In this document: positions 1 through 12,211 of the stretch, one piece after another
How the letters are laid out: each line of letters starts with the position of its first letter
Position numbering within the stretch: the first letter of the stretch is position 1
Virus genome (UHGV): UHGV-1627304
Length of the DNA stretch: 12,211 nucleotides
DNA from: a virus
Strand: one strand, 5' to 3'
Translations under genes and position numbers: made by a program
The notes under the pieces: model-generated
What the model was told of the DNA's origin: nothing
Databases searched by the model: none
The model's input: the letters and a program-made list of their open reading frames with translations, nothing else

Positions 1-397
1 CGGCAATTGCGAGCTGGTTTTCCAGTTGCATTTTCTGCTCAGCAAGATCAGCAGCAAGGCGCAACGCTTCTGGTAGCGTTTTGGGGATATTAACCGCAGC
101 TTCTTCAAGCTCTCGCCAGCGGTCAACAAGGCGAGCGGTGAACTCTGGCGACAACTGGGCAACAACGACAATACTGTCTCGCTTACCTTGTTCGCCCTCG
201 AAGACGTAATGCTCGTACTGAACATTGAACCCTAAGTTATTGATTCTTTCGGAAACCTCAATTTGAGGAAGCCGGATAACACCATTTTTAGCCAGCGTTT
301 CGATGGTACGTTTCACATTGTCATGACGCTTACCCACCAACTCAGCGATTTCAATGCTTGTCATTTTGATGGCATTGCCATTCATTAACTCACTCAT
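1..397 (-). CDS. Rha-family phage regulatory protein / antirepressor, N-terminal 132 aa (3' end beyond window start)
   Basis: Own translation of minus strand from ATG at 397..395: [48 protein letters not shown]... The IAELVGKRHDNV motif is typical of the phage Rha N-terminal domain. ATG overlaps the ninF stop (ATGAGTGA). Not in the ORF track because it is truncated by the window edge. Confidence 0.7.
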   Translation of the reverse strand, partial: MSELMNGNAIKMTSIEIAELVGKRHDNVKRTIETLAKNGVIRLPQIEVSERINNLGFNVQYEHYVFEGEQGKRDSIVVVAQLSPEFTARLVDRWRELEEAAVNIPKTLPEALRLAADLAEQKMQLENQLAIA

Positions 398-560
398 CGT
401 CTTCTTCCTCGTACATTGAGCTATTCGGATCGCTCATCAGTTCTGCGCAGCAGTGCTCACACACGTGAACTTCCAGCACATGCAGCTTCTTACCGCAGTT
501 AGCGCACGTTAAAGCCCGCTCGACACTTCCTTGTTCGTAACTTCGATTTTGGTCAATCAC
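390..560 (-). CDS. ninF: NinF-like protein (56 aa, GTG start)
   Basis: Own translation: (V/M)[55 protein letters not shown]. Cys-rich, matches my recollection of lambda NinF. GAGGA Shine-Dalgarno 6-7 nt upstream of GTG; GTGA overlap with ninE stop. Absent from the ORF track (under 60 aa). Confidence 0.65.
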
Positions 561-739
561 CTTGTTTTCCTCGCACGTTCTCTAAGCCACCGGATATCCC
601 ACAGGTGAGCCGTGTAATTGAAGGTTTTTACGTCAGATTCTTTTGGGATTGGCTTGCGTTTATTTCTGGAGCGTTTCGTTGGAAGGTATTTGCAGTTTTC
701 ACAGATTATGTCGGTGATACTTCGTCGCTGTCTCGCCAT
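557..739 (-). CDS. ninE: NinE protein
   Basis: 60-aa [55 protein letters not shown]... closely matches lambda NinE as recalled. Strong AAGGAGG SD upstream. 34-nt overlap with ninD, as in lambda. Confidence 0.85.
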
Positions 740-879
740 ACGTCCTCCTTTTCCTGCGGTAGTGGTAAAACTCCTGTTGGTGTTCTTTCACACCGGAGAC
801 ACCATCGATTCCAGTAAGGTTGATTTGGTCTGAAGCGGTTATCTTCTTTGCATTCACCGCACCGATCACATCGCATCAT
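706..879 (-). CDS. ninD: NinD protein (57 aa, Cys-rich)
   Basis: Internal start of the 77-aa track ORF: [61 protein letters not shown] overlap with the ninB stop fixes the start at 879. Length and position match lambda ninD. Confidence 0.75.
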
Positions 880-1316
880 GCTGCCCGGTCTCCCCATCGC
901 GCTTTCCATTCGAGAGCCAGTCGCGCTTCGTCTGACCACTTAACGCCACGCTCTGTACCGAATGCCTGTATAAGCTCTAATAACTCCGCAAATTCGCTTA
1001 CACGCATCCTGCTGGTTGACTGGCCTATTACCACAAAGCCATTCCCGGCAAGGTTAGGAACAACGTCCTGCTGCTTTAATGCAGCTGTAAAAACGCACTT
1101 CCAGCTTTCTGCATCCAGCCAGCGACCATGCCATTCAACCTGACGAGAGACGTCACCAAGGCAAGCCCAAAGCTTTCGATTCTGGTCTAAGCTGCGGTTG
1201 CGTTCCTGAATGGTTACTACGATTGGTTTGGTTGGGTCTGGAAGAATTTGCTGTACCGCGTGAATAGCGTTTTGCTGATGTGCTGGAGATCGAATTTCAA
1301 AGGTTAGTTTTTTCAT
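876..1316 (-). CDS. ninB: NinB recombination protein (146 aa)
   Basis: [55 protein letters not shown]... is near-identical to lambda NinB as recalled. Start taken at the internal Met (track ORF begins 6 codons upstream at 1334). Confidence 0.9.
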
Positions 1317-1331
1317 GACTTCCCTCTCCCC

Positions 1332-1364
1332 CAAATAAAAAGGCCTGCGATTACCAGCAGGCCT
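1332..1364 (-). terminator. Intrinsic terminator on the minus strand between helicase and ninB (tR2-like position)
   Basis: Minus-strand read: aggcctgc-tggtaatc-gcaggcct followed by TTTTTATTTG. 8-bp GC-rich stem, 8-nt loop, T-tract. Confidence 0.6.
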
Positions 1365-1389
1365 GTTATTAGCTCAGTGATGTAGATGG

Positions 1390-2766
1390 TCATACGTCAG
1401 CCCCTTGTGCATATCGTCTGCCACGCGCAGCAGGTGCATTTGATGCTGTGCAAATCTGTCTGGCTTCATCCTGGTCACATGCAACAAAGTGTCCGTTACA
1501 GAACCGCTGGTAAACCGTACCAAGCGAGCCAAAACGGTTTTTCGTCACGATGATTTCAGCAAATGGCGCGGCGCTACTGTTCTCGTCATATACCGCTTCC
1601 CGATAGAGCATGATGATTGAGTCTGCGTCCTGCTCAATGCTTCCTGAATCACGCAAATCTGCGTTTGTCGGGCGTTTGTTTGGTCGCTTCTCAACATCGC
1701 GCGAAAGCTGACTTAGGGAGATCACAGGCGTTTTCAGGTCTTTCGCCATCGCCTTAAGGCTTCCGGAGATGTGAGCAATTGCGAGGTCGTTGCGATCTGC
1801 TTTCGGCTTCTCAATCAGGCCAAGATAATCCACCATGATGAGTGAGAGGTTTGGATTTTCCTGTTTGTGCCGTTCTGCGATTGAGCGTATTTCTTCGACC
1901 GATAACCGCGAGGCATCGACTACCCATACATCCAAATCTGCAAGCTGACTCATGCCGTTAGCAACGCGCGCCCAGCCTTCGTCATCCATCGCTGCAGGAT
2001 TTCGCAGCACACTAACCGACATCCTCCCGGCGTTGGCAATGCTTCGCTCTGCAATCTGCAATGCGCTCATTTCCATTGAGAAAATCAATACCCCGCGCCG
2101 GACGTCAGAACCAGGAATAACGCGGCTTGCAACGCCTTCGGCAATCTTCAGCGCCAGTTCGGTTTTCCCCATACCAGGACGAGCAGCGATTATCACCAGG
2201 TCTTCCGCGTTCATCCCTCCGGTGATGGCATCAAGTTCTTCGATTCCGGTCTTCAGGGTATCGGACTCTTCTCCGTTCCTCAGACGCCTGTCAAGCGTGT
2301 CAGTGTAGTCAGTAATGATTTCCCCTAACCGTACAGGTTTTACCTCGTCACGGGGCTTTCTGATGGCTGAAAGACGCTTTACAAGTTCATCCATCGCCTG
2401 ACTCGATGCGTCGATGGTTCCGCTCTGAATTGGTTCACGCATTTCATCCATGATTTCCAGCACCAGTCGGCGGTGATAGTTATCCGCGACCATTCCGGCA
2501 TATCCCTTCAGGTTTGCGGCACTCGGGCAGTTTTTGCTGGTCATCAGGATTGACGTGAAATGCTCCTCTCCGCACGCCTCGGCAACCATCAGTGCGTCGA
2601 TTAGGTTTCTGTTTCGCGCCTGCTTGCGGATAACCTCGAAGGCTTTCCGGTAGAGCGGAATTGAAAACGCTTCCGGCTCCAGCGTTGCCAGAACGTCACT
2701 GGCGGTTGGTGTTAATCCACCAATCAGCAGGCCACCGATAACGCTCGCTTCGATATCCTGTCTCAT
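1390..2766 (-). CDS. DnaB-family replicative DNA helicase (phage P22 gene 12-like), 458 aa
   Basis: Walker A motif [10 protein letters not shown]; overall DnaB-like architecture and length. Not lambda P (a helicase loader). ATGA overlap with the upstream O-like gene. Confidence 0.9.
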
Positions 2767-3584
2767 GCAATCCCCCTGTCTGCAAACTTCCCTTCCCGAA
2801 CTCCCGTTAACGAGTCTTCTCTCAGCAGGTAATCAAAATCAGCCGTCCAGCCCGTGTCGTTGTCTCCGAAGTAAAACGGCTTGGCCTGATGCACAAACGC
2901 CCTGACATACGCTCTGAAACCGTCCACGTTTGGCGTTTTCAGTTGCGGGATGATTTTCTTCAGGCGGCGTTTGCGTTTCTCGTTGACCGCAACAGCGTGT
3001 GGCAGTCTGTCACCGACTTCGGTGTTGTAAGCGTTCAGGAAGGATTCGTAGTCGATTCGTTCTGCCTTGCGACGTTCAGGTTTAACCTGCCCATCGCCGC
3101 CCCCGTTAGGGGGTAAGGGGGTATTTGTATTTATTGTCTTTTGTATATTGTCTTTTGTGTTTAGCTGACTTGGCTTATACCCATTAGCCGACTTGGCTAA
3201 TGTTTTATTAGCTGTTTTAGCTAATGTTAAGCTGTCCTGGCTAATCCACTGAGAAACCACCTTGTTCACTCCGATTTTCACGCCATCAGCAATGAGGAAT
3301 TTACGCTCAATAAGCTGGCGCTTGGCAGCGCAAACATGAGTGTGATGAATACCTGTCATGGCTGCTATCTGCGTGTTTGTGAGTCGATCCATCGGCTTAT
3401 TGAATCCGTATGTCTTGCGCATGATAGCGAGCATCACCTTCAACTGCCGGACGGTTAAATCAGCCATCAGCAGACTGTCGGTAATCTCGTTAGCAACGCG
3501 CATGAAACCATCTTCGGTATCTGCCACGCGATGCTCCACGACCTCCAGTTGAGGCCTGTAATCAGCTAACTTAACGACGCCCAT
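2763..3584 (-). CDS. Replication initiation protein, lambda O / P22 gene 18 family (273 aa)
   Basis: N-terminal region ([38 protein letters not shown]) resembles the lambda O N-terminus (ADLTKRQFKVLLAILRKTYGWNKPMDRITDSQL, from memory). Iterons and an AT-rich tract lie inside the gene, as in lambda ori. Confidence 0.85.
3121..3245. repeat. Candidate replication origin: four ~19-bp iterons plus adjacent AT-rich tract, inside the O-like gene
   Basis: Iterons read directly: 3161-3179 ttagctgacttggcttata, 3184-3202 ttagccgacttggctaatg, 3208-3226 ttagctgttttagctaatg, 3227-3245 ttaagctgtcctggctaat. Each has a TAGC...GCTA dyad. AT-rich 3121-3160 contains a direct repeat attgtcttttgt x2. Confidence 0.7.
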
Positions 3585-3732
3585 GTTTCACTCCTGCTTT
3601 GGCTAGTCTGTAAACACCAACAAGGCGCTCTGCGAACGCCCTGTTATTTGCTGCGGCTACCACTAATCCCTCAGGTGAATCAGGGTGTCGAATCTCTTCT
3701 TTTTCCTGGTATTTCTTACGACGTTTTGTCAT
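3571..3732 (-). CDS. Hypothetical small basic protein (53 aa) between cII/oop and the O-like gene
   Basis: Own translation: [60 protein letters not shown] 5 nt upstream of ATG at 3732; 3' end overlaps the O-like start by 14 nt. Under 60 aa, so absent from the ORF track. Confidence 0.4.
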   Translation of the reverse strand: MTKRRKKYQEKEEIRHPDSPEGLVVAAANNRAFAERLVGVYRLAKAGVKHGRR

Positions 3733-3744
3733 AATTACTCCTGT

Positions 3745-3820
3745 GGATTGATCCAGTAATGACCTCAGAATTCCATCTGGATTTGTTCAGAACGCTCGGT
3801 TGCCGCCGGGCGTTTTTTAT
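3745..3820 (+). ncRNA. oop: oop-like antisense RNA overlapping the 3' end of cII
   Basis: Plus-strand sequence ...gatccagtaatgacctcagaattccatctggatttgttcagaacgctcggttgccgccgggcgTTTTTTATT matches lambda oop RNA and its terminator hairpin as recalled. 5' end approximate; a possible -10 (ataatt, 3731-3736) lies just upstream. Confidence 0.65.
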
Positions 3821-4058
3821 TGGTGAGAATCGAAGCAACTTGTCGTGCCAATCGAGCCATGTCGTCGTCAACGACACCCCATTCAAGAACAGCAAGCAGC
3901 ATTGAGAACTTTGGAATCCAATCCCTCTTCCACCTGCTGATCTGCGACTTATCAACTCCCACAGCTTCCGCTGTCTTCTCAGTTCCAAGCATTGCGATTT
4001 TGTTAAGCAACGCACTCTCGATTCGTAGAGCCTCGTTGCGTTTGTTTGCACGAACCAT
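3765..4058 (-). CDS. cII: Transcriptional activator CII (97 aa)
   Basis: MVRANKRNEALRIESALLNKIAMLGTEKTAEAVGVDKSQISRWKRDWIPKFSMLLAVLEWGVVDDDMARLARQVA... is essentially lambda CII. Start at the internal Met with the classic TAAGGAAATACTTACATATG ribosome-binding region. Confidence 0.95.
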   Translation of the reverse strand: MVRANKRNEALRIESALLNKIAMLGTEKTAEAVGVDKSQISRWKRDWIPKFSMLLAVLEWGVVDDDMARLARQVASILTNKKRPAATERSEQIQMEF

Positions 4059-4075
4059 ATGTAAGTATTTCCTTA
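4035..4075 (+). promoter_or_regulatory. pRE-like promoter with CII-binding direct repeats TTGC-N6-TTGC
   Basis: ttgcgtttgtttgc at 4035-4048 on the + strand, within the cII 5' end, followed by aagtat as candidate -10. Matches lambda pRE architecture. Confidence 0.6.
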
Positions 4076-4137
4076 GATAACAATTGATTGAATGTATGCA
4101 AATAAATGCATACACCATAGGTGTGGTTTAATTTGAT

Positions 4138-4168
4138 GCCCTTTTTCAGGGCTGGGATGTGTAAGAGC
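4138..4168 (-). promoter_or_regulatory. nutR site (boxA CGCTCTTACA and boxB GCCCTGAAAAAGGGC on the minus strand); tR1-like region lies just downstream at about 4095-4128
   Basis: Plus strand shows gccctttttcagggc (4138-4152) and tgtaagagcg (4159-4168), the reverse complements of lambda nutR boxB/boxA. The cro-cII spacer matches the lambda tR1 region as recalled. Confidence 0.7.
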
Positions 4169-4176
4169 GGGGTTAT

Positions 4177-4386
<210 letters not shown>

Positions 4387-4399
4387 TTAGTACATGCAA

Positions 4400-4470
4400 C
4401 CATTATCACCGCTAGAGGTAAAATAGTCAACACGCACGGTGTTAGATATTTATCCCTCGCGGTGATAGAT
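4400..4470. promoter_or_regulatory. Right operator OR1-OR2-OR3 with divergent PR (minus strand, cro) and PRM (plus strand, cI)
   Basis: 17-bp sites read directly: OR1 4404-4420 tatcaccgctagaggta, OR2 4428-4444 caacacgcacggtgtta, OR3 4451-4467 tatccctcgcggtgata. PR -10 (gataat) and -35 (ttgact) on the minus strand at 4402-4407 and 4425-4430. cI ATG at 4478 directly follows the PRM region (leaderless arrangement as in lambda). Confidence 0.85.
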
Positions 4471-4474
4471 TTAA

Positions 4475-5191
<717 letters not shown>

Positions 5192-5209
5192 TTTTAAGGA
5201 AATATCTTC

Positions 5210-5650
5210 ATGAGAGAAGAAAAAATAATAACAATCTACACAACGGCGGTAAAACCCGGGCTGGCAATCACTCCTTTTATGACACCAGATCCTATAATAG
5301 TGTCGGAAGAATACCCTTGTTCCGGCTCATTTTACCTAACTGCAATAATGTACTTCGAGCACGAAAAAAAATACACTACCGAACTTGATGTCGTATTCAA
5401 TGGAGAATCGGTTTTACCTGATATCTCTAGCAATCAAGAGCAACTGCAAACATTTATGTTTTCTCCTGTCAATGAAAAATATGTTGTGGTTGGCACATAT
5501 CTTTTCGTTAAAAACATCAAACTTATAGAAACAGGAACATATGACATAATTTATCGCATCTTTGAAGACATTGATGGTAATCTTAGCGAAGTTATTGATG
5601 AAAAAAAATGCGCTCTTATTTCAACCACCCCGAACAGAGATAAGGAATGA
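5210..5650 (+). CDS. Hypothetical protein (146 aa, no predicted TM segment), first gene of a two-gene cassette at the rexA/rexB position
   Basis: ORF starts 19 nt after the cI stop with AAGGA SD; ATGA overlap with the next gene. Visibly AT-rich. No motif I recognise; not RexA-like in size or sequence. Confidence 0.75.
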   Translation: MREEKIITIYTTAVKPGLAITPFMTPDPIIVSEEYPCSGSFYLTAIMYFEHEKKYTTELDVVFNGESVLPDISSNQEQLQTFMFSPVNEKYVVVGTYLFVKNIKLIETGTYDIIYRIFEDIDGNLSEVIDEKKCALISTTPNRDKE

Positions 5651-6003
5651 AACGACATCTGTACGCTGTGCCTCTTGACAGGAGTAAAGTTGATAATTTT
5701 CCACATAACCACCATAATGATGAGACATATGGTGGTGGTAACGGTGGAGGTGGTGACATGTTACAGCGCATAAAAATTCTTGAAGATAAAGTCGCAACCA
5801 TGGCGACCGACATCGCTGTAATTAAGTCTAACTATGCAACATCTGCCAATGTAGAATCTGTTAAAACAGACATAGCTAATGCAAAAGCAGAACTTCACAG
5901 CGCAATGAGACTCCAAGCCATGGCTATTATTGGTTCAGTTCTTGCAGCCGTTGGAACTGGTGTTGGGTTAATAATAAAAATGATGCCATCACTACCTCAC
6001 TAA
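5647..6003 (+). CDS. Hypothetical small membrane protein (118 aa from ATG 5647, or 82 aa from ATG 5758): His/Gly-rich N-terminus, predicted coiled-coil, C-terminal hydrophobic helix
   Basis: Translation MKRHLYAVPLDRSKVDNFPHNHHNDETYGGGNGGGGDMLQRIKILEDKVATMATDIAVIKS...LQAMAIIGSVLAAVGTGVGLIIKMMPSLPH. Hydrophobic stretch AMAIIGSVLAAVGTGVGLII near the C-terminus. An internal in-frame ATG at 5758 has a better SD (GGAGG, 7-nt spacing). Followed directly by a terminator. Confidence 0.7.
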   Translation: MKRHLYAVPLDRSKVDNFPHNHHNDETYGGGNGGGGDMLQRIKILEDKVATMATDIAVIKSNYATSANVESVKTDIANAKAELHSAMRLQAMAIIGSVLAAVGTGVGLIIKMMPSLPH

Positions 6004-6015
6004 GAATCTACACAA

Positions 6016-6040
6016 CCCGGCCTCAGCGCCGGGTTTTCTT
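6016..6040 (+). terminator. Intrinsic terminator ending the cI operon (timm-like)
   Basis: cccggc-ctcagc-gccggg stem-loop (6016-6033) followed by TTTTCTTT. The flanking sequence matches the lambda region between rexB and PL as recalled. Confidence 0.75.
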
Positions 6041-6194
6041 TGCCTCACGATCCCCCAAAAAACGCATAACCAATTGTATTTATTTCAAAATTAATAGATA
6101 CAACTCACTAAACATCGCAATTCAGATCTCTCGATCACCTTCCCAATCCACACAACCCTGCAAAAAAATAAATCTATATAAAAAACATACAGAT

Positions 6195-6264
6195 AACCAT
6201 CTGCGGTGATAAATTATCTCTGGCGGTGTTGACATAAATACCACTGGCGGTGATACTAAGCACA
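6195..6264 (+). promoter_or_regulatory. Left operator OL3-OL2-OL1 with PL promoter
   Basis: OL3 6195-6211 aaccatctgcggtgata, OL2 6215-6231 tatctctggcggtgttg, OL1 6239-6255 taccactggcggtgata. PL -35 ttgaca 6229-6234 and -10 gatact 6252-6257. Classic lambda PL sequence. Confidence 0.85.
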
Positions 6265-6297
6265 TCAGCAGGACGCACTAACCACCATTGAAGGTGA

Positions 6298-6328
6298 GGC
6301 TCTTAAAAATTTAGCCCTGAAGAAGGGC
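6298..6328 (+). promoter_or_regulatory. nutL site (boxA-like GCTCTTAAAAA, boxB GCCCTGAAGAAGGGC)
   Basis: boxB hairpin gccctgaagaagggc at 6314-6328 with boxA-like sequence just upstream, in the PL leader ahead of N. Confidence 0.7.
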
Positions 6329-6438
6329 GGCATTCAAAGCAGAAAGCTTTGAGTAGCGCGAAATGCAGCTGCAAGACAGCAACCGTGGAGATAAGCATCA
6401 CGGCGCGTTACTCAAAGCTAACTGACAGGAGAATCCAG

Positions 6439-6771
6439 ATGGATGCACAAGCACGCCGCCGCGAACGTCGCGCAGAGAAACAGGCTCAATGGAAAGCAGC
6501 AAATCCCCTGTTGGTTGGGGTAAGCGCAAAACCAGTTAACCGCCCTATTCTCTCGCTGAATCGCAAACCGAAATCACGAGTAGAAAGCGCACTGAATCCG
6601 ATAGACCTTACGGTGCTGGCTGAATACCACGAACAGATTGAAAGCAACCTGCAACGTATTGAACGCAAGAATCAGCGCACATGGTACAGCAAGCCACGCA
6701 GTGAAATGGGTGTGACTTGTGTTGGTCGCCAGAAGCAACGCGGAAAATCAATTCCAGCTTATTACGATTGA
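6439..6771 (+). CDS. N: Antitermination protein N (110 aa)
   Basis: MDAQARRRERRAEKQAQWKAANPLLVGVSAKPVNRPILSLNRKPKSRVESALNPIDLTVLAEYHEQIESNLQRIERKNQRTWYSKP... matches lambda N (arginine-rich boxB-binding motif at the N-terminus); C-terminal ~20 aa diverge. Start at 6439 with GGAGAA SD, not the upstream ATG at 6349. Confidence 0.9.
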   Translation: MDAQARRRERRAEKQAQWKAANPLLVGVSAKPVNRPILSLNRKPKSRVESALNPIDLTVLAEYHEQIESNLQRIERKNQRTWYSKPRSEMGVTCVGRQKQRGKSIPAYYD

Positions 6772-6779
6772 GGTGAGCC

Positions 6780-6917
6780 ATGCTCAAGAAAGTCAAACGC
6801 CGACTTTACAAAGAAGGTAGATATTCATGCCAGTTGCCAAAATGCGACACAACAAAATGGAGTGTCGATGATTGGTGTAACTGGATAGATAGATACGGAA
6901 CTTGGTGGGATAAATAA
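6780..6917 (+). CDS. Hypothetical small Cys/Trp-rich protein (45 aa)
   Basis: Own translation: MLKKVKRRLYKEGRYSCQLPKCDTTKWSVDDWCNWIDRYGTWWDK. GAGGTGAG SD-like sequence upstream; begins 9 nt after the N stop. Weak call on size alone. Confidence 0.3.
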   Translation: MLKKVKRRLYKEGRYSCQLPKCDTTKWSVDDWCNWIDRYGTWWDK

Positions 6918-6974
6918 CAGGTAACTTAAGCGTATTTACTTTCGCAGCAAACCACTTATTTGAGAGGAATTAAT

Positions 6975-7598
6975 ATGTCATCAATCCGCTTAACTACGAG
7001 AATGAAAGAGAAAATCGCTCGTAACGCTTTAATTAAGTCTGGGGTTTTCACTGAACTTGAAGAAGTAACAAAGTTAAAGAACCAGCTTGCACTTGACGCC
7101 AGAGTTATTGCGTTTGGCGGTAAAAAGAAAACTGAGGAAGTGGATCAGTTATCATCCAGGTTAGTAGCTATAAGTGAAGAACTTGAAAAGATGGGATGTT
7201 CATTTTACTCATACGATGTTCGTTCTACTTCAATTTATCTGACTGTATCTGGCAGAAGGGTTGGATGGCATTCATATGGGAAAGACGGCAACGGCGAAGA
7301 TATATTGCTCCCTACTCCAACCAAAGATAAATGCATGTTTGATGCAGAACACGAAATAACAAAAAGGTTTGATGAAATCTGCGCATTGCAACAAAAACTT
7401 GAAGCCAAGAAAAAGGATATCGAATCAAATGTATGGGCTGCTTTGAACTCAGTCACAACAGTTAAGCGACTTATTGAAGTTTGGCCTGAAAGCAAAGAAT
7501 TGCTACCAAAAGAAGCAGACAAAGCAAGTACAGCACTTCCTGCTTTACGGGTAGAAGATTTGAATAAGATGATTGGACTTCCTTCCGAGTCCGCATAG
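6975..7598 (+). CDS. Hypothetical protein (207 aa), unknown function, at the position lambda uses for ral/sieB-type accessory genes
   Basis: Long ORF with GAGAGGA SD 6 nt before ATG at 6975 (track shows a TTG-initiated extension from 6960). AT-rich. Lys/Glu-rich helical-looking stretches. No motif recognised. Confidence 0.75.
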   Translation: MSSIRLTTRMKEKIARNALIKSGVFTELEEVTKLKNQLALDARVIAFGGKKKTEEVDQLSSRLVAISEELEKMGCSFYSYDVRSTSIYLTVSGRRVGWHSYGKDGNGEDILLPTPTKDKCMFDAEHEITKRFDEICALQQKLEAKKKDIESNVWAALNSVTTVKRLIEVWPESKELLPKEADKASTALPALRVEDLNKMIGLPSESA

Positions 7599-7732
7599 TC
7601 GGCCTTTATTTTTGGCACTAACAACAGAATAAACACTGCACTGTGTATTCATTCCAACGAGTGAATACACGGAGCAATGTCGCTCGTAACTAAACAGGAG
7701 CCGACTTGTTCTGATTATTGGAAATCTTCTTT

Positions 7733-7757
7733 GCCCTCCAGTGTGAGGGCTTTTTTA
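7733..7757 (+). terminator. Intrinsic terminator upstream of cIII (tL-type, expected to be read through under N antitermination)
   Basis: gccctc-cagtgt-gagggc hairpin (7733-7750) followed by TTTTTT (7751-7756). Confidence 0.55.
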
Positions 7758-7822
7758 TATGCATACCAATAACGCTTCACTCGAGGCGTTTTCGTTATGC
7801 AATCAAATATAAGGAGTTACCC

Positions 7823-7957
7823 ATGATGCACTTTCAGCTCGCGGGTAGCGGCGTCATGTCCGCTTTCTACCCGCACGAATCTGAATTATCACGCCGAGTT
7901 AAACAATTAATCAGAGCAGCAAAGAAACAACTGGAGGCGTTATGCGCAATGAAATAG
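7823..7957 (+). CDS. cIII: CIII-like protein (44 aa), probable FtsH-inhibitor that stabilises CII
   Basis: MMHFQLAGSGVMSAFYPHESELSRRVKQLIRAAKKQLEALCAMK. The central HESELSRRVKQLIRAAKKQL aligns by eye with the lambda CIII core (SESLLERITRKLRDGWKRL, from memory). AAGGAG SD 5 nt upstream. The track ORF starts earlier (7718) but that part spans the terminator. Confidence 0.55.
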   Translation: MMHFQLAGSGVMSAFYPHESELSRRVKQLIRAAKKQLEALCAMK

Positions 7958-8094
7958 CCATCAATCACCAGATGCTTCGTGCAGCACAAAACAAAGCAGT
8001 AATAGCCAGATTTATTGGTGATTCCAAAATGTGGCTTGAAGCAAATAAAGCGATGAAATCAGCTATCAACCTTCCGTGGTATCGCAGGAAATGA
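7942..8094 (+). CDS. kil: Kil-like small protein (50 aa), possible host cell-division inhibitor
   Basis: Own translation: MRNEIAINHQMLRAAQNKAVIARFIGDSKMWLEANKAMKSAINLPWYRRK. The IA.FIGD.KM motif and position after cIII fit my recollection of lambda Kil; identity is uncertain. GGAGG SD upstream. Confidence 0.45.
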   Translation: MRNEIAINHQMLRAAQNKAVIARFIGDSKMWLEANKAMKSAINLPWYRRK

Positions 8095-8249
8095 GTTTTA
8101 CAGATAACTGGTCAGACGAAGAATTCATTCGTCAGATGAAAGAATTAATCGGTAACGAAGGAGATATTCATGTCACTTGCAACCACAGTGAAGGAGAGCA
8201 AGTTACAGAGACGCATGTACACGCAGAAAGCTCTCTGGTATCGCCATAA
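8091..8249 (+). CDS. Hypothetical small acidic protein (52 aa)
   Basis: Own translation: MSFTDNWSDEEFIRQMKELIGNEGDIHVTCNHSEGEQVTETHVHAESSLVSP. ATGA overlap with the kil-like stop suggests coupling; SD is poorly spaced. Confidence 0.3.
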   Translation: MSFTDNWSDEEFIRQMKELIGNEGDIHVTCNHSEGEQVTETHVHAESSLVSP

Positions 8250-8348
8250 TGGCGACCGCGAAGGAATGCGGGTATGCCTTAATTTGTCCCGAGTCGAAGT
8301 ATTAAATCAGCGTTATTTTCTTGGGCCGTGTCCATTCTGAGGTGAATT

Positions 8349-9056
8349 ATGGATTTGAACAAATTCGATGAGCCATTCAGCCCTGAAGATATCGAATGGC
8401 GAATACAGCAAAGCGGTAAAACACGCGATGGCAAGGTGTGGGCTATGGTGCTGGCTTATGTCACGAACCGGGCAATCATGAAACGCCTGGACGATGTTTG
8501 CGGCAAAGCAGGATGGCGCAATGAATACCGCGATATTCCCAACAACGGCGGAGTTGAATGCGGCATATCAATCAAGATTGATTCCGAATGGGTAACCAAA
8601 TGGGATGCTGCTGAAAACACGCAGGTAGAAGCCGTCAAAGGTGGTCGTTCAGGTGCAATGAAGCGTGCTGCCGTTCAGTGGGGAATCGGTCGGTATCTGT
8701 ATAACCTTGAGGAAGGTTTTGCACAAACATCTCTCGATAAAAAGCAGGGGTGGCACAGGGCAAAACTGAAGGATGGAACAGGATTTTACTGGCTCCCTCC
8801 ATCGCTGCCTGGATGGGCAATCCCAGCATCAGATAACAAACCATCACCAGAAAATACCAACCAGAAATCTCCATCGGTTGACTGCGAACAAATCCTGAAA
8901 GACTTCAGCGATTATGCGTCAACAGAAACTGACAAGAAAAAACTCATCGAGCGTTATCAGCGTGACTGGCAATTAATGGCTGGCAACGAGGAGGCGCAGG
9001 CTAAATGCGTTCAGGTAATGAACATCAGAGTTAACGAACTAAAACAGGCGGCATAA
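8349..9056 (+). CDS. Rad52-family single-strand annealing protein (phage recombinase), 235 aa
   Basis: Motif region GGRSGAMKRAAVQWGIGRYLYNL resembles the conserved Rad52/Sak-type N-terminal domain. Occupies the position lambda gives to bet. GAGGTGA SD upstream. Confidence 0.8.
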   Translation: MDLNKFDEPFSPEDIEWRIQQSGKTRDGKVWAMVLAYVTNRAIMKRLDDVCGKAGWRNEYRDIPNNGGVECGISIKIDSEWVTKWDAAENTQVEAVKGGRSGAMKRAAVQWGIGRYLYNLEEGFAQTSLDKKQGWHRAKLKDGTGFYWLPPSLPGWAIPASDNKPSPENTNQKSPSVDCEQILKDFSDYASTETDKKKLIERYQRDWQLMAGNEEAQAKCVQVMNIRVNELKQAA

Positions 9057-9524
9057 ATGTCTCACTTGGACGGAATTATTAAAAGATTCGAGTCCAGCTA
9101 CAAAGTTAATGAAACAACAGGTTGCTGGGAGTCTACCTATTCAAAAAACAAAGGAGGATACACAAAATTTGTAGCCTTTGGCGTAACAATGCTTTCTCAT
9201 CGTGTTGCTTTTGAGCTTTATCACTCCCCCATTCCATCTGGGAAGATGGTTTGCCACAAATGCGATAACCCATGCTGCGTTAATCCTGAACATCTCTTTT
9301 TAGGTAGCGCGCAAGAAAACATGGACGACAAGATAGCAAAAGGAAGGCATCGTGGAGCCAAGAAAGGTCATGCTCATCATGGTGCAAAATTAACAGAGTG
9401 GCAGGTTATAGAAATTAGGAAAAGACTCTCTGAAAAAGAGAGTCAGTACAAGATAGCAAAAGACATGGGTGTATCTCAATCAATTATAAGCAACATAAAA
9501 ACTGGCAAGAGGTGGAGCAAATGA
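9057..9524 (+). CDS. HNH homing endonuclease (155 aa)
   Basis: HNH signature ...[58 protein letters not shown]... ATG directly abuts the recombinase stop (TAAATG); its stop overlaps the ssb start (ATGA). Confidence 0.8.
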
Positions 9525-9994
9525 GTTCTCGCGGGATAAATAAGGTGATTATCCTTGGTCGGGTAGGACAAGACCCGGAAGTTCGATACTCACCATCAGG
9601 AACGGCATTTGCAAACCTTACAGTTGCTACGTCAGAACAATGGCGTGATAAGCAAACTGGAGAGCAAAAGGAGCAGACGGAGTGGCACCGTGTGGTAATG
9701 AGCGGGAAACTGGCAGAAATTGCCAGCGAATATCTGCGAAAAGGCTCTGAGGTTTATCTTGAAGGCAAATTACGGACAAGAAAATGGCAGGATCAAAGCG
9801 GACAGGATAGGTTCACTACCGAAGTCATCGTGGGCGTTGGTGGAACCATGCAAATGCTTGGTGGCAAGCAAGGAGGCAATGAACAGTCTTCACCTCAGCG
9901 AAATAACGGTCAGCAACAAAGACAGCAACCTCAGCAGCATGGAAATCACAGCGAACCACCTATGAACTTCGACGATTCGGATATTCCGTTCTAG
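9521..9994 (+). CDS. ssb: Single-stranded DNA-binding protein (157 aa)
   Basis: [59 protein letters not shown]... with C-terminal acidic tail DDSDIPF. Highly similar to E. coli SSB as recalled. Start at ATG 9521 rather than GTG 9512. Confidence 0.9.
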
Positions 9995-10003
9995 GAGCTG
10001 AAT

Positions 10004-10483
10004 ATGAAAATCTGCTCAAGATGCCATCAACAGAAGGAAGAAAGGGACTTTCAAATCAGAAGAGCATCCAGAGATGGATTAACTGCCGCTTGCCGGGCTT
10101 GCCTGGCTGAATACGACAAAGAGCGCGCGGGATTGCCACATCGAGTATCAGCAAGGAGAGAATATCAATCATCGGAACGCGGCAGAGGACGGTGTAACGC
10201 AGCCAAAAAGCGGTTCATTCAGAGCAACCCATGGAAAAGAAAAGCCCACATCATCGTGGGTAATTTTTTGCGCGACGGTAAGCTAATCCGACCACCACAA
10301 TGTGAGTGCTGCGGATCAGAATGTAAACCACAGGCGCACCACTGCGACTACAGCAAACCAACCGATGTGATGTGGCTCTGCAAGTCATGCCATGTCGAGT
10401 GGCACAAACATAACAAACCTATCTACCCAGACGAGGAACCAGTAACTCTCCCCTTCCCTCGTCACGCTATTCACGCAATTTAA
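10004..10483 (+). CDS. Zinc-ribbon / HNH-like nuclease-domain protein (159 aa)
   Basis: N-terminal CxxC...CxxC (CSRCHQQ...CRAC) and C-terminal CECCGSE...AHHCDY...CKSCHVEWH, an HNH-type metal-binding motif. AGGAG SD 6 nt upstream. Confidence 0.7.
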   Translation: MKICSRCHQQKEERDFQIRRASRDGLTAACRACLAEYDKERAGLPHRVSARREYQSSERGRGRCNAAKKRFIQSNPWKRKAHIIVGNFLRDGKLIRPPQCECCGSECKPQAHHCDYSKPTDVMWLCKSCHVEWHKHNKPIYPDEEPVTLPFPRHAIHAI

Positions 10484-10496
10484 TCAGGAGAAAATC

Positions 10497-10793
10497 ATGC
10501 CAGCGCCTTTGTATGGTGCGGATGACGCGCGCCGCTGTTCCGGCAATTCCGTATCGGAGGTGCTGGATAAATTCAGAAAAAACTACGATCGGATAATGTC
10601 GCTACCGCAGGAAACGAAAGAGGAAAAGGAATTTCGCCACTGTATATGGCTTGCAGAGAAAGAAGAACGCGAGCGAATTTACCAGACATCAATCCGACCA
10701 TTCCGCAAAGCAACATATACCCACTTCCCTGAATATATCGACCCGCGCCTGCGTAATTACCGCTCACGCTATGGCGCTATCAGTAATGACTGA
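10497..10793 (+). CDS. Hypothetical protein (98 aa)
   Basis: ORF with AGGAG SD 6 nt upstream; same strand and operon context as its neighbours. No motif recognised. Confidence 0.6.
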
Positions 10794-10803
10794 GGAATTT
10801 ACC

Positions 10804-10968
10804 ATGAGAGGACTTGCATACAATCCCGGCATTCTTCCGGCAGAAATGATTATTCGCCAACGCGTAAAGCCAATGCCATCGAGAGAGGAATTGCTTAAGA
10901 GAAATAGTTTCGGCTCTGTTAATGACAACAAATATCTGAATGCTATGTGGCGGAGTGGGAAGAAATGA
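10804..10968 (+). CDS. Hypothetical small protein (54 aa)
   Basis: [61 protein letters not shown] 8 nt upstream of ATG 10804; stop overlaps the next gene's ATG (ATGA). The longer track ORF from 10651 overlaps the preceding gene and is less likely. Confidence 0.4.
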
Positions 10969-11555
10969 AACAAATGTCACTAATTGAGATGAATGGTTTT
11001 CTGAAAGGTAAATGCATCCCCCGAGATTTAAATGTTAACGAAACAAACGCTGAATATCTTGTCCGTAAGTTCGGTGAACTTGAATCAAAACTGGAAACGG
11101 CGTTGCGGGAGTGTCTTTCTGCTGGAATCACGATTGATAACCTTGAGGCCAAGTGCACTGCGCTGGCAGCGGAGAATGCGGGGATGAAGTCGGTCATTGA
11201 ATACTGCATTAATCCCGACAATCAGCCTGAATACCATGACCAGGGCATGGGATGTGGAGTTGAAGACCACGGCTACCAGCGCGACGGCTATTCGGCTTGT
11301 TACTACGGATGGGAGTCGGCAATGGAACGCGTCTACTCAGAGGTTATTCCAGACGCCATTCCAGAAACCCCAACCACCGATGCTTTCCTGGCTGAAGTGC
11401 GGGCGCAGGGGGTAGAGATGTACGCAGATAACCTCGACAACGGAGCAGACGACGCAGAACGAGGTGGTTTTGATTATGCCGTTAAGTTTCTACGCAGTGA
11501 AGCGTCTAGTGTACGTTTGTTCGCCGACCAGCTTCGCAAAGGAGGCGACCAGTGA
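10965..11555 (+). CDS. Hypothetical protein (196 aa), possibly Ead/Ea22-like
   Basis: Long ORF in operon context; start taken at ATG 10965 (coupled to the upstream stop) rather than the track's GTG at 10947. N-terminal coiled-coil-like region and acidic C-terminal half. Family assignment is from vague recollection only. Confidence 0.65.
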
Positions 11556-11668
11556 GCAAGATTGACTATCAGGCACTGCGTGAGATAGCAAAGCACCAGA
11601 GACTTACAGAAGAATCAGCGAGCTACGCAAGGACTAACCATGAAATAACACCGCCTCACACTCGATGA
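11552..11668 (+). CDS. Hypothetical small protein (38 aa, GTG start)
   Basis: (V/M)[37 protein letters not shown]. Strong AAAGGAGG SD 6 nt upstream of GTG; GTGA overlap with the upstream stop. Confidence 0.35.
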   Translation: MSKIDYQALREIAKHQRLTEESASYARTNHEITPPHTR

Positions 11669-11728
11669 GGCCTGTACATATCTGATAGATCCGCTATATG
11701 GCGGTTTTTTCTTGCCTGGAGAATTAAG

Positions 11729-11920
11729 ATGACCGATACCAGCCTGATTCCTGAGAAAGAAGTGATGAACAAGCTCGGTGTTTCATCACGTCAGACAATC
11801 TGGAACTATACCAAACGGCACGGATTTCCGAAGCCAGTCAGAACCCACCCCAAATCATACCTTCGTGAGGCTGTTGAAGGGTGGATTCTTAACGGTGGCG
11901 TTAATCAGAAATGCTCCTGA
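11729..11920 (+). CDS. xis: Excisionase / AlpA-family DNA-binding protein (63 aa)
   Basis: MTDTSLIPEKEVMNKLGVSSRQTIWNYTKRHGFPKPVRTHPKSYLREAVEGWI... fits the winged-helix excisionase/AlpA pattern (L.V.R.T.W......FP.P......W....V..W). GGAG SD 7 nt upstream; adjacent to the integrase. Confidence 0.7.
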   Translation: MTDTSLIPEKEVMNKLGVSSRQTIWNYTKRHGFPKPVRTHPKSYLREAVEGWILNGGVNQKCS

Positions 11921-12211
11921 TGTGCCAGAACAATTTATCAGCGTGAAGCTCATACGCTTTGCGCTGAGCCTCTATCCAGTCGTGTTTATTGTATACGGAC
12001 ATTATCCCGCCAAGTTCATGACCGAGCATTCGCTCAGTAACATGAGGCTCGACATTCATCTCGGACAGACGTGTAACAAGCGTTCTTCTGAAATCGTGTG
12101 TTCGCCAGTAACCTAGGGAAGGTGCGAATAAGCAGGTCATTTCTTCCCAAGCTGACTCGCTGATTAAAATTTCGCGGATCTGGGCCGATTTTTTTCCCGC
12201 AAACACATCGA
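11901..12211 (-). CDS. int: Tyrosine integrase, C-terminal catalytic region (5' end beyond window end)
   Basis: Minus-strand translation ...WRTHDFRRTLVTRLSEMNVEPHVTERMLGHELGGIMSVYNKHDW... contains the H-x-x-R box and the LGH...Y catalytic tyrosine region of tyrosine recombinases. Stop at 11903..11901; the reading frame is open to the window edge. Confidence 0.8.
   Translation of the reverse strand, partial: DVFAGKKSAQIREILISESAWEEMTCLFAPSLGYWRTHDFRRTLVTRLSEMNVEPHVTERMLGHELGGIMSVYNKHDWIEAQRKAYELHADKLFWHIRSISD

Follow-up and report, generated by a model that had tools for sequence, protein, structure and literature searches.

Phage P22 encodes a DnaB-type helicase, gp12 (PMC8022706, citing Wickner 1984), and its iterons lie within gene 18 (PMC8022706); replication regions must be exchanged as entire units (PMC8022706). 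The laboratory hybrid lambda cI857(18,12)P22, also termed lambda hy106, is imm-lambda repP22 (PMC3349717) and gives normal bursts on a dnaB-GrpD55 host, on which lambda fails (PMC3349717, Table 5). This experiment shows independence from the P-DnaB interaction, rather than from DnaB altogether. The lambda(18,12)P22 design has been available in the laboratory for decades. Mosaics of lambda immunity and HK97 replication genes are already documented, as part of the ordinary patchwork of lambda-like phages.

Overall organization of the locus

The DNA analysed here, referred to as the window, is a stretch of 12,211 nucleotides from the virus genome UHGV-1627304. All genes of the region lie on the minus strand, and the window runs opposite to the lambda map. 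Comparison with the lambda genome using blastn revealed a single alignment of 98.1% identity over 1468 bp (3725-5192), which covers cI, OR, cro, nutR, cII and the first 8 nucleotides of O, in addition to matches of 98% at 6413-6695 (N), 91% at 6014-6351 (PL/OL/nutL) and 95% at 875-1393 (end of ren to ninB). With cI, OR, cro and cII near-identical to those of lambda, the immunity is of the lambda type. The segment 1394-3724 gave zero blastn alignments to the lambda genome, and positions 1385-3764 are 97-100% identical in nucleotide sequence to gp53-gp54-gp55 of HK97. An earlier note on this DNA had proposed that a lambda-type immunity/cII/oop region is joined to a non-lambda replication module composed of an O-like initiator and a true DnaB homologue of 458 residues, and both parts of this description hold. 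The genes flanking the junction are:

3765-4058, minus strand: cII of 97 aa, lambda allele (Pfam Phage_CII, E 1.7e-48)
3571-3732, minus strand: 53-aa ORF, equivalent to HK97 gp53 (100% nucleotide identity over 3585-3729)
2763-3584, minus strand: O-like replication initiator of 273 aa, equivalent to HK97 gp54 (Pfam Phage_rep_O, E 5.8e-33)
1390-2766, minus strand: DnaB-family replicative helicase of 458 aa, equivalent to HK97 gp55 and P22 gp12 (Pfam DnaB domains)

Sequence comparison makes it very probable that the locus combines a lambda-type early block (N, PL, cI, OR, cro, nutR, cII and most of oop) with an HK97-type replication cassette, and that it represents a natural module boundary of a lambdoid prophage or phage, generated by homologous recombination at conserved linkers. 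The cassette, which stands in place of lambda O-P-ren, comprises the gp53 ORF, the gene for an O-like initiator with an iteron origin inside it, and the gene for a phage-encoded DnaB-type helicase.

Two conserved linkers border the replication cassette

Segment identities were taken from a four-way MAFFT alignment of the window, lambda, HK97 and P22. The identity to lambda is 92-100% in 50-column windows over 3731-4088 and at most 27% from 3705 onward, a difference far beyond chance. It steps from 98% to below 45% within ~40 bp, in DNA that matches HK97 at 100%. Lambda and HK97 served as the references for the breakpoints and are not the true parents. On the cII side, the last lambda-specific bases are 3761/3762 and the first HK97-specific base is 3749, which maps the switch from lambda to HK97 type to 3750-3760, just past the cII stop codon, in the 5' part of oop, upstream of the Shine-Dalgarno (SD) sequence and the ATG. 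At the other end, the last HK97-specific base is 1379 and the first lambda-specific base is 1361, and the return from HK97 to lambda type falls at 1362-1378. A block counted as conserved where 30-column windows reached an identity of 80% or more across lambda, HK97, P22 and the window; the two linkers listed here are the sole stretches of the 2.9-kb alignment that are conserved in all four sequences:

3723-3761, no strand: upstream conserved linker of 39 bp, with the pO -10, the oop start, the SD sequence AGGAG and an ATG
3730-3735, plus strand: pO -10 CATAAT, inside the upstream linker
3732-3730, minus strand: ATG shared by lambda O and the 53-aa ORF, inside the upstream linker
1362-1393, no strand: downstream conserved linker of 32 bp, with the start of a ninA-like ORF, a GC-rich hairpin and a T run
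1313-1393, minus strand: 26-aa ninA-like ORF, which starts inside the downstream linker

In the P22 record, the place homologous to the downstream linker bears the annotations ninA and terminator L2. Since both switches fall inside linkers common to lambda, HK97 and P22, the mosaic is best explained by homologous exchange, inferred only from where the switches lie; selection acting on the products of illegitimate recombination would produce an identical pattern. None of the observations contradicts the mosaic reading.

The 53-aa ORF belongs to the incoming module

The gap between cII and the initiator gene (3585-3764) is exactly 180 bp and holds a small SD-preceded ORF, both as previously noted, with AGGAG located 6 nt upstream of the ATG. 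This 53-aa ORF begins at the same ATG as lambda O, and its 3' end overlaps the initiator start by 14 nt. In the four-way alignment, the small-ORF segment is 100% identical to HK97 and 19% identical to lambda. The ORF matches PHROG 1331 (E 1.4e-37), which has no assigned function, and gave no Pfam or PADLOC match; it did not align with P22 orf48 and is not homologous to orf48/DUF2740. Given that the type switch at 3750-3760 is upstream of its SD and ATG, the ORF belongs to the incoming replication module rather than being a filler of the joint.

The junction of lambda cII with gp53 is also present in phage HK633, with 99.8% identity over 3554-4171. HK633 diverges at 3554, 30 nt into the initiator gene, where an Sf6-type O and a different helicase follow, which points to a further exchange point at ~3554. 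Thus gp53 precedes at least two unrelated initiator types, the HK97 type in the window and the Sf6 type in HK633. As natural phages that carry lambda cII together with gp53 already exist, any point within 3554-3760 could be the site of the latest crossover in this lineage. The earlier note had considered the joint to lie probably near 3570-3745: the type switch itself sits 5 nt outside that interval, whereas the latest crossover could have occurred within it.

A possible, though rather doubtful, course of events is that the latest recombination took place within the 53-aa ORF or at its far end (3554-3749), between an HK633-like parent with lambda cII and gp53 and a second parent with gp53 and the HK97 initiator and helicase. 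The abrupt divergence of HK633 after near-perfect identity, together with the 100% identity to HK97 over 3585-3749, is in line with such an event, and gp53, being common to both candidate parent types, would provide ~200 bp of perfectly matching sequence in which to cross over. However, there are zero informative sites within 3585-3749, so that the same data fit a crossover in gp53 and an exchange at the linker equally, and the former would change neither the identity of the locus nor the lambda/HK97 boundary at 3750-3760.

The 53-aa ORF also covers the -35 region of pO. It is conceivable, but unlikely, that the ORF acts as an independently exchangeable adaptor that always takes the SD-ATG of lambda O and would set, via translational coupling or promoter occlusion, the expression of DnaB-type replication modules and the strength of the antisense control of cII by oop.

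cII, PRE and oop

The cII gene shares 98.0% nucleotide identity (288/294) with lambda, compared to 49.5% with HK97 cII and 52.7% with P22 c1. Two predicted regulatory elements overlap its ends:

4036-4049, plus strand: PRE cII-binding box (TTGC-N6-TTGC), overlapping the cII start, an exact pattern match TTGCGTTTGTTTGC
3743-3819, plus strand: oop antisense RNA, ~77 nt long and overlapping the cII 3' end, from a terminator scan and the HK633 annotation

The TTGC-N6-TTGC pattern by itself is not significant (2 found versus 1.05 expected), and the PRE box is identified because of its position at the cII start rather than by the pattern alone; the annotation of HK633 gives the same site as the lambda PRE/cII site. 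For oop, a consensus scan located a terminator stem-loop at 3789-3816 on the plus strand, followed by a T run, and the feature annotated in HK633 as "similar to lambda oop mRNA" corresponds to 3750-3819 of the window. The predicted 5' end at 3743 is carried over from the coordinates of lambda oop. An Rfam scan of the entire window at gathering thresholds matched no family, and oop and nut are therefore placed only via homology to lambda and HK633 and the terminator scan.

A consensus promoter scan detected PR and did not call pO, which was missed because its -35 in the window is poor: the candidate hexamers TGGTAT or CTGGTA match at 2-3 of 6 positions and are weaker than the TTGAGT of lambda. 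Positions 3736, 3745 and 3749 in the 5' part of oop differ from lambda and are of the HK97/P22 type. By sequence, oop is a hybrid, of which the promoter and the first nucleotides are HK97/P22-type and the remainder is lambda-type; its expression from the hybrid pO is assumed.

The initiator and the predicted origin

The initiator has a Phage_rep_O domain (PF04492) at residues 19-113, which scores 113.7 bits compared to a curated cut-off of 28.7 and makes the protein a member of this family; it is also assigned to PHROG 345. Its nucleotide identity in the four-way alignment is 98.5-100% to HK97, 54-68% to P22 and 30-51% to lambda. The last value, set against 98% for the immunity region, means that the replication genes are by no means as close to lambda O/P as cI, cro and cII are to their lambda counterparts; equal closeness, which the earlier note had named as evidence against its own proposal, is thus not what the alignment shows. 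At the protein level, the initiator is 51% identical to P22 gp18 over residues 10-265, about the full length including the C-terminal domain, whereas its similarity to lambda O (42%) covers the N-terminal part only (residues 17-149, corresponding to residues 19-152 of lambda O). Past residue 149, no significant match to the lambda-O-type C-terminal domain, which interacts with P, was found, and a PDB sequence search with the initiator revealed no solved relative. Within the gene lies a candidate origin:

3120-3245, no strand: predicted origin inside the initiator gene, composed of iterons and an AT-rich segment

A repeat search revealed four palindromic iterons of 16-17 bp at 3163-3245, of the type TTAGCY-N5-7-RGCTAA and with a spacing of 20-24 bp, adjoined by an AT-rich segment (3120-3160) that contains an AT-rich direct repeat (3130-3159). 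These elements align with the positions of the lambda iterons/ori and the P22 rep_origin, as found for O-type initiators with an internal origin. The predicted origin is 100% identical to HK97. Its AT-rich part shares 94% identity with the rep_origin annotated in P22 and includes 12 consecutive nucleotides that do not vary among the four phages. In the iteron region (3171-3245), identity to P22 is no more than 44-52%, and the repeat units differ from those of P22 and lambda. With iterons identical to those of HK97, the origin would represent an HK97 specificity subtype rather than having P22 specificity. The precedent of lambda and P22 suggests that 3120-3245 functions as an origin (PMC8022706).

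The helicase is a DnaB homologue of P22/HK97 type

The helicase has both DnaB domains, namely the N-terminal domain (PF00772, E 4.5e-13) and DnaB_C (PF03796, E 9.3e-79), and its residues 5-428 match chains of solved "Replicative DNA helicase" structures, among them 6bbm_A, with an E-value of 9e-67. It contains a Walker A motif, ARPGMGKT, and a Walker B-like motif, LIMVDYL, and belongs to the DnaB family. Its gene is 97.1% identical to HK97, 84.0% to P22 and 34% to lambda, the last being noise, and the protein shares 90% of its residues with P22 gp12. No similarity to lambda P was detected (best E 0.42), and the protein downstream of the initiator has only DnaB-family domains; the P-like recruiter of host DnaB that follows the initiator in a lambda O/P-type module is thus not present at this position. 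As in the P22 18/12 and HK97 gp54/gp55 modules, a full-length DnaB homologue is translationally linked to the initiator, whose stop codon overlaps the helicase start by 4 nt (ATGA, 2763-2766). It is reasonable to suppose that lambda-P-style capture of host DnaB would not be needed, as already established for the P22 homologues.

The term "P22-type" used previously for this module is appropriate at the family level, as the 90% identity to gp12 indicates; strictly, the module is HK97-type, with an initiator only 51% identical to that of P22, different iterons and a small ORF distinct from orf48. That it was taken directly from a P22-like Salmonella phage is very improbable. Such a source would fit the helicase (90% aa and 84% nucleotide identity to gene 12, with stretches of 96-100% within 1474-1673) and the 94% identity of the AT-rich origin part, but the initiator shares only 51% (aa) and ~55% (nucleotide) identity with gene 18, the iterons are different, orf48 has no relation to the small ORF, and the whole cassette is matched at 97-100% by HK97 and by numerous E. 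coli and Stx phages.

The junction recurs in independent phages and chromosomes

Beyond HK633, the same lambda-cII/gp53 junction is found in vB_EcoP-683R2 (99.4%) and matches HK629 through 3827, the three phages ranging from 99.4% to 99.8%. At least 80% of the segment 1300-4500 is present in 45 complete E. coli genomes, and a single alignment covers all of it, at 98.3-98.6%, in complete chromosomes, for instance those of E. coli EC28 and AVS0969. An assembly chimera of two co-resident lambdoid prophages across a shared repeat could be imagined, as the switches sit in short sequences common to many prophages, where mis-assemblies happen; it is rejected as having practically no likelihood, because single alignments span the identical junction in the independently sequenced HK633 and vB_EcoP-683R2 and the whole of 1300-4500 in complete chromosomes. 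Equally negligible is the idea that lambda O and P gave rise to the replication genes by rapid divergence, without exchange, since, despite the 42% identity of the initiator N-terminal domain to lambda O, its C-terminal domain is unrelated to lambda O, the helicase is a full DnaB homologue unrelated to P, and lambda identity falls stepwise in DNA that is 100% identical to HK97.

A proposed working of the module

We propose that the PR transcript, antiterminated by N at nutR, would read across cII into gp53, the initiator and the helicase genes, and that these three genes may be translationally coupled, in view of their overlaps of 14 and 4 nt. The initiator may bind the four iterons in its own gene through its N-terminal winged-helix domain, while the C-terminal domain, which is related to P22 gp18 and not to lambda O, would recruit the hexameric phage DnaB-type helicase to the adjacent AT-rich segment. 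The phage helicase would then act with the host primase and Pol III, and a lambda-P-like hijacker of host DnaB would take no part. The homologies, the breakpoints, the iterons and the recurrence of the junction are direct observations, and the firing of the origin, the contact between initiator and helicase and the independence from host DnaB are all suggested by the precedent of P22 and lambda.

The exchange of the cassette as a unit is consistent with the need for a matching initiator, origin and helicase. Replication of the prophage should obey the rules of P22/HK97 rather than those of lambda, with its own DnaB-type helicase, HK97 origin specificity and neither P nor ren, and it is probably insensitive to groP-type dnaB alleles of the host. 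The locus carries little weight beyond its correct annotation, being a clean textbook case of modular exchange in lambdoid phages.

Comparison with known systems

The HK97 cassette (NC_002167, 29720-32062) shares with the window the order gp53-gp54(O)-gp55(P), the overlaps and the iterons, at 97-100% nucleotide identity; its source is reportedly Juhala et al. 2000, as cited in PMC3349717 and PMC9836094. HK97 differs in having another cII allele (49.5%), and so is without the lambda-type cII junction, and in carrying gp56/gp60 downstream of the helicase, where the window reverts to lambda type. P22 orf48-18-12 has the same architecture: its small ORF likewise starts at the conserved SD-ATG and is followed by an O-like initiator gene that harbours iterons and an AT-rich origin, and then by the gene for a DnaB-type helicase. 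It differs in the initiator (51% aa), in the iteron sequence and hence the predicted origin specificity, and in an orf48 unrelated to the 53-aa ORF. Lambda O-P(-ren) occupies the same place between cII and ninB, with the same SD-ATG at its left edge, and lambda O has a homologous N-terminal DNA-binding domain (42% aa) and an origin inside its gene with four iterons and an AT-rich segment. By contrast, the window lacks P and ren, the C-terminal domain of its initiator is unrelated to that of lambda O, and it encodes its own DnaB-type helicase, compared to the capture of host DnaB by lambda. In the hybrid lambda hy106, lambda immunity is likewise paired with the initiator and the DnaB-type helicase of the P22 family; this phage is able to grow in E. 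coli and overcomes the dnaB-GrpD55 block (PMC3349717). It carries the P22 alleles themselves, whereas the window carries those of HK97.

Organization of the early-right operon

The ORF list and the sequence place the early-right operon on the minus strand, the window being reversed relative to the lambda map.

Genes of the early-right operon, with cI
4478-5191, plus strand, cI
4177-4377, minus strand, cro (66 aa)
3765-4058, minus strand, cII (97 aa)
3571-3732, minus strand, small ORF (53 aa)
2763-3584, minus strand, O-like initiator (273 aa)
1390-2766, minus strand, helicase (458 aa)
about 876-1316, minus strand, ninB

The Pfam domains present are Phage_CII, Cro, Peptidase_S24 plus HTH (cI), Phage_rep_O, the N- and C-terminal domains of DnaB, and NinB. 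The gap between cII and the initiator, put at about 180 bp in the earlier note, is exactly 180 bp (3585-3764) and indeed holds an SD-preceded small ORF, the 53-aa ORF.

Blastn of the window against lambda 34000-42000 yielded a single 1468-bp alignment over 3725-5192 with 98.1% identity, which spans cI, OR, cro, nutR, cII and the first 8 nt of O, in addition to alignments at 6014-6351 (91%; PL/OL/nutL), 6413-6695 (98%; N) and 875-1393 (95%; end of ren to ninB). The immunity and regulatory genes had thus been correctly described as lambda-like. In the same search, 1394-3724 gave no lambda alignment, and the lambda O-P-ren segment is therefore replaced in the window.

Identity of the replication cassette

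Megablast of 1300-4500 against 50,697 phage records returned HK544, mEp213, HK97, HK446 and many Stx phages as best matches. Segment identities come from a four-way MAFFT alignment in which the window was set against HK97, P22 and lambda.

Identity of window segments to HK97, P22 and lambda, respectively
cII: 49.5%, 52.7%, 98.0%
Small ORF: 100%, 38%, 19%
Initiator, N-terminal part: 99.4%, 53.7%, 44.8%
Iteron/origin segment: 100%, 68%, 51%
Initiator, C-terminal part: 98.5%, 55.5%, 29.8%
Helicase: 97.1%, 84.0%, 34%

The helicase shares 90% protein identity with P22 gp12, matches solved structures of replicative DnaB helicases (e.g. 6bbm_A, E 9e-67, aa 5-428) and is unrelated to lambda P in protein comparison. 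The initiator shares 51% protein identity with P22 gp18 over nearly its whole length, whereas its match to lambda O is confined to the N-terminal DNA-binding domain (42%, aa 17-149). The DnaB domains, the structural match and the lack of likeness to P bear out the proposal of an O-like initiator and a true DnaB homolog in place of lambda O and P. The accompanying label "P22-type" holds at the level of the wider P22 18/12 family; specifically, the nucleotide identities of 97.1-100% assign the cassette to an HK97 type within that family.

Four palindromic repeats of 16-17 bp (TTAGCY...RGCTAA type) lie at 3163-3245 with a spacing of 20-24 bp, adjoined by an AT-rich direct repeat at 3130-3159. They all sit between the two initiator domains, in the linker, where lambda has its iterons and P22 its rep_origin. 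Over the AT-rich segment, identity to P22 is 94%, and a 12-nt run within it is invariant in all four aligned phages. With iterons identical to those of HK97 and unlike those of P22 and lambda, the origin specificity is predicted to be HK97-type, which fits the published view that initiators vary with iteron specificity and that a replication region must be swapped as a complete unit (PMC8022706).

Joints flanking the cassette

The joints were mapped from alignment columns that differ between lambda and HK97. On the cII side, the window has lambda bases down to 3761/3762 and HK97 bases from 3749 onward, the sole exception being an isolated synonymous site at 3771; the upstream switch therefore lies within 11 bp, 3750-3760, with the cII stop (3765-3767) on one side and the SD/ATG (3744-3730) on the other. 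On the ninB side, HK97 bases extend to 1379 and lambda bases begin at 1361. This puts the second switch at 1362-1378, just past the helicase stop (1390).

Over the 2.9-kb alignment, the four phages reach 80% identity or more in 30-column windows only at 3723-3761 and 1362-1393, and these blocks coincide exactly with the two switch regions. The upstream block holds the pO -10 CATAAT (3730-3735, plus strand), the oop start, the SD and the ATG. In the downstream block a 26-aa ninA-like ORF begins, and a hairpin with a T run comes next; the P22 annotation here is ninA and terminator L2. This hydrophobic ORF (1313-1393, minus strand) shares bases with the helicase stop at one end and the ninB start at the other, and the downstream exchange point falls in its 5' part, which does not vary among lambda, HK97 and P22. 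Because the switches fall in these blocks, the cassette is flanked by functionally constrained, universally shared sequences; judged by position, the pattern is that expected for homologous exchange at conserved linkers.

The start ATG of the 53-aa ORF (3732-3730) is the ATG that starts lambda O (window 3732 = lambda 38686). The ORF is HK97 gp53 (PHROG 1331, annotated unknown function), and given the switch at 3750-3760 it belongs to the incoming cassette rather than to the joint itself. The same SD-ATG as that of lambda O serves the ORF both in the window (3571-3732, minus strand) and in the natural phage HK633 (locus L005, 3512-3673), and the ORF precedes at least two unrelated initiator types, HK97-type in the window and Sf6-type in HK633. 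At the equivalent place, P22 and ECONIH5 have instead a small ORF that is not homologous (orf48/DUF2740); pairwise comparison found no similarity between P22 orf48 and the 53-aa ORF.

Window 3554-4171 matches HK633 at 99.8% identity, starting at nutR, passing cII and gp53 and ending 30 nt into the initiator gene, where HK633 continues with its Sf6-type initiator. Thus lambda-cII plus gp53 and gp53 plus HK97-initiator both circulate; this shows gp53 to be exchanged independently of the initiator. Any point of the shared 3554-3760 could be the site of the most recent crossover in the window's lineage. The joint proposed earlier near 3570-3745 misses the type switch by 5 nt but is compatible with the latest crossover, whose placement leaves the locus identity unchanged.

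The oop gene and its promoter

A scan identified a plus-strand terminator (3789-3816) with a T run behind it, corresponding to lambda tO, and the HK633 annotation marks the equivalent of 3750-3819 as lambda oop with one mismatch; no Rfam family matched oop. The 77-nt oop RNA presumably starts near 3743 by lambda numbering, which places the switch at 3750-3760 inside its 5' end. The oop promoter and first nucleotides are HK97/P22-type, with 3736, 3745 and 3749 differing from lambda. The hybrid pO (3707-3735, plus strand) keeps the conserved -10 CATAAT, and its -35 inside the 53-aa ORF (TGGTAT/CTGGTA) is a poorer match than lambda TTGAGT; the consensus promoter scan of the window did not call pO. 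A lambda-like level of oop from this promoter is putative.

Proposed replication mechanism

Apart from the ORF overlaps, which are seen in the sequence, we infer the following steps from lambda and P22 precedent. Transcription from PR, antiterminated at nutR, would continue past cII into gp53, the initiator and the helicase, and overlaps of 14 nt (gp53/initiator) and 4 nt (initiator/helicase) suggest coupled translation. The initiator would bind its own iterons, and its gp18-type C-terminal domain would bring the phage's own DnaB-type helicase to the AT-rich segment, the replisome being completed by host primase and polymerase. Lambda-P-type hijacking of host DnaB would then be unnecessary. 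This is established for the homologues in P22, whose gp12 is a helicase of DnaB type (Wickner 1984, cited in PMC8022706). With the imm-lambda repP22 hybrid lambda cI857(18,12)P22, bursts were equal on wild-type and dnaB-GrpD55 hosts; lambda fails on the latter at low multiplicity (PMC3349717, Table 5). This experiment shows independence from the P-DnaB interaction, not complete independence from host DnaB.

Other features of the window

Features on the early-left side
5210-5650, plus strand, ORF of 146 aa
5647-6003, plus strand, overlapping ORF of 118 aa
6960-7598, plus strand, Nmad5-domain protein (212 aa)
8349-9056, plus strand, Rad52/22-type annealase
9057-9524, plus strand, HNH endonuclease (HNH_3 plus C-terminal HTH)
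9512-9994, plus strand, SSB
10497-10793, plus strand, P22-type Abc2 anti-RecBCD protein

The lambda rexA-rexB position, directly 3' of the cI stop, holds an 821-bp low-GC (36-41%) cassette (5193-6013, plus strand) of two ORFs. It has no Pfam or PADLOC match, only weak PHROG matches to families of unknown function, and no megablast match in the 50,697 phage records; a search of 5,426 complete E. coli genomes recovered it (99.9-100%) from just 4. Because ECONIH5 has it behind another repressor and beside another replication module, the cassette moves as a separate unit. It is a candidate for an exclusion or defence function expressed from the prophage, and is more unusual than the lambda/HK97 replication junction.

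Downstream of N, the early-left operon encodes a protein with a full-length nucleotide modification associated domain 5 (E 4e-72; PHROG 1965, unknown function). The recombination region, with annealase, SSB and Abc2, is P22/HK97-like rather than lambda Red-like; given Abc2 (E 4e-61), the same holds for the anti-RecBCD function relative to Red/Gam. The HNH endonuclease gene, which abuts the annealase and overlaps SSB, looks like a homing-endonuclease-type insertion in this module.

Comparison with known phages

The mosaic is not novel. An identical junction is present in the sequenced phages HK633, vB_EcoP-683R2 and HK629; in E. coli chromosomes, among them EC28 and AVS0969, a single alignment at 98.3-98.6% covers all of 1300-4500, at least 80% of which is carried by 45 genomes. 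These independent occurrences in phages and chromosomes exclude an assembly artefact. A hybrid phage with the same arrangement has been used in laboratories since the 1970s-80s. The HK97 cassette itself was published in 2000 (Juhala et al. 2000, cited in PMC3349717), and a comparative map of the lambdoid cII-oop-orf-O-P region, including the 162-nt HK97 ORF, has been drawn (PMC3349717, legend to Fig. S2).

Follow-up and report, generated by a model that had tools for sequence, protein, structure and literature searches.

Organization of the cI-N interval

The window analyzed here is the whole 12,211-nucleotide stretch of the viral genome UHGV-1627304. Between the cI repressor gene and the immunity terminator it carries a two-gene cassette, ORF1 and ORF2. 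The anatomy and position of the cassette were observed directly, and the features of the interval are as follows.

4396-4477, no strand assigned: OR/PR/PRM control region in the cro-cI interval, 98% identical to lambda
4478-5191, plus strand: cI repressor of the lambda immunity type, 237 aa (Pfam HTH_3 and Peptidase_S24)
5192-5209, plus strand: 18-nt spacer from the cI stop to the ORF1 ATG, with the Shine-Dalgarno sequence AAGGA
5210-5650, plus strand: ORF1, 146 aa, predicted cytoplasmic Ig-like beta-sandwich, candidate partner or sensor
5647-6003, plus strand: ORF2, long form, 118 aa, predicted tail-anchored coiled-coil membrane protein
5647-5730, plus strand: ORF2 N-tail, residues 1-28, a partner-specific segment judged by motif conservation and co-variation with ORF1
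5731-5757, plus strand: ORF2 Gly-rich linker GGGNGGGGD, present in all ORF2-like (B-type) proteins
5758-6003, plus strand: candidate internal start ATG (Met38) and the 81-aa short form read from it (coiled coil and transmembrane helix, XhlA-like part)
5911-5982, plus strand: codons for the single predicted C-terminal transmembrane helix of ORF2, residues ~89-112 (KD19 hydropathy)
6014-6045, plus strand: Timm intrinsic terminator (hairpin at 6014-6035 with an 8-bp stem of which 6 pairs are G-C, followed by a T-run)
6195-6257, plus strand: OL operators and PL promoter, 91% identical to lambda (PL hexamers TTGACA-17-GATACT at 6229-6257)
6439-6771, plus strand: N antiterminator (Pfam N36, 3.3e-25)

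PR-like hexamers (TTGACT-17-GATAAT) were found on the minus strand at 4430-4402, and the equivalent region of phage HK542 is annotated with PRM and OR1-3. The OL region contained the operator-like repeats D2/D3. The Timm terminator was common to the window, lambda and 104 phage records, and is annotated as Timm in HK542 and CL707. An Rfam search of the window gave no match.

Alignment to lambda gave 98.4% identity over 4018-5192, 91% over 6014-6351 and 98% over 6413-6695, with nothing aligned over 5193-6013. Lambda homology ended one base past the cI stop (5192) and restarted at the Timm hairpin (6014); the intervening 821 bp lie exactly in place of lambda rexA-rexB (~1.4 kb). An earlier sequence-only reading had proposed that rexA/rexB are replaced here between cI and the terminator, which these break points confirm, and its coordinates for ORF1 and ORF2 were exact. 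It had also judged by eye that the cassette is AT-rich. The measured GC content agrees: 36.3% for ORF1, 41.5% for ORF2 and 38.4% for the cassette, compared to 45.8% for cI and 50.5% for N.

The ORF1 Shine-Dalgarno sequence showed an anti-SD duplex energy of -6.1 kcal/mol, and the ATGA at 5647-5650 forms the overlap that couples the ORF2 start to the ORF1 stop. No terminator-like site was found between cI and ORF1, and no convincing promoter was found between cI and the cassette. Because neither separates cI from the two genes, the cassette should be carried on the PRM/PRE transcript together with cI, as the sequence-only reading had expected, with Timm following ORF2.

Three other candidate features of the region were rejected. 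A promoter-like site at 5690-5718 was not considered meaningful, since the number of such sites did not exceed chance. A 16-nt direct repeat at 5229 and 6001 was discarded as an insertion mark because diverged relatives lack it and its left copy falls within the conserved N-terminal part of ORF1. The minus-strand ORFs encode only 51-65 aa and run antisense to ORF1 and ORF2, both of which are under purifying selection.

Properties of ORF1 and ORF2

Conservation of both genes was evident against their relatives, with dN/dS of 0.09-0.15 for ORF1 and 0.11-0.31 for ORF2. These low values indicate purifying selection. Homologous clusters numbered 27 for ORF1 and 67 for ORF2, and both are real genes.

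ORF1 showed no hydrophobic segment (maximum KD19 1.19) and was predicted to fold as a cytoplasmic Ig-like beta-sandwich. It fits by profile alignment into a family of single-domain proteins of ~136-158 aa with 59 representatives, whose remote members were recovered at hhalign probabilities of 94-95%. The index of public assemblies lists the exact protein in 920 blocks. Searches of Pfam, NCBIfam and PADLOC with ORF1 gave no match, and nothing was found by PDB sequence search. In PHROGs, ORF1 and ORF2 matched only families of "unknown function".

ORF2 has a His/Gly-rich N-terminus, as seen in its translation (FPHNHHNDETYGGGNGGGGD) and as first read from the sequence. Its single hydrophobic segment spans residues ~89-112, with a KD19 maximum of 2.23 at residue 92, leaving just ~6-8 residues beyond the helix at the C-terminal end; the helix is rich in small-xxx-small motifs. 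The proposed pairing of a soluble with a membrane protein is borne out. In a low-confidence AF2 model (pLDDT 68), residues 1-35 were disordered and residues 36-64 and 66-115 formed helices. A coiled-coil-like middle had also been suggested for ORF2; its support comes from predicted long helices and weak profile matches to coiled-coil chains, and we describe the coiled coil as predicted.

No match to ORF2 was found in Pfam, NCBIfam or PADLOC, and a PDB sequence search returned generic coiled coils only. ORF2 itself did not match XhlA (Pfam PF10779) at E <= 1. Among its relatives, 3/26 gave weak matches to the XhlA model at E <= 0.05 (best 2.3e-4), and some carry the name XhlA from their sources. 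The PHROG 'hemolysin' match of ORF2 had E=0.16. Residues 38-118 are described as weakly XhlA-like.

Distribution and exchange of modules

Relatives of the cassette occur throughout the Enterobacterales, where they immediately follow cI-type repressors belonging to many immunity types; the HK542/HK244 pair described below is among them. Where enough upstream sequence was available, the ORF1-like genes examined lay immediately 3' of an HTH+S24 repressor; the single exception was a copy (L002) in which IS2 lies between the ORF1-like gene and the repressor. The window cassette occupies the same position, on the same strand and directly 3' of its HTH+S24 prophage repressor. In the ORF1-like genes examined, an ORF2-like gene comes next. 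Among 80 viral contigs with an ORF2-like gene, an ORF1-like partner was present in 39/80, and 35/39 of those had a repressor upstream. In 41/41 distinct pairs the downstream gene, overlapping its partner or next to it, had the ORF2-like layout, in which a variable N-tail is followed by a Gly-rich linker, then a helical stalk and finally a transmembrane helix at the extreme C-terminus. ORF2-like variants with a Zn-ribbon partner were situated among tail or baseplate genes.

An identical cassette was found behind at least three different repressor types and carried 30 nt left over from the 3' end of lambda cI. The cassette is demonstrably mobile, which bears out the earlier suggestion of acquisition. 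Its hosts were clinical, animal and wastewater E. coli isolates; one strain carried IS2 inside ORF1 with ORF2 intact, an insertion that would be polar on ORF2 too. The family is evidently abundant and successful, in E. coli, Salmonella and Enterobacter prophages. A search of 50,697 phage records by megablast and tblastn matched Timm only and neither protein, so that no sequenced phage isolate in that set carried the cassette. The cassette was not mentioned in the literature on rexAB hotspots and on XhlA in defence, or in the DefensePredictor supplements.

Shuffling of modules between the two genes was observed directly. The N-tail motif M.R.LY.VP.DG..(V/I)E was kept across the ORF1 clade, and the N-tail showed a pN/pS of 0.54. 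N-tail identity tracked ORF1 identity (Mantel r=0.22, p=0.0005) but did not track the C-part, and in 26 pairs the C-parts were at least 85% identical yet ORF1 identity was below 40%. ORF2 is thus mosaic, with a partner-specific N-tail. Since the type of ORF1 changes together with this tail but independently of the coiled-coil/transmembrane part, the joint is likely to lie at the Gly linker, and we infer that ORF1 binds the tail. The interchangeable anchor modules suggest a generic tethering role. Lone short-form genes, equivalent to the ORF2 C-part, were found in ordinary chromosomal contexts without ORF1, and the anchor module is for that reason not intrinsically a defence protein.

A candidate internal start in ORF2

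An SD-like GGAGG (5746-5750) lies inside the Gly-linker codons of ORF2, upstream of Met38. The codon-level signal for an internal start was directly observed: across 71 genes the internal-start position was ATG in 66 and GTG in 5, all 5 Val codons being GTG, and GGAGG occurred 4-10 nt upstream in 79% of the 71 genes compared to 34% after synonymous recoding. In the window, the anti-SD duplex energy was -10.6 kcal/mol for the Met38 start and -2.9 kcal/mol for the annotated ORF2 start, which has a weak SD. Lone 78-aa genes begin at the Met equivalent to Met38, and public data contain 81-aa gene calls for the short form.

Conservation of GGAGG and of ATG or GTG at the linker end suggests a second, putative short ORF2 isoform from the Met38 start. 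Gly-Gly codons might account for part of the GGAGG signal; the comparison with synonymously recoded sequences speaks against this, yet the sequences are mutually related. Translation of ORF2 as the short form only was rejected, since the N-tail motif is conserved at the protein level, the ATGA overlap is present, and the tail co-varies with ORF1.

Proposed function

RexAB, the oldest abortive-infection system known, is encoded in the slot from cI to the immunity terminator. Other imm-lambda phages carry RexAB, BstA, HicAB (in mEp234 and HK106) or a NYN protein there. PMC8585504 presents the cI-N interval as a mosaic hotspot with Abi systems. Imm-lambda phages in which other cassettes have taken the place of rexAB are already on record (GenBank EF120455-61; Degnan et al. 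2007, as cited in PMC8585504). The cassette adds an unannotated family to an interval already known as a hotspot of repressor-linked defence genes. Because the slot also contains non-defence-like cargo, position alone is weak evidence for defence.

The presence of RexAB, BstA and HicAB in the slot of other imm-lambda phages, taken with the architecture of the cassette, makes a membrane-acting exclusion or abortive-infection role the best reading, one that we hold tentatively and at somewhat less than an even chance. This is the interpretation that the sequence-only reading had offered. The replacement, the expected co-expression with the repressor, the AT-richness and the soluble-plus-membrane pairing that it described are supported; defence-family models (PADLOC), Pfam and NCBIfam gave no match to the cassette or its relatives.

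Under this exclusion or abortive-infection reading, the cassette would be an accessory (moron) operon of the prophage that is co-transcribed with cI in the lysogen, from PRM/PRE, and ends at Timm. ORF1 would act as a cytoplasmic Ig-like binding protein. ORF2 would be anchored in the inner membrane by its C-terminal helix, with a helical stalk that is probably oligomeric and a flexible Gly-rich linker carrying the short N-terminal tail into the cytoplasm. Docking of ORF1 on this tail would tether a sensor or adaptor to the membrane through an XhlA-like anchor resembling a holin accessory protein, and a tail-less isoform from the Met38 start would probably be made and co-assemble with the long form. 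A superinfecting phage may then provide a ligand for ORF1 or the tail, whereupon the anchor helices would rearrange and produce a membrane lesion, so that the infection would abort as it does with RexA/RexB. Instead of forming a lesion, the complex may block genome entry at the membrane. A more far-reaching version, which we consider rather doubtful, is that the cassette belongs to a large unrecognized family of modular prophage immune switches. In these, an interchangeable cytoplasmic sensor (Ig-like or Zn-ribbon) would clamp the partner-specific tail of a tail-anchored, XhlA-like protein made as long and short isoforms from two starts, and phage sensing would shift a holin/antiholin-type equilibrium to a lethal membrane lesion; such a defence would be built from lysis-module parts and be distinct from RexAB.

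Several rival explanations draw on the same observations. Superinfection exclusion without cell death, in which tethered ORF1/ORF2 keeps the DNA of incoming phages out or stops them at an early step at the membrane, as P22 SieA, T4 Imm and HK97 gp15 do, agrees with the predicted expression of ORF2 as an inner-membrane protein in the lysogen, with the tethering suggested by exchangeable anchors and with the predicted binding-type fold of ORF1. However, ORF1 is wholly and ORF2 nearly wholly cytoplasmic, with ~6-8 residues periplasmic, and neither resembles any known exclusion protein in Pfam, NCBIfam, PADLOC or PHROGs; we regard this explanation as unlikely. A host-directed lysogenic-conversion factor (envelope, stress or virulence) unrelated to phages is very improbable: the moron position, the low GC and the occurrence in clinical, animal and wastewater E. 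coli would suit it, but the proteins are essentially cytoplasmic or tail-anchored without an exported domain, and a housekeeping conversion function would not be expected to show the sensor-like diversification seen in ORF1 and the tail.

Small single-TM proteins are often depolarizing toxins, and ORF2, short or long, might be such a toxin neutralized by ORF1, the pair stabilizing the prophage or immunity region as a toxin-antitoxin-like or addiction module rather than sensing phage. The overlapping two-gene operon and the hicAB genes in the same slot of two phages are in keeping with this. Against it, ORF1 and ORF2 matched no type II toxin-antitoxin family in Pfam or NCBIfam, chromosomes tolerate lone short forms without ORF1, and the strain with IS2 in ORF1 retains ORF2 intact, an observation tempered by the polarity of IS2; the module is improbable on balance. 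We assign a similarly low probability to a modulator of the phage's own life cycle, with a holin-accessory-like protein and a regulator at the immunity locus acting on the lysogeny-to-lysis transition or on lysis timing. RexAB, too, is reported to influence the lysogenic-lytic switch, ORF2 has an XhlA-like architecture, and the candidate dual start recalls holin/antiholin pairs. Yet the cassette is predicted to be expressed with the repressor operon rather than as part of a late or lysis operon, neither a holin nor an endolysin gene adjoined it at any locus examined, and it is freely exchanged among phages with differing lysis and immunity modules.

The modular grammar of the family (partner protein and matching tail, Gly linker, interchangeable anchors and probable internal start) makes it experimentally tractable. 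Should it prove to be a defence system, it would offer a simple two-protein model of how a sensor in the cytoplasm gates a membrane effector with a single helix. Otherwise, it would still be a membrane complex that is expressed in lysogens and abundant among the prophages of E. coli, Salmonella and Enterobacter.

Comparison with known systems

XhlA is a membrane protein required along with the holin XhlB, with which it acts (PMC5589764). Its likeness to ORF2 concerns the 81-aa C-part only, in which a helix or predicted coiled coil comes first and the C-terminal transmembrane helix last (residues 36-115 helical in the model). ORF2 differs in its additional N-tail and Gly linker and in lying, as its relatives do, in an immunity region rather than in a lysis cassette with holin and endolysin. 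Similar to the dual-start holin/antiholin genes (lambda S107/S105), ORF2 is a small membrane-protein gene in which two in-frame starts are suggested and whose isoforms would share the transmembrane helix. However, the putative isoforms would differ by 37 residues rather than 2, and the gene is in the immunity operon, not the late operon.

BstA shares the synteny of the cassette, downstream of the repressor with presumed promoter sharing, and occupies the same slot in CL707, where it was recovered by PADLOC at 1e-105 as a positive control for the ORF1/ORF2 search. It is a single cytoplasmic DNA-binding protein of ~300 aa, unrelated in sequence to ORF1 and ORF2, neither of which matched the BstA model in PADLOC.

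RexA/RexB, which exclude T4 rII and other phages through membrane depolarization, lie in the identical slot, from the cI stop to Timm, and the cassette would likewise be co-expressed with the repressor. The cassette also pairs a soluble with a membrane protein, and a similar logic of sensor plus membrane effector is plausible by analogy. The proteins are unrelated, as the sequence-only reading had held: the ORF1 profile gave no meaningful score to lambda RexA (5.7 bits in a four-sequence search), and the ORF2 profile scored below zero against RexB. RexA, which is 279 aa long against 146 aa for ORF1, does not have the fold of an Ig-like sandwich. RexB, with 144 aa, crosses the membrane several times; ORF2 is predicted to have a single helix at its C-terminus and a long stalk in the cytoplasm. 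The cassette measures 0.8 kb compared to 1.4 kb for rexAB.

The c105/c104 pair of the wild imm-lambda phages HK542 and HK244 (GenBank EF120457/8, annotated hypothetical) is a remote relative of the cassette. Sequence identity is ~16%, and c104 (206 aa) has a C-terminal extension past its transmembrane helix and lacks the SNYAT motif and the canonical Gly linker. The pair occupies the same slot. The c105 protein (144 aa) is a remote ORF1 homologue over its full length (hhalign probability 94%), and c104 resembles ORF2 in its disordered N-terminus, its helical region and its single transmembrane helix.

Boundaries and gene context of the cassette

ORF1 and ORF2, the two genes found in place of rexA/rexB, lie in the early region of a mosaic lambdoid prophage, which the window presents on lambda's leftward strand:

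Minus strand, in order: NinB, DnaB-like helicase, O-like replication protein, cII, cro
4478-5191, + strand: cI
6439-6771, + strand: N, after ORF1 and ORF2
+ strand after N, in order: Nmad5 protein, Kil, Rad52-like recombinase, HNH endonuclease, SSB, anti-RecBCD protein
Right end of the window, - strand: integrase ORF, partial

Identity to lambda was 98.4% over 4018-5192, stopped at that point and returned at 6014-6351 (91%) and 6413-6695 (98%). The interval 5193-6013, from the cI stop to the immunity terminator (Timm), is therefore an exact replacement of rexA-rexB, as claimed in a sequence-only reading that proposed an exclusion or abortive-infection cassette. The coordinates it gave for ORF1 (5210-5650, 146 aa) and ORF2 (5647-6003, 118 aa), their coupling by an ATGA overlap and their AT-richness were borne out: GC content was 36.3% in ORF1 and 41.5% in ORF2, compared to 45.8% in cI and 50.5% in N. 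Both genes showed purifying selection (dN/dS 0.09-0.15 for ORF1 and 0.11-0.31 for ORF2), and homologous protein clusters numbered 27 for ORF1 and 67 for ORF2. The coordinates, lambda junctions, GC content, dN/dS and homologue clusters thus confirm the earlier observation: the two-gene cassette is real and was accurately described.

The ORF1 start lies 18 nt beyond the cI stop and is preceded by AAGGA; no terminator-like site was found between cI and ORF1. A strong hairpin with a T-run (6014-6035) lies downstream of ORF2, and PL hexamers are present at 6229-6257. This layout suggests that ORF1 and ORF2 form an operon expressed in the lysogen.

A 16-nt direct repeat, TAA(C/G)AATCTACACAAC, encloses most of the cassette, with 15/16 positions matching. 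Its left copy (5229-5244) lies in ORF1 codons 7-12, and its right copy (6001-6016) runs across the ORF2 stop codon and the start of Timm. The repeat was seen in all near-identical cassette copies and was missing from diverged relatives. Elsewhere in the window, the gene for Nmad5 (nucleotide-modification-associated domain 5; 6975-7598, Pfam 3.7e-72) lies directly 3' of N in the PL operon; its AT-rich region (~39% GC) resembles a further accessory gene, and part of it (6944-7332) is common to HK542. Between the genes for the Rad52-like recombinase and SSB, an insertion encodes the HNH endonuclease (9057-9524; Pfam HNH_3, 1.1e-13), which resembles a homing endonuclease. The interval from ssb to the anti-RecBCD gene contains a Cys-rich ORF of 159 aa (10004-10483) that has several CxxC pairs and no Pfam match.

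Predicted properties of the two proteins

Four family libraries gave no function for ORF1 or ORF2: neither protein matched Pfam, NCBIfam or PADLOC, and PHROGs returned only families of unknown function. Literature searches found no paper mentioning the cassette. ORF1 has neither a hydrophobic segment nor a signal peptide by sequence analysis, and its model is an eight-stranded beta-sandwich of good confidence (pLDDT 86, pTM 0.81), consistent with a cytoplasmic Ig-like protein. Foldseek against viral models returned only uncharacterised phage proteins of comparable size. Just 59 ORF1 relatives, nearly all of 140-155 aa, emerged when 1.84 billion representatives were searched exhaustively with HMMER; a few weak matches landed on Ig-repeat giants.

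In the predicted structure of ORF2, residues 1-35 are disordered, with a His-rich stretch followed by GGGNGGGGD, and helices span 36-64 and 66-115. The sole hydrophobic segment (residues ~89-112) has many small-xxx-small motifs and ends only about six to eight residues short of the C-terminus, which makes ORF2 a tail-anchored protein. The soluble-plus-membrane pairing first read from the sequence was thus upheld. Some ORF2 relatives carry the source label "hemolysin XhlA", and 3 of 26 gave weak Pfam matches to XhlA; ORF2 itself fell below every Pfam threshold. In PBSX, the membrane protein XhlA is needed along with the holin XhlB and the endolysin (PMC5589764).

Distribution and mobility

Cassette DNA was present in 4 of 5,426 complete E. 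coli genomes, and this cassette version was not found in 50,697 phage records; an index of public assemblies nevertheless lists the exact ORF1 protein in 920 blocks. Identical copies of the cassette follow at least three distinct repressors, namely lambda cI (237 aa) and repressors of 234 and 215 aa. Hetero-immune copies (L112 2932-3000; L118 ~2950-2982) keep ~30 nt of the lambda cI 3' end (QWPEETFG*), which is intergenic in one prophage and a C-terminal fusion on the 215-aa repressor in another. Its retention at the left junction shows that the cassette was transferred by recombination within this boundary sequence, and the remnant looks like a recombination linker. In an E. coli O125ac copy (C 236-04A; L002 5681-6909), IS2 in the 5' part splits ORF1 and leaves ORF2 intact, a natural knockout of ORF1.

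Diverged relatives occur in Salmonella, Enterobacter, Citrobacter, Serratia, Yersinia, Pantoea and Klebsiella, in the order HTH+S24 repressor, ORF1-like gene, overlapping or adjacent ORF2-like gene, early-left operon. Of the 80 viral contigs carrying an ORF2-like gene, 39 had an ORF1-like gene immediately upstream (35 of these also with a repressor upstream) and 5 more had apparent remote ORF1-like partners. In another 28 the partner was of a different kind, 113-126 aa long and showing a CxxC...CxxC pattern (weak Pfam CpXC match); it stood sometimes after a repressor and more often as a moron among tail/baseplate genes.

This sister cassette (L089 3080-3755; L078 3083-3722; L066 3061-3716; L056 1912-2536) pairs a tail-anchored protein bearing a Gly linker and SNYAT motif with a Zn-ribbon, CpXC-like partner replacing the Ig-like protein; one example lies after the tape-measure gene and before minor tail genes. 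A motif, P-H-(N/T)-x-x-(Y/H), just ahead of the Gly-rich linker (window 5698-5730) was seen in most ORF1-paired ORF2-like proteins and was weaker or missing in Zn-ribbon-paired ones.

Modular structure of ORF2

Forty-one distinct pairs of the ORF1/ORF2 type were aligned. Every ORF2-like protein began with a variable N-tail, continued through a Gly-rich linker that hardly varied (G-G-G-N-G-G-G-D-D-M-L) and ended in a C-part (coiled coil plus TM), for which at least five discrete classes were distinguished. With the IS2-truncated copy left out (n=40), ORF1 identity tracked N-tail identity (Mantel Spearman r=0.22, p=0.0005) and showed no correlation with C-part identity (r=-0.01, p=0.58). In 26 pairs the C-parts were ≥85% identical and ORF1 <40% identical, and 27 pairs had the opposite pattern. 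Locus L017, for example, shares a 95% identical C-part with the window, with only 25% identity in ORF1 and an unrelated tail. ORF1 covaries with the N-tail and not with the C-part, and the Gly linker therefore appears to be a recombination joint between two evolutionary units, ORF1 plus N-tail and the membrane anchor. Most simply, this would mean that ORF1 binds the ORF2 N-tail. The cassette moves between immunity types and shows partner-specific shuffling.

Candidate internal start of ORF2

In 71 distinct genes, the linker ended in Met 66 times and in Val five times; all five Val residues were encoded by GTG, a codon that accounts for 20% of Val in neighbouring genes. GGAGG lay 4-10 nt ahead of this codon in 79% of the 71 genes, compared to a mean of 34% and maximum of 52% in 500 trials of synonymous recoding of the same peptides, and mean anti-SD duplex energy was -9.9 kcal/mol versus -8.5 ± 0.24 in this null; the genes compared are relatives of one another, and SD-like strings are favoured where Gly codons occur. 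The window has GGAGG at 5746-5750 and ATG at 5758 (-10.6 kcal/mol); the annotated start at 5647, which overlaps the ORF1 stop, has -2.9 kcal/mol. The N-tail is also translated, with its motif kept at the protein level and a pN/pS of 0.54. We therefore propose that ORF2 probably yields two products: a long form whose translation is coupled to that of ORF1, and a short form of 81 aa initiated at the internal start.

Lone chromosomal 78-aa genes in some Enterobacteriaceae begin at exactly the corresponding Met; they have an SD of their own and are preceded by an in-frame stop. Such short-form genes (coiled coil plus TM only; L012 5001-5237, also L013-L015) lie in the core chromosome between a DUF903 gene and TerC/mutH; the L012-type locus had no partner gene and no surrounding prophage. 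Upstream of the candidate start, the N-tail codons include a sigma-70-like site, TTGATA-17-CATAAT (10/12 matches; 5690-5718); sites of this kind are no more frequent in the region than expected by chance.

Possible function and relation to known systems

A defence role for ORF1/ORF2 is a reasonable hypothesis. The reading we tentatively prefer, at slightly below even probability, is a membrane-acting anti-phage module with Rex-like logic built from XhlA-like parts. ORF1 would act as a sensor or adaptor kept on the ORF2 tail, and a phage cue would free the ORF2 anchor helices, perhaps as mixed long/short oligomers, to damage the membrane.

The pair could instead mediate non-lethal exclusion at the membrane, which we consider unlikely. 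A toxin-antitoxin or addiction pair has a small probability, and an influence on the prophage's own switch or on lysis timing is similarly improbable; the chance of lysogenic conversion seems slighter still. No test run placed the pair in RexAB, BstA, the XhlA family or toxin-antitoxin systems.

Replacement of rexAB in imm-lambda phages is already known. According to Owen et al., citing Degnan et al. 2007 (PMC8585504), the cI-N interval is a hotspot of mosaic diversity that hosts bstA too, and GenBank records of wild imm-lambda phages (EF120455-61) carry other cargo between cI and Timm. A survey of such cargo, as the sequence-only reading had suggested, found BstA, hicAB, NYN and an ORF1/ORF2-related pair. 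The 301-aa "hypothetical protein" of CL707 (EF120459; L029 1179-2084), between cI and Timm, is a BstA homologue (PADLOC 1.3e-105); hicAB occupies this slot in mEp234 and HK106, and an NYN protein in ev099.

In HK542 and HK244, c105 (144 aa) is a remote, full-length ORF1 homologue (hhalign probability 94%), and c104 resembles ORF2 in its disordered N-terminus, helices and single TM. HK544 c103 matches the ORF2 profile (5e-6, local search). Distant cousins of the cassette have therefore been in GenBank as hypothetical proteins since 2007, and ORF1/ORF2 belong to a repressor-linked family of uncharacterised gene pairs, of which HK542 and HK244 carry remote relatives. The pair occupies the position held elsewhere by RexAB, BstA or HicAB and represents further cargo of the cI-Timm hotspot, with soluble-plus-membrane logic.

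Follow-up and report, generated by a model that had tools for sequence, protein, structure and literature searches.

A candidate nested two-start gene, orf118, in the rexA/rexB slot of a λ-immunity prophage

The DNA analysed here (the window, 12,211 nucleotides of virus genome UHGV-1627304) carries two genes, orf146 and orf118, between the cI repressor gene and the terminator of a λ-type immunity operon. We propose that orf118 is a nested, in-frame two-start gene of a cI-orf146-orf118-T_IMM immunity operon, encoding a long and a short isoform; on the comparative evidence, we put the probability of this reading at roughly two in three. The proposal is as follows. The long isoform, of 118 residues, would be initiated at the ATG at 5647, coupled to the termination of orf146 through an ATGA overlap and a weak Shine–Dalgarno (SD) sequence, and would carry a disordered leader ending in a conserved Gly motif. 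The short isoform, of 81 residues, would be initiated at the ATG at 5758 through a strong GGAGG embedded in the Gly codons, and would consist of the conserved core, that is, a coiled coil with a C-terminal membrane anchor. Both isoforms would be expressed from the immunity operon, the short one probably from its own promoter too: a TTGATA-17 nt-CATAAT element inside the leader would give a transcript for the short form only, in the way that P_LIT does for rexB in λ. From the sequence comparisons we infer that both proteins are made, that the embedded promoter is active, and that the leader links the long form to the partner protein encoded by orf146. Judged by position alone, the module most likely supplies a membrane function expressed in the lysogen, either superinfection exclusion or abortive infection.

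The immunity locus

The window is a λ-immunity prophage. The OR operators, the OL operators, N, and T_IMM are each present, and the plus strand of the window corresponds to λ's leftward strand. The cI gene (4478–5191, plus strand), the first gene of the operon, encodes a 237-residue repressor of λ immunity with Peptidase_S24 (9.8e-29) and HTH_3 matches. The cI, cro, and N genes, the last at 6439–6771, have 97–99% DNA identity to those of λ-immunity phages. An operator scan of the window matched only OR, at 4404–4467, and OL, at 6195–6255; no λ operator was found inside the orf118 leader. The operon ends at an intrinsic terminator (6014–6045, plus strand), a homolog of λ T_IMM with an 8-bp GC-rich stem and a T tract, in a region with 92–94% identity to the T_IMM regions of λ and CL707.

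In this locus, orf146 and orf118 replace rexA and rexB between cI and T_IMM. The position is that of a RexAB-type module: cI ends at 5191, the two genes occupy 5210–6003, and the T_IMM homolog and OL follow. No homology to RexA or RexB was found with Pfam, NCBIfam, or PADLOC, and the DNA match to λ resumes only at 6014. Wild λ-immunity phages HK244, HK542, and CL707 also have other, non-rex genes in the slot from cI to T_IMM. These phages are like the window in immunity region and slot, but the encoded proteins are unrelated to those of orf146 and orf118, and the HK244 rex-slot proteins were rejected as relatives for that reason. A search of 5426 complete E. coli genomes found a locus identical to that of the window in 4 of them, with the long ORF annotated by PGAP; E. 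coli ECONIH5 and ABWA45 have this identical locus. A literature search found no paper mentioning WP_001549084 or WP_001549085.

The two start codons

The long ORF of orf118 extends from 5647 to 6003 on the plus strand (118 residues), from the start that PGAP calls in the E. coli genomes. Its ATG, at 5647–5649, overlaps the TGA stop codon of orf146 at 5648–5650 to form ATGA, and its SD, AAGGA at 5642–5646, abuts the ATG with a spacer of 0 nt. A second ATG, at 5758–5760, is in frame with the first and lies 111 nt, or 37 codons, downstream; it is preceded by GGAGG at 5746–5750 (plus strand) with a spacer of 7 nt. The initial annotation of this DNA had described both arrangements, and direct reading of the sequence bears it out on each, as well as on the peptide that it quoted between the two ATGs, MKRHLYAVPLDRSKVDNFPHNHHNDETYGGGNGGGGD. 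It had further predicted that the internal ATG would give a short coiled-coil protein with a transmembrane segment. That ATG is indeed in frame, but the product is 81 residues long and not 82, since the 82 codons of 5758–6003 include the stop. Between the two ATGs, the frame has only one further start codon, a GTG at 5668, which lacks a Shine–Dalgarno sequence.

The two sites differ in the energy of duplex formation with the anti-SD sequence, which is −10.6 kcal/mol at 5758 versus −2.9 kcal/mol at 5647. A control set of 1002 internal in-frame ATGs taken from related loci has a median duplex energy of −1.9 kcal/mol and a 5th percentile of −6.2 kcal/mol. At −10.6 kcal/mol, the internal SD site of the window exceeds chance expectation and lies beyond that 5th percentile. 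The ambiguity about the start codon, which the initial annotation had raised, is real from the window sequence.

The protein family and its predicted architecture

The comparative set consists of about 160 related loci that were fetched, an alignment of 53 homologs, and 47 representative sequences at <70% identity. A word-indexed search gave 67 homologs of orf118, and the family profile, run against 1.84 billion cluster representatives, gave 1670 matches at E ≤ 1e-3. The orf118 protein has no match in Pfam, NCBIfam, or PADLOC, and tblastn with two family members as queries found no homologs in 50,697 cultured phage records.

Members of the family share a plan, namely a variable leader of 30–44 codons, a Gly motif, a near-invariant Met, a coiled coil, and a C-terminal hydrophobic segment. 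The leader of the window protein (5647–5757, plus strand) has 37 codons and belongs to the long isoform only. It ends in the Gly motif G-G-G-N-G-G-G-G-D (5731–5757, plus strand; GGT GGT GGT AAC GGT GGA GGT GGT GAC), which is conserved over the 53 homologs with the consensus [YH]-G-[GD]-G-N-G-G-G-[DG]-D. The core, or short isoform (5758–6003, plus strand), follows. In the family, the coiled coil contains the sequence D-I-A-V-I-K-S-N-Y-A-T-K-x-D, and residues S61, N62, Y63, A64, and T65 are almost invariant in the homolog alignment. The window has a divergent copy of the family's S-N-Y-A-T-K-x-D, N-Y-A-T-S-A-N, at 5830–5850 (plus strand). The C-terminal hydrophobic segment, AMAIIGSVLAAVGTGVGLIIKMM, a putative tail anchor read from the sequence, spans residues 91–113 (5917–5985, plus strand) and is followed only by PSLPH.

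An AF2 monomer model of the orf118 protein predicts disorder for residues 1–35, with pLDDT <50 for residues 1–5 and 18–32, and a single continuous helix for residues 36–112; the hydrophobic segment is helical in the model. The proposal of the initial annotation that the leader is a disordered extension agrees with this model; its description of the leader as low-complexity does not stand, as the run of Gly residues is a motif conserved in the family.

The family profile matches the α/β coiled coil of PDB 5APZ with an E value of 1.8e-5. The β-layers of trimeric coiled coils have the consensus [aliphatic]-A-T-K-[polar]-[DE] (PMC4786415), which the family's Y-A-T-K-x-D fits and of which the window's Y-A-T-S-A-N is a degenerate copy. 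The core is predicted to be a coiled coil, probably trimeric, with a β-layer-like Y-A-T-K-x-D motif. In the fit of this motif to the consensus, the family resembles Tcar0761 (DUF3782) and the CCDC90-like DUF1640 proteins, and the latter also have a stalk and a C-terminal membrane segment. The differences are that the window motif is degenerate and that the CCDC90-like Pfam model PF07798 scores 16 bits, below its cut-off of 33.5.

Conservation of the internal start

The 72 unique sequences use only two codons at the internal start, ATG (68) and GTG (4), although the cores diverge to 30–40% identity. At position −4 relative to this start, 59 of 67 sequences and 35 of 42 representatives have the rare Gly codon GGA. 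At the Gly codons −9 to −5, GGA makes up 12–36% per codon, or 32 of 154 (~21%) when pooled (Fisher 1e-13 versus codon −4, a significance that, like the other P values given here, is overstated because representatives at <70% identity are counted as independent). The effect of GGA at codon −4 is to place GGAGG exactly 7 nt upstream of the start. GGAGG with the 7-nt spacer is found in 34 of the 47 representatives; 8 of the 47 have no GGAGG within 20 nt of the internal start.

The mean anti-SD duplex energy is −9.9 kcal/mol for the family's internal starts versus −1.9 kcal/mol for the controls, and 91% of the internal starts form a stronger duplex than the 5th percentile of the 1002 control ATGs. 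When internal and long starts are compared, the means are −10.65 and −5.2 kcal/mol, respectively.

Natural short forms also exist. Chromosomal relatives in Pseudescherichia are free-standing proteins of 78 residues whose first residue is the internal Met, and the frame upstream is closed or has no start codon. The sequence AAC GGA GAA GGA GAG is still present upstream of this short form, and it has the look of a Gly-motif remnant that has been retained as an SD. The features of nested internal initiation, a conserved in-frame start and a correctly spaced SD under synonymous-site constraint, are found in the family. Judging from the alignments, the SD, the internal start codon, and the promoter hexamers described below are constrained at the nucleotide level.

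An RNA hairpin masking the internal SD was also considered. The predicted fold in the window has z = −0.91. For the family, the SD has an accessibility of 0.34 in the long context, which becomes 0.38 when the upstream sequence is shuffled and 0.52 in the short transcript, with P = 0.045 for native versus shuffled. The signal is weak, and it is not relied on here.

Translation of the leader

The comparison indicates that the leader is translated, because upstream of Met38 the frame is kept open and in the G-G-G-N-G-G-G-D-D motif all variation is at third codon positions. Over codons −9 to −1 of the related loci, the first two positions of the codons have low nucleotide entropy and the third has high entropy; by this pattern, the Gly motif is under protein-level constraint. 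Among the 24 partner-linked representatives, the leaders contain a single stop codon in the core frame, versus 137 and 38 in the other frames, so that 23 of the 24 have an open leader frame, versus 0 and 4 of 24 for the other two frames. All 43 partner-linked loci have an in-frame start within −23 to +10 nt of the partner's stop codon, with leaders of 30–44 codons. A motif at the N-terminus of the leader, hydrophobic-x-hydrophobic-Pro, is not general, being found in only 9 of the 24 representatives.

A promoter-like element in the leader

A candidate σ70-like promoter lies within the leader (5690–5718, plus strand). It has a −35 hexamer TTGATA at 5690–5695, a 17-nt spacer, and a −10 hexamer CATAAT at 5713–5718, in which the first base is C and not the consensus T. 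The match to consensus is 10 of 12, and the predicted transcription start is at about 5725. A promoter scan of the window taken by itself shows no enrichment, with 4 sites versus 5.3 expected.

The case for the element comes from its recurrence in the family. The representatives were scored for a site of at least 8/12 ending 35–41 nt before the internal ATG, and random anchors in the same loci served as the null. A site of the type TTGAnn-17 nt-CATAMT is present at this fixed distance in 18 of 47 representatives, versus a null of 1.9% (binomial P ~3e-19), and sites of at least 9/12 are present in 10 of 47, versus 0.3%. The remaining 29 of the 47 have no site of at least 8/12 at the fixed position. 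The hexamers (T-x-G-A and C-A-T-A-M-T) are conserved, and the 17 nt between them are not. In addition, the hexamers occur in two codon registers, CAT-ACT, read as His-Thr, and xCA-TAC-Txx, read as Ala-Tyr-Ser; the −35 hexamer moves along with the −10, and the 17-nt spacing is held. At sites picked by their peptide alone, the codons are CAT in 13 of 13, ACT in 5 of 5, and AAT in 5 of 5 cases, versus 67%, 30%, and 62%, respectively, elsewhere in the same genes. The fixed codons and the two registers together argue that the 'P-H-N/T' feature of the leader is largely a DNA signal.

The same observations bear on the suggestion, made in the initial annotation, that the His-rich leader binds metal. 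The His cluster is not conserved, and the His-containing dipeptide that does recur is always encoded as CAT-NNT and coincides with the −10-like hexamer. The constraint therefore acts on nucleotides, and a metal-binding leader was rejected.

A transcript beginning at about 5725 would encode the short form alone. In λ, P_LIT sits in the distal part of rexA, and its transcript runs to T_IMM and covers only rexB (bioRxiv 10.1101/2021.04.19.439022). The embedded element, a candidate promoter, recalls P_LIT in this respect.

The partner gene and the modularity of the locus

The partner gene, orf146 (5210–5650, plus strand; partner gene 'A'), encodes a predicted cytoplasmic all-β sandwich of Ig-like type (AF2 pLDDT 84.7, pTM 0.79). 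The orf146 protein has no match in Pfam, NCBIfam, or PADLOC, and a sequence search of the PDB found nothing. Foldseek searches of the PDB and BFVD with the predicted fold gave only generic Ig-like matches, with TM scores of 0.3–0.63.

Of 103 loci, 43 have a homologous partner immediately before the family gene, and among 72 ORFs in the second upstream position, 27 encode Peptidase_S24 repressors. The order repressor, partner of 136–154 residues, family gene is found in prophages of E. coli, Serratia, Pantoea, Pectobacterium, Enterobacter, and Klebsiella, and by these comparisons the order is conserved.

The leader goes with the partner and not with the core. Loci L100 and L109 have cores up to 100% identical, with partners 24% and leaders 15% identical; taking this pair together with the window and L083, cores are 95–100%, partners ~23%, and leaders 15–21% identical. 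The opposite case is the pair L022 and L139, in which the partners are 66%, the leaders 56%, and the cores only 30% identical. This linkage of leader type to partner type is drawn from individual discordant pairs, as most pairs are saturated and the global Spearman correlation is 0.15. Along the DNA, identity between the window and L083 steps up from ~0.5–0.6 to 0.8–0.97 at about 5735, within the Gly motif. The step in identity and the discordance between core and leader indicate that the Gly motif and the internal start behave like a gene boundary, with the motif serving as a homology or recombination joint.

Alternative explanations

The evidence above can also be read with a single protein as the product. 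In one such account, only the 81-residue short protein matters. Reading of the leader frame from the coupled upstream start would serve just to prevent polarity, by holding ribosomes on the pRM transcript, and the extension would be without a peptide function. It is a fact that the strongest nucleotide-level signals, the SD, the ATG, and the promoter hexamers, all serve the core. The N-terminal two-thirds of the leader are highly variable, with ≤25% identity between types, free-standing short forms do occur, and the homology joint falls at the internal start, which is the usual spot for gene boundaries in mosaic phages. Against this account, the G-G-G-N-G sequence upstream of the SD is conserved with its third positions free, which points to selection on the peptide. 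Moreover, leader length is kept at 30–44 codons, the leader types are conserved within partner types, and the frame is open in 23 of the 24 representatives. We consider the account unlikely. The converse account, in which only the 118-residue protein is made and the GGAGG, the Met, and the hexamers are kept for peptide function, for a translational pause, or through shared ancestry, can point to the PGAP annotation of the long ORF, to the Gly motif as a peptide-level feature, and to a possible structural role of the Met at the start of the helix. Peptide function, however, does not explain why a rare synonymous codon is fixed at one Gly when its neighbours are free, why ATG is exchanged for GTG alone, or why identical hexamers occur in two reading registers; nor does the account fit with relatives that begin at the internal Met. 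It seems to us very unlikely. The idea of two isoforms from one gene, which the initial annotation had entertained, has strong comparative support from just these features, namely the GGAGG conserved through a rare synonymous codon, the near-invariant ATG/GTG, the relatives starting at Met38, and the embedded promoter-like element.

The initial annotation had also likened the pair to holin and antiholin. The long and short forms would then be antagonists in a lysis timer, setting the time of membrane permeabilisation. A small membrane protein with two in-frame starts is what such a timer would have, and a few relatives are named 'hemolysin XhlA' and give weak PF10779 scores. In every prophage examined, however, the gene is part of the lysogenic transcript, between cI and T_IMM, and is never beside an endolysin gene. 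The window protein has no holin or XhlA match (the best XhlA score read for the family is 16 bits versus 34.7), its transmembrane segment is at the extreme C-terminus with no charged tail, and the 37-residue extension is far from that segment. A lysis timer is thus the least credible of the explanations, and we give it very little weight; only the formal idea of a long and short pair survives from the comparison.

Returning to the two-start reading, a more elaborate scheme can be put forward, tentatively, as one that we ourselves hold to be doubtful. The 111-nt leader would be an overlapping code, for peptide, promoter, ribosome-binding site, and start codon, in a widespread and undescribed rexAB-slot module of the Enterobacterales. 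The long form would be made 1:1 with the Ig-like partner by translational coupling and tethered to it by the leader, and the short form would make up the bulk of a trimeric membrane stalk. The ratio of long to short forms might set the trigger of a Rex-like abortive infection or exclusion response, and the joint at the Gly motif might let phages re-pair a sensor plus leader with different cores.

Comparison with known systems

The closest parallel in arrangement is λ rexA-rexB. Both modules occupy the same slot after cI, are co-oriented with it, and are ended by T_IMM; both have two genes, the first for a soluble and the second for a membrane protein. Each second gene, rexB and orf118, appears to own a promoter buried in upstream coding sequence, that of orf118 being a candidate. 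In contrast, no relationship of sequence or fold exists between the two modules, and RexB has four membrane segments to the single C-terminal anchor of orf118. RexAB-type modules act against superinfecting phage through depolarisation of the membrane. The embedded signals also differ in place: in orf118 they are inside the second gene's own N-terminal extension, an arrangement that would yield two isoforms and not only two transcripts.

Dual-start holins, such as λ S107/S105, come in a longer and a shorter form from two in-frame starts of a single membrane-protein gene, as the orf118 products would. In these holins, the starts are two codons apart, and the products differ by one positive charge beside a membrane helix; the genes are located in late lysis cassettes. 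In orf118, the starts are 37 codons apart, and the gene is in an immunity operon. The orf118 protein has no match to a holin family profile in Pfam or PHROGs, it lacks a charged hydrophilic C-terminal tail, and the context is not that of a lysis cassette, with no endolysin gene near the gene and the repressor-partner-gene order found in six genera. Holin membership was rejected on context, tail, and profile.

XhlA (PF10779) proteins share with the orf118 family a short coiled coil and a C-terminal membrane segment. XhlA of Bacillus PBSX acts together with a holin. Sub-threshold PF10779 matches are seen in 5 of 53 relatives at E ≤ 0.1, and some database entries carry the name 'hemolysin XhlA'. 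The window protein itself has no PF10779 match, and the best relative scored individually reached 16 bits versus the cut-off of 34.7. Further, XhlA belongs to a Bacillus PBSX-type lysis cassette and orf118 to a repressor operon. Being below the Pfam gathering cut-off and in a different context, membership in XhlA was rejected. PADLOC found no match to a known defence system for orf146 or orf118.

The repressor-linked two-gene module is conserved and uncharacterised in prophages of E. coli, Salmonella, Citrobacter, Enterobacter, Klebsiella, Serratia, Pantoea, and Pectobacterium. Its slot is the one where λ has RexAB and other phages have defence genes, and by this analogy the module is a candidate exclusion system, new and prophage-encoded, with regulation that would mirror the long-puzzling arrangement of rexB and P_LIT. 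More generally, the orf118 family offers a comparative example in which transcription and translation signals inside a coding sequence appear to be maintained by synonymous-site selection.

The family is also of relevance to annotation, as gene callers disagree over its start. Start calls on the same ORFs give database entries of either 74–82 or 100–124 residues, and some of the 'short' databank proteins are gene-caller choices made on long ORFs, as with P0045 versus L091.

The Immunity Region and the rex Slot

The lambda-type operators OR (4404-4467) and OL (6195-6255), together with cI, cro and N, identify the window as a lambda-immunity prophage. The cI/cro region (4177-5191) and N (6439-6771) are near-identical to their lambda-immunity counterparts. 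Despite this lambda-type immunity region, rexA and rexB are replaced by other genes. The same slot is filled by different, unrelated genes in the wild lambda-immunity phages HK244, HK542 and CL707.

Directly upstream of the membrane-protein gene orf118 lies orf146 (5210-5650), a conserved partner gene without a family assignment, whose product is confidently predicted by structure modeling to be an Ig-like β sandwich lacking a signal peptide. Subtypes of this partner gene go together with those of the leader carried by the gene downstream. In E. coli O125ac strain C 236-04A (NZ_CP109924.1), the match, which occurs at two places in the record, starts only at query base 119, and the orf146 homolog is annotated at 122 aa (P0070), a length that suggests a truncation of, or an insertion in, the partner gene.

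Relatives of orf118

Free-standing short forms of 78 aa are found on Pseudescherichia and Escherichia sp. ESNIH1 chromosomes (loci L002-L009 and L163-L164), where they are flanked by a DUF903 gene and terC/mutH and are not within any prophage; at L002, the short form is present as two tandem copies. These chromosomal genes look like domesticated cores in which a relic of the Gly motif has been retained as the SD.

Among the relatives at L010 and L014 (Pantoea) and at L050 and other Xenorhabdus loci, some carry two or three copies of a 20-residue unit, D-V-A-V-I-K-S-N-Y-A-T-K-x-D. The Xenorhabdus proteins have very long, Ser-rich coiled-coil repeat expansions, which separate the motif from the membrane anchor.

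Within orf118 itself, an out-of-frame ATG (5729-5731) lies a few bases downstream of the position at which the short transcript is predicted to begin. This ATG arises at the conserved xAT-GGx junction between the first Gly codon and the Tyr/His codon that precedes it, and its ORF would be short, about 14 codons, overlapping the ATG at 5758.

Other Genes of the Window

Immediately after N, at 6960-7598, is a gene for a protein with nucleotide-modification-associated domain 5 (Nmad5; PF18757, 4e-72). Farther along, an HNH_3 endonuclease gene (9057-9524) abuts a Rad52/22-family recombinase gene (8349-9056) on one side and overlaps ssb (9512-9994) on the other, and has the appearance of an inserted homing-endonuclease gene.

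Follow-up and report, generated by a model that had tools for sequence, protein, structure and literature searches.

The early region of the virus genome UHGV-1627304 carries two small genes immediately downstream of the antiterminator gene N, and these raise the question of what they encode and whether they serve the phage against its host. A sequence-only reading had placed them in the slot that in lambda holds accessory genes such as ral and sieB, and had proposed both as candidate anti-defence or host-takeover genes expressed early from PL. The stretch analysed here (the window; 12,211 nt) comes from a mosaic lambdoid prophage and covers its early region, where leftward (PL) transcription runs on the plus strand. 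Coverage of the window by any one phage record reaches 57% at most, HK544, HK97 and HK542 being the nearest, and an Rfam search of the whole window at gathering thresholds returned no match.

The minus strand carries ninF, ninE, ninB, a DnaB-type helicase gene, O, cII and cro. On the plus strand, a lambda-type cI (4478-5191) precedes two unknown ORFs that occupy the place of rexAB, and a terminator (6014-6035) lies behind them. The PL promoter (6229-6257; TTGACA, 17-nt spacer, GATACT; 10 of 12 matches in a promoter scan) lies inside the OL operator region, and the PL/OL region is 95% identical to lambda OL/PL. A nutL site could be read from the sequence at 6299-6328, with a boxA-like GCTCTTA at 6299-6305 and boxB GCCCTGAAGAAGGGC at 6314-6328; the boxB hairpin was also flagged by the scan on the minus strand and falls in the block aligned to the lambda nutL region. 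N itself (6439-6771, plus strand; Pfam N36, E 3.3e-25) is of lambda type with a variant 3' end, and is 98% identical to lambda N at the DNA level up to position 6695. The two genes of interest follow at 6780-6917 and 6975-7598, both on the plus strand, and the slot is bounded by the next conserved gene, cIII (7823-7957, plus strand; Pfam cIII, E 2e-30). Beyond cIII lie, in order, kil, a small ORF, a Rad52-type recombinase, an HNH endonuclease, SSB, Abc2 and others.

Both ORFs proved to be real at these positions, each matching a Pfam and a PHROG family. The earlier view that the 207-aa product carries no recognisable motif was thus mistaken. This protein matches the Pfam Nmad5 family (PF18757) with an E-value of 3.7e-72 (243.2 bits against a cut-off of 27), residues 4-203 covering profile positions 1-206, and it matches PHROG 1965 with an E-value of 1e-83. 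The 45-aa product matches DUF5484 (PF17583; E 2.6e-12, 46.7 bits against a cut-off of 27), the T4 gp55.4 family, as well as PHROG 1871 (E 1.4e-22). No NCBIfam model matched either ORF. The smaller gene starts with an ATG 8 nt past the N stop codon, with a GAGGTGA Shine-Dalgarno sequence. For the larger gene the ATG at 6975, which has GAGAGGA ahead of it, was preferred over the TTG at 6960 that opens the frame in the mechanical ORF list, because homologues begin MSS(I/V)RLT. Among 63 distinct nucleotide alleles from related prophages the median pN/pS of the Nmad5 gene is 0.31, indicating a protein-coding gene under moderate constraint. These results show that the product of the 207-aa gene is an Nmad5-family protein, full-length and with a single domain, and that the 45-aa gene encodes a DUF5484 (T4 gp55.4-like) microprotein unrelated to it. 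Both families are already catalogued and annotated in many public genomes (the larger gene appears in E. coli genomes under the RefSeq name "Nmad5 family putative nucleotide modification protein"), so that neither is a new kind of gene, and within the window this is an ordinary case of a known family in a known variable slot. The suspected AT-rich, foreign composition was upheld: G+C content is 39.7% for Nmad5 and 39.9% for the 45-aa ORF, compared with 50.5% for N and 46.6% for the window.

Alignment to lambda defines the slot precisely. Lambda DNA aligns at 6413-6695 (98%; the 5' part of N), at 7595-7761 (96%; the lambda ral-ea10 intergenic segment) and at 7761-7799 (the lambda ea10-cIII spacer), with no alignment across 6696-7594. 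Since only the flanks align, 6696-7594 replaces the lambda segment comprising the 3' end of N, sieB, orf28 and ral, and the placement of the two genes in the ral/sieB accessory slot is therefore borne out. The right breakpoint (7595) coincides with the Nmad5 stop codon. Ral, orf28 and SieB of lambda thus occupy the same slot as the window genes, from N to the ral-ea10 intergenic segment (breakpoints 6695 and 7595), and like them are accessory and dispensable; in sibling phages the slot holds ral. Ral (66 aa), SieB and orf28 nevertheless have no sequence similarity to the window proteins, for which the Pfam and PHROG scans returned Nmad5 and DUF5484 only, with nothing resembling Ral or SieB. 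The orientation also differs in part, as sieB is on the opposite strand in the lambda record used whereas both window genes are on the PL strand. The Nmad5 gene is absent from lambda.

In lambda the first leftward terminator, tL1, is located after N, whereas in the window no terminator-like site follows N. Neither the terminator tool nor a separate hairpin-plus-T-tract scan detected a terminator-like site between PL and 7670, Rho-dependent termination being unreadable from sequence. Such sites are concentrated at 7672-7790. By the terminator scan, folding and the hairpin-plus-T-tract scan of 6265-7830, PL is first followed by sites resembling intrinsic terminators at 7733-7790 on the plus strand; GCCCTC-N6-GAGGGC with TTTTTT after it (7733-7750) and a second site (7771-7790) rank best. 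The claim that an intrinsic terminator follows the 207-aa gene consequently holds for these two sites, but not for the position directly after its stop codon: the convincing terminators are about 135 nt 3' of the Nmad5 stop, ahead of cIII. A hairpin with T-tract at the stop codon itself (7574-7615) is weak (z -1.65) and was rejected. A strong 14-bp hairpin without a T-tract is present at 7641-7672 on the plus strand (fold of 7630-7690, -24.9 kcal/mol, z -5.55), in a segment 96% identical to the lambda ral-ea10 intergenic region. No promoter-like site was found by scanning between N and the two ORFs. This arrangement suggests that PL, N, the 45-aa ORF, Nmad5, the terminators and cIII form a single unit in which the two ORFs would be co-transcribed with N. 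With no terminator-like site from PL to 7670, both genes should be transcribed with N before antitermination acts, and their products should rank among the first proteins made from PL. Their assignment as early PL genes is in this respect supported.

The surroundings of the Nmad5 gene were compared in 80 related IMG/VR prophage loci bearing it. Across these loci the Nmad5 protein is 95-100% identical, whereas the cI that goes with it shares anywhere from 32% to 100% identity with that of the window. In 70 of the 80 loci an arginine-rich antiterminator of N type, of which there are at least five different ones, lies just upstream, and at least 14 kinds of downstream neighbour occur. DUF5484 is found together with Nmad5 in only four loci; HK542 carries Nmad5 without DUF5484, and SfI carries DUF5484, followed by orf28 and ral, without Nmad5. 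Their rare co-occurrence and these two phages indicate that the genes are independent modules, and a two-gene system, which had been considered, was rejected on the same count and because each gene is also found without the other. The 207-aa protein has hypothetical proteins of phages mEp235 and HK542 as near matches, at 99.5% and 97% identity respectively. A 1-kb query across the slot matched DNA in 2,207 of the 5,426 complete E. coli genomes, a count that includes matches to the shared flanks, and the module is a common one in prophages. Stx2a-converting phages carry a copy interrupted around codon 37 by an IS3-family element, whose own ORFs are 108 and 296 aa long, from which it follows that the gene is dispensable. 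More distant homologues (43-48% identity) in Providencia, Serratia and a metagenomic temperate phage are the first called gene past the repressor, on the same strand. Literature searches on mEp235, HK542, HK244 and Kapi1 returned nothing on the Nmad5 gene.

The 207-aa protein was then considered for signs of how it might act. Structure prediction, which the sequence-only reading had proposed, yielded a largely helical AlphaFold2 model (24-sequence alignment; pLDDT 85.8, pTM 0.70) without a match among solved structures: three long helices (residues 8-72) are followed by a small beta element (86-100), a long helix (127-158) and short C-terminal helices. Sequence and profile searches of the PDB were empty for both families. 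An exhaustive profile search (E <= 0.001) collected 2,281 representative clusters of Nmad5; among the best 150 of these, nearly all are stand-alone proteins of 190-220 aa matching end to end, with no fusion partner or fused enzymatic domain. In a deep alignment of 68 sequences (25-57% identity to the query), the residues that are invariant or at least 90% conserved, the start methionine aside, are I14, A18, R43, G48, G49, G93, T162 and L166, together with W170, P171, E172, L176, P178, P189, L196, N197, G201 and P203 in the C-terminal part. These are mostly Gly, Pro, Leu, Ile, Ala and Trp, joined by R43, T162, E172 and N197, a set that does not look like an active site or otherwise point to catalysis. 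Charged residues kept in at least 70% of the sequences are the basic R5, K11, K21, K35, R43, K164 and R165 and the acidic E172 and E175. The family carries a signature C-terminal motif, K-R-L-I-E-x-W-P-E...L-P-A-x-x-V-x-D-L-N-x-x-I-G-L-P, which the window protein possesses. Model confidence is low (pLDDT about 47-55) over the stretch that is most conserved (about 189-203), a combination typical of a segment that folds on a partner and one that fits a docking motif. Because the PDB profile searches were empty and the conserved residues are not catalytic-looking, we infer that Nmad5 is a binder or adaptor rather than an enzyme. An acidic DNA mimic of the Ocr or ArdA type was considered and rejected, as the protein has a pI of 7.6, a net charge of +1 and no structural match; the family median pI is 7.7.

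With about 2,300 clusters at 50% identity, the Nmad5 phage family is large, and its name asserts a putative function. It is reportedly named for its place in thymidine-hypermodification clusters, the founding paper being said to be that of Iyer et al. in NAR in 2013. In the Pseudomonas phage YuA (Yuavirus/M6-like, as is SN1), the Nmad5 gene (gp15) stands between gp14, the 5-hmdU DNA kinase helical domain (HMUDK_hel), and gp17, a thymidylate-synthase-like hydroxymethylase, and is preceded by genes for a PLP enzyme, a radical-SAM enzyme and a kinase. Cyanophage Pam3 has the same order, with aGPT-Pplase1, Nmad5 (gp51) and thymidylate synthase, and in both phages Nmad5 is near DNA polymerase. For phage SN1, Nmad5 (SN1_019) is listed in the same hypermodification cluster (PMC9476957). 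YuA gp15 matches the same Pfam family over its full length (E 4.2e-56) and is 45% identical to the window protein over window residues 121-207; the YuA, SN1 and Pam3 proteins are, like the window protein, stand-alone, about 190-210 aa long and marked by the WPE...DLN..IGLP signature. The settings differ, in that the YuA and Pam3 copies adjoin a 5-hmdU kinase or aGPT-Pplase and a thymidylate-synthase homologue, whereas the window copy follows N in a temperate phage and has no such partners. The 12.2-kb window contains no hydroxymethylase, 5-hmdU kinase, aGPT-Pplase, glycosyltransferase or methyltransferase, the early region of HK542 contains no base-hypermodification enzymes, and most other Nmad5 lineages examined are likewise without modification enzymes.

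The family has been found in phages of Escherichia, Vibrio, Pseudomonas and Acinetobacter and in one cyanophage, at a constant length of about 200 aa, and the virulent phages that carry it include Dhillonvirus, Schitoviridae and Yuavirus. In Klebsiella phage MY01 the order is PolA, thymidylate synthase, Nmad5, a PD-(D/E)XK nuclease and primase; in Acinetobacter phage Scuro it is a DUF2800 nuclease, an Enc34-type SSB, Nmad5 and PolA; and in a Providencia prophage Nmad5 is followed by two unknown ORFs, a DUF2800 nuclease, an Enc34-type SSB and PolA. Nmad5 lies directly upstream of replication protein O in Vibrio phage Athena1 and downstream of a helicase-primase in Edwardsiella phage eiAU, and in the lambdoids it heads the operon carrying Rad52/Erf, SSB and Abc2. 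Elsewhere it is an opposite-strand insert among the head genes of Dhillonviruses, lies between terminase and portal in ZRG1, and is found in arrays of small unknown early genes in Vibrio phage D454 and Bas95. The shared setting is thus mostly one of DNA replication, recombination and modification modules, and not of base modification as such.

One study alone in the searchable literature touches the Nmad5 family experimentally (Yamashita et al., 2025; PMC11846954). There, escape of Dhillonviruses from the defence system Tmn was traced to a single Lys-to-Glu change in Nmad5, K216E in SM_A8 and K296E in PhiSMS22, and reversion of the change restored sensitivity. Deletion of the gene was viable and gave no Tmn escape, and the gene resisted cloning, apparently because its product is toxic (PMC11846954). 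The Dhillonvirus proteins (SM_A8 CDS7, PhiSMS22 CDS6) belong to the same family (E 2.8e-55) and are 33% identical to the window protein over residues 103-203; they differ in being longer (at least 254 aa, with an expanded middle region) and in being encoded on the opposite strand among head genes of virulent phages. K216 of SM_A8 aligns with R165 of the window protein, within the conserved KRLIEVWPE motif, where 74% of the sequences in the deep alignment have a basic residue. The trigger of Tmn in T2 is reported to be RIIB, which the authors of the 2026 preprint in question call a replisome component (PMC13001434). Together these data show that the family touches a Tmn-relevant process; a native anti-defence role does not follow from them.

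Our leading account of the window protein, held tentatively, is that Nmad5 is an early accessory protein, dispensable and non-catalytic. The helical protein would engage phage DNA while it is replicated or recombined, or else the replisome, with the conserved basic face of the N-terminal helices (R5, K11, K21, K35, R43) and the signature C-terminal motif as candidate contact surfaces, and would probably have no base-modifying activity of its own. In hypermodifying phages it could couple the modification enzymes to new DNA, and in lambdoids it would work alone. A role in DNA metabolism is favoured because replication, recombination and modification contexts recur in unrelated phages. The constant position behind the repressor, the dispensability of the gene, the toxicity of the cloned homologue and the link to Tmn through RIIB and R165 are also counted in its favour. 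Neighbourhood is an association, however, and the Dhillonviruses, ZRG1, Vibrio D454 and Bas95 break the pattern; in addition, the lambdoid slot classically hosts anti-restriction and exclusion genes, and the protein, though predicted to bind DNA or the replisome, has a near-neutral net charge (pI 7.6). It is also possible, though somewhat less likely, that the protein made from PL instead neutralises a host immune or housekeeping protein by binding, without catalysis, as an anti-defence or host-takeover factor. The gene occupies the exact ral/sieB slot, in which sibling phages carry ral; it should share a transcript with N and lies upstream of the first terminators; it is low in G+C and mosaic in its spread, remaining 95-100% identical behind at least five N alleles; its pN/pS of 0.31 signifies moderate constraint only; it is dispensable; and the Dhillonvirus and ZRG1 copies resemble an extra gene inserted among structural genes. 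On the other hand, the family is ancient and broad (2,281 clusters), constant at about 200 aa and often located within replication modules, and most known anti-defence proteins have a narrower distribution. The protein is also not acidic and has no likeness to known anti-restriction proteins. The homologue that is toxic on cloning and that defeats Tmn through a Lys-to-Glu change mapping to R165 is suggestive of an anti-defence role, but the wild-type Dhillonvirus protein gives no Tmn protection and its deletion is neutral, so that escape is a gain of function (PMC11846954). Because the family resides mostly in replication, recombination and base-modification modules, DNA metabolism is at least as likely a field of action as anti-defence. 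The two may also be joined: Nmad5 could be a widespread, non-enzymatic, immediate-early family engaging a membrane or replisome process that is watched by Tmn-like defences, the lambdoid copy serving as a general counter-defence factor or replisome shield with R165 on its contact surface, although we regard this combined account as unlikely.

A true nucleotide or DNA-base modification function, in which Nmad5 would either catalyse a step or be an obligatory subunit of the enzyme that does, appears improbable. It would account for the position of the gene inside the thymidine-hypermodification clusters of YuA and Pam3, and for the listing of the same cluster in phage SN1 (PMC9476957), but partner enzymes are missing from the 12-kb window and from most other lineages examined, the protein displays neither an enzyme-like fold nor a conserved set of catalytic residues, and the best 150 of the 2,281 relatives are stand-alone proteins lacking a fused enzymatic domain. 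Least probable is a superinfection-exclusion or abortive-infection gene that serves the lysogen as an analogue of the replaced sieB. The shared slot and the toxicity of the cloned homologue (PMC11846954) would suit such a gene, but with no promoter-like site between N and the ORFs it should be silent under cI repression, it is on the PL strand and not on the opposite strand as sieB is in the lambda record used, and the family is common in virulent phages that form no lysogens (Dhillonvirus, Schitoviridae, Yuavirus). Searches with the PADLOC-DB v2 defence models returned nothing at E <= 0.1 for either ORF.

The lambdoid protein offers the cleanest test case for the family, as it is without modification partners, is carried by tractable phages (HK542, mEp235) and is encoded on a defined early transcript, and the IS-disrupted copies in Stx2a phages are natural knock-outs. 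Its role, once shown, would correct or confirm an annotation propagated by RefSeq and could also account for Tmn escape, the one reported phenotype of the family.

The 45-aa microprotein has relatives in 1,037 phage records and is about 50% identical to T-even gp55.4 proteins (50% to PP01 gp55.4). In the searchable literature DUF5484 and the Pfam and PHROG accessions are mentioned nowhere, and gp55.4 is named only among the transcripts listed for T2 by RNA-seq, with no information on its function. The description of the microprotein as Cys/Trp-rich stands in part: the window copy has three cysteines, and W27 and W32 are conserved in the family, but no cysteine is conserved in the T-even homologues. 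A zinc site, which had been considered, is unlikely, as all three cysteines are replaced in the T-even copies. Residues conserved in DUF5484 are K6, R7, L9, K11, G13, Y15, P20, K21, D23, T24, W27 and W32. T4-type gp55.4 genes are part of the T-even 55-nrdH gene array, whereas the window copy follows N in a temperate phage.

The gene for Nmad5, the 207-aa protein encoded after N, shares a gene block in distant hosts with a DUF2800 PD-(D/E)XK nuclease, an Enc34-type ssDNA-binding protein (SSB) and a family-A DNA polymerase. In a Providencia prophage (L099) Nmad5 heads this nuclease/SSB/polymerase block, and in Acinetobacter phage Scuro (L090) it lies between the SSB and the polymerase. Because these two hosts are very distant, the association may be a better clue to Nmad5 function than are hypermodification clusters. 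An IS3-family element with IS629-like ORFs (108 and 296 aa) interrupts the Nmad5 gene at about codon 37 in Stx2a-converting phages, as seen in phage Stx2_716 (L088; LC616058.1, 10500-14500). The IS-split gene constitutes a natural knock-out in a phage group of clinical importance.

The DNA encoding the last ~25 codons of N (6696-6771) departs from lambda, and a mosaic joint therefore lies inside N. The N protein of the window terminates in ...QKQRGKSIPAYYD, whereas N alleles that directly adjoin Nmad5 terminate in ...QKMKLGSKPLI. The variant tail and the gene for DUF5484, the 45-aa ORF between N and Nmad5, seem to move together, in a block that the window has in common with SfI and phi458.

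A strong 14-bp hairpin without a T-tract is located on the + strand at 7641-7672, upstream of the terminators and cIII (fold of 7630-7690: -24.9 kcal/mol, z -5.55). It falls within a segment that is 96% shared with the lambda ral-ea10 intergenic region, and no Rfam match to it was found. The hairpin could have a role in processing or regulating the PL transcript.

Farther along the PL operon, an HNH endonuclease gene (PF13392; 9057-9524, + strand) is located between the genes for a Rad52-type recombinase and SSB and overlaps the SSB start. Among the 80 related prophage loci, only three carry this gene (100% identical) and one more has a weak match (35%); it looks like a mobile homing-endonuclease insertion. 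In the same operon, Abc2 (anti-RecBCD; 10497-10793) is flanked by ORFs of 159 aa (10004-10483), which contains several CxxC pairs, and 202 aa (10947-11555), neither of which has a Pfam match.

Directly 3' of the lambda-type cI, the rexA/rexB position (5210-6035) is filled by two ORFs of unknown function on the + strand with a G+C content of 36-41%. The first (146 aa; 5210-5650) has no Pfam match; the second (118 aa; 5647-6003) has a hydrophobic C-terminal helix and weak matches to PHROGs of unknown function, and an intrinsic terminator on the same strand (6014-6035) closes the two-ORF unit. Both ORFs would be expressed together with cI in the lysogen, which makes the pair a candidate exclusion or defence cassette of the prophage. 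Other genes take this position in HK542 and HK244, whereas homologues with 78% and 49% identity are present at locus L050.

Follow-up and report, generated by a model that had tools for sequence, protein, structure and literature searches.

A putative free-standing HNH homing-endonuclease cassette in the 5′ end of ssb of a lambdoid Escherichia coli prophage

Introduction

I-HmuI of Bacillus phage SPO1 is a nicking enzyme encoded in a group I intron of the DNA polymerase gene. T4-like phages carry free-standing homing endonucleases, such as MobE and SegB-G, whose genes are wedged in or between conserved genes and occur sporadically among close relatives, a behaviour known as 'intronless homing'. 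These enzymes spread by cleaving, close by, an allele that has no endonuclease gene; flanking markers are co-converted, and the alleles that carry the enzymes have polymorphisms at the target. Some of the enzymes are of the GIY-YIG type, and the phages concerned are virulent.

HNH genes have also been described in two settings closer to the one studied here. The abstract of a study on Skunavirus phages reports I-HmuI-like HNH genes whose number and position vary in close relatives and which cluster by insertion site (PMC12724721). A 2025 survey of lambdoid Rec modules in Genome Res regarded tightly packed HNH genes as likely legitimate members of these modules, and warned of mobility (PMC12315714).

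We analysed a 12,211-nt stretch of the virus genome UHGV-1627304 (the window), in which an HNH gene lies between the gene for a Rad52-like recombinase and ssb. By comparing this locus with its relatives, we propose that the HNH gene is part of a cassette that probably moves by homing and that brings its own replacement for the start of the gene into which it is inserted.

Results

The window derives from a lambdoid, P22-like prophage of E. coli and covers the immunity region and the early-left operon. Genes for NinB, a DnaB-type helicase, an O-type replication protein, cII and cro lie on the minus strand, and those for cI, N, an Nmad5 protein and cIII lie on the plus strand together with the Rad52-like gene. 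The latter (8349..9056, + strand) encodes a single-strand annealing protein (Pfam Rad52_Rad22, 5e-26; PHROG Erf-like SSAP, 3.5e-130) and forms the left flank, or homology arm, of the HNH gene (9057..9524, + strand). On the right follow ssb (9521..9994, + strand; Pfam SSB, 3.1e-38; NCBIfam ssb), the presumed target gene and right flank, whose 157-aa product is 95.5% identical to Sf6 gp27, and then a gene for an Sf6 gp26-like endonuclease (10004..10483, + strand), Abc2 (10497..10793, + strand) and an excisionase-like gene on the same strand of the operon. A putative integrase-like fragment, recognised from its ORF alone, lies on the minus strand at the right end of the window. The gp26-like product has no Pfam HNH_3 match and is distinct from the HNH protein; an NCBIfam search assigned neither the HNH protein nor the gp26-like protein nor the recombinase to a family. 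The last codons of the recombinase gene, ...AAACAGGCGGCATAA, are kept at the DNA level across differing annealing-protein families, and a 3′ end of the AAACAGGCGGCATAA type was found on both Rad52-like and ERF-type genes.

The HNH ORF starts with ATG on the plus strand and encodes 155 aa. As the sequence-only reading had noted, it is tightly packed on both sides, and both junctions can be read directly: upstream, the recombinase stop codon (TAA, 9054-9056) is followed immediately by the HNH start codon (ATG, 9057-9059), giving TAAATG; downstream, the HNH stop codon (TGA, 9522-9524) overlaps the ssb start codon (ATG, 9521-9523), giving ATGA. RefSeq annotation of near-identical loci agrees with the ssb start chosen in the window. 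The Pfam profile HNH_3 (PF13392) matches aa 48-89 with E=1.1e-13 and 51 bits (cut-off 24.8 bits), and PHROG families named HNH endonuclease match the ORF down to E=1.8e-33; RefSeq names the product plainly 'HNH endonuclease'. The ORF is a genuine gene, and a chance ORF is ruled out. A literature search found no description of the protein (WP_000018646 / WP_000018648), and no published description of an HNH element at a phage ssb start, or of an HNH lineage specific for ssb starts, was found either. The epsilon34 paper deals with a separate HNH fusion located elsewhere in the operon.

Three other classes of gene were considered and rejected. A homing endonuclease of the strict intron or intein type is encoded inside a self-splicing element; by its reading frame and junctions, this ORF is free-standing, with its own start and stop, and ssb is restored here by a new start, not by splicing. 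A terminase-associated HNH gene of the HK97 gp74 type is expected beside terminase and portal genes at the cos-packaging end, and the present one is part of the early-left operon, with N/cIII/kil on one side and abc2/xis/int on the other. For a role in a defence system, the one PADLOC hit was a weak match to a 'homing endonuclease' model.

Two domains can be assigned to the HNH protein. A His-Me finger (HNH_3) nuclease domain at about aa 20-97 (9114..9347, + strand) was defined by Pfam, alignment and structural model, with a weak Pfam match to zf-His_Me_endon at aa 61-95. A C-terminal three-helix helix-turn-helix DNA-binding domain at about aa 111-150 (9387..9506, + strand) was recognised from sub-threshold Pfam matches to HTH_38 (aa 111-146) and CENP-B_N, and is presumed to be the specificity module. 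In an alignment of 70 homologues (37-74% identity), C23, R49, H67, C69, D70, C74, N76, P77, H79, N88 and D91 are invariant, and C66 and W153 nearly so. Assigning roles to individual residues by analogy with the family, we predict that H67, N76 and N88 form an H-N-N catalytic motif and that C23, C66, C69 and C74 together form a zinc site.

An AlphaFold model of the protein (pLDDT 90.5) has a beta-rich N-terminal domain with a beta-beta-alpha element (strands 64-67 and 80-83, then helix 85-94) and a three-helix C-terminal domain (aa 114-125, 130-137 and 141-149). The solved structures that Foldseek ranked best were I-HmuI (E 1.1e-3, probability 1.0, 170 columns) and I-PpoI, with marginal E-values of about 1e-3 and a TM of ~0.39; Smad MH1 domains and assorted HTH proteins came next. 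PDB chains searched with the protein sequence yielded no significant match (the best, at E=0.038, was to a designed protein), so that the fold comparison alone was informative. The modelled fold appears nearest to the homing endonucleases I-HmuI and I-PpoI, by a marginal match.

We compared the junction across related prophages using a 1646-nt query that covers the recombinase gene, the HNH gene and ssb. Among phage records, 93 matched this query and none of them (0/93) covers the HNH part. In Sf6, IME10, N7, HK75, mEp235, ES18 and others, both flanks match with 92-97% identity and the annotated annealing-protein gene adjoins ssb; Sf6, IME10, HK75, ES18 and others read rec-TAAATG-ssb, with a flank identity of ~97%. 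In Sf6, the annealing-protein gene occupies locus positions 3001-3708 and ssb 3709-4182, and alignment with this locus shows that the extra segment of the window begins directly after the common TAAATG. The ES18 match comprises the recombinase gene and ssb only (70% of the query), in agreement with the absence of the HNH gene from ES18. No insert at this exact site was found among cultured phages (50,697 records), in which the closest protein, from a Vibrio phage, is 62% identical.

The gene is present in a minority of E. coli prophages. The module was found in 408 of 5426 complete E. coli genomes and the HNH gene in 41 of the 408, leaving ~367 module-bearing genomes (~90%) without it; all 41 copies are at least 99% identical and all lie beside ssb. 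When IMG/VR loci were fetched by the recombinase alone, 9/80 had the HNH gene. The direct abutment of recombinase and ssb that had been predicted for HNH-free relatives is therefore what Sf6, IME10, HK75, ES18 and ~367/408 E. coli genomes display, and the comparison that had been set beforehand to decide the matter found a sporadic gene (41/408), not the universal presence that would have spoken against mobility. In strain E2348/69, two HNH-bearing prophages have near-identical early-left operons, a case in which prophage duplication and intracellular homing are not separable. One locus (H193), in which a 'recombinase' annotation suggested a different upstream partner, has the same upstream gene truncated by an IS66 element.

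In order to define what comes and goes with the HNH gene, we compared alleles with and without it nucleotide by nucleotide. HNH-free loci read ...GGCGGCATAA ATG GCA AGC AGA GGC GTA AAT AAG GTG..., whereas carriers read ...GGCGGCATAA ATG TCT CAC...[HNH]...AAGAGGTGGAGCAA ATG AGT TCT CGC GGG ATA AAT AAG GTG.... The ATG of the HNH gene is thus the ATG that begins ssb in HNH-free alleles, and ssb of the carriers has a replacement start (9521..9536, + strand), delimited by HNH-linked substitutions and consisting of a new ATG and re-coded codons 2-6: AGT TCT CGC GGG ATA in carriers vs GCA AGC AGA GGC GTA in HNH-free alleles. Ten HNH-linked changes fall within 13 nt, at ssb nt +4 to +16 (9524..9536). 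In a site-by-site association of 24 HNH+ vs 65 HNH- haplotypes, the difference in allele frequency at these ten sites is 1.0 at eight and 0.95 at two. Within the 708-nt recombinase gene, no site is associated with HNH above 0.3. Past +30 of ssb the association reaches at most 0.41, because two common ssb variants (A and B) exist, each with and without HNH. Seen from each carrier, the nearest HNH-free haplotype differs at 2-10/992 flank nt, compared with 10/16 of the first ssb nt.

Most of the re-coding leaves the amino acid as it was (Ser AGC to TCT, Arg AGA to CGC, Gly GGC to GGG). For Ser and Arg, the codon is exchanged for one from the other codon family of that amino acid, which changes the DNA maximally while the protein is kept. 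Two replacements, A2S and V6I, are conservative, and A2S is forced by the ATGA overlap. The sequence ATGAGTTCTCGCGG occurs directly after the HNH 3′ end in 45/45 occurrences in the fetched loci, and no re-coded start without HNH was found among 72 HNH-free fetched loci. A Shine-Dalgarno sequence for ssb, AAGAGGTGGAG (9507..9517, + strand), can be read within the codons for the conserved G-K-R-W at the C-terminus of the HNH protein, and an equivalent AAAGGTGG element lies ahead of ssb in homologous loci; we infer that AAGAGGTGGAG serves as the ribosome-binding site of ssb.

Judging from these alignments, the insertion point is inside the 5′ end of ssb, with no intergenic gap. The earlier description of the gene as wedged between recombinase and ssb holds for its position but not for two intact neighbours, as the ssb start codon is occupied and the first ~16 nt of ssb are replaced. 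Because the HNH-linked differences between carriers and non-carriers lie in the insert and the first ssb codons, the unit that comes and goes can be placed at about ~9060..9536; on this delimitation, ssb receives from it a Shine-Dalgarno sequence and an ATG, both new, together with five re-coded codons.

Diversity differs markedly between the insert and its surroundings. In the 25 carrier haplotypes examined, HNH has a pi of 0.003, compared with 0.079 for ssb nt 17-300. Individual HNH+ haplotypes are each nearest to a different HNH- haplotype, and the carriers bear three ssb 3′ variants, each of which is also known without HNH. The very low HNH diversity on many flank backgrounds points to a recent and repeated spread. 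The 37 full-length HNH copies from the fetched loci have 10 synonymous and 2 non-synonymous variants, with no stops and no frameshifts; by this measure the gene is under purifying selection.

Mosaic typing with 97 diagnostic sites pointed to a possible co-conversion tract to the right of the insert (9537..9603, + strand). After its re-coded start, ssb of the window is of B type up to nt +69 (9589) and of the Sf6-like A type from +84 (9604). A chimera breakpoint before +100 was found in 5/36 HNH+ vs 0/72 HNH- loci (Fisher p=0.003, for loci that are not independent), and A/B ssb chimeras with breakpoints elsewhere also occur without the HNH gene. The early breakpoints are suggestive, at most, of variable co-conversion tracts.

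The same layout recurs in other phages. A second enterobacterial group has a recombinase 63% identical and an HNH protein 74% identical to those of the window, with the HNH gene in 3/80 loci. HNH- alleles have ATGGCTAGCAAAGGCGTAAAC where HNH+ alleles have ATGAGTTCTCGCGGAGTAAAC, with identical sequence afterwards; non-carriers also read ATGGCTAGCAAAGGCGTAAACAAAGTGATCC and carriers ATGAGTTCTCGCGGAGTAAACAAAGTGATCC. The upstream gene in this group is Rad52-like or of the ERF type, with the common C-terminus ...ELKQAA*. The sources attribute proteins of this group to Cronobacter, Citrobacter and Enterobacteriaceae.

A further comparison was available in cultured Vibrio phages. The Vibrio lentus phages 1.067.O and 1.003.O have no HNH gene, and erf is followed by an ssb that starts ATGGCATCACGCGGCGTTAATAAAGTAATT. 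In Vibrio 1.079.O, an HNH gene (62% identical) is inserted after ssb nt 14, so that the old ATGGCATCACGCGG is left as an orphan remnant ahead of it. The HNH gene overlaps the new ssb start, ATGAGTAGTAGAGGGATAAATAAAGTAATT, in which 11/20 of the first nt differ, followed by 0/40; erf has 14 differences over 603 nt.

Distant relatives of the HNH gene, which have unrelated upstream genes, also lie directly upstream of ssb and overlap it, among them those in Shewanella (60%), in a locus with an RdgC/FtsK-gamma protein upstream (60%) and in a Gp157 context (51%). In the RdgC locus, the HNH ORF begins with MASKG, resembling an old ssb start. A locus in a planctomycete MAG (47% identity) has RecT, a 41-codon orphan 5′ fragment of ssb, the HNH gene and an overlapping complete ssb; this MAG was the one relative returned by a GTDB scan of one genome per species with a single-protein query, whose peptide patterns reach close relatives only. 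Taken together, the attachment to ssb is constant and the upstream gene is variable (Rad52-like, ERF, RecT, an RdgC/FtsK-gamma protein, Gp157 or an unknown protein). Some relatives of 44-47% identity sit at other sites in unrelated contexts, a change of site that would be expected if the family diversifies by target.

In another prophage locus (L207), this site is taken by the gene for an HNH_3 protein of different organisation, with the HTH first and the nuclease last. The old ssb ATGGCTAGCAGAG opens the ORF, which at its other end overlaps an ssb start that is again re-coded (ATGGGACGTGGAGTTAATCGCGTAATC vs ATGGCTAGCAGAGGCGTTAACAAGGTAATC). HNH_3 genes of at least two organisations thus seem to have landed at the ssb start, apparently a recurrent site of insertion.

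Discussion

We put the probability at about 80% that ~9060..9536 is a free-standing HNH homing-endonuclease cassette inserted in the 5′ end of ssb, where its activity, target and homing are inferred. The proposal that the gene is a free-standing homing endonuclease, first made from the sequence of the window alone, gains from five lines of comparison: presence and absence among relatives, the linked re-coded segment, recurrence of the design in three phage groups, low diversity with purifying selection, and the predicted fold.

The cassette could work as follows. HNH would take over the start codon and the coupling to the recombinase stop (TAAATG) by which ssb is translated in phages that have no element. 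The enzyme would be a monomer of the I-HmuI kind, in which a basic linker joins the His-Me finger nuclease of the N-terminus to a C-terminal helix-turn-helix, and the 3′ end of the cassette would restore ssb expression by means of the Shine-Dalgarno sequence, the new ATG and the re-coded copy of codons 2-6. When a phage or prophage with HNH meets an element-free relative in one cell, the enzyme would nick or cut the rec/ssb junction of the relative, at or near ssb codons 2-6 of the element-free allele. Repair of the break by recombination from the HNH-carrying copy would then copy in both the gene and the re-coded ssb start.

The predicted target is the rec/ssb junction ...GGCGGCATAAATGGCAAGCAGAGGCGTAAAT..., and the predicted natural immune allele differs from it at 10 nt. 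The carrier allele has no intact junction, being split by the insert and re-coded at ssb nt +4 to +16; under our proposal, carriers would be immune because the site is both split and re-coded. We regard the re-coded segment as the putative recognition site and 9521..9536 as a predicted cleavage-resistant version of the target. The re-coded start could alternatively be the donor's own ssb sequence carried along, or an aid to ssb translation.

Among other explanations, we considered that HNH is a working nuclease of the recombination module, a partner of the annealing protein and SSB, so that the packing reflects function and not mobility. Tightly packed HNH genes are counted as Rec-module members in PMC12315714, the adjacency of HNH and ssb is kept in E. 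coli, Vibrio, Shewanella and the planctomycete MAG locus, and many carrier modules are without any other nuclease gene. This adjacency in distant hosts, together with purifying selection on the HNH gene, would fit a protein that works with SSB. However, ~90% of near-identical modules work without HNH, and the earlier suggestion that the gene might serve the module finds no support in a module that so often occurs without it. The window already has a second endonuclease-like gene (10004..10483) as well as Abc2, the upstream recombination partner is not conserved, and an end-processing nuclease is not expected to have a sequence-specific HTH module. The re-coded ssb start, the leftover old ssb starts and the second HNH_3 organisation at the same nucleotide position are also left unexplained. 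We consider a module nuclease improbable.

It is less probable still, and in our judgement very unlikely, that the gene is a passive passenger of mosaic exchange, moved by ordinary homologous recombination at conserved boundaries (the ...AAACAGGCGGCRTAAATG junction and the ssb N-terminus) with its nuclease inactive or irrelevant. Lambdoid early-left operons are indeed highly mosaic, the insert is flanked by conserved junction sequences, Sf6 has annotated 'boundary sequences' nearby and A/B ssb chimeras form without HNH. Against this, the catalytic residues do not vary, and 37/37 full-length fetched copies have an intact ORF, in which 10 variants are synonymous and 2 non-synonymous. A cassette of the same design arose around an HNH_3 gene of another organisation, and HNH diversity is very low over many flank backgrounds.

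The similarity of the predicted target to a host gene has to be considered for the homing cassette as well. The target differs from the start of the K-12 chromosomal ssb at 4/30 nt, with 1 difference in the first 20; what precedes ssb on the chromosome bears no relation to the phage junction. Because the target is almost identical to the host ssb start, the enzyme would endanger the host, except where the 3′ end of the recombinase gene is required for recognition too; whether host ssb would be cut depends on how far recognition reaches to the left.

A domesticated weapon of competition, whose main role would be to attack related phages, co-infecting or resident, in their ssb region (marker exclusion), or else host ssb, with homing as a by-product, can claim this closeness to K-12 ssb (4/30 nt), the purifying selection on the gene and, from the abstract of PMC12724721, marker exclusion by I-HmuI-like HNH enzymes of lactococcal Skunavirus phages, but it is the least credible account, as its activity is mechanistically that of homing and the sequence data do not tell the two apart, any benefit must be modest with ~10% of relatives carrying the gene, and the host gene may escape recognition through its unrelated upstream sequence.

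A bolder extension of the homing cassette, to which we give a small but real chance, is that an old HNH lineage has made the first ssb codons its special target, in enterobacterial prophages as well as in phages of Vibrio and Shewanella and at the planctomycete MAG locus, with a re-coded 5′ end for its target and a ribosome-binding site built into its own C-terminal codons. Host ssb might then be cut after induction, which would couple selfish spread to host takeover.

The kind of mobile gene is already known, and the pattern of presence and absence around this element is an unusually clean natural experiment. It provides a homing candidate in well-studied temperate phages, namely Sf6, HK75 and P22-like E. 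coli prophages. It also calls for caution with Rec modules, since tight packing and translational coupling, lately read as marks of genuine module membership for HNH genes, are here properties of the mobile cassette itself. A selfish insert inside a phage gene start can spare the gene if it brings along a start codon and a ribosome-binding site as well as a re-coded 5′ end. If active, the protein would be a new enzyme that nicks or cuts at a specific sequence and for which a resistant site exists in nature.

How does the cassette compare with the systems described so far? Within the same neighbourhood, the HNH gene of ES18 and the HNH genes of lambdoid Rec modules are likewise packed with genes for annealing protein, SSB and anti-RecBCD functions (PMC12315714). 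The 'endonuclease' gp26 of Sf6 has its counterpart in 10004..10483 of the window, and the HNH gene at 9057..9524 is absent from Sf6, being an optional insert.

In fold, the best structural match to the modelled window protein is I-HmuI (PDB 1U3E), aligned over the whole length. Both have the same order of an N-terminal His-Me finger nuclease, an extended linker and a C-terminal helix-turn-helix, and both are of monomer size with an active site of the H-N-N type, predicted in the case of the window protein. The window protein differs from I-HmuI in being free-standing, in its predicted ssb target, in an extra cysteine cluster and in sequence, with 16% identity.

The free-standing genes of T4-like phages share with the window HNH gene a place among conserved genes and a sporadic occurrence in close relatives. 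Unlike these, the window gene resides in a temperate lambdoid prophage, and its cassette takes the start codon of the target gene and comes with a Shine-Dalgarno sequence of its own, as well as a re-coded 5′ end that replaces the one of that gene. The Skunavirus HNH enzymes differ from the window HNH in host and in insertion sites, and the abstract of PMC12724721 makes no mention of specialisation on ssb starts or of re-coded target replacement. On balance, the closest parallels to the cassette in function are the free-standing homing endonucleases known from T4-like phages and, in Skunavirus phages, the I-HmuI-like HNH enzymes; in fold, the closest is I-HmuI itself.

An apparent landing site at the ssb start

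The rec/ssb site, the junction of the annealing-protein gene and ssb, is occupied in the window by the putative homing endonuclease gene (9057..9524, + strand) and lies at a boundary that is shared by different types of annealing-protein gene. The C-terminal tail ...ELKQAA* is common to the Rad52-like and ERF-type annealing proteins (window 9040..9059 and its equivalents in the comparison loci L028-L033 and L138-L209), and the junction ahead of ssb, AAACAGGCGGCRTAAATG, is conserved at the DNA level behind both types. The junction is a conserved mosaic boundary, which also makes it a good flank for a predicted homing site. The ssb gene downstream (9521..9994, +) is itself a chimera: it is B-type as far as nt +69, and nt +84 onward is of the Sf6-like A-type; the corresponding breakpoint (window 9589..9604) was found in HNH-carrying loci only (3/36).

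In L207 (IMG/VR UViG_2751185933_000001), the same site is filled by a differently organised HNH_3 endonuclease gene (2709..3236), encoding a 175-aa protein with an N-terminal HTH and a C-terminal nuclease domain. Old ssb codons open this ORF, and its end overlaps a re-coded ssb start. Since a second architecture is present at the same position, the ssb start looks like a recurrent landing site. Two prophages of E. coli E2348/69 (L003 and L219) both carry the HNH gene in near-identical early-left operons that differ in their Abc2 allele.

The start of the E. coli K-12 chromosomal ssb (ATGGCCAGCAGAGGCGTAAACAAGGT; L218 1126 onward), when compared with the window from 9521, is near-identical to the predicted target, namely the allele of phages that lack the HNH gene, and does not resemble the re-coded allele of carriers. 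This resemblance raises the question of whether the putative HNH enzyme can cut the host gene.

Other genes of the window

A second endonuclease-like gene, related to Sf6 gp26, lies between ssb and abc2 (10004..10483). It is 99% identical to Sf6 gp26, and its product matches a PHROG 'endonuclease' family (8.6e-47) and carries an HHC...CH..WH motif at its C-terminus; a Pfam search of the product gave no match. As for the HNH gene, its presence varies: it is missing from ECONIH4, E2348/69 and most loci with B-type ssb, where ssb abuts abc2, and at other loci a different filler of ~600 nt takes its place. It may encode either a further mobile nuclease or a genuine nuclease of the Rec module.

Between cI and N, in the position of rexAB-type morons, are two overlapping ORFs of 146 and 118 aa (5210..6003), for which Pfam and PADLOC searches returned no match. 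PHROG matches were weak, to families of unknown function, and confined to the second ORF, whose product is Gly-rich along one stretch and hydrophobic at the C-terminus. Directly after N, the early-left operon encodes an Nmad5 protein of 212 aa (nucleotide-modification-associated domain 5; 6960..7598; Pfam 4e-72).

Possible ssb-associated endonucleases elsewhere

In an Isosphaeraceae MAG (CBDIDH010000002.1; L046 2794..3916), the gene order is RecT, an orphan 5' fragment of ssb (41 codons), an HNH_3 gene and an overlapping full ssb. The HNH_3 product (170 aa) is 47% identical to the HNH protein of the window. Separately, Vibrio phage 199E37-1 (OX241443.1 35677..36244) has an OB-fold/ssb gene annotated beside a 'putative homing endonuclease', which may be one more instance of an endonuclease linked to ssb.
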